A stretch of DNA of 64,000 nt from Candidatus Aenigmatarchaeota archaeon. Lineage in GTDB: Archaea > Aenigmatarchaeota > Aenigmatarchaeia > GW2011-AR5. The stretch covers positions 28,695-92,694 of the forward strand of contig JACQID010000007.1 in NCBI GenBank assembly GCA_016198685.1, in the 5' to 3' direction. Position numbers and translations under genes: made by a program. The notes under the pieces were generated by a model. It was given only the letters and a program-made list of their open reading frames with translations, searched no databases and was not told the origin of the DNA. Shown piece after piece: positions 1 through 64,000 of this stretch (its first letter is position 1; each line of letters starts with the position of its first letter).

Positions 1-195
1 AGGATACAGAGCGAGCTTGACCCGAAGGCTCAGGTCATCTGGGGCGCCAGAATATTGCCCTCCTACAGAGGAAGGATACAGGTCATCACCATAGTCACAG
101 GCGTGAAATCCCCGTACATACTGGGCTCAGCGCAAGTGAAAAGGGAAGAGATGTCCAAGGTAGAAGGCGCACTTGGCATAGAAATGCTGCATTGA
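1..195 (+). CDS. ftsZ: Cell division protein FtsZ, C-terminal fragment (5' end outside window)
   Basis: Frame 1 reads RIQSELDPKAQVIWGARILP...IQVITIVTGVKSPYILG...LGIEMLH*, matching the archaeal FtsZ C-terminal LDPxAxVIWGA/IVTGVKSP pattern. Not in the ORF track. Confidence 0.85.
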   Translation, partial: RIQSELDPKAQVIWGARILPSYRGRIQVITIVTGVKSPYILGSAQVKREEMSKVEGALGIEMLH

Positions 196-209
196 TAATA
201 ACCACACCC

Positions 210-286
210 CCTTAAGCTTGCAGGCGGGAGACAGCGAAAATTCTCCCCCAGGAATTTTCCTCCCGCCTGCCAAGCTGTTTTTAAGG
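210..286. other. Long GC-rich intergenic hairpin (possible terminator or structured RNA)
   Basis: GCTTGCAGGCGGGAG (216-230) pairs with CTCCCGCCTGCCAAGC (260-275) with one bulge. Inner stem GAAAATTC/GAATTTTC; outer CCTTAA/TTAAGG. Confidence 0.45.
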
Positions 287-368
287 CGCAGTTGCAGCTG
301 TTTCGTCTCATACACCGGGCGGAATTCGATGTATGATTTTTAATTTCCTCTTTCTCTATACTTAATTT

Positions 369-848
369 ATGGCGATACGTTTCAGAAGAATGCTGAAATC
401 CGACATAGATAATGTGCGGGAAGCGGCCATGGCTTCATGGAAGCACACTTATTCTGAGATATTTGCGGATGTCTTCATTGAAAAATTCGTGAATGAAAAT
501 TATTCGCAGGGTGCCCTAGAAAGCTTATTGCCTATGATAAGGGCGGGAGAAATGTTTTTTCATGTTGCAACGGATGAATCGCGAATAGTCGGATACTGCC
601 ATATGGGAAAGATCAGTACATGGGAATTGTTCAGAATTTATATCGTGCCTCAATATCAGAGCAAAGGAATAGGGAAGAAACTTCTTTGCAAGGGCGAGGA
701 ATACCTGCGAAGGAAAGGAGCGAAGAAATATTTCTGTTTCGTGCACAGGAAAAACAAGAACGGCCTCATGTTCTATCTTAAAAGAGGATTCGTTCATATA
801 CCGGAAAAAGACAAGCCTGATGAATGGCATATGGAGAAAAAATTGTAA
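369..848 (+). CDS. GNAT-family N-acetyltransferase
   Basis: IYIVPQYQSKGIGKKLL acetyl-CoA motif A and NKNGLMFYLKRGF motif B. Confidence 0.85.
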   Translation: MAIRFRRMLKSDIDNVREAAMASWKHTYSEIFADVFIEKFVNENYSQGALESLLPMIRAGEMFFHVATDESRIVGYCHMGKISTWELFRIYIVPQYQSKGIGKKLLCKGEEYLRRKGAKKYFCFVHRKNKNGLMFYLKRGFVHIPEKDKPDEWHMEKKL

Positions 849-851
849 ACA

Positions 852-1931
852 TTACCGTTCTCTCTTGCCTGCAATGAACTCCTCAATCATCTTTTTGGCT
901 TCACTGTCTGTGAATTGCTGCGGGGGGGATTTCATAAGATAGGCTGACGGCGAAGTCAGGGCGCCGGCTATTTTTCTGTCCATTGCAGCTTTGCAGCATC
1001 TTATGGCGTCAACAGCGACGCCGGCCGAATTTGGGGAATCCACAACTTCAAGCTTCAATTCAATATTAAGCGGAACATTTCCAAAAGATGTGCCTTCAAG
1101 TCGTATGAAAGCCCATTTCCTGTCATCAAGCCACTGCACATAGTCGGAGGGACCTATGTGAACGTTCTTGGTTCCCATATCATGCTGGACCTGTGATGTA
1201 ACTGCTGAAGTCTTTGAGATTTTTTTCGATTCAAGCCTTTCGCGCTCTAACATATTCTTGAAATCGGTATTGCCGCCGACATTGAGCTGCATCGTTCTGT
1301 CAAGGCGTACGCCCCGATCCCTGAAAAGATTGGCAAGAACTCTGTGCACTATCGTGGCGCCCACTTGCGATTTGATATCATCGCCCACTACGGGCAGCCC
1401 CGCCTTCTCGAATTTCTGATGCCATTCTTTTGTTTTTGCGATGAACACAGGAATGCAATTGATAAAGCCACAGCTGGCTTTGATAGCGGCTTCTGCGTAG
1501 AATTTTACCGCTTCCTCGCTGCCCACAGGAAGATAATTTATCAGCATATCGGTCTTTGTTTCCTTGAGAATTTTTGCAACATCGACAGGTCTTGATTTGT
1601 CCTCGTGTATCATATCCCTAAGATATTTGCCGATGCCATCCATCGTGGGCCCGCGCTGCACCTTAATTCCTGTCTTTGGAACGTCCGAGAATTTCACAGT
1701 GCAGTTGGGTTCAGCAAATATGGCTTCGGCCAAATCCTTCCCCACTTTCGTTTCATTGACGTCAAAAGCAGCTGAGAATTCTATGTCGCGTATGCGATAG
1801 CCGCTTATGACATTGTTCATCAGTCCAGGCACGATTTCATTGTCTTTTACATTCTTGTAGAATTCCACTCCCTGAACGAGGGATGATGCACAGTTCCCTA
1901 TTCCCGCGATTGCAACTCTTATTTTGGCCAT
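852..1931 (-). CDS. ino1: myo-inositol-1-phosphate synthase
   Basis: [49 protein letters not shown] and DSPNSAG motifs. Start trimmed to MAKIRV. Confidence 0.95.
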
Positions 1932-2031
1932 GACCATCATCAATAACTTTACAGACTGTAAAATTCTTGCCGCGAAAGTATTTATATGATGGTTACACGT
2001 GCTATATAAATTTTACAGTGCGTAAAATCTT

Positions 2032-2340
2032 ATGCGCACGCCCATAGAAAGGCTGGAAGAGAAGCTTTTCAAGGAAAACCTCTGGCTCTTCCTTATGATG
2101 CTTCTTTCGGAGAAAAAAAGGAAGAGAAGCGACCTTCGCGAACTTGTGCACAAGAGATTCGGATTCATGCCGGGCGAGATGACGTCTTACAAAGTTCTTT
2201 TTTTGCTTGAGCAGGGCGGCTATGTCAAGAGAGACGTGGAAAAATATTATTACCCGGCCCCTGCGGGGGTGAAACAGCTCAATAAAGGCAAAAAGCTCCT
2301 TGAGCGGGCGTTCAAGATGCTTGGGCAAAGAAAAGCATAA
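2032..2340 (+). CDS. PadR-family transcriptional regulator
   Basis: Winged-helix pattern (YKVLFLLEQGGYV...YYYPAPAG) directly upstream of an SdpI-type gene. Confidence 0.7.
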   Translation: MRTPIERLEEKLFKENLWLFLMMLLSEKKRKRSDLRELVHKRFGFMPGEMTSYKVLFLLEQGGYVKRDVEKYYYPAPAGVKQLNKGKKLLERAFKMLGQRKA

Positions 2341-2494
2341 GAGTTGGCGCAAATCCTCCCATGACCAGTGCAGAGATAGTAGGCGAAGTTCCCAATCTCT
2401 ACGCAGAAAACGGGGCATATATAGCAACTGTCGTTAATGATGCAGCAATTGCAATGAGAGATGCTATAAAAATTCTCATGGCCTAATTATAAAG

Positions 2495-3139
2495 ATGAGG
2501 AAAGTGCGTATCGCAATTCTAATCGTGTTCTTGAGCACGCTGGCCGCGAGCCTTTATTTCTATGCGCAATTGCCCGAAATGATGCCGTCTCATTGGAATG
2601 CCGAGGGCGACGTTGACAGCTATATGCCGAAGGCATGGGGCGCGTTCCTTGTGCCCTTTCTTATTGCCGCAATAGCATGCCTTCTTTTGTTCATACCAGA
2701 AACCGACCCGATGAAACAAAACGTGGACCGATTCCGGAATTATTATGACGGATTTGTCATACTTCTGGCTGTGTTTATGGCAGGCGTTCACTTCCAGCTG
2801 ATACTCTGGGCGCTTGGGGTTGAAATAAGCCCGAATAACACGTTCCCTATAGGCATCGGCATAATGTTCTTCTATATAGGGATACTACTGGAAAAATCGA
2901 GACGCAACTGGTTCATAGGAATCAGGACGCCGTGGACCATGAGCAGCGATCGTGTCTGGGAGAAGACGCATAAACTGGGAGGCATATTATTCAAGATTGC
3001 CGGGCTTGTTTCATTGACAGGCGTATTCTTCCCGGCATATTCTGTATTATTGATACTGATTTCAGCCATCCTTGCAGCCGTTTTCTGTGTTATATATTCT
3101 TATTTTGAATACCAGAAAGAGAAAAGCATGCGGCGATGA
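2495..3139 (+). CDS. DUF1648/SdpI-family membrane protein
   Basis: LPEMMPSHWNAEGDVD (DUF1648) and RNWFIGIRTPWTMSSDRVWEKTH (SdpI). Confidence 0.88.
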   Translation: MRKVRIAILIVFLSTLAASLYFYAQLPEMMPSHWNAEGDVDSYMPKAWGAFLVPFLIAAIACLLLFIPETDPMKQNVDRFRNYYDGFVILLAVFMAGVHFQLILWALGVEISPNNTFPIGIGIMFFYIGILLEKSRRNWFIGIRTPWTMSSDRVWEKTHKLGGILFKIAGLVSLTGVFFPAYSVLLILISAILAAVFCVIYSYFEYQKEKSMRR

Positions 3140-3317
3140 TTTTTAGCATGAGAAATGCCGGAATATGGATACAGTATTTTCAGATTGTTGTAATGTCTCC
3201 TGCCGCATTTTATATCCGGCAGGTTTGCGCTGAAAGTCCGGCATTATGCGACCCGGCAAATATTCATTATTTTGCCCGTGCTTTATATAATATAAAGATT
3301 CCAAGCAACTAAATTTC

Positions 3318-3608
3318 ATGGTCACCGATATGATCAAGGTAGTCGAAAAAACATCCAAAGCAGCACGGCTTAATCTTTCAGCTTTTGAACTTCAGAAGTT
3401 TACTGCTGATATGGAAGAGATGCTCAAGGCCTTCAATACATTGGAGAAGGTTGATGCGCCGCAGGAAGCAAGTTATCAGCCTGTTGGCATAAAGGATGCC
3501 ATGCGGAAAGATGAGCCTGAGCAATGCCTGACGCAAGAAGAAGCGTTGTCCAATACCAAAAACAAGGAAAGCGGCTTCTTCAAAGGTCCGAAAGTCATAG
3601 ACAAGTGA
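3318..3608 (+). CDS. gatC: Asp/Glu-tRNA amidotransferase subunit C
   Basis: AARLNLS...MRKDEP...ALSNT...GFFKGPKV; lies immediately upstream of gatA. Confidence 0.85.
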   Translation: MVTDMIKVVEKTSKAARLNLSAFELQKFTADMEEMLKAFNTLEKVDAPQEASYQPVGIKDAMRKDEPEQCLTQEEALSNTKNKESGFFKGPKVIDK

Positions 3609-3612
3609 GAAC

Positions 3613-4959
3613 ATGGATTACAATATGGGAGCCAAGGAATTCCTTGCGGAAGCGAGGGATGGTAATATTGACCATGAAGATTTCTCTGCAAAATTCAATG
3701 AAGAGCTCAAGAAGCTCAGAATATATGATTTTTTCCAGCATGAGCAGGGCATGCACGGCGAGGGATTGCCGGTGTCGGTAAAGGATAATATCTGCGTCAA
3801 GGGCATGCAAACCACGGCAGGATCGCGCATACTGCAAGGCTACATGCCTGTTTTTGATGCGTCTGTCATAGAACGCATAAAGACCATAGGCTCGGTCATA
3901 GGAAAAACCAACCAGGATGAGTTCGGTTTCGGAACGTTTTCCGCGAATTCTGCGTGGGGAATTCCCAAGAACCCGCTTGATCCGGAAAGAAGCTGCGGCG
4001 GCTCATCTGGCGGCGCGGCAGGATTGACGGCTGCACTCAAGATGCCACATATTGCGCTGGGCCAGAGTACGGGAGGCTCGATATCCTGCCCGGCTGCGTT
4101 CTGCGAGGTAGTTGGCCTGACACCTACTTACGGTTTGGTTCCGCGATACGGCCTCATAGATTACGCTAACTCGATGGACAAGATAGGTCCAATAGCAAAA
4201 GATGTATGGAGCGCGGCATGGATGCTTTCTATTATAGCCGGTTATGATGAAAGGGATTCAACATCGCTTGACGTTCCCAGGAAAGATTACACGAAGACAA
4301 AAGGCATAAAGGGCATGAAACTTGCAGTGCCGAAAGAATATTTCATAAATGTCGACAAAAGCGTTGAGAAAGATACATGGGCGGCAATAAAGAAGCTGGA
4401 ATCTTTGGGCGCAACATACGAAGAAGTGTCTCTTCCGAACACGCAGAACGCACTTTATGCTTATTACATAATCGCCGCTTGCGAGGCATCAACAAACCTT
4501 GCGCGATTCTGCGGGATGCGTTATGGGATGGAAGAGGACATAAAGGGAAATTTCAATGAATACTTCTCATCTGTGAGAACAAAAGGATTCGGCGAGGAAG
4601 CCAAGCGCAGGATAATGCTGGGCACATTTGCAAGGATGTCGGGATACAGGGAAGCTTATTATCACAAAGCCATGCGCGTAAGGACGCTTGTAATAAACGA
4701 ATTCAAATCGATCTTCGGCAAGTACGACGCGATAGCTGCACCCACGATGCCCATACGGCCGCCCAAGTTCACGGATATCAAGAAACTGAAGCCGATGGAA
4801 GTCTACCAGATGGATATACTTACCGTGCCGGCGAATCTTGCAGGCATACCGACAATATCGGTGCCATGTGGAAAGATGACTGGTCTGCATGTAGTCGGCA
4901 ATCATCTTGAGGAAGAGAAAATAATATCTATAGCTTCGGCTTACGAGGGAGCGAGATGA
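3613..4959 (+). CDS. gatA: Asp/Glu-tRNA amidotransferase subunit A
   Basis: Amidase signature VSVKDNI, GKTNQDEFG, GGSSGGAA, STGGSISCPA, plus EAKRRIMLGT. Confidence 0.95.
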   Translation: MDYNMGAKEFLAEARDGNIDHEDFSAKFNEELKKLRIYDFFQHEQGMHGEGLPVSVKDNICVKGMQTTAGSRILQGYMPVFDASVIERIKTIGSVIGKTNQDEFGFGTFSANSAWGIPKNPLDPERSCGGSSGGAAGLTAALKMPHIALGQSTGGSISCPAAFCEVVGLTPTYGLVPRYGLIDYANSMDKIGPIAKDVWSAAWMLSIIAGYDERDSTSLDVPRKDYTKTKGIKGMKLAVPKEYFINVDKSVEKDTWAAIKKLESLGATYEEVSLPNTQNALYAYYIIAACEASTNLARFCGMRYGMEEDIKGNFNEYFSSVRTKGFGEEAKRRIMLGTFARMSGYREAYYHKAMRVRTLVINEFKSIFGKYDAIAAPTMPIRPPKFTDIKKLKPMEVYQMDILTVPANLAGIPTISVPCGKMTGLHVVGNHLEEEKIISIASAYEGAR

Positions 4960-5684
4960 AGGTCACAATGCTTGGCACAGGCACAACTATCAACAAAAGA
5001 GCAGGAGCCTCCTTGCACGTGCAGACTGACAGGAGCATCATATTTGACATAGGCCCAAGAAGCGCCTGGAACATGGAACTTGCGGGAATTGAGAGAAATG
5101 CAGCAGATGCGATATTCATCTCGCACGGCCATGCCGACCATTATTCGGACATCCTGTTGTTCTTTTTTGATGCCGTTACGTCAGGCAGGGACGAATCATT
5201 GGATATATATTGCCCTCCCGGACTGGGAAAGCCGCTCGGCGCTATCAAATCTTTTCCGATAATTGACAAAGCGGAGTTTACTTCATCGATAAGGGAAATA
5301 ACCAATAAAAAAATAACTTTGGGCAGCACGGATATAACCGCAAAAGAAGTCGTGCATGATCCGGCGATACACTCGAACGCCTACAGGATCGAGCATGAAG
5401 GAAAAAGCATTGTTTACTCAGGCGACAGCATCAAGTGCAAAGAGCTTATCGAAATATCAAAAGGCGCGGATCTTGTGATATTTGAGGCCGCGCACGTGAA
5501 ACCACATCCGAAGCACATGACGCCGCAAGAAGCAGGAGAAGCTGCACAGGAAGCGGGGGCAAAGAAGCTTGTGCTGACGCACCTCTATCCGGATAGCGAC
5601 GAAGCTGATATTGTAAGTATGGCAAAGAAGAAATTTTCCGGCGATATTATCAAGGCCGAAGACCTCATGGAGATCGAAATTTAA
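4956..5684 (+). CDS. MBL-fold metallo-hydrolase (RNase Z-like)
   Basis: ISHGHADH, YSGDS, HMTPQEAG and LVLTHL motifs. Confidence 0.85.
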   Translation: MKVTMLGTGTTINKRAGASLHVQTDRSIIFDIGPRSAWNMELAGIERNAADAIFISHGHADHYSDILLFFFDAVTSGRDESLDIYCPPGLGKPLGAIKSFPIIDKAEFTSSIREITNKKITLGSTDITAKEVVHDPAIHSNAYRIEHEGKSIVYSGDSIKCKELIEISKGADLVIFEAAHVKPHPKHMTPQEAGEAAQEAGAKKLVLTHLYPDSDEADIVSMAKKKFSGDIIKAEDLMEIEI

Positions 5685-6232
5685 TGTTCAGGGAAGGAAG
5701 AATACTGGAAAGAATGGAGAAAAATGGCGAGAGGGTCGTCATAAGATTCTTGAAGAAGAGTGACTCTGCAATGCTGCTGAAATACATACATGGCCTTGTG
5801 GACGAAAGGGCAAAAATTATGATGAACAGGAAGCCCAGCATCAAGGAGGAACGGGAATATGTCAGTGACTGCATCAGCAAATGCCGGCGAGGCAGGAACG
5901 TGCACATAGTTGCTGAATGCGGCAAGAATATAATAGCAAGCATGCAGCTGCGGGGCGGGGAAGGCGTTGAGCACAAATGCGGAGAATTGTCCATGGGCGT
6001 TGCTTTCCCTTACAGGAAGCAAGGCATCGCGTCAAGGATGTTCATGCTATTGCAAGTTCACGCAAAAGAGAATGGGTTTGATACTATCATCTCTTCATAC
6101 TATTCAAACAATGCGGCTTCAAGCAATTTTCACGAAAGATTCGGATTCAAGATAGTAGGGCAAGTGCCTAATTCAATAGATTATTACGGAAAGCGCTTGG
6201 GGAAAGTAGTTGTTTACAGGGTGTTGAGATGA
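5684..6232 (+). CDS. GNAT-family N-acetyltransferase (RimJ/RimL-like)
   Basis: VAFPYRKQGIAS and NNAASSNFHERFGF motifs. Confidence 0.8.
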   Translation: MFREGRILERMEKNGERVVIRFLKKSDSAMLLKYIHGLVDERAKIMMNRKPSIKEEREYVSDCISKCRRGRNVHIVAECGKNIIASMQLRGGEGVEHKCGELSMGVAFPYRKQGIASRMFMLLQVHAKENGFDTIISSYYSNNAASSNFHERFGFKIVGQVPNSIDYYGKRLGKVVVYRVLR

Positions 6233-7593
6233 GAATCGGGCTTGAAGTACACGTGCAATTGAGAACGCGAACAAAACTATTCTGCGGCTGCCCCAATACG
6301 CACGAAGAAAAGCCTAACATGCTCACGTGTGAATACTGCTTGGGCATGCCGGGGAGCAAGCCTGTGCTGAATACTGCGGCAGTGGATGCCGCAATAAAGA
6401 TAGGCTTAGCATTGAACTGTGCATTTCCAAAAGAAATGTTCTTCTCAAGAAAGAGCTATTTCTATCCTGACATGGGCAAGAATTTCCAGATAACGCAGTA
6501 CGAAGCGCCCGTGGCATCCAAGGGGATTATCGAGGCGGGAGGCAAGAAAGCCGGCATCACCCGCGTGCAGATGGAAGAGGATCCTGCAAGGATCGTCCAT
6601 GAGAAAACGCATATACTCGTTGATTACAACCGCTCCGGCGTGCCGCTGTGCGAGATCGTGACAGAGCCGGATTTCGGGTCGCCGAAAGAGGCGCGCGTGT
6701 TCCTGCAGCATCTGGCAAGCGTACTTGAATATCTTGGCGTAATGGATCCGTCTATGGAAGGCTCGATGCGAGTAGATGCCAATGTGTCTACGGAAAGCAA
6801 TCGTGTCGAGATAAAAAACATCACGGGATTCAAGGAAGTTGAACGGGCGCTTAACTATGAAATAATACGGCAGAGGAATGTCATAAGGCGCGGCCATGAA
6901 ATAAAGCGAGAAACGCGCGGATGGGATGCCGATGCCGGCGTCACAAGAAGCCAGCGAAGCAAGGAAGAGGAAGATGATTACGGCTACATTTTTGAGATAG
7001 ACCTGCCCCGAATAACGCTTCCCAAAGCTAAGATAGACAGCATCAGGCAAACTTTGCCTGAGCTTGCCGGGCAAAAGATGAAACGTTATGCGAAGATGGG
7101 CGTCAAAGAGGAATTGGCAAAGGCGATCACATCTGAAATAGACCTTGCTCAGGCGTTCGAGAAAGTCGCTGAAAATGTCGAGCCGGCTCTTGCTGCCAAG
7201 TGGTTTGCAGGAGAAATAAAGAAGACGCTGAACTACAATGATTTGCGGATGAAAGACACAGGAATAACTACGCAGCATGTAAGCAAGCTTTTGATCATGG
7301 TTAGAGACGGCAAGTTGACAGACAGAGCCGCTGAAATGATATTCCGTGGTATGGTGGAGAGGCCGCAGGATCCAGAAAAGCTTGCTGCAGGCATGCAGGC
7401 GATAGGAAGCGAAGGCGAGATAGAATCCCTGGCAAAAGAAGCGATAAATGAGAATCCAAAAGCCATCGAAGATTACAACGCCGGAAAGAAAGAATCGTTC
7501 AATTTCCTGGTGGGCCAGGTGATGAAGAAGACTAAAGGAAGGGCGAAGCCGGATGCGGTAAAGGCCGTGATGGAGAAGCTTCTTGGAAAATAA
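6229..7593 (+). CDS. gatB: Asp/Glu-tRNA amidotransferase subunit B
   Basis: IGLEVHVQL, RKSYFYPD, DYNRSGVPLCEIVTEPD, EGSMRVDANVS and C-terminal Yqey-like NFLVGQVMK. Confidence 0.97.
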   Translation: MRIGLEVHVQLRTRTKLFCGCPNTHEEKPNMLTCEYCLGMPGSKPVLNTAAVDAAIKIGLALNCAFPKEMFFSRKSYFYPDMGKNFQITQYEAPVASKGIIEAGGKKAGITRVQMEEDPARIVHEKTHILVDYNRSGVPLCEIVTEPDFGSPKEARVFLQHLASVLEYLGVMDPSMEGSMRVDANVSTESNRVEIKNITGFKEVERALNYEIIRQRNVIRRGHEIKRETRGWDADAGVTRSQRSKEEEDDYGYIFEIDLPRITLPKAKIDSIRQTLPELAGQKMKRYAKMGVKEELAKAITSEIDLAQAFEKVAENVEPALAAKWFAGEIKKTLNYNDLRMKDTGITTQHVSKLLIMVRDGKLTDRAAEMIFRGMVERPQDPEKLAAGMQAIGSEGEIESLAKEAINENPKAIEDYNAGKKESFNFLVGQVMKKTKGRAKPDAVKAVMEKLLGK

Positions 7594-7625
7594 TGGGTTT
7601 TTAAGATTTCTGCAATTAAGAAATC

Positions 7626-8177
7626 ATGGACCTAGACCGTTCTTTATTCGTTCCGTTAAGCGGGCGTTTTATAAGAAGACCGCCACGAGCAGAAAAAATA
7701 ATGAGAGACGCGGAGAATCACGGCATTCCAGTGTTCTTGGACCCGAGCGATGGGGATCCACTTGAATTTTACAATAGCGTTGCGCTGTGGTTTTATGCCA
7801 GGGGGACACTAAGAGATTTTGCTTACGACAACCATTCATTGATGCTTTTTCAAGGACAAAATTACAGGGATTCGTGCAACATGATAGAGGGCACGTTTTC
7901 TGCAGGGCAACGCCGCGTTCCTGTCATATTCATTCCCGGAATGCATACTGACAGATATGTAGGAACAGATGTTATAGAAGATGCCAGAGTGTATTATAAG
8001 AATACGTTCAAAAGAACGCCGCCACTCACCGTGAAAATACGTCCTGCCGCGCCCTATGAGCAGCCGGGACTGTACCTTACCGACGGGCCACACAGAAAAA
8101 TACTTGTGCCGCCTTCAGGGCTTTCTGAAGCGGCAAAAAGAATGGCATATCTTGCAGGCGCGTCTGATATTTTTTAG
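7626..8177 (+). CDS. Hypothetical protein
   Basis: 183-aa ORF filling the gap between gatB and tRNA-Arg; no recognised motif. Confidence 0.55.
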   Translation: MDLDRSLFVPLSGRFIRRPPRAEKIMRDAENHGIPVFLDPSDGDPLEFYNSVALWFYARGTLRDFAYDNHSLMLFQGQNYRDSCNMIEGTFSAGQRRVPVIFIPGMHTDRYVGTDVIEDARVYYKNTFKRTPPLTVKIRPAAPYEQPGLYLTDGPHRKILVPPSGLSEAAKRMAYLAGASDIF

Positions 8178-8244
8178 GCTCATGGATATGGCATAGCAGT
8201 GCCATGCAGGAGCTTATAACTTTTGCCTGCAAATATGCTTGCAC

Positions 8245-8345
8245 GGGCCCGTGGCTCAGCTTGGATAGAGCGCTTGGCTTCGGTCATAAGGAAGAAACCA
8301 ATGAAAAGTCCATAGAGGTCGGGGGTTCGAATCCCTCCGGGTCCG
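8245..8345 (+). tRNA. tRNA-Arg(UCG) with two 13-nt introns (8284-8296 at 37/38; 8301-8313 at 41/42)
   Basis: Acceptor GGGCCCG/CGGGTCC, T-arm GGGGG-TTCGAAT-CCCTC, anticodon TCG at 8280-8282. The anticodon stem CTTGG/CCAAG is restored only when both introns are removed, and each intron fits a BHB motif. CCA is not encoded. Confidence 0.9.
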
Positions 8346-8386
8346 CTTCGATAAAGCCTTATAAAGAATTCTGAAATACGCTGTCC

Positions 8387-8758
8387 ATGCAAGGAAAAAA
8401 CCGCGGCTATGCTGTAGTCCATCATCAAGACGTGCATGTGGACAGGGGCGAATTGAGCAGGCTCATAGAGGGAGTCTTGTACAATGGAGGTTCTATTTCA
8501 TTTCCCGAGCAGGGACATTGCGTTGTGGGAATACCCGTGGACAAGATAGGAAAGCAACGGGGGCCGCTTGTGACAATTTCGATGCAGGAATTGGACGGCT
8601 ACGTAACATTCAGGTACAAAATTGGTGTAGTAAAACATTCGCAAATATATCGTGAGGCGCTCCGGTCTTTTGAGGGTGCATTGAGGGATGGAAGCGATGT
8701 TGTATATGCGATGCATAACGAGGATTCTGCGAGAATGCCGCTCATAATAGAGTTCTGA
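8387..8758 (+). CDS. Hypothetical protein
   Basis: 123-aa ORF filling the intergenic space; no recognised motif. Confidence 0.5.
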   Translation: MQGKNRGYAVVHHQDVHVDRGELSRLIEGVLYNGGSISFPEQGHCVVGIPVDKIGKQRGPLVTISMQELDGYVTFRYKIGVVKHSQIYREALRSFEGALRDGSDVVYAMHNEDSARMPLIIEF

Positions 8759-8762
8759 AGCG

Positions 8763-9149
8763 TCATGCAACGACGAGTTTTACGTTCTCAACTTTCTTTA
8801 TAGCGCGTACTTTCCCGTAGAACTCCTTGATTCTGGCAGCATCGCCGTTCAGAACGAAGATTTCCATGCACTTGCCTTTGCTCAAGTTTGCATGCACTTG
8901 CGTGTTGATTACTCCCTCATATGCATGCTTTGCCTTTGTGACGGCATCTTCGCCTTTCTGGTTGTGCATGACTAGCATGACGCATTCTATTATGCCCTCC
9001 ATGGAGTTCTTCTCATGGTAATCATCCAAGAGCAATTTCATTGCGGCTCTTATAGTCTCCGAGCGTCCTGAAAACCCCAGTTCCTTCTGTGCAGAATCCA
9101 TCGTGTGCAGAAGTTCCTCGTTCAATGACATGGAAATGATTTTCGGCAT
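8763..9149 (-). CDS. NikR-like RHH/ACT metal-responsive regulator
   Basis: N-terminal RHH (IISMSLNEELL...GFSGRSETIRAA) and C-terminal NikR metal domain (AKH...TQVHANL..KCMEIFVL.G). Start trimmed to MPKIIS. Confidence 0.85.
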   Translation of the reverse strand: MPKIISMSLNEELLHTMDSAQKELGFSGRSETIRAAMKLLLDDYHEKNSMEGIIECVMLVMHNQKGEDAVTKAKHAYEGVINTQVHANLSKGKCMEIFVLNGDAARIKEFYGKVRAIKKVENVKLVVA

Positions 9150-9179
9150 TATTAACCCCCTTTTAAGCTGTAGCATAGT

Positions 9180-9212
9180 TATTATTAACAATAAAGTTAA
9201 ATATTAATAATA
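9180..9212. promoter_or_regulatory. Dyad operator candidate TATTATTAA-N15-TTAATAATA
   Basis: Perfect 9-bp inverted repeat with a 15-nt spacer between the divergent nikR-like gene and the ZIP operon. Long-spacer dyads are typical of NikR operators. Confidence 0.55.
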
Positions 9213-9225
9213 TCCAAGATACAGC

Positions 9226-9399
9226 ATGAAAGGCGCATCTATGCTGAATATCGGGGTCACGCTCGCGATGACCGGAATAGGGATATTCTTCATAATCAAG
9301 GGTGTTGCCGGCGAGAACGTGGCTCCAGCGCTTCTGGCGTTTGCGGGCATACTGATGATAGTCGAGCAGGTATTGGATATGACTCATGCGCACGGCTGA
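9226..9399 (+). CDS. 57-aa two-helix membrane microprotein
   Basis: MKGASMLNIGVTLAMTGIGIFFIIKGVAGENVAPALLAFAGILMIVEQVLDMTHAHG*. Below the ORF-track cutoff; ends 9 nt before the ZIP gene. Confidence 0.6.
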   Translation: MKGASMLNIGVTLAMTGIGIFFIIKGVAGENVAPALLAFAGILMIVEQVLDMTHAHG

Positions 9400-9408
9400 G
9401 GGGATGAC

Positions 9409-10146
9409 ATGGACGTTCTTTATGATATACTTGCATCGGTATTGGCGGTAAGCCTGCTTTCTTTTGCCGGATTAGTCACGCTTTCAATAAAAAAAATCAT
9501 CCTTGAAAGAATGCTTTTTATCCTTGTAAGCTTTGCGACAGGAACACTCCTTGCAGCGGCATTCCTTGACCTGATACCGGAAGCCATGGACTATCAAGCA
9601 GCGAATGTAATGGTCTTTCCTCTTCTGGGAATAATGACGTTTTTCTTGCTGGAAAAGTCGATACATTGGCATCATCACCATACCAAGAAAGAAGTCCATG
9701 CGTTTACTTATCTCAATCTTATAGGCGACGGATTCCATAATTTTATAGACGGCATAGTGATAGCCGCAAGCTTCCTGCATTCGCCGGCTCTGGGCGTCAC
9801 AACAACCATAGCCATAATATTCCATGAGATCCCGCAGGAAATAGGCGACTTCTCGTTGCTGATACACGGCGGCTTTAGCCGGACAAAGGCATTATTCTTC
9901 AATTTCCTTTCCGCTCTTACGGCTGTCTTGGGAGGCATATTAGGCTACTTCTTCATATCGTCATTGGAAGCGGCTTTGCCCTATCTGCTTGCCTATACTG
10001 CAGGCCATTTCATATACATAGCTACCGTAGATCTGCTTCCTGAGCTTGTAGCGCAGAAGAGCCCAAAAGTTTCCGTACTTCAAATTGCCGCAATCACTAC
10101 CGGCATGGCAATAATATGGCTCGTCATAACGTTCTTGCCGGAGTAG
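9409..10146 (+). CDS. ZIP-family (ZupT-like) metal transporter
   Basis: HWHHHH loop, GDGFHNFIDG and HEIPQEIGDF motifs. Confidence 0.93.
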   Translation: MDVLYDILASVLAVSLLSFAGLVTLSIKKIILERMLFILVSFATGTLLAAAFLDLIPEAMDYQAANVMVFPLLGIMTFFLLEKSIHWHHHHTKKEVHAFTYLNLIGDGFHNFIDGIVIAASFLHSPALGVTTTIAIIFHEIPQEIGDFSLLIHGGFSRTKALFFNFLSALTAVLGGILGYFFISSLEAALPYLLAYTAGHFIYIATVDLLPELVAQKSPKVSVLQIAAITTGMAIIWLVITFLPE

Positions 10147-10195
10147 GCGACAGTTGGGAATTTCTTAAAAAGATATGCTTCTATAGTTCTTAGAC

Positions 10196-10282
10196 GCTCC
10201 TGTCGTCTAGCCCGGCCATTGATAGCCGAAAGGATAGTGGCTTCTCAAGCCATTGACACGGGTTCAAATCCCGTCAGGAGCA
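10196..10282 (+). tRNA. tRNA-Glu(CUC) with a 12-nt D-loop intron (10219-10230)
   Basis: Acceptor GCTCCTG/CAGGAGC, anticodon arm GTGGC-TTCTCAA-GCCAT, T-arm ACGGG-TTCAAAT-CCCGT. The D-loop insert TTGATAGCCGAA forms a BHB-like motif with central helix CGGC/GCCG. Confidence 0.9.
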
Positions 10283-10311
10283 TCTGTGAGAGTTGAACCG
10301 AAAGTAATTTA

Positions 10312-11247
10312 TTATGTGAAATAATGCCTAAGTTCTATCAGGGCAAAGACGATGTAAAGGAAAAACAGCAGGAAGCTGTCGTTTGATGTTATTTTCTTGC
10401 CGTCTTGGAGAAGCGTGACCACGAGAAGCGCAGAAAATACCATGAAGAGCATGCTCGTTGCAAATGCGGAGAAAGCGGTTTCTACCGGGGCTATGATTGC
10501 AACTATTCCCATCGACAAAGTGCAGTCAGCAGCGACATTGCCAAGTACATTACCAAGTGCAATGTCTTTATGCTTCGCAAGAACCGCCTTTAAAGAAAAA
10601 GCCATCTCAGGCATTGTCGTGCCGAATGCCACGAGAAACATTCCTATTACGACAGAAGGTATAAGCAGTTCGTGAGATATGCCTACTACAGATTCCACTA
10701 CAAAATGGGCTGAAACGAAAAGCACAGCAAGGCATGCAATGAAAAACATCATGCTCTTTAACGCGGATATTACGTCTTTCGAATCGTGCTTGGAGAATAT
10801 CTTCTCCTTCTTTATGAGCTGAGACATATAGAAAAGAAAAGCGACTACAAGTATTATGCCGTCATCCCTTGAGAGTTGACCATCAAGCATAAACAATACT
10901 GGCAGTGCTGTCACCGCAAGAAACGCATTATTATTCCTGGTTATACTGGAGTTTACCATTATTTTCTTGCCTGCAAGGGCAATTATGCCTATCACTAGCG
11001 TAAGATCCGCTATATTAGAACCTATTAATGTGCCTATGCCTATCGCTGACGACCCTGCTATTGCTGAATTAATTCCTATGAACAATTCCGGCATGATAGA
11101 GATGACGCCTGCTATGACAAAAGTCACAAAAAATTCAGAGAGCCGCAAATGCTTTGCAATGTCTATTATGTATTTGGTCGCATAGCCTGCGCTTTTGATA
11201 ACAATGACGATTGAAATGAAAAACAGGGTCGCATTCTCGAAAATCAT
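10312..11247 (-). CDS. CaCA-family Na+/Ca2+ (K+) antiporter
   Basis: Two alpha-repeats: SIMPELFI...GTLIGSNIAD and GTTMPEMA...GNVLGN. Confidence 0.9.
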   Translation of the reverse strand: MIFENATLFFISIVIVIKSAGYATKYIIDIAKHLRLSEFFVTFVIAGVISIMPELFIGINSAIAGSSAIGIGTLIGSNIADLTLVIGIIALAGKKIMVNSSITRNNNAFLAVTALPVLFMLDGQLSRDDGIILVVAFLFYMSQLIKKEKIFSKHDSKDVISALKSMMFFIACLAVLFVSAHFVVESVVGISHELLIPSVVIGMFLVAFGTTMPEMAFSLKAVLAKHKDIALGNVLGNVAADCTLSMGIVAIIAPVETAFSAFATSMLFMVFSALLVVTLLQDGKKITSNDSFLLFFLYIVFALIELRHYFT

Positions 11248-11366
11248 TATTAAATTTAGCCGTCCCGTATAAATAGTATTTTTTAAGCCCGCCTGTTTTC
11301 TGAAGTTGTTGGCAGCACTAATAATCTATTAAACGCTAGCGCCTAACTCTTTGCTACAGTGATGAA

Positions 11367-11921
11367 ATGAACATGCCTTACAAGACGCCCTTATTTATAT
11401 CAACGCTTTTTTTCGGCGCGGCGCTCCTTTATCTGCTAGGAGGGATAGCTCTTGCTGCAGTTTACGCCATATTATGGATAGATAAAATAGTTCTGGGCAT
11501 GCTGGGCCCGATACGTTATCTGGGCGTTGAGTTTACTACGCTGGCTACCATAATTTTAGGCATATCATATGGGCCGCTTCCCGCATTTCTTTTCAGCATA
11601 ATAGTCATCCCGCTTCTGCACTCATCAAAATACCTGTTCCTGCCTCTGCCGCAGCCTGAATGGCCATTCTTCATTCCTCATCCGAATAACATAGTTGACG
11701 CTATAGGTGCGCTATGCGCAGGAATTTTATGGGTTATTGGAATAAAGGAACTTCTGATACTCACTGCCATCGTGGTCATAATCAAGGACGCCGGCTACGG
11801 CATATCAGAAAAGATGATGTTTGGAAAGCCTGTGGATTATTTCAGCGCTGCCATGTATCTTATCTTCAACTGCCTTCTGATTTTCCAGTTCGGGCCGTCT
11901 ATAGCTTCGCTGGCGGCATGA
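11367..11921 (+). CDS. Multi-pass membrane protein (possibly ECF S-component-like)
   Basis: About six hydrophobic segments and a ILGISYGP turn; the family call is tentative. Confidence 0.5.
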   Translation: MNMPYKTPLFISTLFFGAALLYLLGGIALAAVYAILWIDKIVLGMLGPIRYLGVEFTTLATIILGISYGPLPAFLFSIIVIPLLHSSKYLFLPLPQPEWPFFIPHPNNIVDAIGALCAGILWVIGIKELLILTAIVVIIKDAGYGISEKMMFGKPVDYFSAAMYLIFNCLLIFQFGPSIASLAA

Positions 11922-12022
11922 TCAGGGATGGCGCAAGCTAACAGCGTTGTGGCCATACTCCGAAAAGCTTCTTCCTCTAAATGCCAGCGGCATACTTATA
12001 AAAATTGTTGCCATGACAATTC

Positions 12023-12646
12023 ATGCGAACAGTCTGGGACAGCATAGCCGAAGGATGGAATTCTTTCAGGTCGTTTCCGATAGAGGAAGCCAAAGCCTTT
12101 CTTCAGGATTGGAGAGGCGTTGTGCTTGACATAGGATGCGGGTCGGGAAGGAATTTTCTGAAAGGCATGACGTTCGTAGGACTGGACATCTCTTATAACA
12201 TGCTTCTTCATGCGAAGAAGAATGCGGAAAAGAGAGGGGTAAGGGCATACTTGATACGTGCAGATGCTGCGGCATTGCCGTTAAAGCCGGCATTTGAAAG
12301 GATACTGCTGATTGCAGTATTGCATGCGCTAAGGGAGAGAAGGGCATGCGTTTCCGAGGTTCGCAGGCTTTTGGGCGCCCGGGGCAAAGCACTTGTTACG
12401 GTGTGGAACAAGGACCAGCCGCGCTTCAAGAAAGCGCCCAAGGAAAACGAAATACCATGGGAAAGCGATGGCAAGGAATACATGAGATATACATACCTTT
12501 TCACCAAACAAGAACTTGCCTCGTTCCTTCAGAAAAGCGGTTTCGAGGCCGAGATTGCTGAAAGCTCCAAAAAGGCTTTTAATGCCTTCTCCAAGAATAT
12601 AGTGGCAGTGTTGAAGCGGGGGTCCCCTAGTGGCCAATGGGACTAG
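12023..12646 (+). CDS. Class I SAM-dependent methyltransferase (Trm9/ALKBH8-like); overlaps tRNA-Leu by 31 nt
   Basis: VLDIGCGSGRN, GLDIS, ADAAALP, IAVLH...RR, LVTVW and RYTYLF, resembling Trm9-type tRNA methyltransferases. Confidence 0.8.
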   Translation: MRTVWDSIAEGWNSFRSFPIEEAKAFLQDWRGVVLDIGCGSGRNFLKGMTFVGLDISYNMLLHAKKNAEKRGVRAYLIRADAAALPLKPAFERILLIAVLHALRERRACVSEVRRLLGARGKALVTVWNKDQPRFKKAPKENEIPWESDGKEYMRYTYLFTKQELASFLQKSGFEAEIAESSKKAFNAFSKNIVAVLKRGSPSGQWD

Positions 12647-12751
12647 GCTTAGGTGACTGTCCGGCCAATGGGACTAGGCTCAGATGACCGGAACTGGTCG
12701 AAGACACCTAGTGGCTTAGTGCCTTCGCAGGTTCAAATCCTGCCCCCCGCA
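12616..12751 (+). tRNA. tRNA-Leu gene with two alternative anticodon arms (UAG at 12650-12652; CAG at 12681-12683)
   Basis: Acceptor GCGGGGG/CCCCCGC, Leu-type variable arm GGC-TTAGT-GCC, T-arm GCAGG-TTCAAAT-CCTGC, 3' anticodon strand ACCTAG at 12706. Removing 12654-12705 gives Leu(UAG). Removing 12638-12668 and 12685-12705 gives Leu(CAG). Confidence 0.88.
12632..12690 (+). repeat. Tandem 28-nt direct repeat inside tRNA-Leu (12632-12659 and 12663-12690)
   Basis: GGCCAATGGGACTAGGCT-TAGG-TGAC-TG versus GGCCAATGGGACTAGGCT-CAGA-TGAC-CG: 18 nt identical, 3 mismatches over 28 nt, offset 31 nt. Confidence 0.95.
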
Positions 12752-12803
12752 TATTCTTATCTAAAATTTATCTCAATAAAAACCCCTTTATGATAATTAT
12801 ATC

Positions 12804-13226
12804 ATGCCAATACGGAAGGGCGTTGTCGGCGTAGTCTATCGCAAGGGCAAGAATGAGCCGGAGTTTCTCCTTTTGCACAGGCAGCAGGGCTGGAAAGGCT
12901 GGGAATTCTCCAAGGGTGGAATTGAATCAGGCGAGGATGATGAAGAGGCTCTTGTGCGTGAAATACGCGAGGAAACAGGCATCGGGAAAGTCAAAGTCCG
13001 GGCCAGAATGGCTGCCGAGATATCTTACAAATATCCGGCATGGTACAAGAGCGGATATACCGGTACAAAACAGTCGGTTTTTCTTGTTGAAGCGCTTGAG
13101 GATAGCGTTTCTGTGAGCCAGGAGCATGATGATTACACATGGGTTGATTATAGGTCAGCGCTGAAGATGCTCAAGCATAAAGGGCAGAAAAAGGCACTGT
13201 CAGAATCATTCCAGGCATTGCTCTAA
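12804..13226 (+). CDS. NUDIX hydrolase
   Basis: Nudix box KGGIESGEDDEEALVREIREETG and QEHDDYTW (Ap4A-hydrolase-like). Confidence 0.92.
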   Translation: MPIRKGVVGVVYRKGKNEPEFLLLHRQQGWKGWEFSKGGIESGEDDEEALVREIREETGIGKVKVRARMAAEISYKYPAWYKSGYTGTKQSVFLVEALEDSVSVSQEHDDYTWVDYRSALKMLKHKGQKKALSESFQALL

Positions 13227-13270
13227 ACATTGAATTTAATGCGCAAATAGCCTTGGCTTAACAAAAGAGC

Positions 13271-13513
13271 TCAATTTTCGCTGCCGCCCATCAGGGATAC
13301 GAATCCTACAGTCACAAGAAGCATGGAAAAGAAGAACATGGATATCGTGGAAGCTATCGCGCTTTCTACTGTGGGCTTGTCTGCCACGTCTTCAACGCTT
13401 TGGGCAAAAGCGTCCGATAATATTCCTGCGATAAAAGCAAGGATTGCGATTCCGCTTATGATGAATATCGCGCCAGCCACCTTGAGCTTATTGCCCATGC
13501 GGATATATGCCAT
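13271..13513 (-). CDS. Small membrane protein (two TM helices)
   Basis: Two hydrophobic segments; fills the gap between the NUDIX gene and lysS. Confidence 0.5.
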   Translation of the reverse strand: MAYIRMGNKLKVAGAIFIISGIAILAFIAGILSDAFAQSVEDVADKPTVESAIASTISMFFFSMLLVTVGFVSLMGGSEN

Positions 13514-13534
13514 CGGCTAATATTAAAATATTAT

Positions 13535-15166
13535 TTAGAGTTTTCCAAGGAGGTCTTTGACGCTTCGCCTGCCAAGCGCCATTATGAATGGCGCCAGTCT
13601 TGGTCCCTGGTTGCGGCTTATCAGAACAAGGTAAGCCGCCCTGAAGAAATCCTTGGGCTCAATACCGTGCTTTCTTGGGATCTCATAGAGTTTTTCGTAT
13701 ATTTTCTCTTCAGTGTTCGCCTGGTCCATGGAAGCTGCAAGCTCCTTCAGTGCGGCTTTCTCCTTCGTTGTGATCGACAAGTCTTTTGGCGGTTCTTCAT
13801 TGACACCTATCTTCGTTCCTTCAGGAGCGAAATTATCAAGCCAATGTGCCGCGAGCTCCAGTCTTCTTTTGATCTGCATCTCATCGTCAGCCGGCAAAGG
13901 CTCTTTGACATGGCCGGTCTCTTTGAGAATCTGCAGGGATCTTTCCCAGCTTCTGTCTGGAACAAGATTTGCTATCATCACGGCAAGATGATACGGAAGC
14001 CTAAACGGCATCTTTTTCGGAACAGAAGCGAAAGAGCTTTCATACATCCGCGCCATATTTTCCTTGTCTTTTTCATCAGCCGCATCTTTGCCAAAATACA
14101 CGCGTTCAGCCTTTTCAAAGTCCTCAACAAGAAGATGTATAGTTTTCAGGTCCAGGCTTCTCTGCTTCTTGCTCCTCTTGGTATAAAAATAAAGGAATAC
14201 TTCAGGCTCGACTATCTGGAGCATCTCTTGGGTGATATATACATTGCCATAACGCGTAGACATCTTTTCGCCGTTAATCAGCAGAAATTCATATATGTGC
14301 GCTATCGGCGGCTCAATGCCAAATATCTCCTTGGATATGGCGACGCATCTCGGCCAGGAGCCTTCTGCGTGTTCCTTTCCGAAAGGCTCGAAAGTAGCAT
14401 TCCATATTGCCCATTGTGCAGGCCATTCAAAGCTCCAGGGCAATTTGCCGCCTCTGAACGTTGTCGTGCCTTTGAAACCGCATCCCTGTATTGTATACTT
14501 GCCAGCAAGATCGCGGCCTGTGCACACATAATCAACGGTCTTTTTTTCAAGGTCAAAAGAGACTGTCTTTCCCATTATCTTTCCGCAATTGGCGCATATC
14601 GCATCAAAGGGTATGTAATCTGATTCCTTGGACTCCTGGAATTTCCTTATTATTTTGCGGGAAGCCTCGAGTTTTTCAAGCGCCGTTCCAATGTACTTGT
14701 CGAATTGACCGGCTTCATACATATCTTCGGCAAAGTAGAATTCAGTGTCTTTCATGCCCAGTGCTCGAACGCCATTTTCCCAGAGCGTTGCAAAATGCTT
14801 TGACCATGAATCGCAGCAACTGAAAGGGTCAGGGGTCCTTGAGTAAGGGATGCCAAGATATTTTTCCAATTCTTTTTTCGTATCTTCATCGACTATGTGC
14901 CATTTCCCGTCTAGCCTTGGGAGCTTTGACGGTATGTTCCTAAGCGGGTCCCGATCATCATGCGTAAAGACAAACCGGGACTGGTATCCTTTCTTCAAAA
15001 CGGCCTTGTGCACCATATAGGCTTTGGCCGCATCAAAAAGATTGCCTATGTGCTTGCCTCCGGACGGTGAGGCGGCTCCTCGGCACGTCACGATGCGCCC
15101 TTCTTTCTTTGCTCTTGCGATAGCCTCCTCGGCAAGCTGGTCTGCCCAAAAAACATCCATAGGCAT
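13535..15166 (-). CDS. lysS: Class I lysyl-tRNA synthetase
   Basis: FWADQLA, SPSGGKHIGN (HIGH), PFGKEH, GEKMST (KMSKS) and QGPRLAPFI. Confidence 0.96.
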   Translation of the reverse strand: MPMDVFWADQLAEEAIARAKKEGRIVTCRGAASPSGGKHIGNLFDAAKAYMVHKAVLKKGYQSRFVFTHDDRDPLRNIPSKLPRLDGKWHIVDEDTKKELEKYLGIPYSRTPDPFSCCDSWSKHFATLWENGVRALGMKDTEFYFAEDMYEAGQFDKYIGTALEKLEASRKIIRKFQESKESDYIPFDAICANCGKIMGKTVSFDLEKKTVDYVCTGRDLAGKYTIQGCGFKGTTTFRGGKLPWSFEWPAQWAIWNATFEPFGKEHAEGSWPRCVAISKEIFGIEPPIAHIYEFLLINGEKMSTRYGNVYITQEMLQIVEPEVFLYFYTKRSKKQRSLDLKTIHLLVEDFEKAERVYFGKDAADEKDKENMARMYESSFASVPKKMPFRLPYHLAVMIANLVPDRSWERSLQILKETGHVKEPLPADDEMQIKRRLELAAHWLDNFAPEGTKIGVNEEPPKDLSITTKEKAALKELAASMDQANTEEKIYEKLYEIPRKHGIEPKDFFRAAYLVLISRNQGPRLAPFIMALGRRSVKDLLGKL

Positions 15167-15342
15167 AATTACGCAAGGTGAACGATTAAAGGCTTATCGG
15201 GATGCTTGAATCAAATCCTCTGCAGGAGTATGCTCAAAGACATTAATATTTGAACGGCCCAATATGTTTACTATCCCGACGGACACAATGTTTTGAATAT
15301 AATCTCCTTCGGTATAAATAGAAGGACAGGGAATGTTATTCC

Positions 15343-16680
15343 ATGAAAGGCGCCGATCCGCTTATAGTTTCTATAATGCTTATCGGCATCACAGTTGTTG
15401 CGGCAGGGATAATCTCAGGCTGGTCGAGTAACTTCTACCAGACCCAGGGACAGGAACTGAAGAATCAGACTGAAAGCAAGCTCTCCTGTCAGCTTGCTTC
15501 GTTTTACGTCAGAAATATCTCAATATCATGCAACAACAACTGCTTTACAGGCTCGCCTTACAGAGTGAACGCGAGCATAGAAAACACCGGCGACAGGCAG
15601 GTCGACTTGTCGAGGCTTGCAATAACGCTTTCAAACGGCATTACGCATATAATATACGGCAACAAAACTACCCTATCCTCAGGCATTACAGACAACAAAG
15701 CTTTCAACAGCATTCTTATTTCAGGCAGCCCCAAGATGCCGATACAGTCCATGGACTCCATGGGCGCATATTCCAACGATACAAATACAGTCGCATTATG
15801 GCACTTCGACCAGGCCACTGCGAGCAGCACTCTTGACAATTCCCGGGGCAACAACCTCACATGCTACGGAATGGGAACTAACTGCAGTTTCACGCCTTCG
15901 GGCAAATACGGCGGGGCTCTCACGTTCAACGGCTCGGACCAGTATCTGAACGCTTCGGATTCAGTGAGCCTGAATATGACAAACCAGGTCACTGTGGAAG
16001 CATGGGTCTACGCCAATTCAACAACCGGCGGCAATGCAGGCATAGTGGCCAAGGGAACAGCGACTTCATGGCCTTATGCCATCATTTACGATACGAATGC
16101 GAACATAAACTGCATAATTGACGGGTCCACGAATGCCGTGAGTTTTTCCATGCTTGCCGGATCTTGGCATCATGTCGCGCTTTCGTACAACGGCACCGAC
16201 ATGTTCTGTTACATGGATGGCATACTGAAGGGAAGCAAAAAAATAAACTCAGCAATAAATCAAACAGCGTCCAATGTGATGATAGGCAGGGCTTCAGTTT
16301 ACTTCAATGGAACAATAGATGAAGTGCGCATTTCTAATTTCAGCCGAAATTTCAACACGACACTCACGATAAACGTGACGCACCCTGGGATAAAATTCGT
16401 GAGGCTTTTCAATTCATCGGGATTGGTTAGCCAGTCAACGAACCAAAACGGGGTTTCTGTTTACAACACGCAATATGAGAATCTCAAGACGTACAATAAT
16501 TTCAGGGTGGAAGTTGAGGATACCTCAGGATTTGTGATAAGCAAATGGTATCCTTACGATGCCGGAGGAGCCTGCGTTCCGGTGTCAAATATCAACAGGA
16601 TACGGTTTGCCGCGGATAATTGCCCATCTGTGACTGATGCCTATTTTGGAAGTGACGTATACTATGAAAACTGCGCATGA
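15343..16680 (+). CDS. Type IV pilin-like protein with an inserted LamG (concanavalin A-like) domain
   Basis: Class III signal MKG|ADPLIVSIML; LamG motifs VALWHFD, GKYGGALTFNG, TVEAWV, WHHVA and FNGTIDEVRI. Confidence 0.85.
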   Translation: MKGADPLIVSIMLIGITVVAAGIISGWSSNFYQTQGQELKNQTESKLSCQLASFYVRNISISCNNNCFTGSPYRVNASIENTGDRQVDLSRLAITLSNGITHIIYGNKTTLSSGITDNKAFNSILISGSPKMPIQSMDSMGAYSNDTNTVALWHFDQATASSTLDNSRGNNLTCYGMGTNCSFTPSGKYGGALTFNGSDQYLNASDSVSLNMTNQVTVEAWVYANSTTGGNAGIVAKGTATSWPYAIIYDTNANINCIIDGSTNAVSFSMLAGSWHHVALSYNGTDMFCYMDGILKGSKKINSAINQTASNVMIGRASVYFNGTIDEVRISNFSRNFNTTLTINVTHPGIKFVRLFNSSGLVSQSTNQNGVSVYNTQYENLKTYNNFRVEVEDTSGFVISKWYPYDAGGACVPVSNINRIRFAADNCPSVTDAYFGSDVYYENCA

Positions 16681-16684
16681 TGAA

Positions 16685-17131
16685 ATGAAGGGCGTATCGC
16701 CGCTTCTGGCGAGCATATTTCTCGTCCTTATTGCAGTAACTGCGGTGCCGATATTCTCAGGCTGGTTCATGAATAATTTAATGTCGACAGCGGACACTTC
16801 CGGCAACAGGACAGAGCAGGCGATAAAATGCAATGTTGCAGGCCTTGCTATTGAAGATTTCTATCTCGATTTCTCTGCAAGCAGGGCAAGGCTGAATGTC
16901 AGGAATTCAGGTCAGACGCCGGACCAGATAGTATCTGCGAAAGTTTATTCATTCAACGGGTCGGAAGCCGCGAACCTGACCATATTTCCAATTAACATAA
17001 GCGCCGGCGAGTTCAAGTATGTTACTTTTAACACAGAAGGCGCATTGGCATCCTGCTCCAATTTCAGTTATGCCATAGTGTCAGGAAGATGCAAGACCGC
17101 AACATTCGAGGGCCTGCCGCGAGGCTGCTGA
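16685..17131 (+). CDS. Archaeal type IV pilin-like protein
   Basis: MKG|VSPLLASIFLV class III signal and VRNSG motif. Start trimmed from 16637. Confidence 0.85.
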   Translation: MKGVSPLLASIFLVLIAVTAVPIFSGWFMNNLMSTADTSGNRTEQAIKCNVAGLAIEDFYLDFSASRARLNVRNSGQTPDQIVSAKVYSFNGSEAANLTIFPINISAGEFKYVTFNTEGALASCSNFSYAIVSGRCKTATFEGLPRGC

Positions 17132-17226
17132 TTGCCAATATTCTATGATAGGCGCTGCATCTTCGCGAAAATTACGCCTCTGGGCATATTTATATAGCGG
17201 CAAAGAAATATATCTGCTGATACTAA

Positions 17227-17664
17227 ATGAAAGGATTATCGCCGCTTATCGCGTCAGTTCTTCTCATAGCCATTGCATTTAGCGTTTCTTCCATACTCGG
17301 ACCATGGGCACTTGAGGTCGTGCGCTCTGACACGGATGCTATAGACAATAACTCGAAGTCCGTTACAGAGTGCTTTCCTGTCCTTATCCAGAACGTTTAT
17401 ACCGATTTTACCGGAAATAAGGTCCGCATGTATGTCATGGGCAAGGGGCCTAACACCATAACAAGCGCTTCTGTGCTTAATTCTTATGGAGTTGCCATCC
17501 CCCTTTCCGATTCTTCAGTTTTGCCTATGAAAATTAGCCAGGGTGAAAGGAAATTAATTGAGTTCAACACAACAGCTAATCTTACGGCCTGCACGAATTT
17601 CAGTAAAGCCATAGTGACAACAGGCTGCGTTTCAGACCAAAAGACCAAGCCTGACAATTGCTGA
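17227..17664 (+). CDS. Archaeal type IV pilin-like protein
   Basis: MKG|LSPLIASVLL signal; paralogous to its neighbours (C...IxxVYxD...CTNFSKAIVTTGC). Confidence 0.85.
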   Translation: MKGLSPLIASVLLIAIAFSVSSILGPWALEVVRSDTDAIDNNSKSVTECFPVLIQNVYTDFTGNKVRMYVMGKGPNTITSASVLNSYGVAIPLSDSSVLPMKISQGERKLIEFNTTANLTACTNFSKAIVTTGCVSDQKTKPDNC

Positions 17665-17666
17665 TC

Positions 17667-18128
17667 ATGATGAAAAAAACAAAAGGAATATCGCCGCTCA
17701 TAGCATCCGTACTGCTGATAGCAATAGTGATAGTTGTGGGCACGTTAACTCTGGATTGGGCTACGGCTATACACTCCAATCTTGGCAGCAGTGTAAAAAA
17801 TAAAACCAGCGAATGCACTACAGCTGCAGTTGTCATAGACCGCGTATATTTAGACCTGAACGGCTCTGTCGGAAGGATAGTTGCCAGAAACTCGGGCTTT
17901 GATGACGATTCGATAACAGGCGCGTCGGTTGTGACAATGAAGGGACAGACAAGCAGCAACCTTACGGCCTTCCCGGTTGCCATGGCGCGCGGCACGCAGA
18001 CTACTCTCACGGTAAACATAAGCGGAATAATAACAAGCTGCACGAATTTCAGCCGGGCTTATGTGACGACATCCTGTGGCGTTTCAGCTGAATATGGCGT
18101 TGGCGAATCGCCTACGTGCACAAACTGA
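17667..18128 (+). CDS. Archaeal type IV pilin-like protein
   Basis: MMKKTKG|ISPLIASVLL signal, ARNSG and CTNFSRAYVTTSC. Confidence 0.85.
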   Translation: MMKKTKGISPLIASVLLIAIVIVVGTLTLDWATAIHSNLGSSVKNKTSECTTAAVVIDRVYLDLNGSVGRIVARNSGFDDDSITGASVVTMKGQTSSNLTAFPVAMARGTQTTLTVNISGIITSCTNFSRAYVTTSCGVSAEYGVGESPTCTN

Positions 18129-18264
18129 TACTATCCTCAAAATAATGCACGTGAGATTAGCTCAAGCTAGATCTTTTTATATTTATTTGCCTTACTTCTT
18201 TGCCGCTTTGTTTGGTATTTCTCCAACGATGGCCGATGAAGTCATGGTAGAGCAAAAATTTGCC

Positions 18265-19434
18265 TTACTCCTTTGCAGCTTTCTTCACTGCTTCGGCCAC
18301 GGACAAAGGAACATTCTTGTCAAAGGGATCGGGAATTATCATTTCCGGCGTAGGATTCTTTACGCAAGATGCAAGCGCACGAGCGGCATAAACCTTCATT
18401 TTTTCCGTTATGCGCGCGGCGCGTGCGTCAAGTGCGCCTCTGAAAACGCCCGGGAATGCAAGAACGTTGTTTATCTGGTTAGGGAAGTCGCTTCTTCCTG
18501 TCCCTATTATGAAAGCGCCTCCTGCTTTGGCTTCGTCGGGCAGTATTTCCGGTACCGGATTTGCCATGGCGAATATGACGGACTTTGGCGCCATGGTTTT
18601 TACCATTTCTTTGGTTACAAGATTGCCTTTGGAGAGGCCGATAAAAACATCGGCCCCCTTGAGAGCATCAGCGAGCGTACCCTCAATATTTTCTGGATTC
18701 GTTATATCTGCCATCATCTTCTTGACGCCGTCAATGCCCTTGCGCTTCTTGCTTATCGGACCTTTGCTGTCGCAAACTATGACTTCCTTTGCAGCCGTGC
18801 ATATTTTCTTGTCAACGTCAACGCACATGAGAAGCTTTGCAACCGCCATCCCTGCGGCGCCTGCGCCAGATATGACTATTTTCATGCTTTCAAGCGGCTT
18901 GCTTGTAACTTTTGATGCATTGATCAGCCCTGCAAGTATCACTATTGCTGTTCCATGCTGGTCATCGTGGAAGACAGGTATTCCAATATCCTGGAGCCGC
19001 TCTTCAATCTCAAAGCAGCGCGGAGCAGATATGTCTTCAAGGTTAATGCCGCCGAATGCCGGGGCTATGGCTTTGACTATGCTTATTATCTCGTCTGCAT
19101 CTTTCGTGTTCAGGCATATGGGGAATCCATCAACGCCGCCGAACTGCTTGAAAAGTATAGCCTTGCCTTCCATGACAGGCATTGCAGCTTCAGGACCTAT
19201 ATCGCCCAATCCCAGAACGGCAGTTCCGTCAGTCACGACAGCCACAGAGTTGGATTTCATGGTATAAATATAAGCATTATCCTTGTTGGCTGCGATCTCC
19301 TTGCACACTTCAGCGACGCCGGGCGTATAAGCGAGGGAGAGTTCCTTTCGATCCTTTACCGAAACTTTTGACTTGATCTCTACTTTTCCGTTATTCTTGC
19401 GGTGGAGTTCCAAGGCTTCTTCTCTAAGTCCCAT
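18265..19434 (-). CDS. NAD(P)-dependent malic enzyme
   Basis: LAYTPGVA, TDGTAVLGLG, NLEDI, FHDDQHGT, GAGAAG and NQINNVLAFPG. Confidence 0.95.
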   Translation of the reverse strand: MGLREEALELHRKNNGKVEIKSKVSVKDRKELSLAYTPGVAEVCKEIAANKDNAYIYTMKSNSVAVVTDGTAVLGLGDIGPEAAMPVMEGKAILFKQFGGVDGFPICLNTKDADEIISIVKAIAPAFGGINLEDISAPRCFEIEERLQDIGIPVFHDDQHGTAIVILAGLINASKVTSKPLESMKIVISGAGAAGMAVAKLLMCVDVDKKICTAAKEVIVCDSKGPISKKRKGIDGVKKMMADITNPENIEGTLADALKGADVFIGLSKGNLVTKEMVKTMAPKSVIFAMANPVPEILPDEAKAGGAFIIGTGRSDFPNQINNVLAFPGVFRGALDARAARITEKMKVYAARALASCVKNPTPEMIIPDPFDKNVPLSVAEAVKKAAKE

Positions 19435-19438
19435 CTTA

Positions 19439-19675
19439 TCATTCCTCTATGTCAAGCGCTTCAGCGAGCGCCGGCTTGTCAAATCCAACTATTATTTCTC
19501 CGTCAACATCTATCACAGGCACTCCTCTTTGGCCGGACTTCTTGACCATCGTGTCCATGGCGGCAAGATCTTCCCTGACATTAATTTCACGGTATTTCAC
19601 GCCGTTCTCGTCAAAGAAGGCCTTTGCTTCCTTGCAGAAATGGCAAGTGGGGGTTGTGTATATCAGAACATCCAT
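19439..19675 (-). CDS. Glutaredoxin/NrdH-like redoxin
   Basis: YTTPTCHFC, GQRGVPVI and IVGFD. Confidence 0.9.
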   Translation of the reverse strand: MDVLIYTTPTCHFCKEAKAFFDENGVKYREINVREDLAAMDTMVKKSGQRGVPVIDVDGEIIVGFDKPALAEALDIEE

Positions 19676-19753
19676 CGTATCACCTCATATCGTTATGAAA
19701 AATAAAGATTTATAATAAGCGCCTTAGGCAAACTTTATCTGTATGCGTAACAA

Positions 19754-21115
19754 TTGATGGCTATGAAGCAGTTCGATCTTGTGGTCATAGGCGCAGGTTC
19801 CGGCTTAAATGTTGCAACAAAAGCAGCTGCCGCCGGCCTCAAAGTCGCTATCGTAGAAGAAGGTCCTATGGGAGGTACCTGCCTTAATAGGGGTTGCATA
19901 CCGTCAAAGATAGTGCTTCATTCTGCGGATGTCGCTGAGACTATAGATGGCGCGCGCCGTTTCGGGATAGTGCCGAAAGGTTATAGCGTAGACTTTGCAA
20001 AGGTGACAAGGCGCGCCTCAAACGCCGTGGATGAGGAATCGCGGGAAATAGAGGAAGGGATAAAGGACACCCAAAACCTTGCGTTATTCAAGGCACGGGC
20101 ACGGTTCATTGGCGAACGGACAGTTGCTGCAGGAAATGAAATGATACAAGGCAAGAAGATCGTGATTGCCGCAGGCACGAGACCGGCCATGCCTTCTATT
20201 CCCGGAATAAACAAAGTGAAATACATGACGAGCGATGAAGCGTTGCGAGTCAAGAAACAGCCTAAAAGCATGATAATACTTGGCGGTGGATTCATAGCCG
20301 CGGAGATGGCCCACTTTTACGGTGCGCTAGGCACGAAAATCACAATAATCCAGAGAAGCACGATGCTAAGAAATGAAGATAAAGAAATAGCCGATGCATA
20401 CACAAAGGCAGCCGGCAAAAAATACAAGCTAATGCTTGGATATGAATCGAAGAGCGTTTCGCAGAAAGGCAAGAAGATAACACTAATTATCAAGAATCAA
20501 TCCGGTGCAAAGTCTATAAGTGCAGATTCACTTCTTGTTGCAACCGGCCGCGTGCCGAATTCCGATGTTCTTGATGTCGCGAAAGCCGGGATTGATGTTG
20601 ATGATCGCGGTTACATCAGGACAAATGATTATCTGGAGACCAGCGCGAAAAATGTCTGGGCATTGGGGGATATTGCAGGCAAATATTTGCTGAAGCATTC
20701 AGCGAACCTTGAAGCGCAGTACGTATGGAACAGTATTCTGGGGGACAGGAAGATGGTTGATTACTGGCCAATGCCTCATGCCATATTTTCTTCGCCTCAG
20801 ATAGCTGCTGTCGGCTATACTGAAGAAGAATTGAAAGAGCAGGGCGCTGATTATTCCGGATCAACGTATTACTATCGCAGCACAGGCATGGGTCTTGCAC
20901 TCGATGAGAAGGACGGCTTTGTTAAAATCTTGCTTGCCAAGAAAAGCGGAAAGATACTCGGCTGCCATATCGTAGGTCCTGACGCCGCATCCATCATACA
21001 TGAAGTGATTGTCGCCATGAAAGCCGGGCTCACCGCGGATGCCGTTGGCAGAACCGTGCATATCCATCCTGCCTTATCCGAAGTTGTGCAGCGTGCCGCG
21101 CTGAAAGCGCGATAA
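19754..21115 (+). CDS. Dihydrolipoyl dehydrogenase-like pyridine nucleotide-disulfide oxidoreductase (probable PDH E3)
   Basis: IGAGSG, GGTCLNRGCIPSK redox motif, ATGRVPN, ALGD and HIHPALSE. Confidence 0.85.
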   Translation: MMAMKQFDLVVIGAGSGLNVATKAAAAGLKVAIVEEGPMGGTCLNRGCIPSKIVLHSADVAETIDGARRFGIVPKGYSVDFAKVTRRASNAVDEESREIEEGIKDTQNLALFKARARFIGERTVAAGNEMIQGKKIVIAAGTRPAMPSIPGINKVKYMTSDEALRVKKQPKSMIILGGGFIAAEMAHFYGALGTKITIIQRSTMLRNEDKEIADAYTKAAGKKYKLMLGYESKSVSQKGKKITLIIKNQSGAKSISADSLLVATGRVPNSDVLDVAKAGIDVDDRGYIRTNDYLETSAKNVWALGDIAGKYLLKHSANLEAQYVWNSILGDRKMVDYWPMPHAIFSSPQIAAVGYTEEELKEQGADYSGSTYYYRSTGMGLALDEKDGFVKILLAKKSGKILGCHIVGPDAASIIHEVIVAMKAGLTADAVGRTVHIHPALSEVVQRAALKAR

Positions 21116-21161
21116 AACTTTGCTTAGGAACTTAAATATTTTATTTAAAATAAATATATTT

Positions 21162-21782
21162 GTGAAACCGACCATCATAGCCCCAATAGGCGGCGACAGT
21201 TCTGCCATCTTTCGCGGAATCCGGGAATTCGGCGCGGAAAAGATAATTCTTCTGCATGTGCGTGAACATAGGAAGGATGCGGATAATCTCAAGGCCGAAC
21301 TGGCCAAATTCTCTGTTCCTGCTCTTTCCATGCAAATGAGTGAGCCTGTATGGGAATCGATTTTCAGGACCATCGGACAGATGCGCAATGAAGATTCCAT
21401 GATTAATGTTGGCGCTTCATATTCCCGTCTAAAATCTGCCGCAATTTCCGCGGCATTTGTGAATGGCATGAGGGGGTTTGATGTTGAGGGCGATAAAATA
21501 ATGCCGTTGCCCGTGCTGAAGCTGCCGTATTACGGCATGATAGCAAAGAAGAAGATGGAGATACTCCAATTCCTGGCGAAGCATGGCGGCAAAGAATCCG
21601 CTCTTGAATCCATAACAAAAAGCCTGAACATGAGTCTTCCGCTATTATCCTATTACATTAACGGCAATGCGAAAACCGAAGGCCTGAAGCAGGCAGGACT
21701 TGTGGAAACTAAGGCAAAAGGAAGGCACGTTATAGTTTTTCTTACTTTGACAGGCAGACTGCTTATGGAATCCATCGCATAA
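21162..21782 (+). CDS. CARF-like (DUF6293/HFX_2341-type) Rossmann plus winged-helix regulator
   Basis: N-terminal IIAPIGGD...GAEKIILL and INVGAS motifs; C-terminal wHTH (SLPLLSYYI...GLKQAGLV...LTLTGRL). Likely GTG start at 21162. Confidence 0.65.
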   Translation: MKPTIIAPIGGDSSAIFRGIREFGAEKIILLHVREHRKDADNLKAELAKFSVPALSMQMSEPVWESIFRTIGQMRNEDSMINVGASYSRLKSAAISAAFVNGMRGFDVEGDKIMPLPVLKLPYYGMIAKKKMEILQFLAKHGGKESALESITKSLNMSLPLLSYYINGNAKTEGLKQAGLVETKAKGRHVIVFLTLTGRLLMESIA

Positions 21783-21813
21783 AGAACCTGCTGCATACAA
21801 TGCAAAGACTTAT

Positions 21814-22836
21814 ATGGATTTGCCAAACGAATACATCATGGGCGACAAAATCGGCTGGCTTGAGAGGCTTGCCGGAAGCGGCGCATATGACACGATACTA
21901 ATGGACAGCTCCGTAATCAGCATTAATACGGACGGAGCGTCCACTATAAGGGATGCCAAAAATCTTCGTGACATAAATCCCGATGACCTGGATTACACGC
22001 TACAGGAGTTGGACGAGCATTTGGCTTTTCTGAATTCGGATATTTCCTGCAAGATTTACACGATACCCGAAGTTGTGGCCGAATTTGGAAGACTGAAGTC
22101 GGGTATTGACAATCATTATAAGCTCATAAATACGATTGAAGAAAACAAGGTACGAAGGGCGGGAAGAAACGTACGTAATAAGCGCAAGAAATATAGGCGT
22201 AGGCCGGAAGTTTGGGATGCGCCGGAAAGGGTGTGGGCGAGAAACAGGCAGGTGTCCACCGAGAAAAAAGAAACAAGCGAGCAATATACGTTGTTCAGGT
22301 ATGTTCAGGATGCGGTTTCAGGAATAGAAAATGCCCTCGGCGGGCGATTAATTCCTGTCGTCAACCCCGGAACTTACGAGGACTTGAAAGCAGTTGTGAA
22401 CGAATTATCAGAAGCGAAAAGTCTCAAAAAGCCATATGCGCAAGGATTTGGAAGATATGATTATACGGATTTGCACACCGATGAGGCGATAATCAGTATG
22501 GCTATCTATCTTGCCGTTTTTGAAGGCAGAAGTGTGGGCGTGGCTACGGAAGATTTCGACTTGGCAAGAATACTTACGGAAGCATGCAGATATTGGAACG
22601 CCATAGAAGCATCGGAAGGGATTGAAGGAATTGATTTTAAGCTAAAAGGAAATCCTGTGATTTTAATGCAGTACAATGCCAAAGGCAGCTACGGGTTTAG
22701 CACCAACGAAATGCGTTCTTCGGGCAATGGCATATGCAGGGTATATTCCGACAATGAGGAAGACATGCGGTTTCGGGAAAGATGCCTAGACATTTCGCGA
22801 AAAGCAGCCGATTACAAGGCGGCGAAGGTCGCGTAA
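21814..22836 (+). CDS. Divergent PIN-domain protein with a long basic insertion
   Basis: Acidic PIN motifs ILMDSS, IYTIPEVVAE, HTDEAIISMA and VATEDFDL, interrupted by an R/K-rich insert. Confidence 0.55.
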   Translation: MDLPNEYIMGDKIGWLERLAGSGAYDTILMDSSVISINTDGASTIRDAKNLRDINPDDLDYTLQELDEHLAFLNSDISCKIYTIPEVVAEFGRLKSGIDNHYKLINTIEENKVRRAGRNVRNKRKKYRRRPEVWDAPERVWARNRQVSTEKKETSEQYTLFRYVQDAVSGIENALGGRLIPVVNPGTYEDLKAVVNELSEAKSLKKPYAQGFGRYDYTDLHTDEAIISMAIYLAVFEGRSVGVATEDFDLARILTEACRYWNAIEASEGIEGIDFKLKGNPVILMQYNAKGSYGFSTNEMRSSGNGICRVYSDNEEDMRFRERCLDISRKAADYKAAKVA

Positions 22837-22871
22837 GACTCTATTTTTATGCGTAATAAGTTACAAGAATC

Positions 22872-23552
22872 ATGGAGACGCGCTTCTGGGAAATTGATTT
22901 CTTCCGTGGATGCGCCGTCATTCTCATGGTCATATATCATTTCTTTTATGACATGAATTTCTTCGCAGGCGGGAATTACGACATTTCTTCGGGCATACTC
23001 TGGCTAATTGGAAGAGCAGCTGCAGTCTTGTTTGTGTTCATTGCAGGCGTTTCAATGAGCCTGAGCTATTCCAGGAACCATGATTTCATGAAGTTCCTGC
23101 GCAGAGGCGCAAAGATATTAGCGGCAGCCGGAGGAATAACTTTGATCACGTGGCTTTTCTTTCCCGACAAGTTTATCGTGTTCGGAATTCTGCACATGAT
23201 CGGTGTTTCTTCGATTCTGGCATATCCGCTTCTTAAGCGGATGAAACTGAACGTTGTTTTGGGGGCATTCATATTCATTTCAGGGATAATGATGTGGCCG
23301 CATTTCACGGATGTGCAATGGCTTTTATGGCTTGTGCCTCATGCATTCAATACATTCGATTATTTCCCGCTCTTTCCATGGTTTGGCCTAATGCTTCTTG
23401 GCATAGCCGCGGGTAATTATATTTATTGTGATAGACGCCTGCGCTTCAGGTCAAGAATTACTATAATAGAAGCCTTGGGAAGGCACTCCCTTTTGATTTA
23501 TCTTGTTCATCAGCCTCTTCTTCTTGGACTAATCTACCTTCTATATCTTTGA
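22872..23552 (+). CDS. DUF1624/HGSNAT-like membrane acyltransferase
   Basis: RFWEIDFFRG, FGILH, DYFPLFPW and LGRHSLLIYLVHQP. Confidence 0.88.
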   Translation: METRFWEIDFFRGCAVILMVIYHFFYDMNFFAGGNYDISSGILWLIGRAAAVLFVFIAGVSMSLSYSRNHDFMKFLRRGAKILAAAGGITLITWLFFPDKFIVFGILHMIGVSSILAYPLLKRMKLNVVLGAFIFISGIMMWPHFTDVQWLLWLVPHAFNTFDYFPLFPWFGLMLLGIAAGNYIYCDRRLRFRSRITIIEALGRHSLLIYLVHQPLLLGLIYLLYL

Positions 23553-23580
23553 TTTATCTTTTCAGATGCAATAGGATCAA

Positions 23581-23973
23581 ATGAAGTTTTACATAGCATC
23601 GCGGTTTGGAAAAGCGGCTGAAGTTAAGGAAATGACAAAAAAACTTGAGGAAATGGGCCACAGCGTAACCACGGACTGGACGCAGCACGGCGCGATTAAG
23701 CCGTATTCGCAGAACGCGTCAAAGGCCATGCTTTATTCGATAGAAGATGTGCAAGGAGTTCTCAACAGCGACGTCTTTATACTCATCACTGACGAGGGCG
23801 GAAAAGGCATGTATGTGGAATTAGGAGTTGCCATTGCCTCATTCATAGAGAAGAAAACCCCGAGAATATACATAGTTGGGGCTCACAATGAAAACACCAT
23901 ATTCTTTTTCCACCCGTCCATTTCGCGCAAGCAGAACATGGAAGAAGTGTTCAACGATCTGAAATATAGGTAA
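23581..23973 (+). CDS. Nucleoside 2-deoxyribosyltransferase-like protein
   Basis: FYIAS, DVQGVLNSDVFI and GMYVELGVA, the NDT/Rcl-like signature with its catalytic Glu. Confidence 0.65.
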   Translation: MKFYIASRFGKAAEVKEMTKKLEEMGHSVTTDWTQHGAIKPYSQNASKAMLYSIEDVQGVLNSDVFILITDEGGKGMYVELGVAIASFIEKKTPRIYIVGAHNENTIFFFHPSISRKQNMEEVFNDLKYR

Positions 23974-23978
23974 ATGTT

Positions 23979-24500
23979 TCAGGCCTGATTTTTCCATTTG
24001 TGTTCTTCTATGCCGGCCCTTTTATTCACAAGCCTCGCCAATGCGAAGAATAGATCGGAGAGGCGGTTGAGATAGCGGAAAACTTCGCGATTCGTCGTTT
24101 CTTTTTCCGATAGCCTGAGAAATGCCCGCTCGGCCTTCCTTGCGCTTGCGCGGCACGAATGCAGCAGCGCGTCATCCTGGGTCTGGCCTGGAAGTATGAA
24201 ATTCTGGAGTGGCGGAAGCTCAGCTTCCGCCTTTTTCATTGCATCTTCGAGCTTCACAATATCGGAAGGCGTAATCATACCCTTGCCTGAAAGGCTTGCA
24301 AGGTCGGCTCCCGCGCTGAAGATTGTCTCGCTTATGCGTGTAAGAGTCGCCTTTAGTTCTTTGTCATTTATTGCGGCACGCGCAAGGCCGACAGAGGCAT
24401 TCAGTTCATCGAGCGCTCCGATTGCATCAATCCGCAAGGATGTTTTCTTGGTTTCCCCCCCGACAAGGCTTGTATCATCGGAATCCTGGAAATTTTTCAT
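23979..24500 (-). CDS. PduO-type ATP:cob(I)alamin adenosyltransferase homologue
   Basis: GALDELNA, NFILPG, ARKAER and YLNRLSDLFF. Start trimmed to MKNFQ. Confidence 0.8.
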   Translation of the reverse strand: MKNFQDSDDTSLVGGETKKTSLRIDAIGALDELNASVGLARAAINDKELKATLTRISETIFSAGADLASLSGKGMITPSDIVKLEDAMKKAEAELPPLQNFILPGQTQDDALLHSCRASARKAERAFLRLSEKETTNREVFRYLNRLSDLFFALARLVNKRAGIEEHKWKNQA

Positions 24501-24539
24501 ATAGATCAGCTTTATATGGCAGAAAAGCCATTTTAAATA

Positions 24540-24965
24540 ATGGCAATCGTGGACTTTAATATCGATGTTATGGTAGTCCTCATTTCGGCAGTGGCTTATA
24601 CTGCTATCGGATTTGTCTGGTATTCTGACATGCTTTTCGGCAAACAATGGAGAAAAATAATGAAAATAACTGCTGCTGACATAGCAAAGGCCAAGAAAAA
24701 AGGAATGGCCATGGGCTTTACCGCAACTTTTGTTGCGTCAATAATATCAGCATTTGTGCTTGCGCAATTCGTGCGACTTGCAGGCGTTTCTTCTGCCCTT
24801 GAAGGCGCTATGGTCGGTGGTGTAGCATGGGTTGGTTTCATAGCCACAGTACTACTAACTTCGGTTGTGTATGAGAGCAAGCCAATCAAGCTATATACGA
24901 TCAACGCCGGCTATCATCTTGTCGGCTTTGCCGTAATGGGCGCGATACTCGCATCAATGGCATAA
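24540..24965 (+). CDS. DUF1761-family membrane protein
   Basis: IGFVWYS..LFGKQW and INAGYHL motifs. Confidence 0.8.
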   Translation: MAIVDFNIDVMVVLISAVAYTAIGFVWYSDMLFGKQWRKIMKITAADIAKAKKKGMAMGFTATFVASIISAFVLAQFVRLAGVSSALEGAMVGGVAWVGFIATVLLTSVVYESKPIKLYTINAGYHLVGFAVMGAILASMA

Positions 24966-24967
24966 GA

Positions 24968-25360
24968 ATGAAGACAATACGTCAGTCTATTATTTTCAAC
25001 GCTTCTTCTCACGAGATCTTTGAGATGCTGATGGATTCAGAGAAGCATTCATTCTTCACAGATGACAAGGCTTCCATAAGCCGGAAAGTGGGCGGCAAAA
25101 TCTCGGCATATGGCGGCTATATTGAAGGCAAAAATCTCGAGATAATTCCTGATAAAAAGATGGTGCAGGAATGGCGCGCAATCGACTGGGATGACGGGAT
25201 TTGGTCTATAATTACTTTTGAATTCAAGGCCTCCGGGAGGGGATGCAAGCTTATCTTCACTCAGGAAGGCGTCCCTGACAACCAGTTCAAAGAAATAAGC
25301 AAGGGCTGGAAGGAACATTACTGGGATAGGATGAAGAAAGTGCTGGAGAGTCGTCAATAA
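24968..25360 (+). CDS. SRPBCC/Aha1-like domain protein
   Basis: VGGKISAYGG, PDKKMVQEWR and GWKEHYW. Confidence 0.85.
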   Translation: MKTIRQSIIFNASSHEIFEMLMDSEKHSFFTDDKASISRKVGGKISAYGGYIEGKNLEIIPDKKMVQEWRAIDWDDGIWSIITFEFKASGRGCKLIFTQEGVPDNQFKEISKGWKEHYWDRMKKVLESRQ

Positions 25361-25493
25361 ATTTTGTTGCATGAATGACTCTCTGGTGCCCAGCTGCATT
25401 CCATAAAGCCATGACTTATTGTTGTCTACCCGAACCTTTGCAGCAATGTCTTAGCAATAATCAAATTTATATGATGGCAAACCAATTATTTGC

Positions 25494-26951
25494 ATGTATA
25501 AGATTTACATTGACGGGTCATGGGTAAATTCTTTTTCGGGAAAGACATTTGAAAGTTTCAATCCTGCGACGAGAAAATCCATCGGCACTTTTCAGCAAGG
25601 GGATGCTGCAGACGCAAAGCAGGCGATAGACGCTGCGCAAGATGCGCAGAAAAACTGGGCCGATACGCCTGCGCCTTCAAGGGCAAAAATACTGTTCAAT
25701 ATACGCGATCTATTGATAAAGGACAAAGAGAGGCTCGGGCGGCTCGTGACAACGGAAATGGGCAAGATTCTGAAAGAAGGCATGGGCGACATTCAGGAAG
25801 CCATAGACATCTTTGAATATATGGCAGGGGAGGGCCGAAGGCTATTTGGCCATACTGTGCCATCCGAGCTGCCGGATAAATTTTCCATGACTACCCGTCT
25901 TCCCATAGGCGTAGTCTCAGTAATAACTCCGTGGAATTTTCCAATAGCGGTGCCGGCGTGGAAGATGGCGGCAGCGCTGATATGCGGAAACAGCATAGTA
26001 TGGAAACCTTCATCAGACACGCCGCTCTGCGCTGTCGAGCTTGTGAAAATATTTGAGAAAGCAGGCATGCCCAAGGGCGTTGTGAATTTAGTCACAGGGC
26101 CTGGTTCATCTGTAGGCGACGAGCTTGTGAGAAACAAAGCAGTAAGCGGCATATCATTCACCGGACATAGAGATACCGGAGAAGATATACTCAGGAAAGC
26201 TGGTGTCAAGAGGGTCGGCCTCGAACTTGGCGGCAAGAACGGCATAATAGTCATGGATGATGCGGATCTTGGTCTGGCAGTTGATGGGATAGTCTGGGGC
26301 GCTTATGGAACATCTGGCCAAAGATGCACTGCGGCATCCAGAATTATAGCGCATGAAAAAATCTCTCAAAAACTTGAGAGATTATTGATCTCAAGGATTG
26401 CAAAAATAAGAGTCGGGAATGGTTTGCAGAAAACTACGGATATGGGGCCTCTTATCAATGAAGGTGCGATCAAGAAATGCGAGAAATATATAGAGATAGG
26501 AAAAAACGAGGGTGCAAAACTTGCATACGGCGGAAAAAGGCTTAATAGCAAAGGCTATTTCTTCTCGCCGAGCCTGTTCACAAAAGTCACGTCGGATATG
26601 AGAATAGCGCAGGAGGAAATATTCGGGCCGGTTTTATCAATGATCACTGTAAAGAATTTCGATGAAGTTATAGACACAATTAATTCTGTTGATTATGGGC
26701 TTTCATCAAGCATATATACCAAGGATATGAAGGCGGCGTTCAGGGCAGTTCGGGAAATAGAGGCAGGCCTTACGTACGTGAATTCATCGACGACAGGCAG
26801 CGAGGCTCACATGCCTTTTGGGGGCGTCAAAGGAACAGGCAACGGCGTTCGGGAGGCAGGCATAATGGGTATAGAGGAATTCTCTAATGTCAAGACGGTC
26901 TACTTTGATTATTCCGGCCGCCTACAGAAGGCGCAGATAGATACCGGCTAG
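25494..26951 (+). CDS. NAD(P)-dependent aldehyde dehydrogenase
   Basis: ITPWNFP, FTGH, ELGGKN, GQRCTA and QEEIFGPV. Confidence 0.95.
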   Translation: MYKIYIDGSWVNSFSGKTFESFNPATRKSIGTFQQGDAADAKQAIDAAQDAQKNWADTPAPSRAKILFNIRDLLIKDKERLGRLVTTEMGKILKEGMGDIQEAIDIFEYMAGEGRRLFGHTVPSELPDKFSMTTRLPIGVVSVITPWNFPIAVPAWKMAAALICGNSIVWKPSSDTPLCAVELVKIFEKAGMPKGVVNLVTGPGSSVGDELVRNKAVSGISFTGHRDTGEDILRKAGVKRVGLELGGKNGIIVMDDADLGLAVDGIVWGAYGTSGQRCTAASRIIAHEKISQKLERLLISRIAKIRVGNGLQKTTDMGPLINEGAIKKCEKYIEIGKNEGAKLAYGGKRLNSKGYFFSPSLFTKVTSDMRIAQEEIFGPVLSMITVKNFDEVIDTINSVDYGLSSSIYTKDMKAAFRAVREIEAGLTYVNSSTTGSEAHMPFGGVKGTGNGVREAGIMGIEEFSNVKTVYFDYSGRLQKAQIDTG

Positions 26952-27817
26952 CAATCATGCGGATATTGGAGATCCTTTAGAAACCGTTCCATTTCAGCTG
27001 AAAGCTGAACCTTTGGTTGGGGGTCGGCTGCTTCCGGGCGGTTTCTTCTCGTCCATTCATGGTCAAACGTTGCCTGCATTATTTCAATGTCGTCCCGCCA
27101 TTGGCGGTCGGCCATCATATAGCTTATATATCTGTTTTCATATTCTCTTGTTTCCGTATCTAAGAAGGATTCTTCCAAAGGCATGCCGATGATCTCGTGG
27201 GCTTTGTCAGCAAGTCGTTTCATATAGGGGTGATTCTGGACATATATATGGTCTGGAAGGTACTTAGGGACGATAATTTCCAGCCCCATGGAGTCTATTC
27301 CATTCTCCTGCGCCTGAAAAAGAATCAAAGGCCCCGCACCCGCATTTTCCCTGTCGTCAGTGAGGGGATAAAGAGACGGATCGCTTGGTTTGCGGGAGCC
27401 GTGCGTATAGTAATAATAAGCGTCTCTTGTGTGCGGGACATCGTTCCTGATGGTATCATCCATAAGCAGAAGTTTCCCTATGCCTAATTCTTGCGCTATA
27501 TCTATGAACTGTTTAGCATATTCACTTTCTGCATTTTCAGGCTGCGTGCCGAGAAAAACTGCAAGTGCTTTGCCGTCAATTTCCATGAGATAGAAATCGT
27601 TTTCCGGCCCCGGAAAGTCGCGTATTTTCCCGTCGTGTATCAAGACACGGCTACCGCGTTTGTTATAATATGCCTGCCAAGGTATTATATGGGTTTTTCT
27701 TGTATTGACTCTGTGATATCCCCCCAAAGCGATGAGTTTGGCCGCATCATAGGAAATCTTTGTTTCATATGGATTTTTGAATGCTGCTATGAGCGGCAGG
27801 TTACCTTTTTCGGGCAT
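26948..27817 (-). CDS. PAC2/proteasome-assembly-chaperone-like protein
   Basis: FLGTQP, FIDIAQELGIGKLLLM and downstream GAGPLIL...GIDSMGL...VPKYL; similarity is weak. Confidence 0.5.
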   Translation of the reverse strand: MPEKGNLPLIAAFKNPYETKISYDAAKLIALGGYHRVNTRKTHIIPWQAYYNKRGSRVLIHDGKIRDFPGPENDFYLMEIDGKALAVFLGTQPENAESEYAKQFIDIAQELGIGKLLLMDDTIRNDVPHTRDAYYYYTHGSRKPSDPSLYPLTDDRENAGAGPLILFQAQENGIDSMGLEIIVPKYLPDHIYVQNHPYMKRLADKAHEIIGMPLEESFLDTETREYENRYISYMMADRQWRDDIEIMQATFDHEWTRRNRPEAADPQPKVQLSAEMERFLKDLQYPHDC

Positions 27818-27903
27818 TTTCTTTTCATGTTATAAAATATTAAATAGCTTGCGCTTGGGGCAGATAGGATTATATAGGGTAATGAACAATTATTAGCGGT
27901 ATC

Positions 27904-29028
27904 ATGGTAGAGTTTGACGAGTTCGGCCCGGAGAAGATTCTGGAAGTCTATGATCCCAAGACCGGCATGCGGGGGTTCACTGTAATTGACAATACCGCTC
28001 TTGGCCCTGCAAAAGGAGGGATACGAATGACCCCTTCCGTTTCTATTCACGAGGTGGCCAAGCTTGCGAGGACCATGACGTGGAAATGCGCCATGGCAGA
28101 ATTGCCTTTTGGCGGCGGGAAGTCAGGCATAATAGCAGATGACAGAAAGATAGACCGCGACAAAAAGATGGAAATAATACGTGCTTTTGCAAAGGCAATA
28201 AAAGTTGTCTGCCCCTCGCAATATGTAGCTGCGCCTGACATGAACACAGGCGAGGCTGAAATGGCGGAATTTGCATTGGCAAATGGCAGAATGAATTCGA
28301 CTACAGGAAAGCCGGCTACCATGTGCGTGCGTCCAGGTGTCAAATGCGGGATACCCCACGAATACGGCTCAACAGGTTATGGCGTATTCCATGCTACAAA
28401 AGTCGCAGCAGAACATCTGAAGATAAGCCTCAAAGGCATGACAGTTTCAATAGAAGGATTTGGCAATGTAGGAACGTTTGCCATGAAATATCTTACAGAA
28501 AGCGGCGCGAAAGTCGTGGGAATTTCCGATTCAAAAGGCACAGTCTATTTGGCTGAAGGCTTTGATTATAACAAGATGATGGATGTAAAGGCATCGCAGG
28601 GCACAGTAACGAAATATCCTGGAGCCAAGATGCTTGATACTTCGGCGGTGTTTGAACTGCCTGTTGATGCAGTGATACCGGCAGCTATACCTAATTCAAT
28701 CACTGAAAAAAATATGAATAAAATTAAAGCAAAAATATTAGTTGAAGCCGCTAATATACCCATGACACCGGAAATTGAAGAAAGATTCCATGCAAAAGGT
28801 GTGATTGTTATACCCGATTTCATCGCCAATGCAGGTGGCGTAATTTCCAGCTATGCAGAATACGTCGGAAAAAACCCCGAAGAGATGCTGAAACTCGTCG
28901 AGAAAAAAATAGTCAAAAATACAAGACTTGTCCTCGAAGAGGCGAAAAAAACTAAAGTAAGCCCGAGAACCTCTGGCATGGGCATAGCTATGCGCCGTGT
29001 ACGCGAAGCCATGAAAAAGAATCGTTAA
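27904..29028 (+). CDS. Glu/Leu/Phe/Val dehydrogenase (glutamate dehydrogenase-like)
   Basis: GPAKGGIR, GGGKSG, APDMNT, EGFGNVG, EAANIP and PDFIANAGGV. Confidence 0.93.
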   Translation: MVEFDEFGPEKILEVYDPKTGMRGFTVIDNTALGPAKGGIRMTPSVSIHEVAKLARTMTWKCAMAELPFGGGKSGIIADDRKIDRDKKMEIIRAFAKAIKVVCPSQYVAAPDMNTGEAEMAEFALANGRMNSTTGKPATMCVRPGVKCGIPHEYGSTGYGVFHATKVAAEHLKISLKGMTVSIEGFGNVGTFAMKYLTESGAKVVGISDSKGTVYLAEGFDYNKMMDVKASQGTVTKYPGAKMLDTSAVFELPVDAVIPAAIPNSITEKNMNKIKAKILVEAANIPMTPEIEERFHAKGVIVIPDFIANAGGVISSYAEYVGKNPEEMLKLVEKKIVKNTRLVLEEAKKTKVSPRTSGMGIAMRRVREAMKKNR

Positions 29029-29426
29029 CTCGTGTATTCAGGAGTGTCCTGCAATCCGGCCTTCAGCTGTTCAGGTGTGAATCTTTTCTTCCCGTTTGAC
29101 TCCCATTCTTTCAGTACGCTAAGGCATTTTTGGCCCTTGCCCATATCAATGGGATAGAAAGTCATCTTTTCTTTCGCAGGCCGGGTTATTCCCAGATGAC
29201 GGGAATTTTTCTCTTGTCCGTCTGACAGGATTCCAGCATACTGGAATAGTTCCCGATAGCAGACCGCAGTATCGCCTGTGCCTAGCATCGCCATAGTGAC
29301 ATAGCGTATATTATCATTGGAATGATCTCCACGATAATTTTTGCGAAGGGGAGTGCCCATGCATGTGCTTAATTTATCTTTCGTGGTTTTTGTACTGTAT
29401 TGCTTTTCGTCATGATGGAAGTCCAT
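29025..29426 (-). CDS. Hypothetical protein
   Basis: 133-aa ORF converging on gdh with a 4-nt overlap; no recognised motif. Confidence 0.45.
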   Translation of the reverse strand: MDFHHDEKQYSTKTTKDKLSTCMGTPLRKNYRGDHSNDNIRYVTMAMLGTGDTAVCYRELFQYAGILSDGQEKNSRHLGITRPAKEKMTFYPIDMGKGQKCLSVLKEWESNGKKRFTPEQLKAGLQDTPEYTS

Positions 29427-29494
29427 AGAATATAATTTGCAAGGATTTATTTATTGAAATTCATTTTTATATGCCAGTCGTCCAATAATTGTTA

Positions 29495-30793
29495 ATGACC
29501 AAGTTCATCTGCCGCCGCCCGGGTCCGAAATCCGTTGCAATAATCCGTCGCGACGACAAGATATCTTCCCCGTCGCTTACAAGGGAATATTCTTTCGTGT
29601 ACAAGAAAGCGAAGGGCATGAATATCTGGGACGTAGACGGAAGAAAATACCTCGATTTTTCTGCCTCGGTTGCTGTCATGGGTGTCGGCCACACAGATAC
29701 GTCGGTTGCCAAAGCGATAACAAAACAGGCCAAAATAGGATTCCATTGCGGCTTTTCGGATTTTTATGCCGAAGTTCCAGTGCAGTTTTGTGAAACTATA
29801 CTAAAACACGCAAAAGGGTTTGACAGAATTTTTCTTTCAAATTCAGGCACAGAAAGCGTGGAAGCTGCTTACAAGCTTGCCCGATGGCACTCAAAGAAAA
29901 AGTGGACGATAGCTTTCAAGCCTTCATTTCACGGAAGAACCATGGGCTCGTTGTCGCTGACGAATTCAAGACCCATACATAGAGACCGTTTCAGTCCGTT
30001 CATGCCGACAACGCATGTTCCTTATCCATACCTTTATAGGTCGCCTTATCATGGAAACGAGAACGAACAGGCAATGCGATATTTGGATAATGTTGAAAAC
30101 GCGATGAAGAGAGACAAAGGAGATGTTGCCTCCATATTCTTCGAGCCTATATGCGGGGAAGGCGGATACATAGTGCCGCCAAAAGCCTTTGTCAGGGGCT
30201 TGCGAAAACTTTGCAATCAATACGGAGTTCTGCTCTGCGCAGATGAAGTGCAGTCAGGCTGCTACCGCACAGGCAAATTCATGGCCATGGAGAATTTCGG
30301 CGTCAGGGCCGATATAGTTTCCATGAGCAAGGCCATAGGAGGCGGCATACCGCTCGGGGCGACGCTTTCAAGCAATAAGGTAATGAACTGGCCTTCTGGC
30401 GCGCATGCAAATACATTTGGAGGCAATCTGATAGCATGCGCTGCCGGCATTGCGACCTTGGGCCAGATGAAAAACAAGAAGCTCGGAGCCAATGCGGCAA
30501 AGATAGGAAAGATGATGCTCAAGCGGCTTCATGAAATGAAGCAAACTCATGATCTCATAGGCGATGTGCGTGGAATCGGGTTGATGATAGGTATCGAAAT
30601 CGTGAACGGGAAGGCGAATGATGAAGTTAAAAGCTCGCAGATACTCTGCAAGGCCGCTGAGAAAGGCTTGCTCCTTTTGCCCGCGGGAAAAAGCTCGATA
30701 AGGATATGCCCGCCGTTGATTATAAATAAACAGCAGGCAGAGCATGGTTTAGATATTCTCGATGAAGCAATAGGCGAGTGCTATAAGCAATGA
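29495..30793 (+). CDS. Class III PLP aminotransferase (4-aminobutyrate/ornithine type)
   Basis: SGTESVEAA, FHGRTMG, EPICGEGG, DEVQSGCYRTG, SKAIGGG and NTFGGN. Confidence 0.93.
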   Translation: MTKFICRRPGPKSVAIIRRDDKISSPSLTREYSFVYKKAKGMNIWDVDGRKYLDFSASVAVMGVGHTDTSVAKAITKQAKIGFHCGFSDFYAEVPVQFCETILKHAKGFDRIFLSNSGTESVEAAYKLARWHSKKKWTIAFKPSFHGRTMGSLSLTNSRPIHRDRFSPFMPTTHVPYPYLYRSPYHGNENEQAMRYLDNVENAMKRDKGDVASIFFEPICGEGGYIVPPKAFVRGLRKLCNQYGVLLCADEVQSGCYRTGKFMAMENFGVRADIVSMSKAIGGGIPLGATLSSNKVMNWPSGAHANTFGGNLIACAAGIATLGQMKNKKLGANAAKIGKMMLKRLHEMKQTHDLIGDVRGIGLMIGIEIVNGKANDEVKSSQILCKAAEKGLLLLPAGKSSIRICPPLIINKQQAEHGLDILDEAIGECYKQ

Positions 30794-31476
30794 AAATCGC
30801 AATATTCGGCAGGGACAAGGAAGCAATACGGCTTCACAGGAAGGAAGTTAAAGAAGCGTCTTTCATTTACGACGAAAAAAATCCTGATATAGTCGTTTCT
30901 TTAGGGGGGGACGGCACGTTCCTGATGTCCGAGCGCCTTTACCCCGGGATCCCGAAAATTCTTGTGAGAGGCCATAATATCTGCGTAAAATGCGAAGCGG
31001 GACCGCTGTCAGAAATTCTGCAAAATCTGAAGGCAGGAAAATACAGGATTGAAGAATACAGGAAACTGGAAGCGGAGTGGAGAGGAAAAAAGATTCTTGC
31101 AGTCAATGACATAGTCATAAGGAACAAGAGGCCGATCCACGCCATTCGCTTCCTTGTCTTTGCCAACGACAAACAGGAGGGCGGAGAATTCATAGGAGAT
31201 GGAGTCGTGATCTCAAGTCCCTTCGGTTCCACTGCTTACTATTATTCAATCACTAAGAGAACTTTCAAGAAAGGACTCGGCATAGCATTCAATAATCTGG
31301 CAAAAAAGACGGATCACATGATCGTGCCTGAAAATTCGGCCGTGGAAATAAAGCTCAGCCGCGGGGACGCCACTTTCTCCTGGGACAACAACGAGGAAAT
31401 TGTAGCCATGAGGACGGGCGAATCCGTAAGAATCAAAATGTCCGACAAGGTTGCAAGGATTATCAGGATGAAGTGA
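30790..31476 (+). CDS. NAD(+) kinase
   Basis: SLGGDGTFL, AVNDIVI and GDGVVISSPFGSTAY. Confidence 0.9.
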   Translation: MKIAIFGRDKEAIRLHRKEVKEASFIYDEKNPDIVVSLGGDGTFLMSERLYPGIPKILVRGHNICVKCEAGPLSEILQNLKAGKYRIEEYRKLEAEWRGKKILAVNDIVIRNKRPIHAIRFLVFANDKQEGGEFIGDGVVISSPFGSTAYYYSITKRTFKKGLGIAFNNLAKKTDHMIVPENSAVEIKLSRGDATFSWDNNEEIVAMRTGESVRIKMSDKVARIIRMK

Positions 31477-31477
31477 T

Positions 31478-32080
31478 TCACTTGAAAACCATGCCCGCCT
31501 CTTCCGCCCAGAACAGAAGGTCCATGTGTTCCATGGGCATTTTCACTTTCCTGGAAAATTCACGCATCTTTTCTTCTATTTCCATGTAGCGTTTCTTGGT
31601 CATGGTCTTGGGTATTTCATTTATTGCCCCGTGCTTCAGAAGATTTTTTAGAATATGGCGATCAAGTATGGCGATGTTTTTGCCGTTGCCCACATTTCGC
31701 AGGAAGTGCGACGCTTCCTTGTAGCCGATGCCGCGGATGTTCGTGACAAGCCATTCTCTGCCTTCGGTTGGCGGCATTGCGACTACACGAGGCAAAACTT
31801 GCATGTGCTTGCGTGCTTCTACTATGTTGCGCGACTTTTGGTTATGGAATCGCACGCCTCTTACGCATGCTTTCACAGCATCTTCGGTCCCGTCAAACAG
31901 CACGCTCTGCCTCATCATTTCTTTTAATGAAGAATCGCAATTCACGGCCTTGGATTGGGGAGTAAGAAGGCAGAATGCGAGCTCTGGAAAAAGCGTTTCT
32001 GGCGTTCTGGGAATGGCAGCAAAGTCGGCAAGACGTGATATTATTTCGTTCTTTCTGCGTGAATAAGATGCAACAAACAT
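31478..32080 (-). CDS. ogg: 8-oxoguanine N-glycosylase/DNA lyase (archaeal OGG2 type)
   Basis: ELAFCLLT, GVRFHNQK, GIGYKEASHFLRNVG and AILDRHI. Confidence 0.92.
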   Translation of the reverse strand: MFVASYSRRKNEIISRLADFAAIPRTPETLFPELAFCLLTPQSKAVNCDSSLKEMMRQSVLFDGTEDAVKACVRGVRFHNQKSRNIVEARKHMQVLPRVVAMPPTEGREWLVTNIRGIGYKEASHFLRNVGNGKNIAILDRHILKNLLKHGAINEIPKTMTKKRYMEIEEKMREFSRKVKMPMEHMDLLFWAEEAGMVFK

Positions 32081-32143
32081 AGATTTCTTTTTTCATTCCT
32101 CTATTTATTCCATTACTATGCTTGCATGGCAGAAAAGCTCTAT

Positions 32144-32758
32144 TTATTCCATTACTATCCTTGCATCGGCAACCTTTGCGTTCCTTGTTCCGACAATAAG
32201 CGGGTTGATGTCCATCTCGGCAATTTTATGCCTTCTGCATATTTGCGATATTTTCACTATCGCTTTCTTCAGGGCATTGATATCGGCATTAGCCGAGCCT
32301 CTAAAGCCGTATAGAAGTTTCTTCATCTTCAATTCCCCAATCATCTGTGCGGCATCTTTTTCGGTTACAGGGCATATTCTGAAGGAAACGTCTCTAATCA
32401 ATTCTACAAGTGTGCCGCCCGTTCCTATCATTATGGCATGGCCAAATGCCGGATCTTTCTTTACTCCTATGATCATTTCGACGCCTTGCAGGTATTCCTG
32501 CATGATTATCGAATAAGGCGCGAGCTTCCTTTTCTTTGCGATAGCGACAAGCGCTTCATATGCATCCTTGGCGTCTTCGTTCCTTTTCACGACTACAACG
32601 CCGCCTATATCGGTTTTATGAAGAGCTTTTTCCGAAACGATTTTCAGAACAAACGGAGGCTTCCAGAATCCAGCGGCTTTTTTCACCACAGTGCTTTTGG
32701 CAACAGAAACGTATTTTTTAAGGAACGTCTCGGCCTCTCTTTCAGCAAGAACTTTCAT
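32144..32758 (-). CDS. ADP-forming acetyl-CoA synthetase, beta (ATP-grasp) subunit
   Basis: VLKIVS...HKTDIGGV, DPAFGHAIMIGTGG and EMDINPL. Confidence 0.9.
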   Translation of the reverse strand: MKVLAEREAETFLKKYVSVAKSTVVKKAAGFWKPPFVLKIVSEKALHKTDIGGVVVVKRNEDAKDAYEALVAIAKKRKLAPYSIIMQEYLQGVEMIIGVKKDPAFGHAIMIGTGGTLVELIRDVSFRICPVTEKDAAQMIGELKMKKLLYGFRGSANADINALKKAIVKISQICRRHKIAEMDINPLIVGTRNAKVADARIVME

Positions 32759-32822
32759 CCTTTTAATTGTGGACGGCCAAATAAATCTTTAAGTTTCGGT
32801 TTAGGAATTCTATATTGGTAGC

Positions 32823-34181
32823 ATGAATTTTGACCCGTTCTTCAAGGCAAAGAGCATTGCCGTCATCGGAGCCTCGCGGGAGAGCGGAAAGGTAGGCAAT
32901 GTCATAATACGCAATCTTGTAGATGGCCGCTATGGGGGGAAGATATTCCCTATAAACCCGAAGGCAAATGAGATTTTGGGCCTAAAAACCTATGATTCAG
33001 TCGCATCTGTGCAAGAAAAAATAGAATTAGCGGTTATTGCCGTGCCAACAGAGCTTGTTTTCAGGGTTCTTGACGAATGCAGGAAGAAAAACGTCAAGAA
33101 TGTCATTATAGTTACTGCGGGTTTCAGGGAAGTGGGCAACTCAGAAGGGGAAGAAAAACTCAAGAAAATGCTCAAGCAATACAAAATCAGGGCGATTGGT
33201 CCCAATTGCCTTGGCACTTTCAATTCATATACGAGACTGGACACGATGTTTTTGCCGAGGTACAGGCTCACGAGGCCCGGAAAGGGCGGGATTTCATTCA
33301 TCTGCCAGTCTGGTGCCGTGGGCTCGGCAATCCTGGATTTGGCGACATCGCATGGATATGGATTCGCCAAGTTCGCAAGTTATGGAAATGCCACTGACGT
33401 AGACGAGTCGGATCTCCTTGAGTACATGGGCAATGACAGGGACACGAAAGTCGTATGCATGTATATTGAGGGTGTCAAGGACGGCAAGAAATTCCTGGAA
33501 ACAGCAAAGAGGGTAACAAAGAAAAAACCTGTCATAGTCATAAAAGGCGGCATTACGGCCCAGGGCTCTCACGCCATTCTATCGCATACAGGCTCTCTTG
33601 CCGGTTCTGCCGACATATATTTTGGGGCATTCAAGCAAGGCGGAATAATACGGGCAGATTCGCTATATGATATGTTCAACTATGCAAGGGTTCTTGAAAC
33701 ATGCGTGCGGCCAAAGGGCAGACGCGTGCAGATAATCACGAATGGCGGCGGTTATGGTGTTCTGAGCACTGACTACATAGTGGCTAACGGCCTTCAGATG
33801 GCTGAAATGAAAGAGGCAACGCGAAAATCCTTGCGAAGCCAGTTTCCTAAAATCGTGAATATAGGAAACCCGCTCGATCTTGTCGGGGACGCTACAACCG
33901 AGAGGTACAGGATTGCGATGGAAGCTGCACTTGGGGATGATGCCATTGATTCAATACTGCTTATAGCATTATACCAGACGCCTCGCATAACCACAGACAT
34001 CGTAGATATGATAGTTGAAATGAATGACAGAAAAAAGAAGCCCATAATTGTTGTCTCGACAGGCGGCGAGTTCACGGAGCTTCTGAGCAAGAACCTGGAA
34101 GCGAACGGCATACCAACCTTTGAGTATCCGGAGGCAGCAGTGCGCTCAATAACCGCTTTGACGGAGTATTACGGCAAGTGA
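32823..34181 (+). CDS. ADP-forming acetyl-CoA synthetase, alpha subunit
   Basis: IAVIGAS...GKVG, IGPNCLG, QSGA, SHTGSLAG (phospho-His) and NPLDLVGDA. Confidence 0.93.
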   Translation: MNFDPFFKAKSIAVIGASRESGKVGNVIIRNLVDGRYGGKIFPINPKANEILGLKTYDSVASVQEKIELAVIAVPTELVFRVLDECRKKNVKNVIIVTAGFREVGNSEGEEKLKKMLKQYKIRAIGPNCLGTFNSYTRLDTMFLPRYRLTRPGKGGISFICQSGAVGSAILDLATSHGYGFAKFASYGNATDVDESDLLEYMGNDRDTKVVCMYIEGVKDGKKFLETAKRVTKKKPVIVIKGGITAQGSHAILSHTGSLAGSADIYFGAFKQGGIIRADSLYDMFNYARVLETCVRPKGRRVQIITNGGGYGVLSTDYIVANGLQMAEMKEATRKSLRSQFPKIVNIGNPLDLVGDATTERYRIAMEAALGDDAIDSILLIALYQTPRITTDIVDMIVEMNDRKKKPIIVVSTGGEFTELLSKNLEANGIPTFEYPEAAVRSITALTEYYGK

Positions 34182-34221
34182 TGACATATGCGATTTTTAA
34201 GCATAATAGATTATTAGCTTT

Positions 34222-34581
34222 ATGAAGAACGAACTTGAACTGGTTCAAAAATTCCACGAAAAATTCAAGGCGCCTGTGCTTGGGAAGCCGTCGCTGATCC
34301 CGAAGGACCGGTCTGAACACAGGCACCGCATGATGAAGGATGAAGTGGAAGAATATGCGGAGGGCGTTGAAAAGGGAGACCTTGAAAATATTGCAAAGGA
34401 ACTTGCAGACATACTTTACGTAGTATATGGAACGATTCTGGAGCATGGCTTGCAGGACAAGATGGAAGCTGTGTTTGAGGAAGTCCACAAGTCCAACATG
34501 AGCAAGGACTACCATCAATACAAGATGGTCAAAGGGCCGAAATATGTCAAGGCCGATGTGGGGAAGATATTGAAAGAATAG
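34222..34581 (+). CDS. MazG-like/PRA-PH NTP pyrophosphohydrolase
   Basis: DEVEEY, KELADILYV, EVHKSNMSK and KGPKY. Confidence 0.8.
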   Translation: MKNELELVQKFHEKFKAPVLGKPSLIPKDRSEHRHRMMKDEVEEYAEGVEKGDLENIAKELADILYVVYGTILEHGLQDKMEAVFEEVHKSNMSKDYHQYKMVKGPKYVKADVGKILKE

Positions 34582-34643
34582 AAAATCGGGTGTCGTTTGT
34601 TTAAGCATCGTGTATGGTTTTGTTTTTAATAGCATTTTTATAG

Positions 34644-34928
34644 ATGTGCAAGGAAATAAAAATCATGGGAGATCTCATTGAATTCTATGGAACGGAATGC
34701 CACTTCTGCGTGCAGATGGCGCCGCTGGTCGAGCGTCTTGAAAAAGAGGAAGGCGTTAAGCTCGATAAGGTCGAAGTCTGGCACAACCAGGCAAATGCGC
34801 GCATGTTCATGGAAATAGACAAGGGAAGATGCGGAGGAGTCCCCTTTTTCTACAACAAGAAGACCGGCAAGTTCATCTGCGGCGCAACAGATTACGATAA
34901 TTTCAAGAAATGGGCGTTAGGGAAGTAA
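34644..34928 (+). CDS. Thioredoxin-like protein
   Basis: FYGTECHFC and CGGVPFFYNKKTGKFICGA. Confidence 0.8.
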   Translation: MCKEIKIMGDLIEFYGTECHFCVQMAPLVERLEKEEGVKLDKVEVWHNQANARMFMEIDKGRCGGVPFFYNKKTGKFICGATDYDNFKKWALGK

Positions 34929-34963
34929 ACGGGTTTTAATAATCTGGTTGTTAAAATGAATGG

Positions 34964-35290
34964 ATGGCAGACGATTATACGCCTTTACTTCCGGGCATGA
35001 GAAATGCAGGAAATCCTCCGAATATAGGAGATATGGTAGCGTACTTTCCTTCTGGTTCCGCAAATCCTGTTTATGGCGTGGTGATAGAGCCAAGAAATGG
35101 CGGTGGAGTCTATTCTGTGCTAATGTATAACGAAGAGATCTTTGTTTTGAACGCGGATGCGTTGCATGTGATAGATCCGGACAAAGAGGCGGCTTATTTG
35201 GAATGCTCAACAAATATCCAAATAGAAGCGATACGGTCAAGAACCGCGAAGATGATAGATTTTCTTGCCAAGGGACGGAAAAAACTTTAA
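34964..35290 (+). CDS. Hypothetical protein
   Basis: 108-aa ORF with a beta-rich N-terminus; no recognised motif. Confidence 0.45.
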   Translation: MADDYTPLLPGMRNAGNPPNIGDMVAYFPSGSANPVYGVVIEPRNGGGVYSVLMYNEEIFVLNADALHVIDPDKEAAYLECSTNIQIEAIRSRTAKMIDFLAKGRKKL

Positions 35291-35314
35291 GTCTGTCCGG
35301 CTGGAAATACTATC

Positions 35315-36391
35315 ATGCCGGAGAAAATTGCAGCAAGTTTTCAAATTCCTTATTTCCAAATCATGGACGAAACAGGCGCTATTGATAAAAATCTGATGCC
35401 GGTTGTTGACAAGGATGCCATAAACGCGATGTACAGGGTGATGGTGCTTGCCCGTGTGCTTGATGAAACTATGCTGAAGCTTCAGCGGGAAGGGCGTTGC
35501 GGCGTTTATGCGCCTCTTCGCGGGCAGGAGGCGTCGCAGGTCGGCGCATCTTCAGTGCTATTGAAAGACGACTGGCTCTTCCCCATATACAGGGACGCCG
35601 CAGCCATGCTGCTCAAGGGCATGCCGGCCAAATTGATAATACAATACTTCAAGGGCGACGAGCGGGGGATGAATATACCGAAAGGAGTCAACATATTTCC
35701 TTTTGCGATCCCTGTTTCGACGCAAAACCCTCATGCAGTAGGCGCCGCCATGGCAGCTAAGATGCGGGGCGACAAAACTGTTGTCATGGTTTTCCTTGGC
35801 GATGGAGCATCGTCAAAAGGCGATTTTTACGAAGCCATGAATTTTGCAGGCGTGTTCAAAGCTCCTGTTGTATTCGTATGCGAAAATAACCAGTATGCAA
35901 TTTCCGTGCCGCGTTCTCAGCAGACTGCGGCAGAAACAATAGCGCAAAAAGCAATAGCGTGCGGGTTTCCTGGAGTGCAAGTTGACGGCAATGATATATT
36001 TGCCGTTTACAAGGCGGCTTCCGATGCAGTGGCTCGGGCAAGGCAAGGAAACGGCCCTAGCCTTATAGAATGCATGACTTACCGCCTTGCTGACCACACA
36101 ACAGCAGATGATGCCACAAAGTACCGAAATGATGCGGAAGTCAAAGCATGGGAAAAAAAAGATCCCATCCTCCGGATGGAGCGGTACATGCTTGCTAACA
36201 GTCTGATGCATGAAGGTGAATTCCAGGCAATCCGCGAAGAAGCACGCAAAGACGTGGACAAGGCAGTTTCTGAGGCGGAGGCCGAGCCGAGACAGAGGCC
36301 GGAAGACATATTCAACTATATCTACGCGGAGATGCCGCAGAATCTCAAGGAGCAGATGGAGTACATGAAGTCGTTCGGTGAAAAGAAATGA
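35315..36391 (+). CDS. pdhA: 2-oxoacid (pyruvate) dehydrogenase E1 alpha
   Basis: GQEASQVG, GDGASSKGDFYEAMNFA, ENNQYAIS and YRLADHTTADD. Confidence 0.93.
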   Translation: MPEKIAASFQIPYFQIMDETGAIDKNLMPVVDKDAINAMYRVMVLARVLDETMLKLQREGRCGVYAPLRGQEASQVGASSVLLKDDWLFPIYRDAAAMLLKGMPAKLIIQYFKGDERGMNIPKGVNIFPFAIPVSTQNPHAVGAAMAAKMRGDKTVVMVFLGDGASSKGDFYEAMNFAGVFKAPVVFVCENNQYAISVPRSQQTAAETIAQKAIACGFPGVQVDGNDIFAVYKAASDAVARARQGNGPSLIECMTYRLADHTTADDATKYRNDAEVKAWEKKDPILRMERYMLANSLMHEGEFQAIREEARKDVDKAVSEAEAEPRQRPEDIFNYIYAEMPQNLKEQMEYMKSFGEKK

Positions 36392-37350
36392 AAGTCAACA
36401 TGGTCACGGCATTGAATATGGCGCTTGAGCAGGAGATGAAGCGCAACAAGAATGTAATCATCCTAGGGGAAGATGTGGGAAGGGACGGCGGAGTATTCCG
36501 CGTGACCGAAGGGCTTCTTGGAAAATTTCCAGGTCGCGTCATTGACACGCCCTTGGCCGAACTTGGCATCGTCGGCGTTGGCATAGGCATGGCTGTCTAC
36601 GGCATGCGGCCTGTTGCAGAAGTGCAATTTGACGGTTTTGTCCAGCCTGCAATGGACCATATTGTCAATCACATGGCACGGCTAAGGAACAGGACGCGCG
36701 GCAGATACACTGTGCCAATGGTTTTGCGTTTCCCTTATGGTGGAGGAATAAAGGCGCTGGAGCATCATTCTGATTCGCCTGAAACGTTTTTTGTTCATAC
36801 GCCAGGGCTCAAGGTAATCATTCCATCCGGTCCTTACGATGCCAAAGGTCTTCTTGCCTCAGCAATACGCAGCCCCGACCCTGTGATATTTATGGAGCCA
36901 AAACGCATATATCGAGCTATAAAGGAAGATGTGCCCGAAGAGGAATACACAGTGCCTATAGGAGAGGCTAAAGTTCTGCGCGAAGGCGCAGAGATCACGA
37001 TTATTGCCTATGGATCAATGATAAGGGAATGCATTAAAGTAGCAGAAAGTTCTAGTTATAGCATAGAGATAATAGATTTGAGAACGCTAAGTCCGGTTGA
37101 TTTTGCAGCAATAGAAAAGAGCGTCAAAAAAACGGGAAGAGCTGTCATAGTTCACGAAGCTCCGCGTACCCTTGGAATGGGCGCAGAAATTTCAGCTCTC
37201 ATAAACGAAAAGCTGTTGCTCAGCCTGAAAGCGCCTGTCAAGCGGGTAACGGGCTTTGATATCATCATGCCGCTTCCTCAAATGGAGGATTATTATCTTC
37301 CGAACGCAGAGAGAATAACTGCTGCGGTCAAGGAATGCATGGAGTTTTAG
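36388..37350 (+). CDS. pdhB: 2-oxoacid (pyruvate) dehydrogenase E1 beta
   Basis: LGEDVG..GGVFRVT, DTPLAE, ALEHHS and FMEPK. Confidence 0.93.
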   Translation: MKVNMVTALNMALEQEMKRNKNVIILGEDVGRDGGVFRVTEGLLGKFPGRVIDTPLAELGIVGVGIGMAVYGMRPVAEVQFDGFVQPAMDHIVNHMARLRNRTRGRYTVPMVLRFPYGGGIKALEHHSDSPETFFVHTPGLKVIIPSGPYDAKGLLASAIRSPDPVIFMEPKRIYRAIKEDVPEEEYTVPIGEAKVLREGAEITIIAYGSMIRECIKVAESSSYSIEIIDLRTLSPVDFAAIEKSVKKTGRAVIVHEAPRTLGMGAEISALINEKLLLSLKAPVKRVTGFDIIMPLPQMEDYYLPNAERITAAVKECMEF

Positions 37351-37351
37351 C

Positions 37352-38629
37352 ATGGTAACTGAATTCAAATTCCCTGATGTCGGTGAAGGCATAGCCGAAG
37401 GCGAATTAGTCAGATGGCGTGTAAAGGAAGGGGATGCTGTCAAGGAGCACGATGTCATAGCTGACATAGAAACTGACAAGGCAATAGTTGAAATACCGGC
37501 ACCACGTGAAGGCATAATACTGAAGCTTCATCATCAGCCTGGTGACACAGTCCAAGTTGGCGAAACCCTTGTTAGTATAGGCGAAAGAGGCGAAACCCTG
37601 AGAAGCGCAGGACCGTCATCAGTGAAGGAACAGCAAAAATCCGTCTCTGTCGTAGGGCAGCTCGAAGAAGCCGGAGAGGAAACAGAACCGTCTGCAATAA
37701 TCCATCCTGCCGTTGTATCTAATGGACAGGACGGGAAGCTCATTCTTCCGGCTGTAAGGCATCTTGCAAAAGAACTGGGTGTCGATATAAATGAAATTAC
37801 AGGCACAGGGAAAGACGGGCGAATTACGGAAAATGATGTCAGAACTGCGGCATCCGAAGGAGATTTACATGAGGAAAAGGTCACGAGCATAAAAGTGACT
37901 AAGAAATACGATTTCTACGGCTATGTGGATAGAATTGCGTTGAAAGGAATCCGCAAGGCGATAGCCGCGAATATGGTAAAATCGCATTCCTCTGCCGTAC
38001 ATGTTACGCACTTTGAGGAGGCTGATGTTACCGATCTTGTCGAACATCGTGAAAAGGAAAAAGACAAGGCAGCGCAGCAAGGCGTGAAGCTCACGTACCT
38101 TCCATTCATTATCAAAGCCCTTATTGAAGCCTTGAGAAACCATCCTTATCTTAATGCAACGATGGTAGAAGATGAGATAATACTGAAAAAATATTACAAC
38201 ATAGGCTTCGCCGTTGATACGGGAGATGGACTCATAGTCCCTAACATAAAACGGGCCGAGGCAAAGAGCATAATTCAGATGGCCAAGGAAATAGAAGACC
38301 TTACAGGAAAAATAAAGAGCAGGTCTTTTGATATCTCTGAGACAAGAGGCGGCACCTTTACTATAACTAACATAGGCTCAATAGGAGGCATTTTCGCAAC
38401 CCCCATAATCAATCCGCCCGAATCGGCGATATTAGCAACAGGCGCAATACGCGAGAAGCCCATGGTTCGCGATGGTAAGATACAAATACGCAAGATGATG
38501 CCGCTTTCGCTTTCATTTGACCATCGCATACTTGACGGGGCTGAAGCAGCACGTTTCACGGACGAGCTGAAGAAATACCTCGAGGATATGGACTTCTTTT
38601 TGATCGAAAGGGCGACCGGGGAATTCTGA
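37352..38629 (+). CDS. pdhC: Dihydrolipoamide acyltransferase E2
   Basis: Lipoyl motif IETDKA, E3-binding GTGKDGRIT and catalytic DHRILDG. Confidence 0.93.
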   Translation: MVTEFKFPDVGEGIAEGELVRWRVKEGDAVKEHDVIADIETDKAIVEIPAPREGIILKLHHQPGDTVQVGETLVSIGERGETLRSAGPSSVKEQQKSVSVVGQLEEAGEETEPSAIIHPAVVSNGQDGKLILPAVRHLAKELGVDINEITGTGKDGRITENDVRTAASEGDLHEEKVTSIKVTKKYDFYGYVDRIALKGIRKAIAANMVKSHSSAVHVTHFEEADVTDLVEHREKEKDKAAQQGVKLTYLPFIIKALIEALRNHPYLNATMVEDEIILKKYYNIGFAVDTGDGLIVPNIKRAEAKSIIQMAKEIEDLTGKIKSRSFDISETRGGTFTITNIGSIGGIFATPIINPPESAILATGAIREKPMVRDGKIQIRKMMPLSLSFDHRILDGAEAARFTDELKKYLEDMDFFLIERATGEF

Positions 38630-38642
38630 TTTCGGTGTCTGA

Positions 38643-38942
38643 ATGGTATTCAATATTTTATCACTGTTTGCAATAGGATTTGCATTGTCTGCTATCTCTG
38701 CATTGATTTTGAATATTAGCATGATAGGCACTTTGCAAGGCTTCATTATCGGGGCAATGTTTTATTTGTTCAAATGGCTGAATAAAATAGACATTATTCT
38801 GGTATTAGTTGTGATAGCGGCATTCATGGCAGGGGCAGGCTCATTATCATTTCCCTTCTCCGAATGGATAATCCCTCCATTGGACTTTTCAATAGGGTTC
38901 CTGTTTGGAATAGTGTGCGTATGGGCGGCTTCAATACTATAA
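38643..38942 (+). CDS. Small membrane protein
   Basis: 99 aa, almost entirely hydrophobic. Confidence 0.5.
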   Translation: MVFNILSLFAIGFALSAISALILNISMIGTLQGFIIGAMFYLFKWLNKIDIILVLVVIAAFMAGAGSLSFPFSEWIIPPLDFSIGFLFGIVCVWAASIL

Positions 38943-38946
38943 GAAA

Positions 38947-39180
38947 TCATGTCTTCTTCTTTCCAAGGCCGTTTCTCTTCATGATGCGGCCGTTGTTCTT
39001 CTTGAACCAGAGATAGTCGTCGTATGTCATCTTGCCGTCTATCATCCTAAGGCTTTCGTCCTTGAGCCTTATGGCGCCCGGCGCGAGGCAGTTGAAGCAG
39101 CGAACCTTTTTCACGGAATCCGGACTAATGATATAAGAGTGCCAAGTCTTGTGGCATGACGTGCAGAACCAGAAAGTCAT
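38947..39180 (-). CDS. Small zinc-ribbon protein
   Basis: CTSC...CFNC; its start overlaps the sepF stop (ATGA). Confidence 0.55.
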   Translation of the reverse strand: MTFWFCTSCHKTWHSYIISPDSVKKVRCFNCLAPGAIRLKDESLRMIDGKMTYDDYLWFKKNNGRIMKRNGLGKKKT

Positions 39181-39551
39181 TGAGAGTCACTTTTTGCGTC
39201 TGAGGACAAAACCGCTTCCCTGTATATACCGGCAGAAGAAGGCGTTATGATTATCCATTCCTCTCCAGCGCCTGCAATGTCGCCGTTTATGTTCATGCAT
39301 GCGGTTTTCATCCTTGATATGCAGTGCTTGAGTTCTTCGGTATTAGCTTCTTTCATGTCCCTTATGGACGCTATGACTATGTTTCCATCTCTGACCTTGC
39401 GCATTATCTTGTCAACGCTTGGCAGACCGTCGAGCTTTTCCACCATCACTCTCATTCGCATGACGGCAGAGTCTTCAGGCAATTCGGCATACTGCTCGTC
39501 AGCTGGTGCCGGATTGTCATCTTCTTCCTTTCCAAATAGCGGGAATTTCAT
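39177..39551 (-). CDS. sepF: Cell division protein SepF
   Basis: VRDGNIVIASI...GDIAGAGEEWIIITP, the archaeal SepF pattern. Start trimmed to MKFPLFG. Confidence 0.88.
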   Translation of the reverse strand: MKFPLFGKEEDDNPAPADEQYAELPEDSAVMRMRVMVEKLDGLPSVDKIMRKVRDGNIVIASIRDMKEANTEELKHCISRMKTACMNINGDIAGAGEEWIIITPSSAGIYREAVLSSDAKSDSQ

Positions 39552-39630
39552 CCTGTTTATTAGTCCATGAACGTTTAAATTGTTATACTCAAGGGGGCGC
39601 AACGTTTAAGTCGTGGAAATCCATAAATTT

Positions 39631-40770
39631 ATGATGAAAGCCATTTCCCCGCTTCTTGCCGGGATACTGCTCGTAGGCATCACAGCCATCAGTGCCACGA
39701 TGGTTTCAGGTTGGGTGTCCTCCACATTTTCCGAATCGCAGAGGTCAGCGGACAACAGAAGCGCCAGCGTCATAGAATGCTCTACCGCCGGCATAAGCAT
39801 CGACAACGTGCACATTTCCAAGGGCAGCGGCGGTACTGCATCGCTTGCAATTCGGAACAGCGGGGACGTTGACGGACTGAGAATTACAAGCGCGCAGATA
39901 TTCGACCGCCTCGGCAACAACTTCACCGCTAATAACAGCTTGACTCTCAACAGGGGCGAGATTGGGAGGCTGGAGTTCAAATTTCCCGTGCTTGCCAGCA
40001 CGATGACGGACTCCTCGCCGTACGGAAACAACGGCACGTGCATCAGCATGGGAAGCGCATGCGCGTTCACGCTCTCAGGCAAGAGTGGCTCGGCGATGAC
40101 GTTTGACGGCGCCAACGACAATATAAACGTTACAAATTCCAACTCTCTTAATTTCGGGGCATCGACAGACTTCACCCTGAGCGCTTGGATTAAAAGAGAT
40201 TCCAGAACCGGGCAGAGCGAGAACATCGTTTTGTTCAAGGGCGATGGTGCGGGTAACACCAAGGGTTACTGGGTTTCGGTGCGAGGAAGCCTTAACCAAG
40301 TGCGATTCGCAATCAGCAATGATACTGGCGGCTTTGCCGCAAACAACATACAGTTCGATAGCAATACAAACATAACCCTTGGCGAATGGCATCACGTAAC
40401 CGTGACTGCCGACCGTGACGGGAATGCTACCATATACATTGACGGAATCAGAGAGAGCACACGAAATATTTCGACTGTCGGAAACATAGACGTTTCTTCA
40501 AAAAATCTGGTGATCGGCGCGTTAGACCCGGGCAATTGGCGCTTTGATGGCGTGATAGACGACATGAAGATATGGAACAGGGCGCTTTCGGAGACTGAGA
40601 TAAACCAATCCATGAATGGGCTGGAAATGAACCAGGCCGGGCTTGTGATGTGGCAAAAGTTCGATGAGGCTAAAGGGATATTATCATGCCCGGGAGATTT
40701 TGAAGAAGCCCGCGTCACGACGCAATGCGCGGACGCTGTGGATACCTATAGGCAAGCCCCGGCATGTTGA
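39631..40770 (+). CDS. Type IV pilin-like protein with an inserted LamG domain
   Basis: MKA|ISPLLAG signal, IRNSG, and LamG motifs FTLSAWI, WHHVTV and FDGVIDDMKIWNRAL. Confidence 0.85.
   Translation: MMKAISPLLAGILLVGITAISATMVSGWVSSTFSESQRSADNRSASVIECSTAGISIDNVHISKGSGGTASLAIRNSGDVDGLRITSAQIFDRLGNNFTANNSLTLNRGEIGRLEFKFPVLASTMTDSSPYGNNGTCISMGSACAFTLSGKSGSAMTFDGANDNINVTNSNSLNFGASTDFTLSAWIKRDSRTGQSENIVLFKGDGAGNTKGYWVSVRGSLNQVRFAISNDTGGFAANNIQFDSNTNITLGEWHHVTVTADRDGNATIYIDGIRESTRNISTVGNIDVSSKNLVIGALDPGNWRFDGVIDDMKIWNRALSETEINQSMNGLEMNQAGLVMWQKFDEAKGILSCPGDFEEARVTTQCADAVDTYRQAPAC
40565..40655 (+). repeat. 91-nt block, copy 1 (copy 2 at 43933-44023)
   Basis: TGAAGATATGGAACAGG...GATGTGGCA; the two copies differ at 2 positions. 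Confidence 0.9.
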
Positions 40771-40822
40771 CTGCATGCCGATAGTGGATTTCATTTAAGT
40801 ATATTGCCGGGAAATTAAATCT

Positions 40823-41088
40823 GGAGGCTAGATCGGGCGTTTAGCGGGCGCCTGTAGCCGGCAAACCGCTCCAGCCGGGATCGAAGCCTGAAGGCGTTGC
40901 ATATTACATGCAAGGCCCCTCGTCCGAGCGGAGATGTCCAGTCCCTTGGGATTTCTGCATGGCGAAGCCGGTCAGGCCCGGAAGGGAGCAGCCGTAAACC
41001 ACGTCAGAAGTGCTCAGGGGCCAGCTGAACGGAGCAGAGATGAGGATCAGTCTTGCATGGCGTATGCAGCCACTAAGGGCGTGCCTCC
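40823..41088 (+). ncRNA. ffs: Archaeal SRP (7S) RNA
   Basis: Helix-8 motif CCGGTCAGGCCCGGAAGGGAGCAGCCG (40968-40994); terminal pairing GGAGGC/GCCTCC; upstream AT-rich promoter. Ends are approximate. Confidence 0.9.
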
Positions 41089-41108
41089 ATTATACTTACG
41101 GCGATTCC

Positions 41109-41699
41109 ATGGAGCAAAATGAGTTGAAGGACATTATCATTTCCGCAGGAGCCTTGGCTCTGGCTTTCAGCCTTGCGATGGCAGGCGGCATTGCAGGAAT
41201 GCGATTTCTCACGTTTGAAGCGTTTCTTTTGTCTTTAATTTCCGTATCTTTAGGATTCATACTTCACGAGCTTGCGCATAGGGCTGTCGCCAGAAAATAC
41301 GGAGCTCACGCGGAGTTCCGGATGTGGAGGATGGGAATTGCAATAGCTCTGGCGTCTTCCCTCTTTGGATGGGTTTTTGCCGCGCCAGGAGCGGTCTATA
41401 TCTATCCAAAATCCGACATGTGGGGCAGGTCATCGCTATCAAAAAAAACTAATGGAATAATATCTATTGCCGGCCCAATGACCAACATAGTTTTAGCGCT
41501 AGCGTTTTTTGCCGTGGATAAGATCATTCCTCTGGGCCCAGTTGCTTCTTTGGCAGTATCGATAAACGTCTGGCTCGCATTCTTCAACATGCTGCCTTTG
41601 CCGCCGCTTGACGGCAGCAAGGTATTTGCATGGGATATCAGGCTCTGGCTTGCTTGCATCGTCCTGCTCGGCCTAATGGTTGGCCAAGTTTCTGCCTGA
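41109..41699 (+). CDS. Site-2 protease (M50) zinc metalloprotease
   Basis: LHELAH, AGPMTN and FNMLPLPPLDG. Start trimmed to 41109 because the longer ORF overlaps the SRP RNA. Confidence 0.9.
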   Translation: MEQNELKDIIISAGALALAFSLAMAGGIAGMRFLTFEAFLLSLISVSLGFILHELAHRAVARKYGAHAEFRMWRMGIAIALASSLFGWVFAAPGAVYIYPKSDMWGRSSLSKKTNGIISIAGPMTNIVLALAFFAVDKIIPLGPVASLAVSINVWLAFFNMLPLPPLDGSKVFAWDIRLWLACIVLLGLMVGQVSA

Positions 41700-41710
41700 A
41701 GAATAAATAC

Positions 41711-42973
41711 ATGAAATCCCAGATGATATTAGCCATGGAAACAATCATAGGAAGAGACCAGAAAGACAGGGAAATTTATGGCAATAGAGGCGTCATAATA
41801 ATAGGGAAGAATCTTGTCGGTGAAGGCGAAGATGCACACCTCACTACGGATGTTTTTCTTGACGTTGCAAGGCCCCATGTCATGACAATCTGCGGCAAGC
41901 GCGGCGAAGGGAAGAGTTTCTCGCTTGGAATAATCGCAGAAGGCCTGCAAGCTCTGACTGATGACATACGGAACAGGTTATGCACTATCATTATTGACAC
42001 CCAAGGAATATTCTGGACAATGAAAACGCCGAATGAAAAAGATATAATGCTTCTTAGAGAATGGAACCAATCGCCAAAGGGCTTCCAGGCGGCGGTCTAT
42101 GTTCCAGATGGCCAGATAAGAGCTTTTACATCTGCAGGCGTGGATTACGATGGCTCTTTCTCTTTTGCGCCTTCTGAACTCAGTGAAGAAGATTGGCTGA
42201 GCATTTTTGAGCTTAAGGCATCCGAGCCCCTTGGCACGCTTCTGCAGCTTGTTCTTGGAAGGCTGCCGCATGGATATTCGATTGCGGATATGATAGCGCA
42301 AGTCGGCACGGAGGAAGGTTTTGAGGATGAGAAAAAAACGCTAGAAGGCATGCTAAGGAATGCTGCAGGGTGGGGCATATTCGGTTCTTCAAAAATGCCG
42401 CCTCTTCTTGTTCCAGGCAAGCTTTCTGTAATGGATTTCAGCTTAACGCCGCAGAACGTCAGGGCGTTGATGCTGGCTATCATTAGCAGAAGAATATTTT
42501 CAGAGAGAACAGCTTCCAGGCGCAAGGAAGAGCTCATGGAGATGGAATTTCTTGGCGAAGCTAGGGTACCGATGCCTTGGATTCTTGTTGATGAAGCGCA
42601 TAATTTCGTGCCATCGGACGAAACAACACCTTCGTCAGAGATGCTGAACAAGATTGTCAAGGAAGGAAGACAGCCGGGAATATCAATTGTGTTTGCAACC
42701 CAACGGCCCATGAAGCTTCATCCTGACGTTCTTTCCCAATGCGATATCATCATATCGCACAGGCTCACGGCAGAGGAAGATGTGAATTCATTGAAGTCGA
42801 TAATGCAGACGTATATGCTTTTTGACATAGCCAAATACATAAATGACCTGCCTAAACTCAAGGGCGTGGCCATAGTTCTTGATGATAACTCAGAACGCAT
42901 ATACAAGATAAGGGTGAAGCCCAGGCAGAGCTGGCATGCAGGCTCTTCGGCTACTGCGCTTCCCGGGAGATAG
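41711..42973 (+). CDS. HerA/DUF87-like (FtsK-HerA superfamily) ATPase
   Basis: Walker A GKRGEGKS, IIIDTQG, Walker B LVDEAH, EGRQPG and ATQRP. Start uncertain (41711-41735). Confidence 0.88.
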   Translation: MKSQMILAMETIIGRDQKDREIYGNRGVIIIGKNLVGEGEDAHLTTDVFLDVARPHVMTICGKRGEGKSFSLGIIAEGLQALTDDIRNRLCTIIIDTQGIFWTMKTPNEKDIMLLREWNQSPKGFQAAVYVPDGQIRAFTSAGVDYDGSFSFAPSELSEEDWLSIFELKASEPLGTLLQLVLGRLPHGYSIADMIAQVGTEEGFEDEKKTLEGMLRNAAGWGIFGSSKMPPLLVPGKLSVMDFSLTPQNVRALMLAIISRRIFSERTASRRKEELMEMEFLGEARVPMPWILVDEAHNFVPSDETTPSSEMLNKIVKEGRQPGISIVFATQRPMKLHPDVLSQCDIIISHRLTAEEDVNSLKSIMQTYMLFDIAKYINDLPKLKGVAIVLDDNSERIYKIRVKPRQSWHAGSSATALPGR

Positions 42974-43001
42974 CTTTTAAGTGCCGAGAAATTATTAGTT
43001 T

Positions 43002-44138
43002 ATGATGAAGGGCATATCGCCCCTCCTTGCAGGAATAATGCTAGTGGCAATCACGGCTGTCAGCGCTACAATTATTTCAGGGTGGGTGTCTTCGACTTTT
43101 TCCGAATCCCAGCGGTCTGTGGACAATACGAGTAGCGGTGTCATCCGGTGCTCTACAGCAGACATAACCATCGATAATGTATATATTAGAGATGGCAGCG
43201 GCGGAAGCGCCTCTATTGCAGTGCGGAATAGCGGATATGTGGATGGGATGAGGGTAACGAGTGCCCAAATATTTGACCGTCTTGGCAACAACTTTACAGC
43301 AAATAACAGCATGACGCTCAATAAAGGCGATATAGGCGGGTTGGAATTTAACTTTCCTTCTGTTGCAGACACAGTGAACGATTCTTCAAGCAACGGCAAT
43401 GGCGGTGTTTGCACTAATATGCCAGGAAACAGATGCGGGTTTACACTTTCAGGGAAAAGCGGCTCGGCCATGGAATTTGACGGTATCGACGATTACATTA
43501 ATATTTCAGATTCATCAAGCCTGAATATAACAGCTTCTGCTATTACCATAGAACTATGGGTAAAACCAGGCGGTACTGATGCGCGGAGTTTTTATAGTGT
43601 ATTAAGAAAGGGAAATTTCAGCGGTGATCCCCTTACTTCTTACAATTATGTACTTTTTATTCGAGGATCGAGCAGTCATAATGCCCTTTATGCGCAATTC
43701 AAAGGCACCGTAGGTAATTTTAGCGCAGGTACATCGAATGAGGTCGTGAGCAATCATGTATGGCAGCATATAGCGACGCGCTACAATGGCAGTACGGTTT
43801 CGTTTTACAGGGATGGTATTTTGGTCAGCAGCTCGGATGCCGTGTTGGGCAATCTTGTCGCATTCCCAAGTCTGCTGTTTATAGGGAGGTCGCAAACACA
43901 GAGTGAGTATTTCAACGGAACGATAGATGAAGTGAAGATATGGAACAGGGCGCTTTCGGACACTGAGATAAACCAATCCATGAATGGGCTGGAAATGAAC
44001 CAGGCCGGGCTTGCGATGTGGCAGAGATTCAATGGAGGAAAGGGAATCCTTTCATGCCCTGCCGACTTTGGGGAGGCGCGAGTGACGACGCAATGCGCGG
44101 ACGCTGTGGATACTTACAAGGAGGCGCCTTCGTGCTAA
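43002..44138 (+). CDS. Type IV pilin-like protein with an inserted LamG domain (paralogue of 39631-40770)
   Basis: MKG|ISPLLAG, SAQIFDRLGNNFTANNS shared with the paralogue, and FNGTIDEVKIWNRAL. Confidence 0.85.
   Translation: MMKGISPLLAGIMLVAITAVSATIISGWVSSTFSESQRSVDNTSSGVIRCSTADITIDNVYIRDGSGGSASIAVRNSGYVDGMRVTSAQIFDRLGNNFTANNSMTLNKGDIGGLEFNFPSVADTVNDSSSNGNGGVCTNMPGNRCGFTLSGKSGSAMEFDGIDDYINISDSSSLNITASAITIELWVKPGGTDARSFYSVLRKGNFSGDPLTSYNYVLFIRGSSSHNALYAQFKGTVGNFSAGTSNEVVSNHVWQHIATRYNGSTVSFYRDGILVSSSDAVLGNLVAFPSLLFIGRSQTQSEYFNGTIDEVKIWNRALSDTEINQSMNGLEMNQAGLAMWQRFNGGKGILSCPADFGEARVTTQCADAVDTYKEAPSC
43933..44023 (+). repeat. 91-nt block, copy 2
   Basis: 89/91 identical to 40565-40655. Confidence 0.9.
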
Positions 44139-44139
44139 A

Positions 44140-45339
44140 TCATTTCATATGGACTGCAATGACGTCAAGTTCTTTGCATACGCAAGGAACGCCGAGTATT
44201 CCAGAAACTGAAGGATTAGTCCTTCCTTCGTCACCGGATATAAGTTCTTTGATGTAAAGGCCGCTCTGGCCTTTGACAGTGATTTCGAATGATTTGCTGT
44301 TTATGTATTTCGTTTTTATTCCTTTGACAGATCTTCTTCTCATCAAGTCCGAACGCCTATGAAGGACTCTTCGCGGCGTCTGCTGGTTGATTTCCTTGAG
44401 AGCGGATAGCTTAGCGAGATCCTTTCTTTTTATCAAACCGGAAGTTTTGACGAGAGCGCGATAAGTCTTGTCAAGCTTCGCATCCTTCAGTTTTCTCACT
44501 TCTTCAATATTCGAAATTCTTGCATTCCTGATTTTCACGCCTGCACCGACTTTTTTTGCAAGTGCAGGAGCATTAATATCACGTTTTTTCGGGTCAAGGA
44601 TCTCAAGCACAAACGGCCTCCATGCAAGGCATCGGGCATCTATATCCTCGCGGCCGGCTCCATGAAACTTGTGGCCGCTTCCATTCGTTACTTTCATGAA
44701 AGGCTTTGCGGTTATCTGTTCAACCGACGTCTTGTACTTGCCGGAGGGCCATCGTGTCTGCGGTATGCCTCTTTTGAGCTTCTGGTATTCCCCATAAATG
44801 AAAAGGGGGTTTATCTCCATGCTGACAGTGTTAGTGTTCAAGTCAATAAGAAACACGACATCCGGCCGTTTTGCCGAGAATTTCTTGCCTATGTGTTTTT
44901 CTATCAGCTTTCCTGCTTCGCGGTTTATCTCTGCCTTCAAAGGTTCGCAGTGGTCTATGCCAACACGCTCCCATAGATTGTCTTCGGCAGTCGCAAGCTC
45001 GGAAGACGGGCGAGTGCCCACAAGGAATGTGGCGAATTCCGCTTTCTTCGCTTGCAATGCGGCCTTCTTGACATAAGTGGCGAGTTCATTGAAAATTCCA
45101 AAGCATACTGAGCATTGCGCGGCCTCTGAAACAGAGGGCTTGGTACGGAGGGTGAAACCCGGAACGCTCGATGCATCTATATTTGCGTTGCCTGCGTCTG
45201 CTGCCATGGCCACAACCATTCTTATGGCGCGGCCCCTTTCAACATTCGTAAATCCGGAAAGAAGCTGGGAGAACTGCCTCCCAAGGCAGTGGTCGCAAAC
45301 GGGCTGCGCCAGTATTTTCAGCGCTTTTTCGATTATCAT
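44140..45339 (-). CDS. pus10: tRNA pseudouridine(54/55) synthase Pus10
   Basis: Zn motif CDHCLGR, GEYQKL.RGIPQTRW, FHGAGREDID, RPFVLE and GLYIKELISGD.GRT.P. Confidence 0.95.
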   Translation of the reverse strand: MIIEKALKILAQPVCDHCLGRQFSQLLSGFTNVERGRAIRMVVAMAADAGNANIDASSVPGFTLRTKPSVSEAAQCSVCFGIFNELATYVKKAALQAKKAEFATFLVGTRPSSELATAEDNLWERVGIDHCEPLKAEINREAGKLIEKHIGKKFSAKRPDVVFLIDLNTNTVSMEINPLFIYGEYQKLKRGIPQTRWPSGKYKTSVEQITAKPFMKVTNGSGHKFHGAGREDIDARCLAWRPFVLEILDPKKRDINAPALAKKVGAGVKIRNARISNIEEVRKLKDAKLDKTYRALVKTSGLIKRKDLAKLSALKEINQQTPRRVLHRRSDLMRRRSVKGIKTKYINSKSFEITVKGQSGLYIKELISGDEGRTNPSVSGILGVPCVCKELDVIAVHMK

Positions 45340-45349
45340 ATAAGCCTTA

Positions 45350-45358
45350 TTGTAACGT
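45350..45358 (+). repeat. Target-site duplication, left (TTGTAACGT)
   Basis: Identical 9-mer at 49045-49053 flanking the inverted repeats. Confidence 0.92.
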
Positions 45359-45417
45359 GGCTTTGTTTAAATAATCGTTTTCTGTTTAATAAATAGGGAA
45401 AGTGTTTAAAATTGAGT

Positions 45418-45906
45418 TCATTTCAATATTTTCCTTAAGTAATCTATAAAGTCCAATACTAATCGTCTACATTCTGCGGACTTTTTGTAACTTATAGTAA
45501 TGTTATTTGCTTCTTTATAATGAACAATTTTATCTCTCAAGTCTTCAAGCGAAGTAATATCTTTCCAAATTTTTTTCTGTTTAAACTTTTTTACATCTTT
45601 TTTTGAAAAATAGTTTATTATAAAGATGATTTTCTTAGTTGTGGAAGGTCTTATCGTTATTTCTTTGAATCTGCCATCATCGTCAACCTTCATTTCCTTT
45701 TCCTTTAAGAACGCCTTTATGTGTTCTTTTATTCTTGTTCCTTCTTTAAGACTCTCAAATAGAGTGTTGATATACGTTTCTAATGCTATCCATGAAAGTA
45801 ACACAGAAGCTATATGATTGAATTCTCGTTCTTCACTAAGTTTTGTTCGTGTAGAATTATCTAAAAAATATTTGCTTGCACACAAATAAAACCTAAAAGT
45901 TTTCAT
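45418..45906 (-). CDS. Putative HEPN-domain RNase (transposon cargo)
   Basis: All-helical 162 aa with SWIALETYIN and the RxxxxH motif LRDKIVH. Its ATG directly follows the upstream gene's stop. Confidence 0.65.
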   Translation of the reverse strand: MKTFRFYLCASKYFLDNSTRTKLSEEREFNHIASVLLSWIALETYINTLFESLKEGTRIKEHIKAFLKEKEMKVDDDGRFKEITIRPSTTKKIIFIINYFSKKDVKKFKQKKIWKDITSLEDLRDKIVHYKEANNITISYKKSAECRRLVLDFIDYLRKILK

Positions 45907-47334
45907 TTAAAAAGCCCGTTTTCTGCTTTCTTCCGCTCTCTTACTATCTTGATTTGAATGGAATATTGCAATTGCCGAGTTGCACATCTCTTCTGTTATT
46001 TTTGGTTTAGAAGAATTGGAATAACCCAAAAATAGATGTAACAATCTGCCTCGTTCTTTTTCATCGTTTCTCACTCCAAGACCCCTATAAGACTCCTTAT
46101 CTAAACTTTTATGAGATGCCTTAGCCATAGCGGATGCGTTAAGTGGGTCATCACCATTACATAGGTCTGGAAGAGCATAAAGTTTTTTTAATCGGTCGGG
46201 AAATCTTCGTAAAACCCCTGCGCTGAATGCCCAACTTGTGATTAATGCCAAGTTGAAAGCCTTTATTTTAAATTCCTTCTTTGCAGTGCCTTTCATTTTA
46301 TCTGCATTTTTGAATTGCATATCATGAAGTTTTGTGAACATTTTTCCGGCTTCTATTAATTCTGCATCATTAAAACCGCCGGATGACTTGAATTTATTGA
46401 AATATTTCATATATTCCGAGTCTATGTCTCTGCCAGATTTGCATAGAAAAGGAATTTCAGAATCACGGTCTATATCACCTTTATATTCCCGCCCCCTGAA
46501 GAAATTAACAACAAAACTCCTCACCATTCTTACTGTTGGGCTAAACTCGTCATCATACCTTCTTTTGTCACCAAAATTTTCATCCTTTTTCAAAATGCCC
46601 GTTTCTTGTGCAAACTTTTTAAGATTTGGGGGCAAAATTTCTTCTCTCAATCTATCCCGCAAGTCTGGTGCGACATTAATATTTGTATTTGCTATTCGCA
46701 TTACGTCTTCTCTTTGTATTTTGTCAAGATTAAAATAAACTTTGAGCTGGTGAATGGCATTTATTTTTCCTTTTAGGGCTTCTTTGATTGCTTCGTATCT
46801 ATGTTGACCGCCCAATATTTTAAGTGGTTTGCTCCCACCGTCTTTATTATAAAATTCTATAACCATATCAGAAAATGGTCTACCTTCTTTTGCATCTTCT
46901 ACCATTTGTTCAAAATAATAATTATCACTTTCTAATTCTCTATTCGCCCTATTTGCTTCTTCCGATTCTGGAGTCATTTTGGCATCGGGGTCGCTTAGTT
47001 TTATGAAATCTTCTGATATGATATGGCATTCCGTATAGAATGCCCCAGATTTGCCATCCCTTAGTATAACCAACGGCAGAAGCCATCTTTTCTCGCAAAC
47101 AGGAATTTGTTTTCTAAATTCTGCAATTTCACTTAGAGTGTCCGCAGAAATTTCCATTTCACTCATAATTTCTTTTGATTCTATCAAAGGCTTGATGCCT
47201 CGTAGGATTAGTTCTTCTACTGCTTGATTATTATTTTTCAGCCCCCGTTCTAATTTATATAGCACAACCTTATTCCAAAGTTCATCTGTTGTTGATAATT
47301 GTAACTTTGTGGATGTTTGTTTGTTATCTTCCAT
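45907..47334 (-). CDS. RHH plus DGQHR/DndB(ParB-like)-domain protein (transposon cargo)
   Basis: N-terminal RHH-like KLQLSTTDELWNKV...NQAVEELI; core KILGGQHRYEAI (DGQHR variant) preceded by NRANREL and followed by MRIANTN. Start trimmed to the ATG at 47334. Confidence 0.7.
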   Translation of the reverse strand: MEDNKQTSTKLQLSTTDELWNKVVLYKLERGLKNNNQAVEELILRGIKPLIESKEIMSEMEISADTLSEIAEFRKQIPVCEKRWLLPLVILRDGKSGAFYTECHIISEDFIKLSDPDAKMTPESEEANRANRELESDNYYFEQMVEDAKEGRPFSDMVIEFYNKDGGSKPLKILGGQHRYEAIKEALKGKINAIHQLKVYFNLDKIQREDVMRIANTNINVAPDLRDRLREEILPPNLKKFAQETGILKKDENFGDKRRYDDEFSPTVRMVRSFVVNFFRGREYKGDIDRDSEIPFLCKSGRDIDSEYMKYFNKFKSSGGFNDAELIEAGKMFTKLHDMQFKNADKMKGTAKKEFKIKAFNLALITSWAFSAGVLRRFPDRLKKLYALPDLCNGDDPLNASAMAKASHKSLDKESYRGLGVRNDEKERGRLLHLFLGYSNSSKPKITEEMCNSAIAIFHSNQDSKRAEESRKRAF

Positions 47335-47338
47335 AGTT

Positions 47339-47460
47339 ATCAATGTAAGCTAATATATTTAAAACTTTCTATTTCTATTGATAATCATTGATTTATATCA
47401 ATAGATATCTTTAAATAATTTTATAATAATACTCATTGATAAATATTGATAATTGTTGAT
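47339..47460. promoter_or_regulatory. Helically phased TTGAT repeats in the divergent cargo/transposase promoter
   Basis: ATTGAT at 47377, 47387, 47435 and 47445; GTTGAT at 47455; inverted ATCAAT at 47339 and 47397. Confidence 0.55.
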
Positions 47461-47464
47461 AGAT

Positions 47465-48673
47465 ATGGAAGAAACAAATTTAAGAAAAATAAAAGGCGAA
47501 CAGATAGCGCAGACCTGCCGAATAATGCGCCGAGAAAGAGGCGGTTACATAGTCCCGTCCCAAAGCGGAACGGGGGCTTACATCGTGAAGTATGTCAATT
47601 TCCAGCCCATATGCGAATGCAAGGATTATGAAACCAGACAAGTTAAATGTAAACATGCTTGGGCTTTGGAGCTAATACTCAACAAGCAGACCAACACGGA
47701 TGGCTCGGAAACGATAACAAAGACCATGAAGGTAACCTACGGGCAGGATTGGTCTGCCTACAATCAGGCACAGGGCAAGGAAAAGGCTCTTTTCCAGAAG
47801 CTGCTTTTTGACCTTTGCGAAAGCATAGACAACCCGAAGAATGAGGGTAGGGGCAAACCGCTTATGCCTCTTTCGGATATGGTTTTCACTTCGGCTCTGA
47901 AAGTTTATACCACGTTCTCTTTGCGAAGGTTTACTACGGACATGAGGGAAGCAAAGGAAAATCAGTATATAGAAGATGTATGTTCCTATTCCACGATTAG
48001 CAATTATATGAGAAAGCCCGAATTAACGCCTCTTCTCATAGACTTAATTCTGAAGTCCGCAAGACCACTAAAGGCGATAGAAACGGATTTTGCCGTTGAT
48101 AGTAGCGGGTTCGGAACGTCCCGCTTCCAGAGATGGTTTTCCTTCAAATATGGCAAGGAAATAGACAGCCGAATATGGCTAAAGGCTCACCTGATTTCTG
48201 GCGTTAAGACAAACATAGTAACGGGCGTTAAAGTAACGGAAGCCTACTCGCATGACAGTAAAGAGTTTAGCGACCTCGTGAACACTACGGCACGGACTTT
48301 TGAGATAAACGAAGTTTCTGCGGATAAAGCCTATTCGTCCCGTGATAATCTGGAAGCCGTGAATGATGTGGGCGGAACGGCATATATCCCGTTCAAGTCC
48401 AACACAACGGGAAAAGCTGGCGGTTCTAAACTCTGGAAGAAGCTTTACGGCTTCTATACGTTCAATCGGGAAGACTTCTTACAGCACTATCACAAGCGTT
48501 CAAACAGCGAGACGGTCTTCCACATGGTCAAAAGCAAGTTTGGCGAAGCCGTCAGAAGCAAGGAATGGACGGCACAGATAAACGAGGTTCTGCTGAAAGT
48601 CCTTTGCCATAATATCTGCGTGGTTATACAGGAGATGCACGAATTAGATATAAAAGTGGATTACAGCGTATAA
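47465..48673 (+). CDS. DDE transposase with N-terminal SWIM zinc finger
   Basis: CECKD...CKH SWIM motif; catalytic AVDSSG, SADKAY and Y-x2-R-x3-E-x6-K (YHKRSNSETVFHMVK). Confidence 0.92.
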   Translation: MEETNLRKIKGEQIAQTCRIMRRERGGYIVPSQSGTGAYIVKYVNFQPICECKDYETRQVKCKHAWALELILNKQTNTDGSETITKTMKVTYGQDWSAYNQAQGKEKALFQKLLFDLCESIDNPKNEGRGKPLMPLSDMVFTSALKVYTTFSLRRFTTDMREAKENQYIEDVCSYSTISNYMRKPELTPLLIDLILKSARPLKAIETDFAVDSSGFGTSRFQRWFSFKYGKEIDSRIWLKAHLISGVKTNIVTGVKVTEAYSHDSKEFSDLVNTTARTFEINEVSADKAYSSRDNLEAVNDVGGTAYIPFKSNTTGKAGGSKLWKKLYGFYTFNREDFLQHYHKRSNSETVFHMVKSKFGEAVRSKEWTAQINEVLLKVLCHNICVVIQEMHELDIKVDYSV

Positions 48674-48973
48674 ACCCAGAATTAAAGCCAAAATATAGGC
48701 TTTGTATACCCACAATATTTTAATTCCGTGATGTTTCGCATTTAAATAAAATTTATCTAAAACTTTAGGTAACATCTGCACAGTTAAAACTGTCACAAAA
48801 GCTATGAATATGAATAGGGAAGCTACTTCCACCATTAAGCTTCCATTAGGAAAAATAGTTTTTAGAACGTCTGGGAGACTTGTAATAGAAAACCCTAACA
48901 AGATACCAAATATGAATGGTTTCATTTTGTCTACTTCTTTATTTGCCTGATTACGTTGTTCCGCTTCATCCAT
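48644..48973 (-). CDS. Small three-TM membrane protein (transposon cargo)
   Basis: AT-rich ORF with three hydrophobic segments, inside the right TIR and converging on the transposase. Start trimmed to MDEAEQ. Confidence 0.55.
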   Translation of the reverse strand: MDEAEQRNQANKEVDKMKPFIFGILLGFSITSLPDVLKTIFPNGSLMVEVASLFIFIAFVTVLTVQMLPKVLDKFYLNAKHHGIKILWVYKAYILALILGLYAVIHFYI

Positions 48974-49044
48974 ATCCACTTCTTTTAAGTGGATGTTTAA
49001 ATAAAGATGAAAGTGTTTAATAAAAGGGTTATTTAAACAAAGCC

Positions 49045-49053
49045 TTGTAACGT
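49045..49053 (+). repeat. Target-site duplication, right (TTGTAACGT)
   Basis: Identical to 45350-45358. Confidence 0.92.
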
Positions 49054-49088
49054 GCAACTTTTATATACGCCGGACAGAAAGTATACCA

Positions 49089-51299
49089 ATGAAAGGTATA
49101 TCGCCGGTAATAGCTATAATACTACTGCTTTTGATAACGATATCAATTATCGGCTTCACATCAGTATTCTTCCAGCAAACCGTGCAAACAAGCGGGGAAC
49201 AAGCACAAGAAAGCCTGAACGAAAGATCAGACACGCTCCTCCAAACAGCAGAAATCATCGACGCAACAAACAATAAAGTCACAATCAAAAACGTAGGCGG
49301 CGCCCCCATAAGCATTGACAACGTCAAGATATTCCTTGACGGCGAGCCAGTAACAGCAACACCAATCGATGGCGCTAGCGACATCGCTCCCGGCGCTGTC
49401 AAGACCTTCGACATCACGATTCCCCCAGGAACCGGCGAGAGAAAACTAACCATTTCCGTTCCGGGAAGCATACGAGAAAAAACATTACAATTAGATGCTG
49501 GAACAACAGAACTAATCTCCACGAATGAAAACACTGTCACACTCAAGAATACTGGCGTTGCGCCCATTCAAAAATCCGACATAAATATGGAACTCGACAC
49601 AGCATCAGTCTCATTCAGCGGGCCCGATACTCTAGGCATAGGAGCCACTGAAACCTATACCATAGATGTTGGAAGCCTTTCTCCAGGAACAACAAGGCAA
49701 CTGGAAATAAACACGCCCGCAAGTCTTCACAGCGCAACCGTGGAAATTAATATCGGCACTATAAGCATTGAGACCATAACAGGAAATAAACTCTCTGTCA
49801 AGAACACGGGACTTACCCAAGTAAGCAAAAGCCAGCTTACACTAACCGTGGCGGGACAAGCTGCAACGTTCAGTGGACCCGCCCAGATTGAGCCCGACGA
49901 GACCGTGGAATATGCTGTGAATGAAATAGAAATTCTTGGAAGAGAAGGGTTAGGCGGCGCTTTGTCCCTTCAATCCCCAGCAACCACAATAAATGATAAC
50001 GCAGCATTCGATTACTCCTCAACAACCAAGGGCTACTGGAAATTTGATGACCTAGATCAAGGCACGACAATAAAAGATTCATCCGGCAATAACATGCACG
50101 GAACTTTTGTCGGGGCGACCTATAACGGTATCATTGATATGGCGATCGGAAGCGTGACAGCATCCGGGAAATACGGTAAAGGTCTTTCGATAAGCGCAAG
50201 CGGATCCAGTCCTTCTGCAATGAATTCGGGCAATCCGTCAGCCCTCGGATTTGGCACAGGAAGCTTCTCCTACGGGCTTTGGATGAAACAAAACGGCGGC
50301 GCTGGCGACCCAATATTTAAAGGCGGAACTTCCGCAGGGACGAGAGGGTTCGATATTGAGGTATTTAGCGGCGGAACGGCGGTGGCGGATATTTCGGACG
50401 GAAGCATCATTCTGAATGCGGGCAGCGGAACGGTAGTTACCGATAACTCTTGGCATCATATTTTTGTCGTCGTGGACAGAAGTGGCGTCATAAGTGCCAC
50501 ACCTAAACTGTATATTTTTATAGATGGCGTCCAGAAGGGTGCGACAAACATACCGGCAGCCTTCGGGAGCGTGACATCTTCCTCGAATCTGAATTTTCCA
50601 AGAAGCGGGGACGGCTTCTTAGGAGTCATAGATGAGGCTCGTTTTTACGGACGCGCACTCACGGCTGCTGAAGTATTGACTGACATGAATTCGGTGTATC
50701 CGTTGCAGGGCGTTGCAGTATCATATTCATTTGAGAGCGTAGCTGGCAACACGGCACATGATACCCATTTTATCGTGAGGGGAAAGAACGATGCCCTGTC
50801 CGATCCTGACGGTGCGCTGCAACTGAAAGGGGGAAGCGATTATGTGCTAATAAACGACAATGCCGGCCTGCGGGGGATGGGCGAACTGACGATGTCGGTA
50901 CTTGCCAATCCTTCGGCGATGGCATCAGGATATAACGGTAGAATAATCTCGACGTCTTCCCCCGGAAACTACGATTGGTATTTGCAAACCAGCAACCAAA
51001 AAGTAGTTTTTTCAGTTTCAAACTCGGCATCGCCTTCTGTAGGAGCAGGACTGACCACATCAGGCGCTTACATAATAAATTCATGGAATCACCTGTTGTG
51101 TGTTTATAATAAAAATATCGGTTCGGACAACATGAGATGCTACATAGGCGGATCCGTTGATCCAGTGACTGCGACGCAGGTTCTCAATGTAAGAAATGCG
51201 GCCACCCCGGTAAGGCTGGGGTCCTATTCGGGGTCAGGCTCCATGATGGGGCTTTTTGATGAAATCCGGATAATGGACAAGGCGGCTTCTGCCGATTAG
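49089..51299 (+). CDS. Large pilin-like adhesin: class III signal, three tandem beta-sandwich repeats and two LamG domains
   Basis: MKG|ISPVIA signal; repeats TIKNVG/TLKNTG/SVKNTG; LamG motifs YWKFDD, WHHIFV, IDEARFY, WNHLL and FDEIRI. Confidence 0.85.
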   Translation: MKGISPVIAIILLLLITISIIGFTSVFFQQTVQTSGEQAQESLNERSDTLLQTAEIIDATNNKVTIKNVGGAPISIDNVKIFLDGEPVTATPIDGASDIAPGAVKTFDITIPPGTGERKLTISVPGSIREKTLQLDAGTTELISTNENTVTLKNTGVAPIQKSDINMELDTASVSFSGPDTLGIGATETYTIDVGSLSPGTTRQLEINTPASLHSATVEINIGTISIETITGNKLSVKNTGLTQVSKSQLTLTVAGQAATFSGPAQIEPDETVEYAVNEIEILGREGLGGALSLQSPATTINDNAAFDYSSTTKGYWKFDDLDQGTTIKDSSGNNMHGTFVGATYNGIIDMAIGSVTASGKYGKGLSISASGSSPSAMNSGNPSALGFGTGSFSYGLWMKQNGGAGDPIFKGGTSAGTRGFDIEVFSGGTAVADISDGSIILNAGSGTVVTDNSWHHIFVVVDRSGVISATPKLYIFIDGVQKGATNIPAAFGSVTSSSNLNFPRSGDGFLGVIDEARFYGRALTAAEVLTDMNSVYPLQGVAVSYSFESVAGNTAHDTHFIVRGKNDALSDPDGALQLKGGSDYVLINDNAGLRGMGELTMSVLANPSAMASGYNGRIISTSSPGNYDWYLQTSNQKVVFSVSNSASPSVGAGLTTSGAYIINSWNHLLCVYNKNIGSDNMRCYIGGSVDPVTATQVLNVRNAATPVRLGSYSGSGSMMGLFDEIRIMDKAASAD

Positions 51300-52018
51300 A
51301 TTTTTCTTGCTGCTGTTATGAAGCCCGTGTGCGCCATCTGCATGTATCTTGGGTGCGTAAACCCGCGGGTGTCAAATTTCCAGTCGCGCTGCATTGTCTC
51401 TATGGTGCGCATTTCCATGCCTAGTTTTTCCATTTCCTTGATGCATTTCATTTGTTGTTCGACATGGGGAGAGTAAACGCACAACCAGCCTCCGTCTTTG
51501 AGGGCAGAAAAACATTTCTTTATCATTTTTTCAGAGTCAATCATATCAAGGGTTATGAGATCAAGATTCTTTTCAGGAAACCCACTGAGTATATTTTTGT
51601 TCTTGACTTTCAGGTTTGGCAACCCGAAGAGACGGGCGTTCTTGTTTATTTTCTCCACGAACTCCTTGTTGCGTTCATATGCTGTGACTGTCCCGGGCTT
51701 GACAATATTTGCGATGAATAATGACAAGAAGCCCGAGCCTCCGCCCGCATCAACGCAGTTCCAGCCCTGCTCTGCGCCTGTCAGGGCAACAATTTGGGCG
51801 GCATCCTTTTGGGTTACAATCTGAGGCCCGCGTTTGGCTTTCCCAAACAAATCAGGCAAAGCAGGCTTGAGCACCCTGAACATATGACCTGACGAGGATT
51901 TTATTTTCTGGCCGTACTTCTTGATTTTTGTCAGGTCGACCTTGCCGTATTCAGAATTGAAATTTTTTTGCTCCGTATCCATTATGAAGCGCTTTTCGCC
52001 CGCCAAGAGGACTATCAT
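51296..52018 (-). CDS. trmI: tRNA (adenine-57/58-N1)-methyltransferase
   Basis: RGPQIVTQKDAAQI, VDAGGGSGFLS, AYE, ITLDM and HTGFIT. Confidence 0.9.
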   Translation of the reverse strand: MIVLLAGEKRFIMDTEQKNFNSEYGKVDLTKIKKYGQKIKSSSGHMFRVLKPALPDLFGKAKRGPQIVTQKDAAQIVALTGAEQGWNCVDAGGGSGFLSLFIANIVKPGTVTAYERNKEFVEKINKNARLFGLPNLKVKNKNILSGFPEKNLDLITLDMIDSEKMIKKCFSALKDGGWLCVYSPHVEQQMKCIKEMEKLGMEMRTIETMQRDWKFDTRGFTHPRYMQMAHTGFITAARKI

Positions 52019-52722
52019 TTCCCGAACCTTCTTTGACGTTTTTCATATTCTTGCAGGAACTGTTCAAAGTCTTTCCTGGTTAGTTCAGGCCATTTCTTTT
52101 CCGTGAAGACAAGTTCGGAATATGCTGATTGAAAGGACAGAAAATTGCTAAGTCTCTGCTCGCCTCCGGAACGGATAATTACATCCGGGTACGGGCAGCC
52201 GTTCGTATAGAGGTGCCCTTCCAATACTTTCTCGTCAATATCTGACGGGCTTAATTGGCCCCTAATGCACTCTTCTGCGATTTTCCTTGCGGCATCTGCG
52301 ATTTCCTGCTGGCCGCCATAAGCCACGGCAAGATTCAGTATATGCCTCTTATAGCCGGCAGTTGCTTTTTGCACGTCATTCATAAGCTTCTGCAAGCTTT
52401 CGGGAAGCAGCGTAATCCTGCCTATGAATCTTGTCTGGACTTTCCGTTTGTGAATCACATGGCTCTTATTTTTCAGTATTTCTTCCATTTCCTTGGCAAG
52501 ATTGCTGAGTATAAATTTCAGTTCCTTCTTCGGGCGCGTGTCCAGGTTCTCGATCGACAAGGTATAAGCTGTCATGTATTTGATGCCGCGTTCGCATGCC
52601 CATTCCACTACTTCCCTGGCTTTTTCGAGGCCGTAAAGATGGCCTTCCCAAGGCTTTTTGAGAAGCTGTCTCGCAAATCGCCTGTTGCCGTCAAGAATCA
52701 TGCCTATATGATTTGGAAGCAT
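52015..52722 (-). CDS. uppS: cis-Polyprenyl diphosphate synthase
   Basis: HIGMILDGNRR, LSIEN, YGGQQEI and PDVIIRSGGEQRLSNFL. Confidence 0.95.
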   Translation of the reverse strand: MLPNHIGMILDGNRRFARQLLKKPWEGHLYGLEKAREVVEWACERGIKYMTAYTLSIENLDTRPKKELKFILSNLAKEMEEILKNKSHVIHKRKVQTRFIGRITLLPESLQKLMNDVQKATAGYKRHILNLAVAYGGQQEIADAARKIAEECIRGQLSPSDIDEKVLEGHLYTNGCPYPDVIIRSGGEQRLSNFLSFQSAYSELVFTEKKWPELTRKDFEQFLQEYEKRQRRFGK

Positions 52723-52891
52723 GTAATAACCTTTTTCCTACGCTTTTATGCCTTATTAGACCCCTAGCCAATTTATTTAATGCTGCAGCTAATGTACAAA
52801 TCTTTATAATATATCTCTTTCACTATATAATTGTCAGAATGAGATATATATAACTTAGGCCGTATAGTGAAACGGCAGGTGTGATTTTCAA

Positions 52892-53692
52892 ATGCTGGAA
52901 CTTCTGCTGCTTGCGTTTATCGGATCAGCAGCAGCAGGCTTATGGGATTTGCGCACAACAGAAGTACCCGATGAAATACCCATTCTCATGAGTGCCATAG
53001 GGTTGTTTTACTGGTTCATGGCGGCACTCATCGCAGAAGATATATACCCTTTCATGCTTTCGCTATGCTCGGGCCTGGCAATTCTTGTTCCGGGCTTGAT
53101 CTTATACAAACACGGGAAATGGGGAGCGGCTGATGCATGGGTTCCGGCGTCCGTAATGTTTGTATTGCCTGCATATAACGGCCAGCCTTTACTTGTCAAT
53201 TACATTCTGAACTTCTTTGTTGTGAGTTCGGTATACATGATAATCTATTCGCTGATACTTGGAATCAGGAATAGACGGGTTTTTTCTCTTTTTGTCAAAG
53301 ATATCATAAGCAATAGATGGGCTAAAATAATCTTATTGGCATATGCAGGCGTGATAGGCGTATTAGCTTACATTTTCATGCAGAAAGCTACAAGCGTTAC
53401 GCCGCTGCTTATATCTTATCTTACGGTTGTTTTTGTCGTTGCCTTCTGGAGATATGCGACAGTTGTAGAAAGCAATGTGTTCAGGAAGACTATTAACGCA
53501 GGTGACGTCAAGGAAGGCGATGTACTGGAAGACATGATATGGATAGGCCTGACAAAAAACCAGGCAGAAGATATCCGAAGGAAGGGAGGGAAAGTCGTGA
53601 TAAAAGAGGGCGTGCGGTTTGTTCCGGTTTTCCCAATAACACTTCTGATAACAGTGCTCTATGGAAACCTTCTTTTTTATCTCTTCTTATGA
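52892..53692 (+). CDS. Prepilin/preflagellin peptidase (A24, PibD/FlaK-like)
   Basis: LWDLRTTEVPD (first Asp), WGAADA (GxGD-type second Asp) and C-terminal VRFVPVF. Confidence 0.85.
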   Translation: MLELLLLAFIGSAAAGLWDLRTTEVPDEIPILMSAIGLFYWFMAALIAEDIYPFMLSLCSGLAILVPGLILYKHGKWGAADAWVPASVMFVLPAYNGQPLLVNYILNFFVVSSVYMIIYSLILGIRNRRVFSLFVKDIISNRWAKIILLAYAGVIGVLAYIFMQKATSVTPLLISYLTVVFVVAFWRYATVVESNVFRKTINAGDVKEGDVLEDMIWIGLTKNQAEDIRRKGGKVVIKEGVRFVPVFPITLLITVLYGNLLFYLFL

Positions 53693-53714
53693 GAAGTACT
53701 ATGAGGTTGGCTGG

Positions 53715-54728
53715 ATGATGATAAAATTCCCATACAGGGTCCTGATAGGAAACTCCCCCGAAGGGGAGATAGGCGGAATGCTCGGGGAGATGCGCTTTGG
53801 AAAAAAGGGCGCTATAATAACGGACAATAATATGAAAAAGCTTATCGGCGGCAAAGTTGCAGATATCACAGGCGCGGAAATTATAATCGTGGATTCTCTG
53901 GAAATGGAAATGCTCAAAAAATTATCATTGTTGCTCAAAACAAAGGATTACGTTATGGGAATAGGGGGCGGACGGTCAATAGATGCGGCCAAATACGCTG
54001 CTCATCTTGCAGGCAAGCCCTGGATAGCATTCCCTACGGTATTAAGTCATGACGGCGTTGTCTCTTCTCGCGCATCGATAAATTCCGGCACATCAAAGGT
54101 ATCAGTAGAAGCTTCCGAACCTTCTGCCATAATCGCGGACATGGATATATTGACCAAGGCACCCTACCGGCATATGGCAGCCGGGGCAGGTGATGTCATC
54201 TCAAATATCTCGGCTGTCGAGGATTGGAAAATAGCTGATAAAGCCGGAAAGGAGAAATACCATACCGTCATGGGCGAACTTGCGCTTCTTTCAGTAAAGG
54301 CCGTGAAAGAGAACGTAGATGATATAAAGAAACGAAACAGGCACGGCATGGAAATGCTTCTCTGGGGCCTGATATCATCGGGCTTTGCCATGAATATATA
54401 CGGTTCATCCCGGCCTGCATCAGGAAGCGAGCATAACATATCGCATATGCTTGATGCCATGGGAAGTACGGCATTGCACGGCGAACAGGTGGCGCTTGCG
54501 ACTATAGTCACGGTTCATCTTCAGGGAGGGGACTGGAAACCCATAAAAAAGCTTATGCTTGATATAGGATTGCCGACAACGGCTAAAGAATTGAGCATAG
54601 ACAGAGGCACGATGATAAAGGCTCTGGCATCTGCAAAAGCAGTGCGCGAGAGATATACAGTGCTTAATGAAGTGAATCTAAACCAGGCAAAGGCGGAAAA
54701 GGCGCTTGCAGATTGCGGGATAATATGA
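53715..54728 (+). CDS. egsA: sn-glycerol-1-phosphate dehydrogenase
   Basis: GIGGGRSIDAAKY, PTVLSHDG, SRPASGSEH and LHGEQV. Confidence 0.93.
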   Translation: MMIKFPYRVLIGNSPEGEIGGMLGEMRFGKKGAIITDNNMKKLIGGKVADITGAEIIIVDSLEMEMLKKLSLLLKTKDYVMGIGGGRSIDAAKYAAHLAGKPWIAFPTVLSHDGVVSSRASINSGTSKVSVEASEPSAIIADMDILTKAPYRHMAAGAGDVISNISAVEDWKIADKAGKEKYHTVMGELALLSVKAVKENVDDIKKRNRHGMEMLLWGLISSGFAMNIYGSSRPASGSEHNISHMLDAMGSTALHGEQVALATIVTVHLQGGDWKPIKKLMLDIGLPTTAKELSIDRGTMIKALASAKAVRERYTVLNEVNLNQAKAEKALADCGII

Positions 54729-55588
54729 ATAATGATCTGGAAATCCCTGATCTCATGAAAAAGGAAGAGTCCAAGAAACTCTTTCATGAGGCTTGCAAAA
54801 AATTGGGCATAGACGGAAAGCGAATGAGCGAGCTTTCGGTATATGAACTGACTGACGGCACGAGGACTTCCACGGAGCTGGGAGGCTGGCAGGCTTATTT
54901 TGACGGCGGCATGTTCGTGCTACGTCTTTTTCACATAATGTCCATGCTCGGCGCAAAGAGCGCATACGTTTTGACGACAGGCGAGGGGCACAAGAAAAGG
55001 GATAATTATTCCGACATCATGCAGTCTCTTGAGAAGCAAGTCGATGTCTATTCAAGATATGTCAAAGAGCACAATGTGCGCCTCAAATTCGTGGCTAATG
55101 TGCCGATTCTTGCAAGATTTACAAAATTCATGCGCATGCTCAATAAGTTAGAGAATGAAAGTGCCAAGAATGATGGCATGACGGTCTATGTTCTTATCAA
55201 TTATTCTGCAGACTGGGCTTATCGTACCGGAGCTTTGAAGAAGCTGCCAAATGCGAATGTTATAATAAAACACACGAAAGGGCAGGTCAACGAAGGCCTG
55301 TGGCTCCCTGGAAAATTGCATAACAACGGCTTTGTCTATGCTCAAAACGGTTCATCCAGCAGGAATTGGTCTGATAAGCAGTTAGTCTATTTCGCAGCTC
55401 TCATGCTTAAAAGCATGATACATCATCAGGGTCAGCAATATCAGAAGAGCTACAAAGAGGGCGAAAAGGAATACATAAGGGACATGCGCGAAAAGAAAAT
55501 GGTATTTGTTCACAAGAAGCTTCTTCCAAAGCCGACAAAGCGCGTAGTAATATTCAGCAATGTCGGGCCTGAAGTTTACGAGTTCTGA
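54725..55588 (+). CDS. Divergent cis-prenyltransferase-fold protein
   Basis: Degenerate, colinear UppS motifs: LTDGTRT (vs ILDGNRR), AYVLTTGEGH (vs AYTLSIEN), LKFVA (vs TRFIG), VLINYS (vs LAVAYG), NVIIKHTKG (vs DVIIRSGG). ATGA overlap with egsA. Confidence 0.6.
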   Translation: MNNDLEIPDLMKKEESKKLFHEACKKLGIDGKRMSELSVYELTDGTRTSTELGGWQAYFDGGMFVLRLFHIMSMLGAKSAYVLTTGEGHKKRDNYSDIMQSLEKQVDVYSRYVKEHNVRLKFVANVPILARFTKFMRMLNKLENESAKNDGMTVYVLINYSADWAYRTGALKKLPNANVIIKHTKGQVNEGLWLPGKLHNNGFVYAQNGSSSRNWSDKQLVYFAALMLKSMIHHQGQQYQKSYKEGEKEYIRDMREKKMVFVHKKLLPKPTKRVVIFSNVGPEVYEF

Positions 55589-55651
55589 GTTTGAAGAATA
55601 AGACTGTAATCATTCTTTGAGGTTTTCTAAAATCGCATGGAAAACAGGCGA

Positions 55652-55978
55652 TTATATTTTAATCTGCTGATTCTGCACTTCTTCATCTATTGCCCTGCTT
55701 GTTATTGCGTTGTTTAGTTCGATGAGCTTCTTTGTTACAGGATTTTCTTCATTCAATTTGTAAAGTTTTGCCCGGCCAATTTGCCGGGTTTCTTTCACAA
55801 TATTCTTTTCTACAAGACCGAAGAAGAATGTCTGGAGGGTATTCCAGCCTACGCTGGTTTCCTTCGATATGTCTGATAATGAGTAATCAAACTCCCTGTA
55901 TGTCATCAGAAAATCCAGAACCTTGATTAAGGGGGAATCTCCAAATACTTCCACGAATGCGGTTTTGTCCTGTGTCAT
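55652..55978 (-). CDS. Small winged-helix protein
   Basis: FGDSPLIKVLDFL...FDYSLSDISKET...RQIGRAKLYKLN. Confidence 0.75.
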   Translation of the reverse strand: MTQDKTAFVEVFGDSPLIKVLDFLMTYREFDYSLSDISKETSVGWNTLQTFFFGLVEKNIVKETRQIGRAKLYKLNEENPVTKKLIELNNAITSRAIDEEVQNQQIKI

Positions 55979-56010
55979 TTCAATTCATCTCAGATCTCGT
56001 TTATCAATAT

Positions 56011-56040
56011 CTTTGAATATTTTTGAATATCTTTGAATAC
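56011..56040. repeat. Three tandem 10-bp repeats (YTTTGAATAY)
   Basis: CTTTGAATAT TTTTGAATAT CTTTGAATAC, between the two divergent winged-helix genes. Confidence 0.8.
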
Positions 56041-56136
56041 AAATATACTACAATGATAAGTTTAAATATCTATAATAGCAATCTATAAACTATATTTTAC
56101 CATATTTAATTTAATAAAATAATAAAATGTGGTGCG

Positions 56137-56388
56137 ATGGACGATAATGTGCTCAAGGCCGTAATATTGCGTAAAATGCTCATGCATCGATGGATAGGCG
56201 GAAAACATACATCTATTGACAATTTGCCTAAAGGATTTCCTATGCAAGTAAGGAAGGATGTCTCAAGAATCGTTCAAGACCTAATACGAGAAGGATTCGT
56301 GGTTCGAAAGCCTACAAGTTACGGTGAACATGTTTATCTTAACCCTAATAAAGTCCATGAGGCGAAAAAAATTGCCGGTATGGTATAA
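56137..56388 (+). CDS. Small winged-helix-like protein
   Basis: WIGGKHTSIDNLPKGFP...DLIREGFV..KPTSYGEHVYLNP. Confidence 0.65.
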   Translation: MDDNVLKAVILRKMLMHRWIGGKHTSIDNLPKGFPMQVRKDVSRIVQDLIREGFVVRKPTSYGEHVYLNPNKVHEAKKIAGMV

Positions 56389-56395
56389 TTTCATC

Positions 56396-57208
56396 CTAGA
56401 GAACGCTTCCAAGCAAAAATCCTATAAGCACAAAATAAGTTGCAACTTTTATCATTTTTTCGGCTTTCCTTACTGGTTGTATTGATGCGTAAATGCAGGT
56501 TGCTATTGCAGGGACTGCGCCTATCCAATAATAAACTGAGAATGTCCCTAGTATAAATGGTGCAATGAGGAATATGCAAGCAGCATATATTAGCATGAAC
56601 CCGAATATCTTGGCGTTTCTTTCACCGATTGCATGGGCAAGAGTTCTTACGCCTTCTTTCTTATCACCCTCAGCATCACGGACATCCTTGAGAACTTCCC
56701 TGCTCATCGCGGCAAGGAACGATATTCCTGCAAGAAGGAGCAATGCATCGCTAAGCATGATATCATTTGAAATGAAACCTGCTGCAAGAAATGAGGCAGC
56801 GGCAAGCCAGCTTACGGCAATATTTTTCACAAGCACTATTTTCTTGAGTTTGTAGGCGTATGCGCTTGAAATCACGTAATTGAAAATAGCTATGCCGAAG
56901 AACGGCAGGCTTACAAGCGATGCGGCAACAAGGCCCAAAATACCTGTGACGGCAAACAGCCGGAATGCCCCTTCGCGCGAAGCGCGGCCTGAAGGTATGG
57001 GTCGGTGGGGCATCGATATCTTGTCGATTTTATAATCAATATAATCGTTGATTGCGTTGCCGCTTCCGCATATGAGGAAGCCTGCCAATATTACAAGAGC
57101 GAATGTCAATGTTGGAGAGAATGTGCCTGCAACAATGCTGCCTATTATAAGGGCAAGCACCGTCATCATGCAGACGCTGGGACGCAGGAGCTCAAGGTAT
57201 GGGTTCAT
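56396..57208 (-). CDS. Digeranylgeranylglyceryl-phosphate synthase (UbiA family)
   Basis: GNAINDYIDYKID.ISMPHRPIPSG and REVLKDVRDAEGD. Start trimmed to MNPYLELLRP. Confidence 0.88.
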   Translation of the reverse strand: MNPYLELLRPSVCMMTVLALIIGSIVAGTFSPTLTFALVILAGFLICGSGNAINDYIDYKIDKISMPHRPIPSGRASREGAFRLFAVTGILGLVAASLVSLPFFGIAIFNYVISSAYAYKLKKIVLVKNIAVSWLAAASFLAAGFISNDIMLSDALLLLAGISFLAAMSREVLKDVRDAEGDKKEGVRTLAHAIGERNAKIFGFMLIYAACIFLIAPFILGTFSVYYWIGAVPAIATCIYASIQPVRKAEKMIKVATYFVLIGFLLGSVL

Positions 57209-57944
57209 ACAAATCAACGTTATTCGGGACACTTAAAGTATCGTTTTGCCTTGGCGGAATTGCGTTGCATAATTCGCGATAATTCGGAACCCAGAGATTC
57301 GCGGCTTTTTTTGCCCTCCCTGTAGCCTTGGGAGATGCCACCGCATATCCGGATTCTGCAAACGCCTCAAGGTCGGTTTCACTGTCGCCGAAGACTATGC
57401 AATTTTCTATAGGGTAACCGGCTTGCTTCAGATAAGTTCTCAGCGCAACATGCTTGTTCGGCTTCGCGGTTCCTACATAACGCGAAGGCTGGATGATATG
57501 TCCATCCATAGCATAGCAACTGCCCCAGGAATCCGCATTAAGAATATTCGCAGCGGCCTGCGCGGAAACATCGAGCCCTCCTGTGAATATGATTACCGGC
57601 ATATCATACCCTCGCAATGTTTCCACGAGTTCCTTGACGCCGGGCAGCAGGCTGCGGTTTATGCAGTCTTCTGCAAACGCATATGCTTCTCGGTCGTTTG
57701 CACAGCGCGCTGAATTGATAGCGGATATGAATGCCTCAAGGCCGCGTTGTTCACTGCCGAGCTTATCATAAGCCGTTGCGAGGACGGCACCCCATATCCC
57801 TTTTGCGACATTTGCGTAATGCCTTTTTTGTATCTCCTTGGAAAGGATGCCTAATGCTATGGATTCTGATGTCTTTGTGCTTATTATCGTTTTGTCAAGA
57901 TCAAAAACGGCCGCTTCATATACAGGATTTGAGAGTATGCCCAT
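57192..57944 (-). CDS. HAD-family (IB, SerB-like) phosphatase
   Basis: AVFDLDKT, IFTGG, K and GDSETD motifs. The 3' end overlaps the DGGGP synthase start. Start uncertain (57944-57983). Confidence 0.82.
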   Translation of the reverse strand: MGILSNPVYEAAVFDLDKTIISTKTSESIALGILSKEIQKRHYANVAKGIWGAVLATAYDKLGSEQRGLEAFISAINSARCANDREAYAFAEDCINRSLLPGVKELVETLRGYDMPVIIFTGGLDVSAQAAANILNADSWGSCYAMDGHIIQPSRYVGTAKPNKHVALRTYLKQAGYPIENCIVFGDSETDLEAFAESGYAVASPKATGRAKKAANLWVPNYRELCNAIPPRQNDTLSVPNNVDLYEPIP

Positions 57945-58027
57945 GAAATCGGCATAAGTGGGCGGCATAAAAATAAACTGCAAAAATCTTTAAATAATGC
58001 CATATTTCCATGAGAGGATAATACGGA

Positions 58028-60871
58028 TTACTCAACGACAACCGGAACTCTTGACATCATCGAGCGCATGGCTACAATCGTGCGTCCTATGTCGCGTTCA
58101 AGGGAGTCCATTCTCTCGTAGAGGGCTGCGCTCTCGGGAGCTTCTATTTTCCTTAATTTCTCGCCAAGCGCCTGCATGTCTTTTTCGTACGCTTCGCGAG
58201 TCACGAATGCCGGAGCCTTCCTGTCCATGGCTCTTGCGAAATCCTCAAGGTTTTCTGCAAAGAACTTCATGGCGCTCTTTTCTATTCTCTTGTCTATAGA
58301 GCGCAGCATCTTGTTGTGATCTTTCATTTCTTTCCTGAACTGGTTAATATCATTCTGCTTTATGAATTGCGAGAATTCCGAGCTTTCCTGCATCAGCCTT
58401 CCGCGAAGCGCGTTCATCTGATTGCTGAAATCTGTAATATGCATGTTCAGCTCTTCTCCTATCTTGGCATGTTCGGTTGGCGATGGGTTCTGGAGGGTCT
58501 TCTGTTCTATGCTATCAAGCCGTCTTTGCATCTCGCCAAGCTTATCCATGAATGCAGGGTCAATATGTTCTGCTTGATTCTGCTTGGATGAAGCATCAAA
58601 GCCCTTCCATAAAGCTTCCATGCCCTGCAGCCTCTGTCTCATGTCGTTTATGCCCTGTTCAAGGGATGTGCGTGCCTCAAGCTCATTGCCGGCATTCTGG
58701 CGCAGGTGTTCTATGGCCGCGAGCATTGCATGCATTTCCGATGGGATGCTCGTAAACTTTTCTACACGGGTTTCAATGGCCGAGAATTGGCGTTTTATGT
58801 CATTAATAATTTTTTCATCCGCCAATCTGTTCACAGATTCGCTCTCAAGCTCCATCTTAAGCCGGGATATGTGCTGAATATGATTTTCCAACTCCTTTAC
58901 GCGCCTCTCAACGTTTGAAGTATAAGTTTCCCCGGCCTTCACGAGCTTCCTCATGTCTCCTATGTCTTTCATTTCGCCGGTGATTTCGTGCATTAGTTTC
59001 TCTATCTCGGCTGAACGAACCTGATTGTCGTTAAGTATGCTTTTGATTTCCTCTTTGTCCCTATTGACATCGTTTTTCACCTTGTAGAATTCCTGCATTC
59101 CTTTCTCTATTCCGGCTATTTTGGCGCGAAGTTCTTCGCCGGAAGACTCTGCAAGTTTTCTGAGCTGATATTTCTCTTCACGAAGCTCTTTTCTTAGGTG
59201 CTCAAGATCGGAAAGCTCTTTGCTGATATCTTCCATCTTACCGGAAATGTCGGCTTCCACTGAATTGTTTTTCTCGTGCGCCTTTTTTGCTTCATTCCTT
59301 TCACGGTGAAGTTCATTCTTCATGGAGTCAAGCTCCTCAATCTTTTTGTCCAGCGCACTAAGCTTTTCGTTAATTGTCTCTCTCGCAGAAGAATATGATT
59401 CTGCAAGCTTCTGGACGTCTTTCTTCTCCTTGTCCAAGGACTTGCCCACCTTGAGCATGCTTTCCATCTCGTTCCTGATTTCCTGCATGCTTTTCTCTAT
59501 GGACACACGGCTCACAGATTCCTCATCAAGGTCCTTTCTGAACTCGTTGATCACGCTGATTTTCTTCTGCAAGCCCTCAAGTTTTTTGTCTATTTCACTA
59601 TTCTTGAGACTCGTGGATTCTGCCATTTCTTTCATTACACGGCGCTCTTTCTCCAGCTCCTTGTCCATGACTGCAATCTTGTCAACTTTGCCCTTCATGT
59701 CCTGGAAGTTTTTCTCAAGCGACACCCTGCCTACCGATTCTTCCTCAAGCTGTTCGCTGAGTTCTTTTATGGCATGCAAGTTCTTTTCTATCGAAGAGTC
59801 AATATGCCTGTACTTTTGCTCGGTGTCCTGAATGGTTTTTTCCATCCTGCCGAATCTGTATTCCAGTTCTTTGGCATTTATGTTGCCTCCGGCGGACAGT
59901 TTCTCTCCCGCCTCTGCAAGTTTATTATCCATCTGTTTAGAAAGATTATCTATTTCGCCTAATTTTTCGTCGAGCCTTCTTTCCGCGATCTGTATCTTCT
60001 CAAGCAATACAACGCCTTTATCGCTGTCGGCCGACTGGCGGGAGAGTTTTTCTTCAAGTTCCTTCTTCATCGAAGCGATGGTATCAATGTCGTTCTTCAT
60101 GGACGCCATTTTTTCCATATCCTGCTCGATTCCTTCTCTTGCGGCAGAAAGCTTGCTCATGTATTCCTGAAGTCCTTTCTTAGTGACGATGTCGGACATT
60201 CTGGACGGATCAATGGCTTCAAGCTTTTCTTTTACATATGATTGCATGTTGATTACGCTTTCTTCAAGTTCCTTGACTGACTGGGGCTCTCCGAGGGATT
60301 CTATCTTTTCTTCCAAATCCCTTATCCTTTTGCCAAAATCTTCAGGCATTACTGAAGAGGAAGAATCCATCGAGCCGATTTTTTCTTCAAGGGCGGCGAT
60401 CCTTTTTTCAACGTCATTGCCGTCGCTTCTTCGTATGCTCTTAAGTTCGCTGTCCATTTCAGCAACATCTTCATTCGAGGAAAGGCCTTTCTGCGATAGT
60501 TCATCGAGCCTGTTCTCTAGCTGATTCATTCTCGTTTCGAGTTCGTTACCATTCGATGCAGTAGCGCCTGATGCCATACCGCGTACCTGCTGCTCAAGTA
60601 TGTCAATTTTTTCGTGCATCTTGGCATCGTCGGGCATGAATGATGCGTCAAGGAAAGAGGAATCTTCTTTTTTGCCTATGGCTTCTCTTATTTTCGTATT
60701 TTCAACCTGCAAAAGAAGCATCAGGTCTTCTATTTCCTGCAGCCTTTGTTCGGAGTTCTCGGTCTTTATCGTTTCAAGTTCTCCAAGACGCTGGTCTATC
60801 TGAACAAAAGTATTTCTAAGCTTAGCTTCGAGACCGTTGAGGCGTTCAATAAGCTGACGGAAGTCATCCAT
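58028..60871 (-). CDS. 947-aa repetitive coiled-coil protein, no ATPase motifs
   Basis: E/K/L-rich heptad pattern throughout, with internal 31- and 42-aa repeats. Confidence 0.8.
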   Translation of the reverse strand: MDDFRQLIERLNGLEAKLRNTFVQIDQRLGELETIKTENSEQRLQEIEDLMLLLQVENTKIREAIGKKEDSSFLDASFMPDDAKMHEKIDILEQQVRGMASGATASNGNELETRMNQLENRLDELSQKGLSSNEDVAEMDSELKSIRRSDGNDVEKRIAALEEKIGSMDSSSSVMPEDFGKRIRDLEEKIESLGEPQSVKELEESVINMQSYVKEKLEAIDPSRMSDIVTKKGLQEYMSKLSAAREGIEQDMEKMASMKNDIDTIASMKKELEEKLSRQSADSDKGVVLLEKIQIAERRLDEKLGEIDNLSKQMDNKLAEAGEKLSAGGNINAKELEYRFGRMEKTIQDTEQKYRHIDSSIEKNLHAIKELSEQLEEESVGRVSLEKNFQDMKGKVDKIAVMDKELEKERRVMKEMAESTSLKNSEIDKKLEGLQKKISVINEFRKDLDEESVSRVSIEKSMQEIRNEMESMLKVGKSLDKEKKDVQKLAESYSSARETINEKLSALDKKIEELDSMKNELHRERNEAKKAHEKNNSVEADISGKMEDISKELSDLEHLRKELREEKYQLRKLAESSGEELRAKIAGIEKGMQEFYKVKNDVNRDKEEIKSILNDNQVRSAEIEKLMHEITGEMKDIGDMRKLVKAGETYTSNVERRVKELENHIQHISRLKMELESESVNRLADEKIINDIKRQFSAIETRVEKFTSIPSEMHAMLAAIEHLRQNAGNELEARTSLEQGINDMRQRLQGMEALWKGFDASSKQNQAEHIDPAFMDKLGEMQRRLDSIEQKTLQNPSPTEHAKIGEELNMHITDFSNQMNALRGRLMQESSEFSQFIKQNDINQFRKEMKDHNKMLRSIDKRIEKSAMKFFAENLEDFARAMDRKAPAFVTREAYEKDMQALGEKLRKIEAPESAALYERMDSLERDIGRTIVAMRSMMSRVPVVVE

Positions 60872-60933
60872 AAGTTAACTTTACTTGTTCCTGGCCGGTA
60901 TTTATTGTTTTCTTCATTACACATCACGGGAAT

Positions 60934-61506
60934 CTAGAGATTCTTACGGCGATCCAGCCGCTTATTATGCCCTATTCCTGTGTAAATTCTTGGATGATGA
61001 GCTTGGAATTTATTTTCCGCCCATTTTTTCCACAGAAACCATAAGACAAGAAGGCTAGCAATGCTTCCCCAGCTCCAAAGCGTGCCATGGACAAGCGTGT
61101 AATGCTCAAGTCCGAAAACCCAGACAAAGAAGAACATGAACCATATCCTTAGAATATTAAGCACATAGAGAACCGGGAGCAGAAGAAGGCCTGCTAGTCT
61201 CTTGTTGAGGGCGACATCGGTAGCCATGACAAGAGCGAAAAATATAAGGAGGCTTTTCCATCCTGATGAGTCCCAGCTTACGTAAGCCGCCCACGTTCCG
61301 CCGTTTACAGGAATCGCGATTAAACCGTTTTCGATTATCACCGGCAGCCCTGTCAGCTGCATCAGAAGAAAGGAAATTCTTTCTGTCAATTCTATAAACC
61401 ACGTGAATTGAACGCCTGCCAGTTCAATAATATAGAAAGGAAGAGCGAAGATATTGAGCTTTACGATGAATTCGAACTGGCTCCTCAAGTCTCTGGGCAA
61501 ATTCAT
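60934..61506 (-). CDS. Exosortase/archaeosortase-family membrane protein (Cys replaced by Ser)
   Basis: VSWDSSGWKS at the CxG position, LNILRI (Arg) and LVHG (His). Confidence 0.7.
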   Translation of the reverse strand: MNLPRDLRSQFEFIVKLNIFALPFYIIELAGVQFTWFIELTERISFLLMQLTGLPVIIENGLIAIPVNGGTWAAYVSWDSSGWKSLLIFFALVMATDVALNKRLAGLLLLPVLYVLNILRIWFMFFFVWVFGLEHYTLVHGTLWSWGSIASLLVLWFLWKKWAENKFQAHHPRIYTGIGHNKRLDRRKNL

Positions 61507-61552
61507 GAAGATTATTCGGCTCAAAAAGCTTTATTAGTGTTCATGGAAAATT

Positions 61553-62812
61553 ATGCGGATGGAAAGGATTCTTTCTGGCATCATTCTTGCGTTCGCGGGC
61601 TTTACCGCCCTTTATGCGGCGGGCATAATATCTATCGAAGGCTTCGTTTTTGTTACTTTTCTATCTATCGTCTCATTTCTGCTCTATGCAGACAGGGGGA
61701 AGATCAAGCGTGAAGGCATAATGTTCATGAGGCGCACGAAGAAAGGAATGGAAATCATAGATAAAATAGCGCGTCTCAGTCCGCGTTTCTGGAATATAGT
61801 CGGTTACCTAGGCGTCGTGGCGGCAGTAATAATATCAATCTTCATAGTTTCATTACTGGTAGAGACCGCATACAAGATACTAACGAAGCAGGCAGGCGCA
61901 GGCGGCGCAGGGATAATATTGCCGGGACCGGTTTCCGCGCCGATATCCGTACCCGGAATTTTCATAGTCCCGTGGTGGATATGGATAATTGGAATAATAG
62001 CGGTCGTTGTGCCGCACGAAATGATGCATGGCATATTATGCCGGGCAAATAAGGTCAGGATAAAGTCCGTAGGATGGGCGTTCTTCCTTTTCGTGCCTGC
62101 CGCATTCGTCGAGCCTGACGAAAAACAGCTTTCAAGATCCAGTACTCTTACCAAACTGAAAGTCTATGCGGCAGGATCTTTTGCAAACATTGCAGCCGCA
62201 GGCATAATAGCGATGGTCCTAATTTCATTATCCGGCACATTCGCTCATGTAGGAATGGCGTTTCCTGTCATAAAGGACTCGCCCGCCTTCAATAGCAGCT
62301 TAATGGGCGCTATAGTCTCAATAGACGGGACAGCAGTCAGGAGTCCTGAAGAATTAAAGAGTATATTAGATGCGAAATCGCCAGGGGAAACCGTTGCAAT
62401 CGGATTATCGGAAATAAAGAACAATCAGCTGACACCTATATTTTCAGGCTTTTTCCCGTCCAGTGCCGGCGTAATCGTTGACGGCCAGCAGAAATTTGTT
62501 AACGTAACGCTGGGAGAAAACAACGGCACGGCATATCTTGGCGTATTTCTTGGAGGTTCGGCGCCTGCTTATACGACGACACTGCCTGATATTGCCTTGG
62601 GCGCATATATGCTTCTATTCTGGATATACACCTTCAGCTTTGGCGTTGGACTCTTCAACCTGCTTCCGATGAAGCCGTTGGACGGAGGCCCCTTCTTCCA
62701 GGAAATCATAAGCAAATATACGCCGCATTCCGAACAGATAACCAAATACGTTTCGATCGCAATGCTGATGCTGGTATTGTTCAATCTTTTTGGCGTTTAT
62801 CTTGTGGCCTAA
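61553..62812 (+). CDS. Site-2 protease (M50) with PDZ-like insertion
   Basis: PHEMMHG, AFVEPDE, YAAGSFAN and FNLLPMKPLDG. Confidence 0.92.
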   Translation: MRMERILSGIILAFAGFTALYAAGIISIEGFVFVTFLSIVSFLLYADRGKIKREGIMFMRRTKKGMEIIDKIARLSPRFWNIVGYLGVVAAVIISIFIVSLLVETAYKILTKQAGAGGAGIILPGPVSAPISVPGIFIVPWWIWIIGIIAVVVPHEMMHGILCRANKVRIKSVGWAFFLFVPAAFVEPDEKQLSRSSTLTKLKVYAAGSFANIAAAGIIAMVLISLSGTFAHVGMAFPVIKDSPAFNSSLMGAIVSIDGTAVRSPEELKSILDAKSPGETVAIGLSEIKNNQLTPIFSGFFPSSAGVIVDGQQKFVNVTLGENNGTAYLGVFLGGSAPAYTTTLPDIALGAYMLLFWIYTFSFGVGLFNLLPMKPLDGGPFFQEIISKYTPHSEQITKYVSIAMLMLVLFNLFGVYLVA

Positions 62813-62843
62813 ACCTATAAATTCCACCTTGATGAATTGAATC

Positions 62844-63302
62844 ATGGGTCATGTGGATTGGGGCAAAATAATGTTCGACAATTCCATGAAAAACAAGCAC
62901 AGGAACGCCATCATCGCACTTGCCTTTCTTGCAATCATAACCATGGCGGGATATTATCTTGCGCCTTCCGATGCAATGAATTCTGATATTGCGGTTGCAT
63001 TGCCACTTGGAGATTCTGGGCGAACGCAGTGCAGTTTCTATAGTGGTGATGAGGCGGTAGAATGCGCAGAAGCATACAGGATAGCTGAAGAAACATACGG
63101 AGGCGCCATAACATTGCTAAATAAGAGGGGCATAACTATGCGCGTGAGAGGTCCTAGCGGGCTTGCCGAGAATACAGAGATTGTCTGGATGGCAGACATA
63201 CAGAATCCTACAATTGATGGCATTAAAGTAACTACAGCTACCGTGGTGATACGCCCAGAACTCAATGGCACATACCCTTATTTTACAGGTGACCAGCTAT
63301 GA
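62844..63302 (+). CDS. Membrane-anchored hypothetical protein
   Basis: A single N-terminal hydrophobic segment followed by a soluble domain. Confidence 0.55.
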   Translation: MGHVDWGKIMFDNSMKNKHRNAIIALAFLAIITMAGYYLAPSDAMNSDIAVALPLGDSGRTQCSFYSGDEAVECAEAYRIAEETYGGAITLLNKRGITMRVRGPSGLAENTEIVWMADIQNPTIDGIKVTTATVVIRPELNGTYPYFTGDQL

Positions 63303-64000
63303 AAAAAATATCTTTCATCGCCACGGTTACAATATCCCTTGTGTGGCTGGCACATGCGGGATTCGCCGGGTGCGTATCTTCAGATAATTACGACCCCGAC
63401 ATATTTTATTGTACGACGGGTGACACGCTGAGTTGCGATGGCGTGCTTAATCATGAATGCTACGAAATAGGCGATAGAGGCAATGCCTTCTATTATGATT
63501 ACTGCCGTTTTAATTCGTTTGATGGACTCTATCATTGTTACATGTCCGCCGAGGCGCCGCCGGATGATCCGCCAACCGCTTTTATCACCGTGCCTAGCAC
63601 CGCCACTGCCGGGCAGTCAATAACGCTCTACGGGTCGGGAACAGACGAGACAGATATAAACAGAATTACAGCATATTATCAAGGCGCATATCGCAGCCAA
63701 GATTGTACAGGCACGCAGACGACCTGTTCCAAGTCATGGTCCATAACCGAATCGTCGGCGGGCACTTATACTTATTACATCTATGTTTACGATAATGCCG
63801 GCCATGAATCATCGCCGGCATCCGCTACTGTTACTTGGTCGGCTCCTGCCGCGACTACTACCACAACCACTACATCAAGCACCACGACAACCCTGCCGGG
63901 TGCAACGTGCACTGAAGGCCTTGTGTGCATTAGCGGTGACGCTTATTACCAGTACAGTGATTGCAGGCGCGATATAGACGAGAGATGCAACGGCCGCGGC
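63299..64000 (+). CDS. Secreted Cys-rich protein with an Ig-like domain and Thr-rich linker (3' end outside window)
   Basis: MKKISFIATVTISLVWLAHAGFAG signal; PTAFITVP...YGSGTDETD...YTYYIYVYDNAG Ig-like segment; ATTTTTTTSSTTTT linker. No stop codon before the window ends. Confidence 0.7.
   Translation, partial: MKKISFIATVTISLVWLAHAGFAGCVSSDNYDPDIFYCTTGDTLSCDGVLNHECYEIGDRGNAFYYDYCRFNSFDGLYHCYMSAEAPPDDPPTAFITVPSTATAGQSITLYGSGTDETDINRITAYYQGAYRSQDCTGTQTTCSKSWSITESSAGTYTYYIYVYDNAGHESSPASATVTWSAPAATTTTTTTSSTTTTLPGATCTEGLVCISGDAYYQYSDCRRDIDERCNGRG

What the first reader, a model, noticed from the sequence alone, without database searches (positions are those of the whole stretch)
12616..12751. One tRNA-Leu gene with two anticodons: candidate alternative splicing to Leu(UAG) or Leu(CAG)
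Seen: the D-loop 3' side and anticodon arm are tandemly duplicated (offset 31 nt), with TAG in copy 1 and CAG in copy 2, sharing one 5' end and one 3' half. Route A removes 12654-12705 (52 nt, 37/38) to give Leu(UAG). Route B removes 12638-12668 (31 nt, 21/22) and 12685-12705 (21 nt, 37/38) to give Leu(CAG). The route B D-loop intron has a coherent motif: the palindromic GGCC copies pair as a 4-bp central helix, both bulges are AA|T, the non-repeated linker TGTCC pairs with GGG, and the D-stem closes a bulge-helix-loop. Both copies can pair with the same TGGTC element. Caveats: the 37/38 central helix against GAAG is imperfect (3/4 pairs for UAG, 2/4 for CAG), and A37 in the CAG copy is atypical for Leu(NAG). 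Established: shared halves give alternative anticodons in the split tRNAs of Nanoarchaeum and Caldivirga. Inference: this is a cis, intron-based version of that economy.
Basis: partly seen in the sequence, partly recalled or inferred. Interest (0 to 1): 0.85.

Follow-up and report, generated by a model that had tools for sequence, protein, structure and literature searches.

The report
One tRNA gene, two leucine anticodons
A single 136-base leucine-tRNA gene of a tiny DPANN archaeon carries two alternative anticodon arms (UAG and CAG) in front of one shared 3' half, and comparison with about 370 related genomes indicates that the tRNA-splicing enzyme cuts its RNA in two ways to make two tRNAs, although no RNA has yet been examined.

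Summary
Observation confirmed. Window 12616-12751 is a class II tRNA-Leu gene (Rfam 41.3 bits) with a 26-nt tandem repeat (24/26, offset 31), TAG in copy 1 and CAG in copy 2. Both proposed splice routes give 84-nt cloverleaves.

I found Leu GAG, UAA and CAA genes in the genome but no other UAG or CAG source. This long architecture occurs in three congeners and seven genomes of other genera. Shorter mini-exon versions and two other cassette orders occur in about 88 of 371 genomes of the phylum.

Evidence that the CAG arm is used:
- Splice-helix covariation: 3.88 of 4 pairs, 3.07 when permuted.
- A terminal-intron base fitting both U34 and C34: 42/71 dual genes, 1/14 single-UAG genes.
- No decayed cassette in 18/18 long introns.
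- Pre-set test: stand-alone Leu(CAG) in 1/88 dual genomes versus 64/283 others.

The precursor's predicted fold is the CAG route. A constitutive tRNA-Glu D-loop intron in this window has the same geometry.

The scan met this phenomenon before in other genomes; this is its long, D-loop variant. I found no published description. Main rival: a gene-fusion relic making only UAG (about 0.2).

The parts
12616..12751 (+). Whole tRNA-Leu gene (precursor body, 136 nt)
   Evidence: Rfam RF00005 41.3 bits, model 1-71. Acceptor GCGGGGG/CCCCCGC with A73, long variable arm and T arm read directly.
12616..12637 (+). Shared 5' exon: acceptor 5' strand, U8, D-stem 5' strand, 5' part of the D loop. Ends with GGCC (12632-35, central helix strand A) and bulge bases AA (12636-37).
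   Evidence: Sequence; route B splice geometry.
12638..12653 (+). Copy 1, an exon only in route A: rest of the D loop, D-stem 3' strand GGG, A26, anticodon-stem 5' strand CTAGG, loop CTTAGG with anticodon TAG at 12650-12652 and G37 at 12653
12654..12662 (+). Linker. TGAC belongs to the repeat; the unique TGTCC (12658-62) pairs with GGAC (12640-43) to close the hairpin that sequesters copy 1.
   Evidence: MFE structure. This region diverges fastest among relatives.
12663..12668 (+). GGCC (central helix strand B) plus bulge bases AA: the 3' end of the 31-nt D-loop intron of route B (12638-12668)
   Evidence: GGCC:GGCC pairing probability 0.99. Relatives show GGUC:GGCU, and GGUC:GACC with two G.U pairs turned into Watson-Crick pairs.
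12669..12684 (+). Copy 2, an exon only in route B: same D/anticodon-arm segment, loop CTCAGA with anticodon CAG at 12681-12683 and A37 at 12684
   Evidence: About as conserved across genera as the exons.
12685..12705 (+). Terminal 21-nt intron at 37/38, shared 3' splice site: hairpin GACC (12686-89)/GGTC (12696-99), helix strand GAAG (12700-03), bulge AC|A
   Evidence: Relatives have UAAG, UGAG or GGAG here.
12706..12751 (+). Shared 3' exon: A38, anticodon-stem 3' strand CCTAG, variable arm TGGCTTAGTGCC, T arm, acceptor 3' strand, A73

Best explanation
This is one tRNA-Leu gene that most likely yields two isoacceptors by mutually exclusive splicing with the archaeal tRNA-splicing endonuclease (EndA) and the RtcB ligase. 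The precursor can fold in two ways. In fold B, copy 1 with its UAG loop is locked into a hairpin. That hairpin is closed by GGCC:GGCC with AA|U bulges on both sides, the same geometry as the constitutive D-loop intron of tRNA-Glu(CUC) in this window. Copy 2 then pairs with the shared CCUAG strand. Cutting out 12638-12668 and 12685-12705 gives Leu(CAG). In fold A, copy 1 pairs with the shared CCUAG strand, and one canonical-position 52-nt intron (12654-12705), which contains copy 2, is removed to give Leu(UAG). Shown here: the anatomy; both products fold as class II tRNAs; EndA and RtcB are encoded; I found no other UAG or CAG gene in this genome; and relatives show conservation, covariation and a complementary distribution. 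Inferred: both cleavage patterns actually occur in cells, and the product ratio. The long architecture probably arose when a tandem Leu(UAG)/Leu(CAG) gene pair fused, or when part of one gene was inserted into the other's intron.
For: (1) Need. G000 has exactly four Leu-type genes: GAG (C1:183513, T-loop intron), UAA (C1:246178), CAA (C3:85816, three introns) and this one. No other UAG loop in a tRNA context was found. CUA (5.1 per 1000 codons) requires a UAG tRNA, and CUG is used at 15.3 per 1000. Other four-codon boxes keep their C34 tRNAs.
(2) Conservation. The same long architecture is in G001-G003 (same genus) and in G013, G263, G291, G299, G301, G307 and G353. Copy 2 is 0.68-0.77 identical to G000 across genera, like exon 1 (0.69-0.86). 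The unique linker is 0.39-0.64 and the terminal intron 0.38-0.62. In G291 both copies carry U27 opposite A43.
(3) System-wide. About 72 UAG->CAG dual genes, 10 CAG->UAG and 6 CAG->UAA occur in 371 genomes. In UAA hosts the CAG cassette starts with A31 opposite U39; in UAG hosts it starts with G31 opposite C39.
(4) Splice-helix covariation in front of the CAG cassette. 3.88 of 4 pairs in 59 short-type genes, against a permuted mean of 3.07 and a maximum of 3.41 in 2000 permutations. Pair 25:i-3 is C:G in 38, G:C in 15 and G.U in 6, with no mismatch. D-loop helix in long-type genes: GGCC:GGCC, GGUC:GGCU, GGUC:GACC.
(5) Terminal-intron base i-5. It is G, which pairs with both U34 and C34, in 42/71 dual genes. 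In single-cassette UAG genes it is G in 1/14 (Fisher p = 3e-4).
(6) No decayed cassettes. In Leu(UAG) genes found by exon BLAST alone, 18/18 with an intervening sequence of 20 nt or more hold the cassette.
(7) Pre-set test (note). Stand-alone Leu(CAG) is found in 1/88 dual genomes and 64/283 others (p = 1e-7). By genus, the overlap is 1 where about 10 would be expected (p = 4e-5). There are within-family contrasts in f1, f7, f13, f20 and f38.
(8) Folding. The unconstrained MFE (-62.3 kcal/mol) is fold B. With bulges enforced, A is -56.2 and B is -56.3. Copy 2 pairs with the shared strand with probability 0.66-0.998 in 8 of 11 long-type genes.
(9) Machinery and precedent. One EndA (97 bits) and one RtcB (568 bits) are encoded. 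tRNA-Glu(CUC) at 10196-10282 needs removal of a D-loop intron (10219-10230) with the same layout.
Against: No RNA data: no mature tRNA, splice junction or excised intron was observed. In G000 the terminal central helix is poor for the CAG route (CUCA:GAAG, 2/4 pairs) and only 3/4 for the UAG route. The D-loop motif is relaxed rather than canonical: 4 unpaired bases face the 3' bulge, and the MFE pairs part of the bulges. Thermodynamics predict almost no fold A (P about 0.001), yet the UAG tRNA must be made, so either the energy model or the simple two-fold picture is incomplete. The complementary distribution would also arise if dual genes are made by destroying a stand-alone CAG gene through fusion. 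In family f9, nine single-UAG genomes show no CAG gene by my patterns, so Leu(CAG) may be dispensable or hidden. G164 has both a dual gene and a stand-alone CAG gene. G011's cassette has C33. Related genomes are not independent, so the p-values overstate. An earlier audit of a sister finding priced the two-product reading at 27/100.
Confidence: 0.66

Rival explanations
1. Fusion relic: a deletion or recombination between tandem Leu(UAG) and Leu(CAG) genes left part of the CAG gene inside the 37/38 intron of Leu(UAG). Only Leu(UAG) is made, by route A, and it also reads CUG by wobble. Copy 2 is inert intron content.
For: Tandem separate Leu(UAG)/Leu(CAG) genes with near-identical 5' halves exist in G017, G022 and G300, and G300 is in the same genus as the long-type duals G299 and G301. 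Such a fusion would by itself remove the stand-alone CAG gene and so produce the complementary distribution. ARAGORN and Rfam read the locus simply as Leu(UAG) with one intron. Nine f9 genomes seem to do without Leu(CAG). The CAG-route terminal helix in G000 has only 2/4 pairs.
Against: A relic should decay, but CAG, U33 and R37 persist in about 88 genomes while adjacent intron sequence is unalignable, and no decayed long intron was found (18/18). The splice helix in front of the cassette covaries with exon 1. Two G.U pairs of the D-loop helix were converted to Watson-Crick pairs in G291 and G307. Base i-5 is shifted to G in dual genes. N31 follows the host's position 39. An inert copy 2 that captures the shared 3' strand with P = 0.99 would be a misfolding trap and should be selected against.
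Confidence: 0.2
2. Only Leu(CAG) is made from this gene. Copy 1 is always removed as a D-loop intron, and the UAG tRNA comes from a gene in the unassembled 6% of the genome.
For: The predicted ensemble is almost entirely fold B. The genome is 93.7% complete.
Against: None of about 72 UAG->CAG dual genomes shows a second Leu(UAG) gene in the BLAST or pattern searches. CTTAGG is kept in 67 of 71 parsed genes, and the other four have TTTAGG. The terminal helix fits the UAG cassette with 4/4 pairs in 56 of 71 genes. CUA codons are in normal use.
Confidence: 0.06
3. Assembly artefact: a collapsed or chimeric join of two Leu genes.
For: Short tandem repeats can be created by mis-assembly of metagenome bins.
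Against: The same 31-nt-offset architecture is found in three other genomes of the genus with their own substitutions, and in seven genomes of other genera.
Confidence: 0.01

Closest known systems
Tri-split tRNA-Gly of Caldivirga maquilingensis (Fujishima et al. 2009, as summarised by Kanai 2015, PMC4390854)
   Same: One constant 3' half and one constant 5' piece are combined with alternative anticodon-loop pieces to give synonymous isoacceptors. Joining goes through bulge-helix-bulge motifs cut by the tRNA-splicing endonuclease.
   Different: There the pieces are separate genes and transcripts joined in trans. Here everything lies in cis within one 136-nt gene, and the choice would be made by alternative folding of one precursor. 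That case is class I tRNA-Gly; this is class II tRNA-Leu, for which the 2015 review states that no split tRNA or translocatable intron was known.
Split tRNA-Glu(CUC)/(UUC) of Nanoarchaeum equitans and tRNA-Ala(CGC)/(UGC) of C. maquilingensis, which share a half-transcript (PMC4390854)
   Same: The economy of a shared half serving a U34/C34 pair of isoacceptors.
   Different: Trans-splicing of half genes, with the anticodon residing in a whole alternative half rather than in an internal alternative exon.
Multiple-intron tRNA genes with non-canonical BHB introns (Thermoproteales, ARMAN/DPANN; PMC4390854, PMC5829648)
   Same: Introns in the D loop and at 37/38, relaxed BHB motifs, and a broad-specificity endonuclease. 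Many other tRNAs of this genome are of this kind.
   Different: Those introns are constitutive and give one product per gene. Here the two intron sets are mutually exclusive, and what one route removes as intron the other keeps as exon.
Short 'mini-exon' dual-cassette Leu genes of the same phylum
   Same: UAG and CAG cassettes before one shared 3' half, the same terminal 37/38 intron, and no stand-alone Leu(CAG) in the genome.
   Different: In those genes only 7 nt (N31 to 37) are alternative, and the first intron sits at 30/31 with a helix to nt 25-28. Here 16 nt (D loop to 37) are alternative, and the first intron sits in the D loop with a GGCC:GGCC helix.
Mirror mitochondrial tRNAs (bioRxiv 10.1101/2025.11.12.688142)
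   Same: One locus yields two tRNAs.
   Different: The two tRNAs come from opposite strands of a mitochondrial locus, with no splicing and different amino acids.

Membership tests
Archaeal class II tRNA-Leu | Cloverleaf matching the tRNA covariance model above its gathering score | tested here: met
   RF00005 41.3 bits against a cut-off of 29, model 1-71. Both spliced forms fold as cloverleaves.
Archaeal class II tRNA-Leu | Long variable arm, A73 discriminator, NAG or NAA anticodon | tested here: met
   Variable arm TGGCTTAGTGCC, A73, anticodons TAG and CAG read directly. The 3' half is 90% identical to the genome's Leu(UAA).
Canonical hBHBh' intron at 37/38 | Two 3-nt bulges separated by a 4-bp helix, flanked by helices on both sides | tested here: inconclusive
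   Route A: bulges GG|U and AC|A, central helix CUUA:GAAG with 3/4 pairs, h' GACU:GGUC 4 bp, h = anticodon stem. Route B, second intron: central helix 2/4, h' GACC:GGUC 4/4. Congeners have UAAG (4/4 for UAG) or GGAG.
Relaxed (non-canonical position) BHB intron | 4-bp central helix with a 3-nt bulge carrying each cleavage site, and at least one flanking helix | tested here: met
   GGCC:GGCC 4/4; AA|U on both strands; h' GGAC:GUCC. The h side is the D stem across 4 unpaired bases. The constitutive D-loop intron of tRNA-Glu(CUC) at 10219-10230 has the same layout.
Relaxed (non-canonical position) BHB intron | Actual cleavage by the splicing endonuclease | not testable with these tools
   The genes for EndA and RtcB are present. 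No RNA or enzyme data.
Split / tri-split tRNA | Pieces encoded as separate genes and transcripts with complementary leaders | tested here: not met
   All pieces are contiguous within 136 nt on one strand.
Split / tri-split tRNA | Constant pieces combined with alternative anticodon pieces to give synonymous isoacceptors | tested here: inconclusive
   The anatomy fits and comparative evidence supports it, but the products were not observed.
Dual-cassette tRNA-Leu genes of this phylum (unpublished class) | Two anticodon cassettes before one shared 3' half, with a splice helix before the second cassette | tested here: met
Dual-cassette tRNA-Leu genes of this phylum (unpublished class) | No stand-alone gene for the embedded anticodon in the same genome | tested here: met
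   G000: none found. Class-wide: 1/88.

The most novel reading that the evidence does not exclude
Cis alternative splicing exists for tRNA. In a whole archaeal phylum (about a quarter of 371 genomes, three cassette orders, short and long architectures), one leucine tRNA gene produces two isoacceptors by mutually exclusive bulge-helix-bulge splicing. The precursor is a bistable RNA whose folding balance sets the UAG:CAG ratio. Here the prediction leans to CAG, matching CUG being three times as frequent as CUA. The design arose by fusion of tandem isoacceptor genes during genome reduction.
Probability: 0.55. Interest if true: 0.9.

Novelty: new variant of a known kind. Interest (0 to 1): 0.8.

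Why it matters
tRNA genes are taken to be one gene, one tRNA, and alternative splicing is regarded as belonging to spliceosomal mRNA introns. If both products are made, this would be alternative splicing by the protein-only archaeal tRNA-splicing pathway. It would be a cis counterpart of split and tri-split tRNAs and a new route of genome economy in ultra-small archaea. In practice, standard tRNA finders miss or mis-annotate these genes, so DPANN genomes appear to lack Leu(CAG). That distorts decoding and completeness inferences. The system is directly testable, because the two routes leave three diagnostic junctions. It also offers a natural model for how RNA folding partitions a precursor between two splicing outcomes, and for how split, intron-containing and fused tRNA genes interconvert.

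Tried and rejected
(1) Default ARAGORN and Rfam at gathering threshold do not call the locus. Sensitive Rfam and ARAGORN in intron mode were needed.
(2) ARAGORN's inventory is unreliable in this genome. Its 'Arg(tcg)' at C3:85816 is Leu(CAA) with three introns, and its 'Leu(caa)' at C2:36939 is not class II. Leu(GAG) is missed because of a T-loop intron. I replaced the inventory with acceptor- and T-arm-anchored scans.
(3) I suspected CUCAGA might be a generic intron motif, because it appears before UAA loops in family f20. Rejected: those are genuine CAG->UAA dual genes whose N31 matches the host's position 39.
(4) Apparent counter-examples to complementarity (G214, G215, G220, G246, G224, G094:C30, G098) are chance YTCAGR strings inside Leu(CAA) or Leu(UAA) introns with no splice helix in front. 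Only G164 stands.
(5) Intron-encoded guide RNA for the tRNA's own anticodon, as in other introns of this genome. Rejected: copy 2 is a direct repeat, not antisense, and has no box motifs.
(6) Assembly artefact, rejected.
(7) The first loose dual pattern also hit its reversed control at a similar rate, so I counted only hits in Leu context and re-ran a tighter pattern with zero control hits.
(8) The sigma-70 promoter and terminator scan is uninformative for an archaeon.
(9) The listing was truncated at G172. I completed it.
Full report
WHAT IS THERE. The window comes from a 935-kb, 8-contig, 93.7%-complete archaeal genome; it carries an archaeal SRP RNA, and earlier notes of this scan place it in the Aenigmatarchaeota (DPANN). 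At 12616-12751 on the + strand lies a class II tRNA. It has acceptor GCGGGGG/CCCCCGC, discriminator A73, variable arm TGGCTTAGTGCC and T arm GCAGG-TTCAAAT-CCTGC. Rfam's tRNA model matches it end to end at 41.3 bits when sensitive filters are used. Default ARAGORN and Rfam miss it. Inside it, 12632-12657 and 12663-12688 are a direct repeat, 24 of 26 identical at a spacing of 31 nt. Each copy holds the 3' part of the D loop, the D-stem 3' strand, position 26, the anticodon-stem 5' strand CTAGG and an anticodon loop. The only differences are T34/G37 in copy 1 (UAG) and C34/A37 in copy 2 (CAG). There is one 5' end and one 3' half.

THE TWO ROUTES. Removing 12654-12705 gives an 84-nt Leu(UAG). Removing 12638-12668 and 12685-12705 gives an 84-nt Leu(CAG). 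Both fold into class II cloverleaves.

DOES THE GENOME NEED IT? Standard finders fail badly in this intron-rich genome, so I made my own inventory anchored on T arms and acceptor complementarity. There are exactly four Leu-type genes:
- Leu(GAG) at C1:183513, with an intron in the T loop.
- Leu(UAA) at C1:246178.
- Leu(CAA) at C3:85816, with three introns. ARAGORN miscalled it as Arg.
- This gene.
No other UAG or CAG loop sits in a tRNA context. CUA is used at 5.1 and CUG at 15.3 per 1000 codons. Only a UAG anticodon can read CUA. Other four-codon boxes keep their C34 isoacceptors. One EndA and one RtcB are encoded.

RELATIVES: THE SAME LONG ARCHITECTURE. BLAST of the gene against 60 relatives found it full length in three congeners (88-96% identity) and in G013 of another genus. 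Pattern scans of the phylum added G263, G291, G299, G301, G307 and G353, in three further families. This excludes an assembly artefact. Across genera, copy 2 is about as conserved as the exons: 0.68-0.77 identity to G000, against 0.69-0.86 for exon 1. The unique linker (0.39-0.64) and the terminal intron (0.38-0.62) drift faster. In G291 both copies carry U27 opposite an A43 in the shared strand. The D-loop central helix is GGCC:GGCC in G000, G001 and G003, and GGUC:GGCU in G013. In G291 and G307 it is GGUC:GACC: copy 2 is no longer a copy but the Watson-Crick complement, with two G.U pairs improved. It has 3 of 4 pairs in G002, G299, G301 and G353.

RELATIVES: A PHYLUM-WIDE SYSTEM. Most relatives have a shorter version. 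Exon 1 ends at G30, followed by 7-nt cassettes G31-CUUAGG and G31-YUCAGR. Each cassette is preceded by GGCC or GGCG plus two bases, and a terminal 37/38 intron leads to A38-CCUNG. Counting all forms, I found about 72 UAG->CAG genes. There are also 10 in the order CAG->UAG (families f21, f23, f24) and 6 CAG->UAA genes in f20. In those six the CAG cassette lives in the Leu(UAA) gene and starts with A31 opposite that host's U39, rather than G31 opposite C39.

TESTS OF WHETHER THE CAG CASSETTE IS A USED EXON.
(a) The four bases before the cassette's two bulge bases pair with exon-1 positions 25-28. This gives 3.88 of 4 pairs in 59 short-type genes, 0.8-2.1 when the window is slid, and a permuted mean of 3.07 with a maximum of 3.41 in 2000 permutations. 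Pair 25:i-3 switches between C:G (38), G:C (15) and G.U (6), with no mismatch.
(b) The strand of the terminal intron that pairs with loop positions 32-35 has G at i-5 in 42 of 71 dual genes. That G can pair with both U34 and C34. In single-cassette Leu(UAG) genes that have a 37/38 intron, it is G in only 1 of 14 (p = 3e-4).
(c) The cassette loops show the same spectrum as stand-alone Leu(CAG) genes of the phylum (CUCAGA, UUCAGG and others).
(d) In a set of Leu(UAG) genes found by exon similarity alone, all 18 with 20 nt or more between the UAG loop and the 3' strand contain the cassette, and the four shorter ones do not. I found no decayed intermediate. G011 has C33, together with a matching UAAG-to-UAGG change.

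PRE-SET GENOME COMPARISON. Before running it, I wrote down the test and its predictions. A pattern with zero control hits lists every CAG loop in a Leu context in 371 genomes. After inspecting the doubtful cases, stand-alone Leu(CAG) occurs in 1 of 88 genomes with a dual gene (G164) and in 64 of 283 others (Fisher p = 1e-7). By genus, 47 genera have dual genes and 36 have stand-alone genes. They overlap in one genus, and there in different genomes; about ten would be expected (p = 4e-5). Within-family contrasts exist in f1 (G017, G022, G030), f7 (G048), f13 (G093), f20 and f38. G300 has adjacent separate Leu(CAG) and Leu(UAG) genes, while its congeners G299 and G301 have the long dual gene.

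CAVEATS ON THAT COMPARISON. Relatives are not independent. Detection is pattern-limited. Nine f9 genomes with a single-cassette UAG gene show no CAG at all. A fusion origin would produce the same complementarity without any function. For that reason I give tests (a)-(d) more weight.

FOLDING OF THIS PRECURSOR. The unconstrained minimum-free-energy structure (-62.3 kcal/mol) has the route B topology. GGCC:GGCC and GGAC:GUCC enclose copy 1, the D-stem 5' strand pairs with copy 2's GGG, and copy 2's stem pairs with the shared CCUAG. With the 3-nt bulges enforced, routes A and B are equal (-56.2 and -56.3). In the ensemble, copy 2 holds the shared strand with P = 0.99 in G000 and 0.66-0.998 in 8 of 11 long-type genes. 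An inert copy 2 would therefore be a strong misfolding trap. On the other hand, the UAG tRNA must also be made, and the energy model gives fold A almost no population. This is unexplained; kinetics or proteins may matter. The terminal helix is weak in G000: GAAG gives 3/4 pairs for UAG and 2/4 for CAG. G003 has UAAG, and G001 and G002 have GGAG.

AN INTERNAL PRECEDENT. The tRNA-Glu(CUC) of this same window (10196-10282) is interrupted by a 12-nt D-loop intron (10219-10230). Its layout is D-stem 5' strand, four unpaired bases, CGGC, CA|U ... GCCG, AA|A, D-stem 3' strand. This is the geometry of route B's first intron, shifted by one base. The spliced product is 75 nt, the normal tRNA length, and the precursor's predicted fold shows this layout. 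A second Glu-type gene (C1:181898) has an intron at the same site. The organism's enzyme must therefore already process this kind of motif.

WHAT IT IS CLOSEST TO. Kanai's review (PMC4390854) describes split tRNAs that share a half, and the tri-split tRNA-Gly with 'alternative anticodon-loop transcripts'. These follow the same logic, but in trans. It also states that no split tRNA or translocatable intron was known in class II tRNAs. Four literature searches and two further papers gave no description of a cis, alternatively spliced tRNA gene. This scan has noted the short form several times in other genomes, and one later audit priced the two-product claim at 27/100 for lack of RNA and an undecided genome comparison. 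The present locus is the long, D-loop variant. The comparison I set beforehand came out clearly in the predicted direction.

VERDICT. I put 0.66 on both tRNAs being made from this locus, about 0.2 on a UAG-only fusion relic, and about 0.06 on CAG-only. Surroundings are ordinary: a SAM-dependent methyltransferase upstream, whose frame runs 31 nt into the tRNA, and a NUDIX hydrolase downstream.

Noticed in passing
window 10196-10282: tRNA-Glu(CUC) is 87 nt with a 12-nt D-loop intron (10219-10230; CGGC-CA|...GCCG-AA|A). ARAGORN calls only a truncated 68-nt gene at 10215-10282, and Rfam scores it below threshold.
   Followed up: partly
G000 C3:85816-85970 (outside the window): Leu(CAA) gene with three introns (30/31, 37/38 and in the variable loop). 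ARAGORN miscalled it as Arg(tcg) with an 81-nt intron.
   Followed up: partly
G000 C1:183513-183628 (outside the window): Leu(GAG) gene with an intron inside the T loop. ARAGORN and Rfam both miss it.
   Followed up: partly
L198-L200, L203-L205 (G109, G110, G111, G113, G125, G127; family f20): Dual-cassette genes of a different pairing: A31-CUCAGA (CAG) followed by A31-CUUAAGA (UAA) before a shared UCCUG strand. Here the CAG cassette is housed in the Leu(UAA) gene.
   Followed up: partly
L215-L218, L224, L225 (G214, G164, G131, G143, G190, G215): Dual genes in the reverse order, CAG cassette first and then UAG, each with its own GCUG or GCCG splice helix. G164 also keeps a stand-alone Leu(CAG), and its cassette helix is weakened (GCUA).
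   Followed up: partly
L211 (G094 C3, around 44889-44926, minus strand): A Leu(CAG)-type 3' half (loop, stem, variable arm, T arm with intron, acceptor, CCA) with no 5' half upstream. This is a candidate split class II tRNA, which the 2015 review says was unknown.
   Followed up: no
L035 / L214 (G013 C2:99313-99441): In G013 the CAG copy is followed by its own ACCTAGTG, so the 3' strand is duplicated too (ACCTAGTG-TAAGAA-ACCTAGTG). It looks like a larger remnant of a second gene inside the intron, which bears on how the long architecture arose.
   Followed up: no
window 12023-12646: The upstream SAM-dependent methyltransferase ORF (207 aa) runs 31 nt into the tRNA gene on the same strand. Either the two genes truly overlap or the real stop/C-terminus is different.
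   Followed up: no
all parsed dual genes and stand-alone Leu(CAG) genes: Loop positions 32 and 37 are associated: C32 goes with A37 and U32 with G37 (47 CUCAGA, 16 UUCAGG, only 6 mixed). The reason is unknown, and shared ancestry was not controlled.
   Followed up: no
family f9 (G064, G066, G067, G070, G075, G076, G077, G078, G081): Single-cassette Leu(UAG) genes with no detectable Leu(CAG) of any kind by my patterns. Either CAG is dispensable there or it is hidden in a form I did not search for.
   Followed up: no
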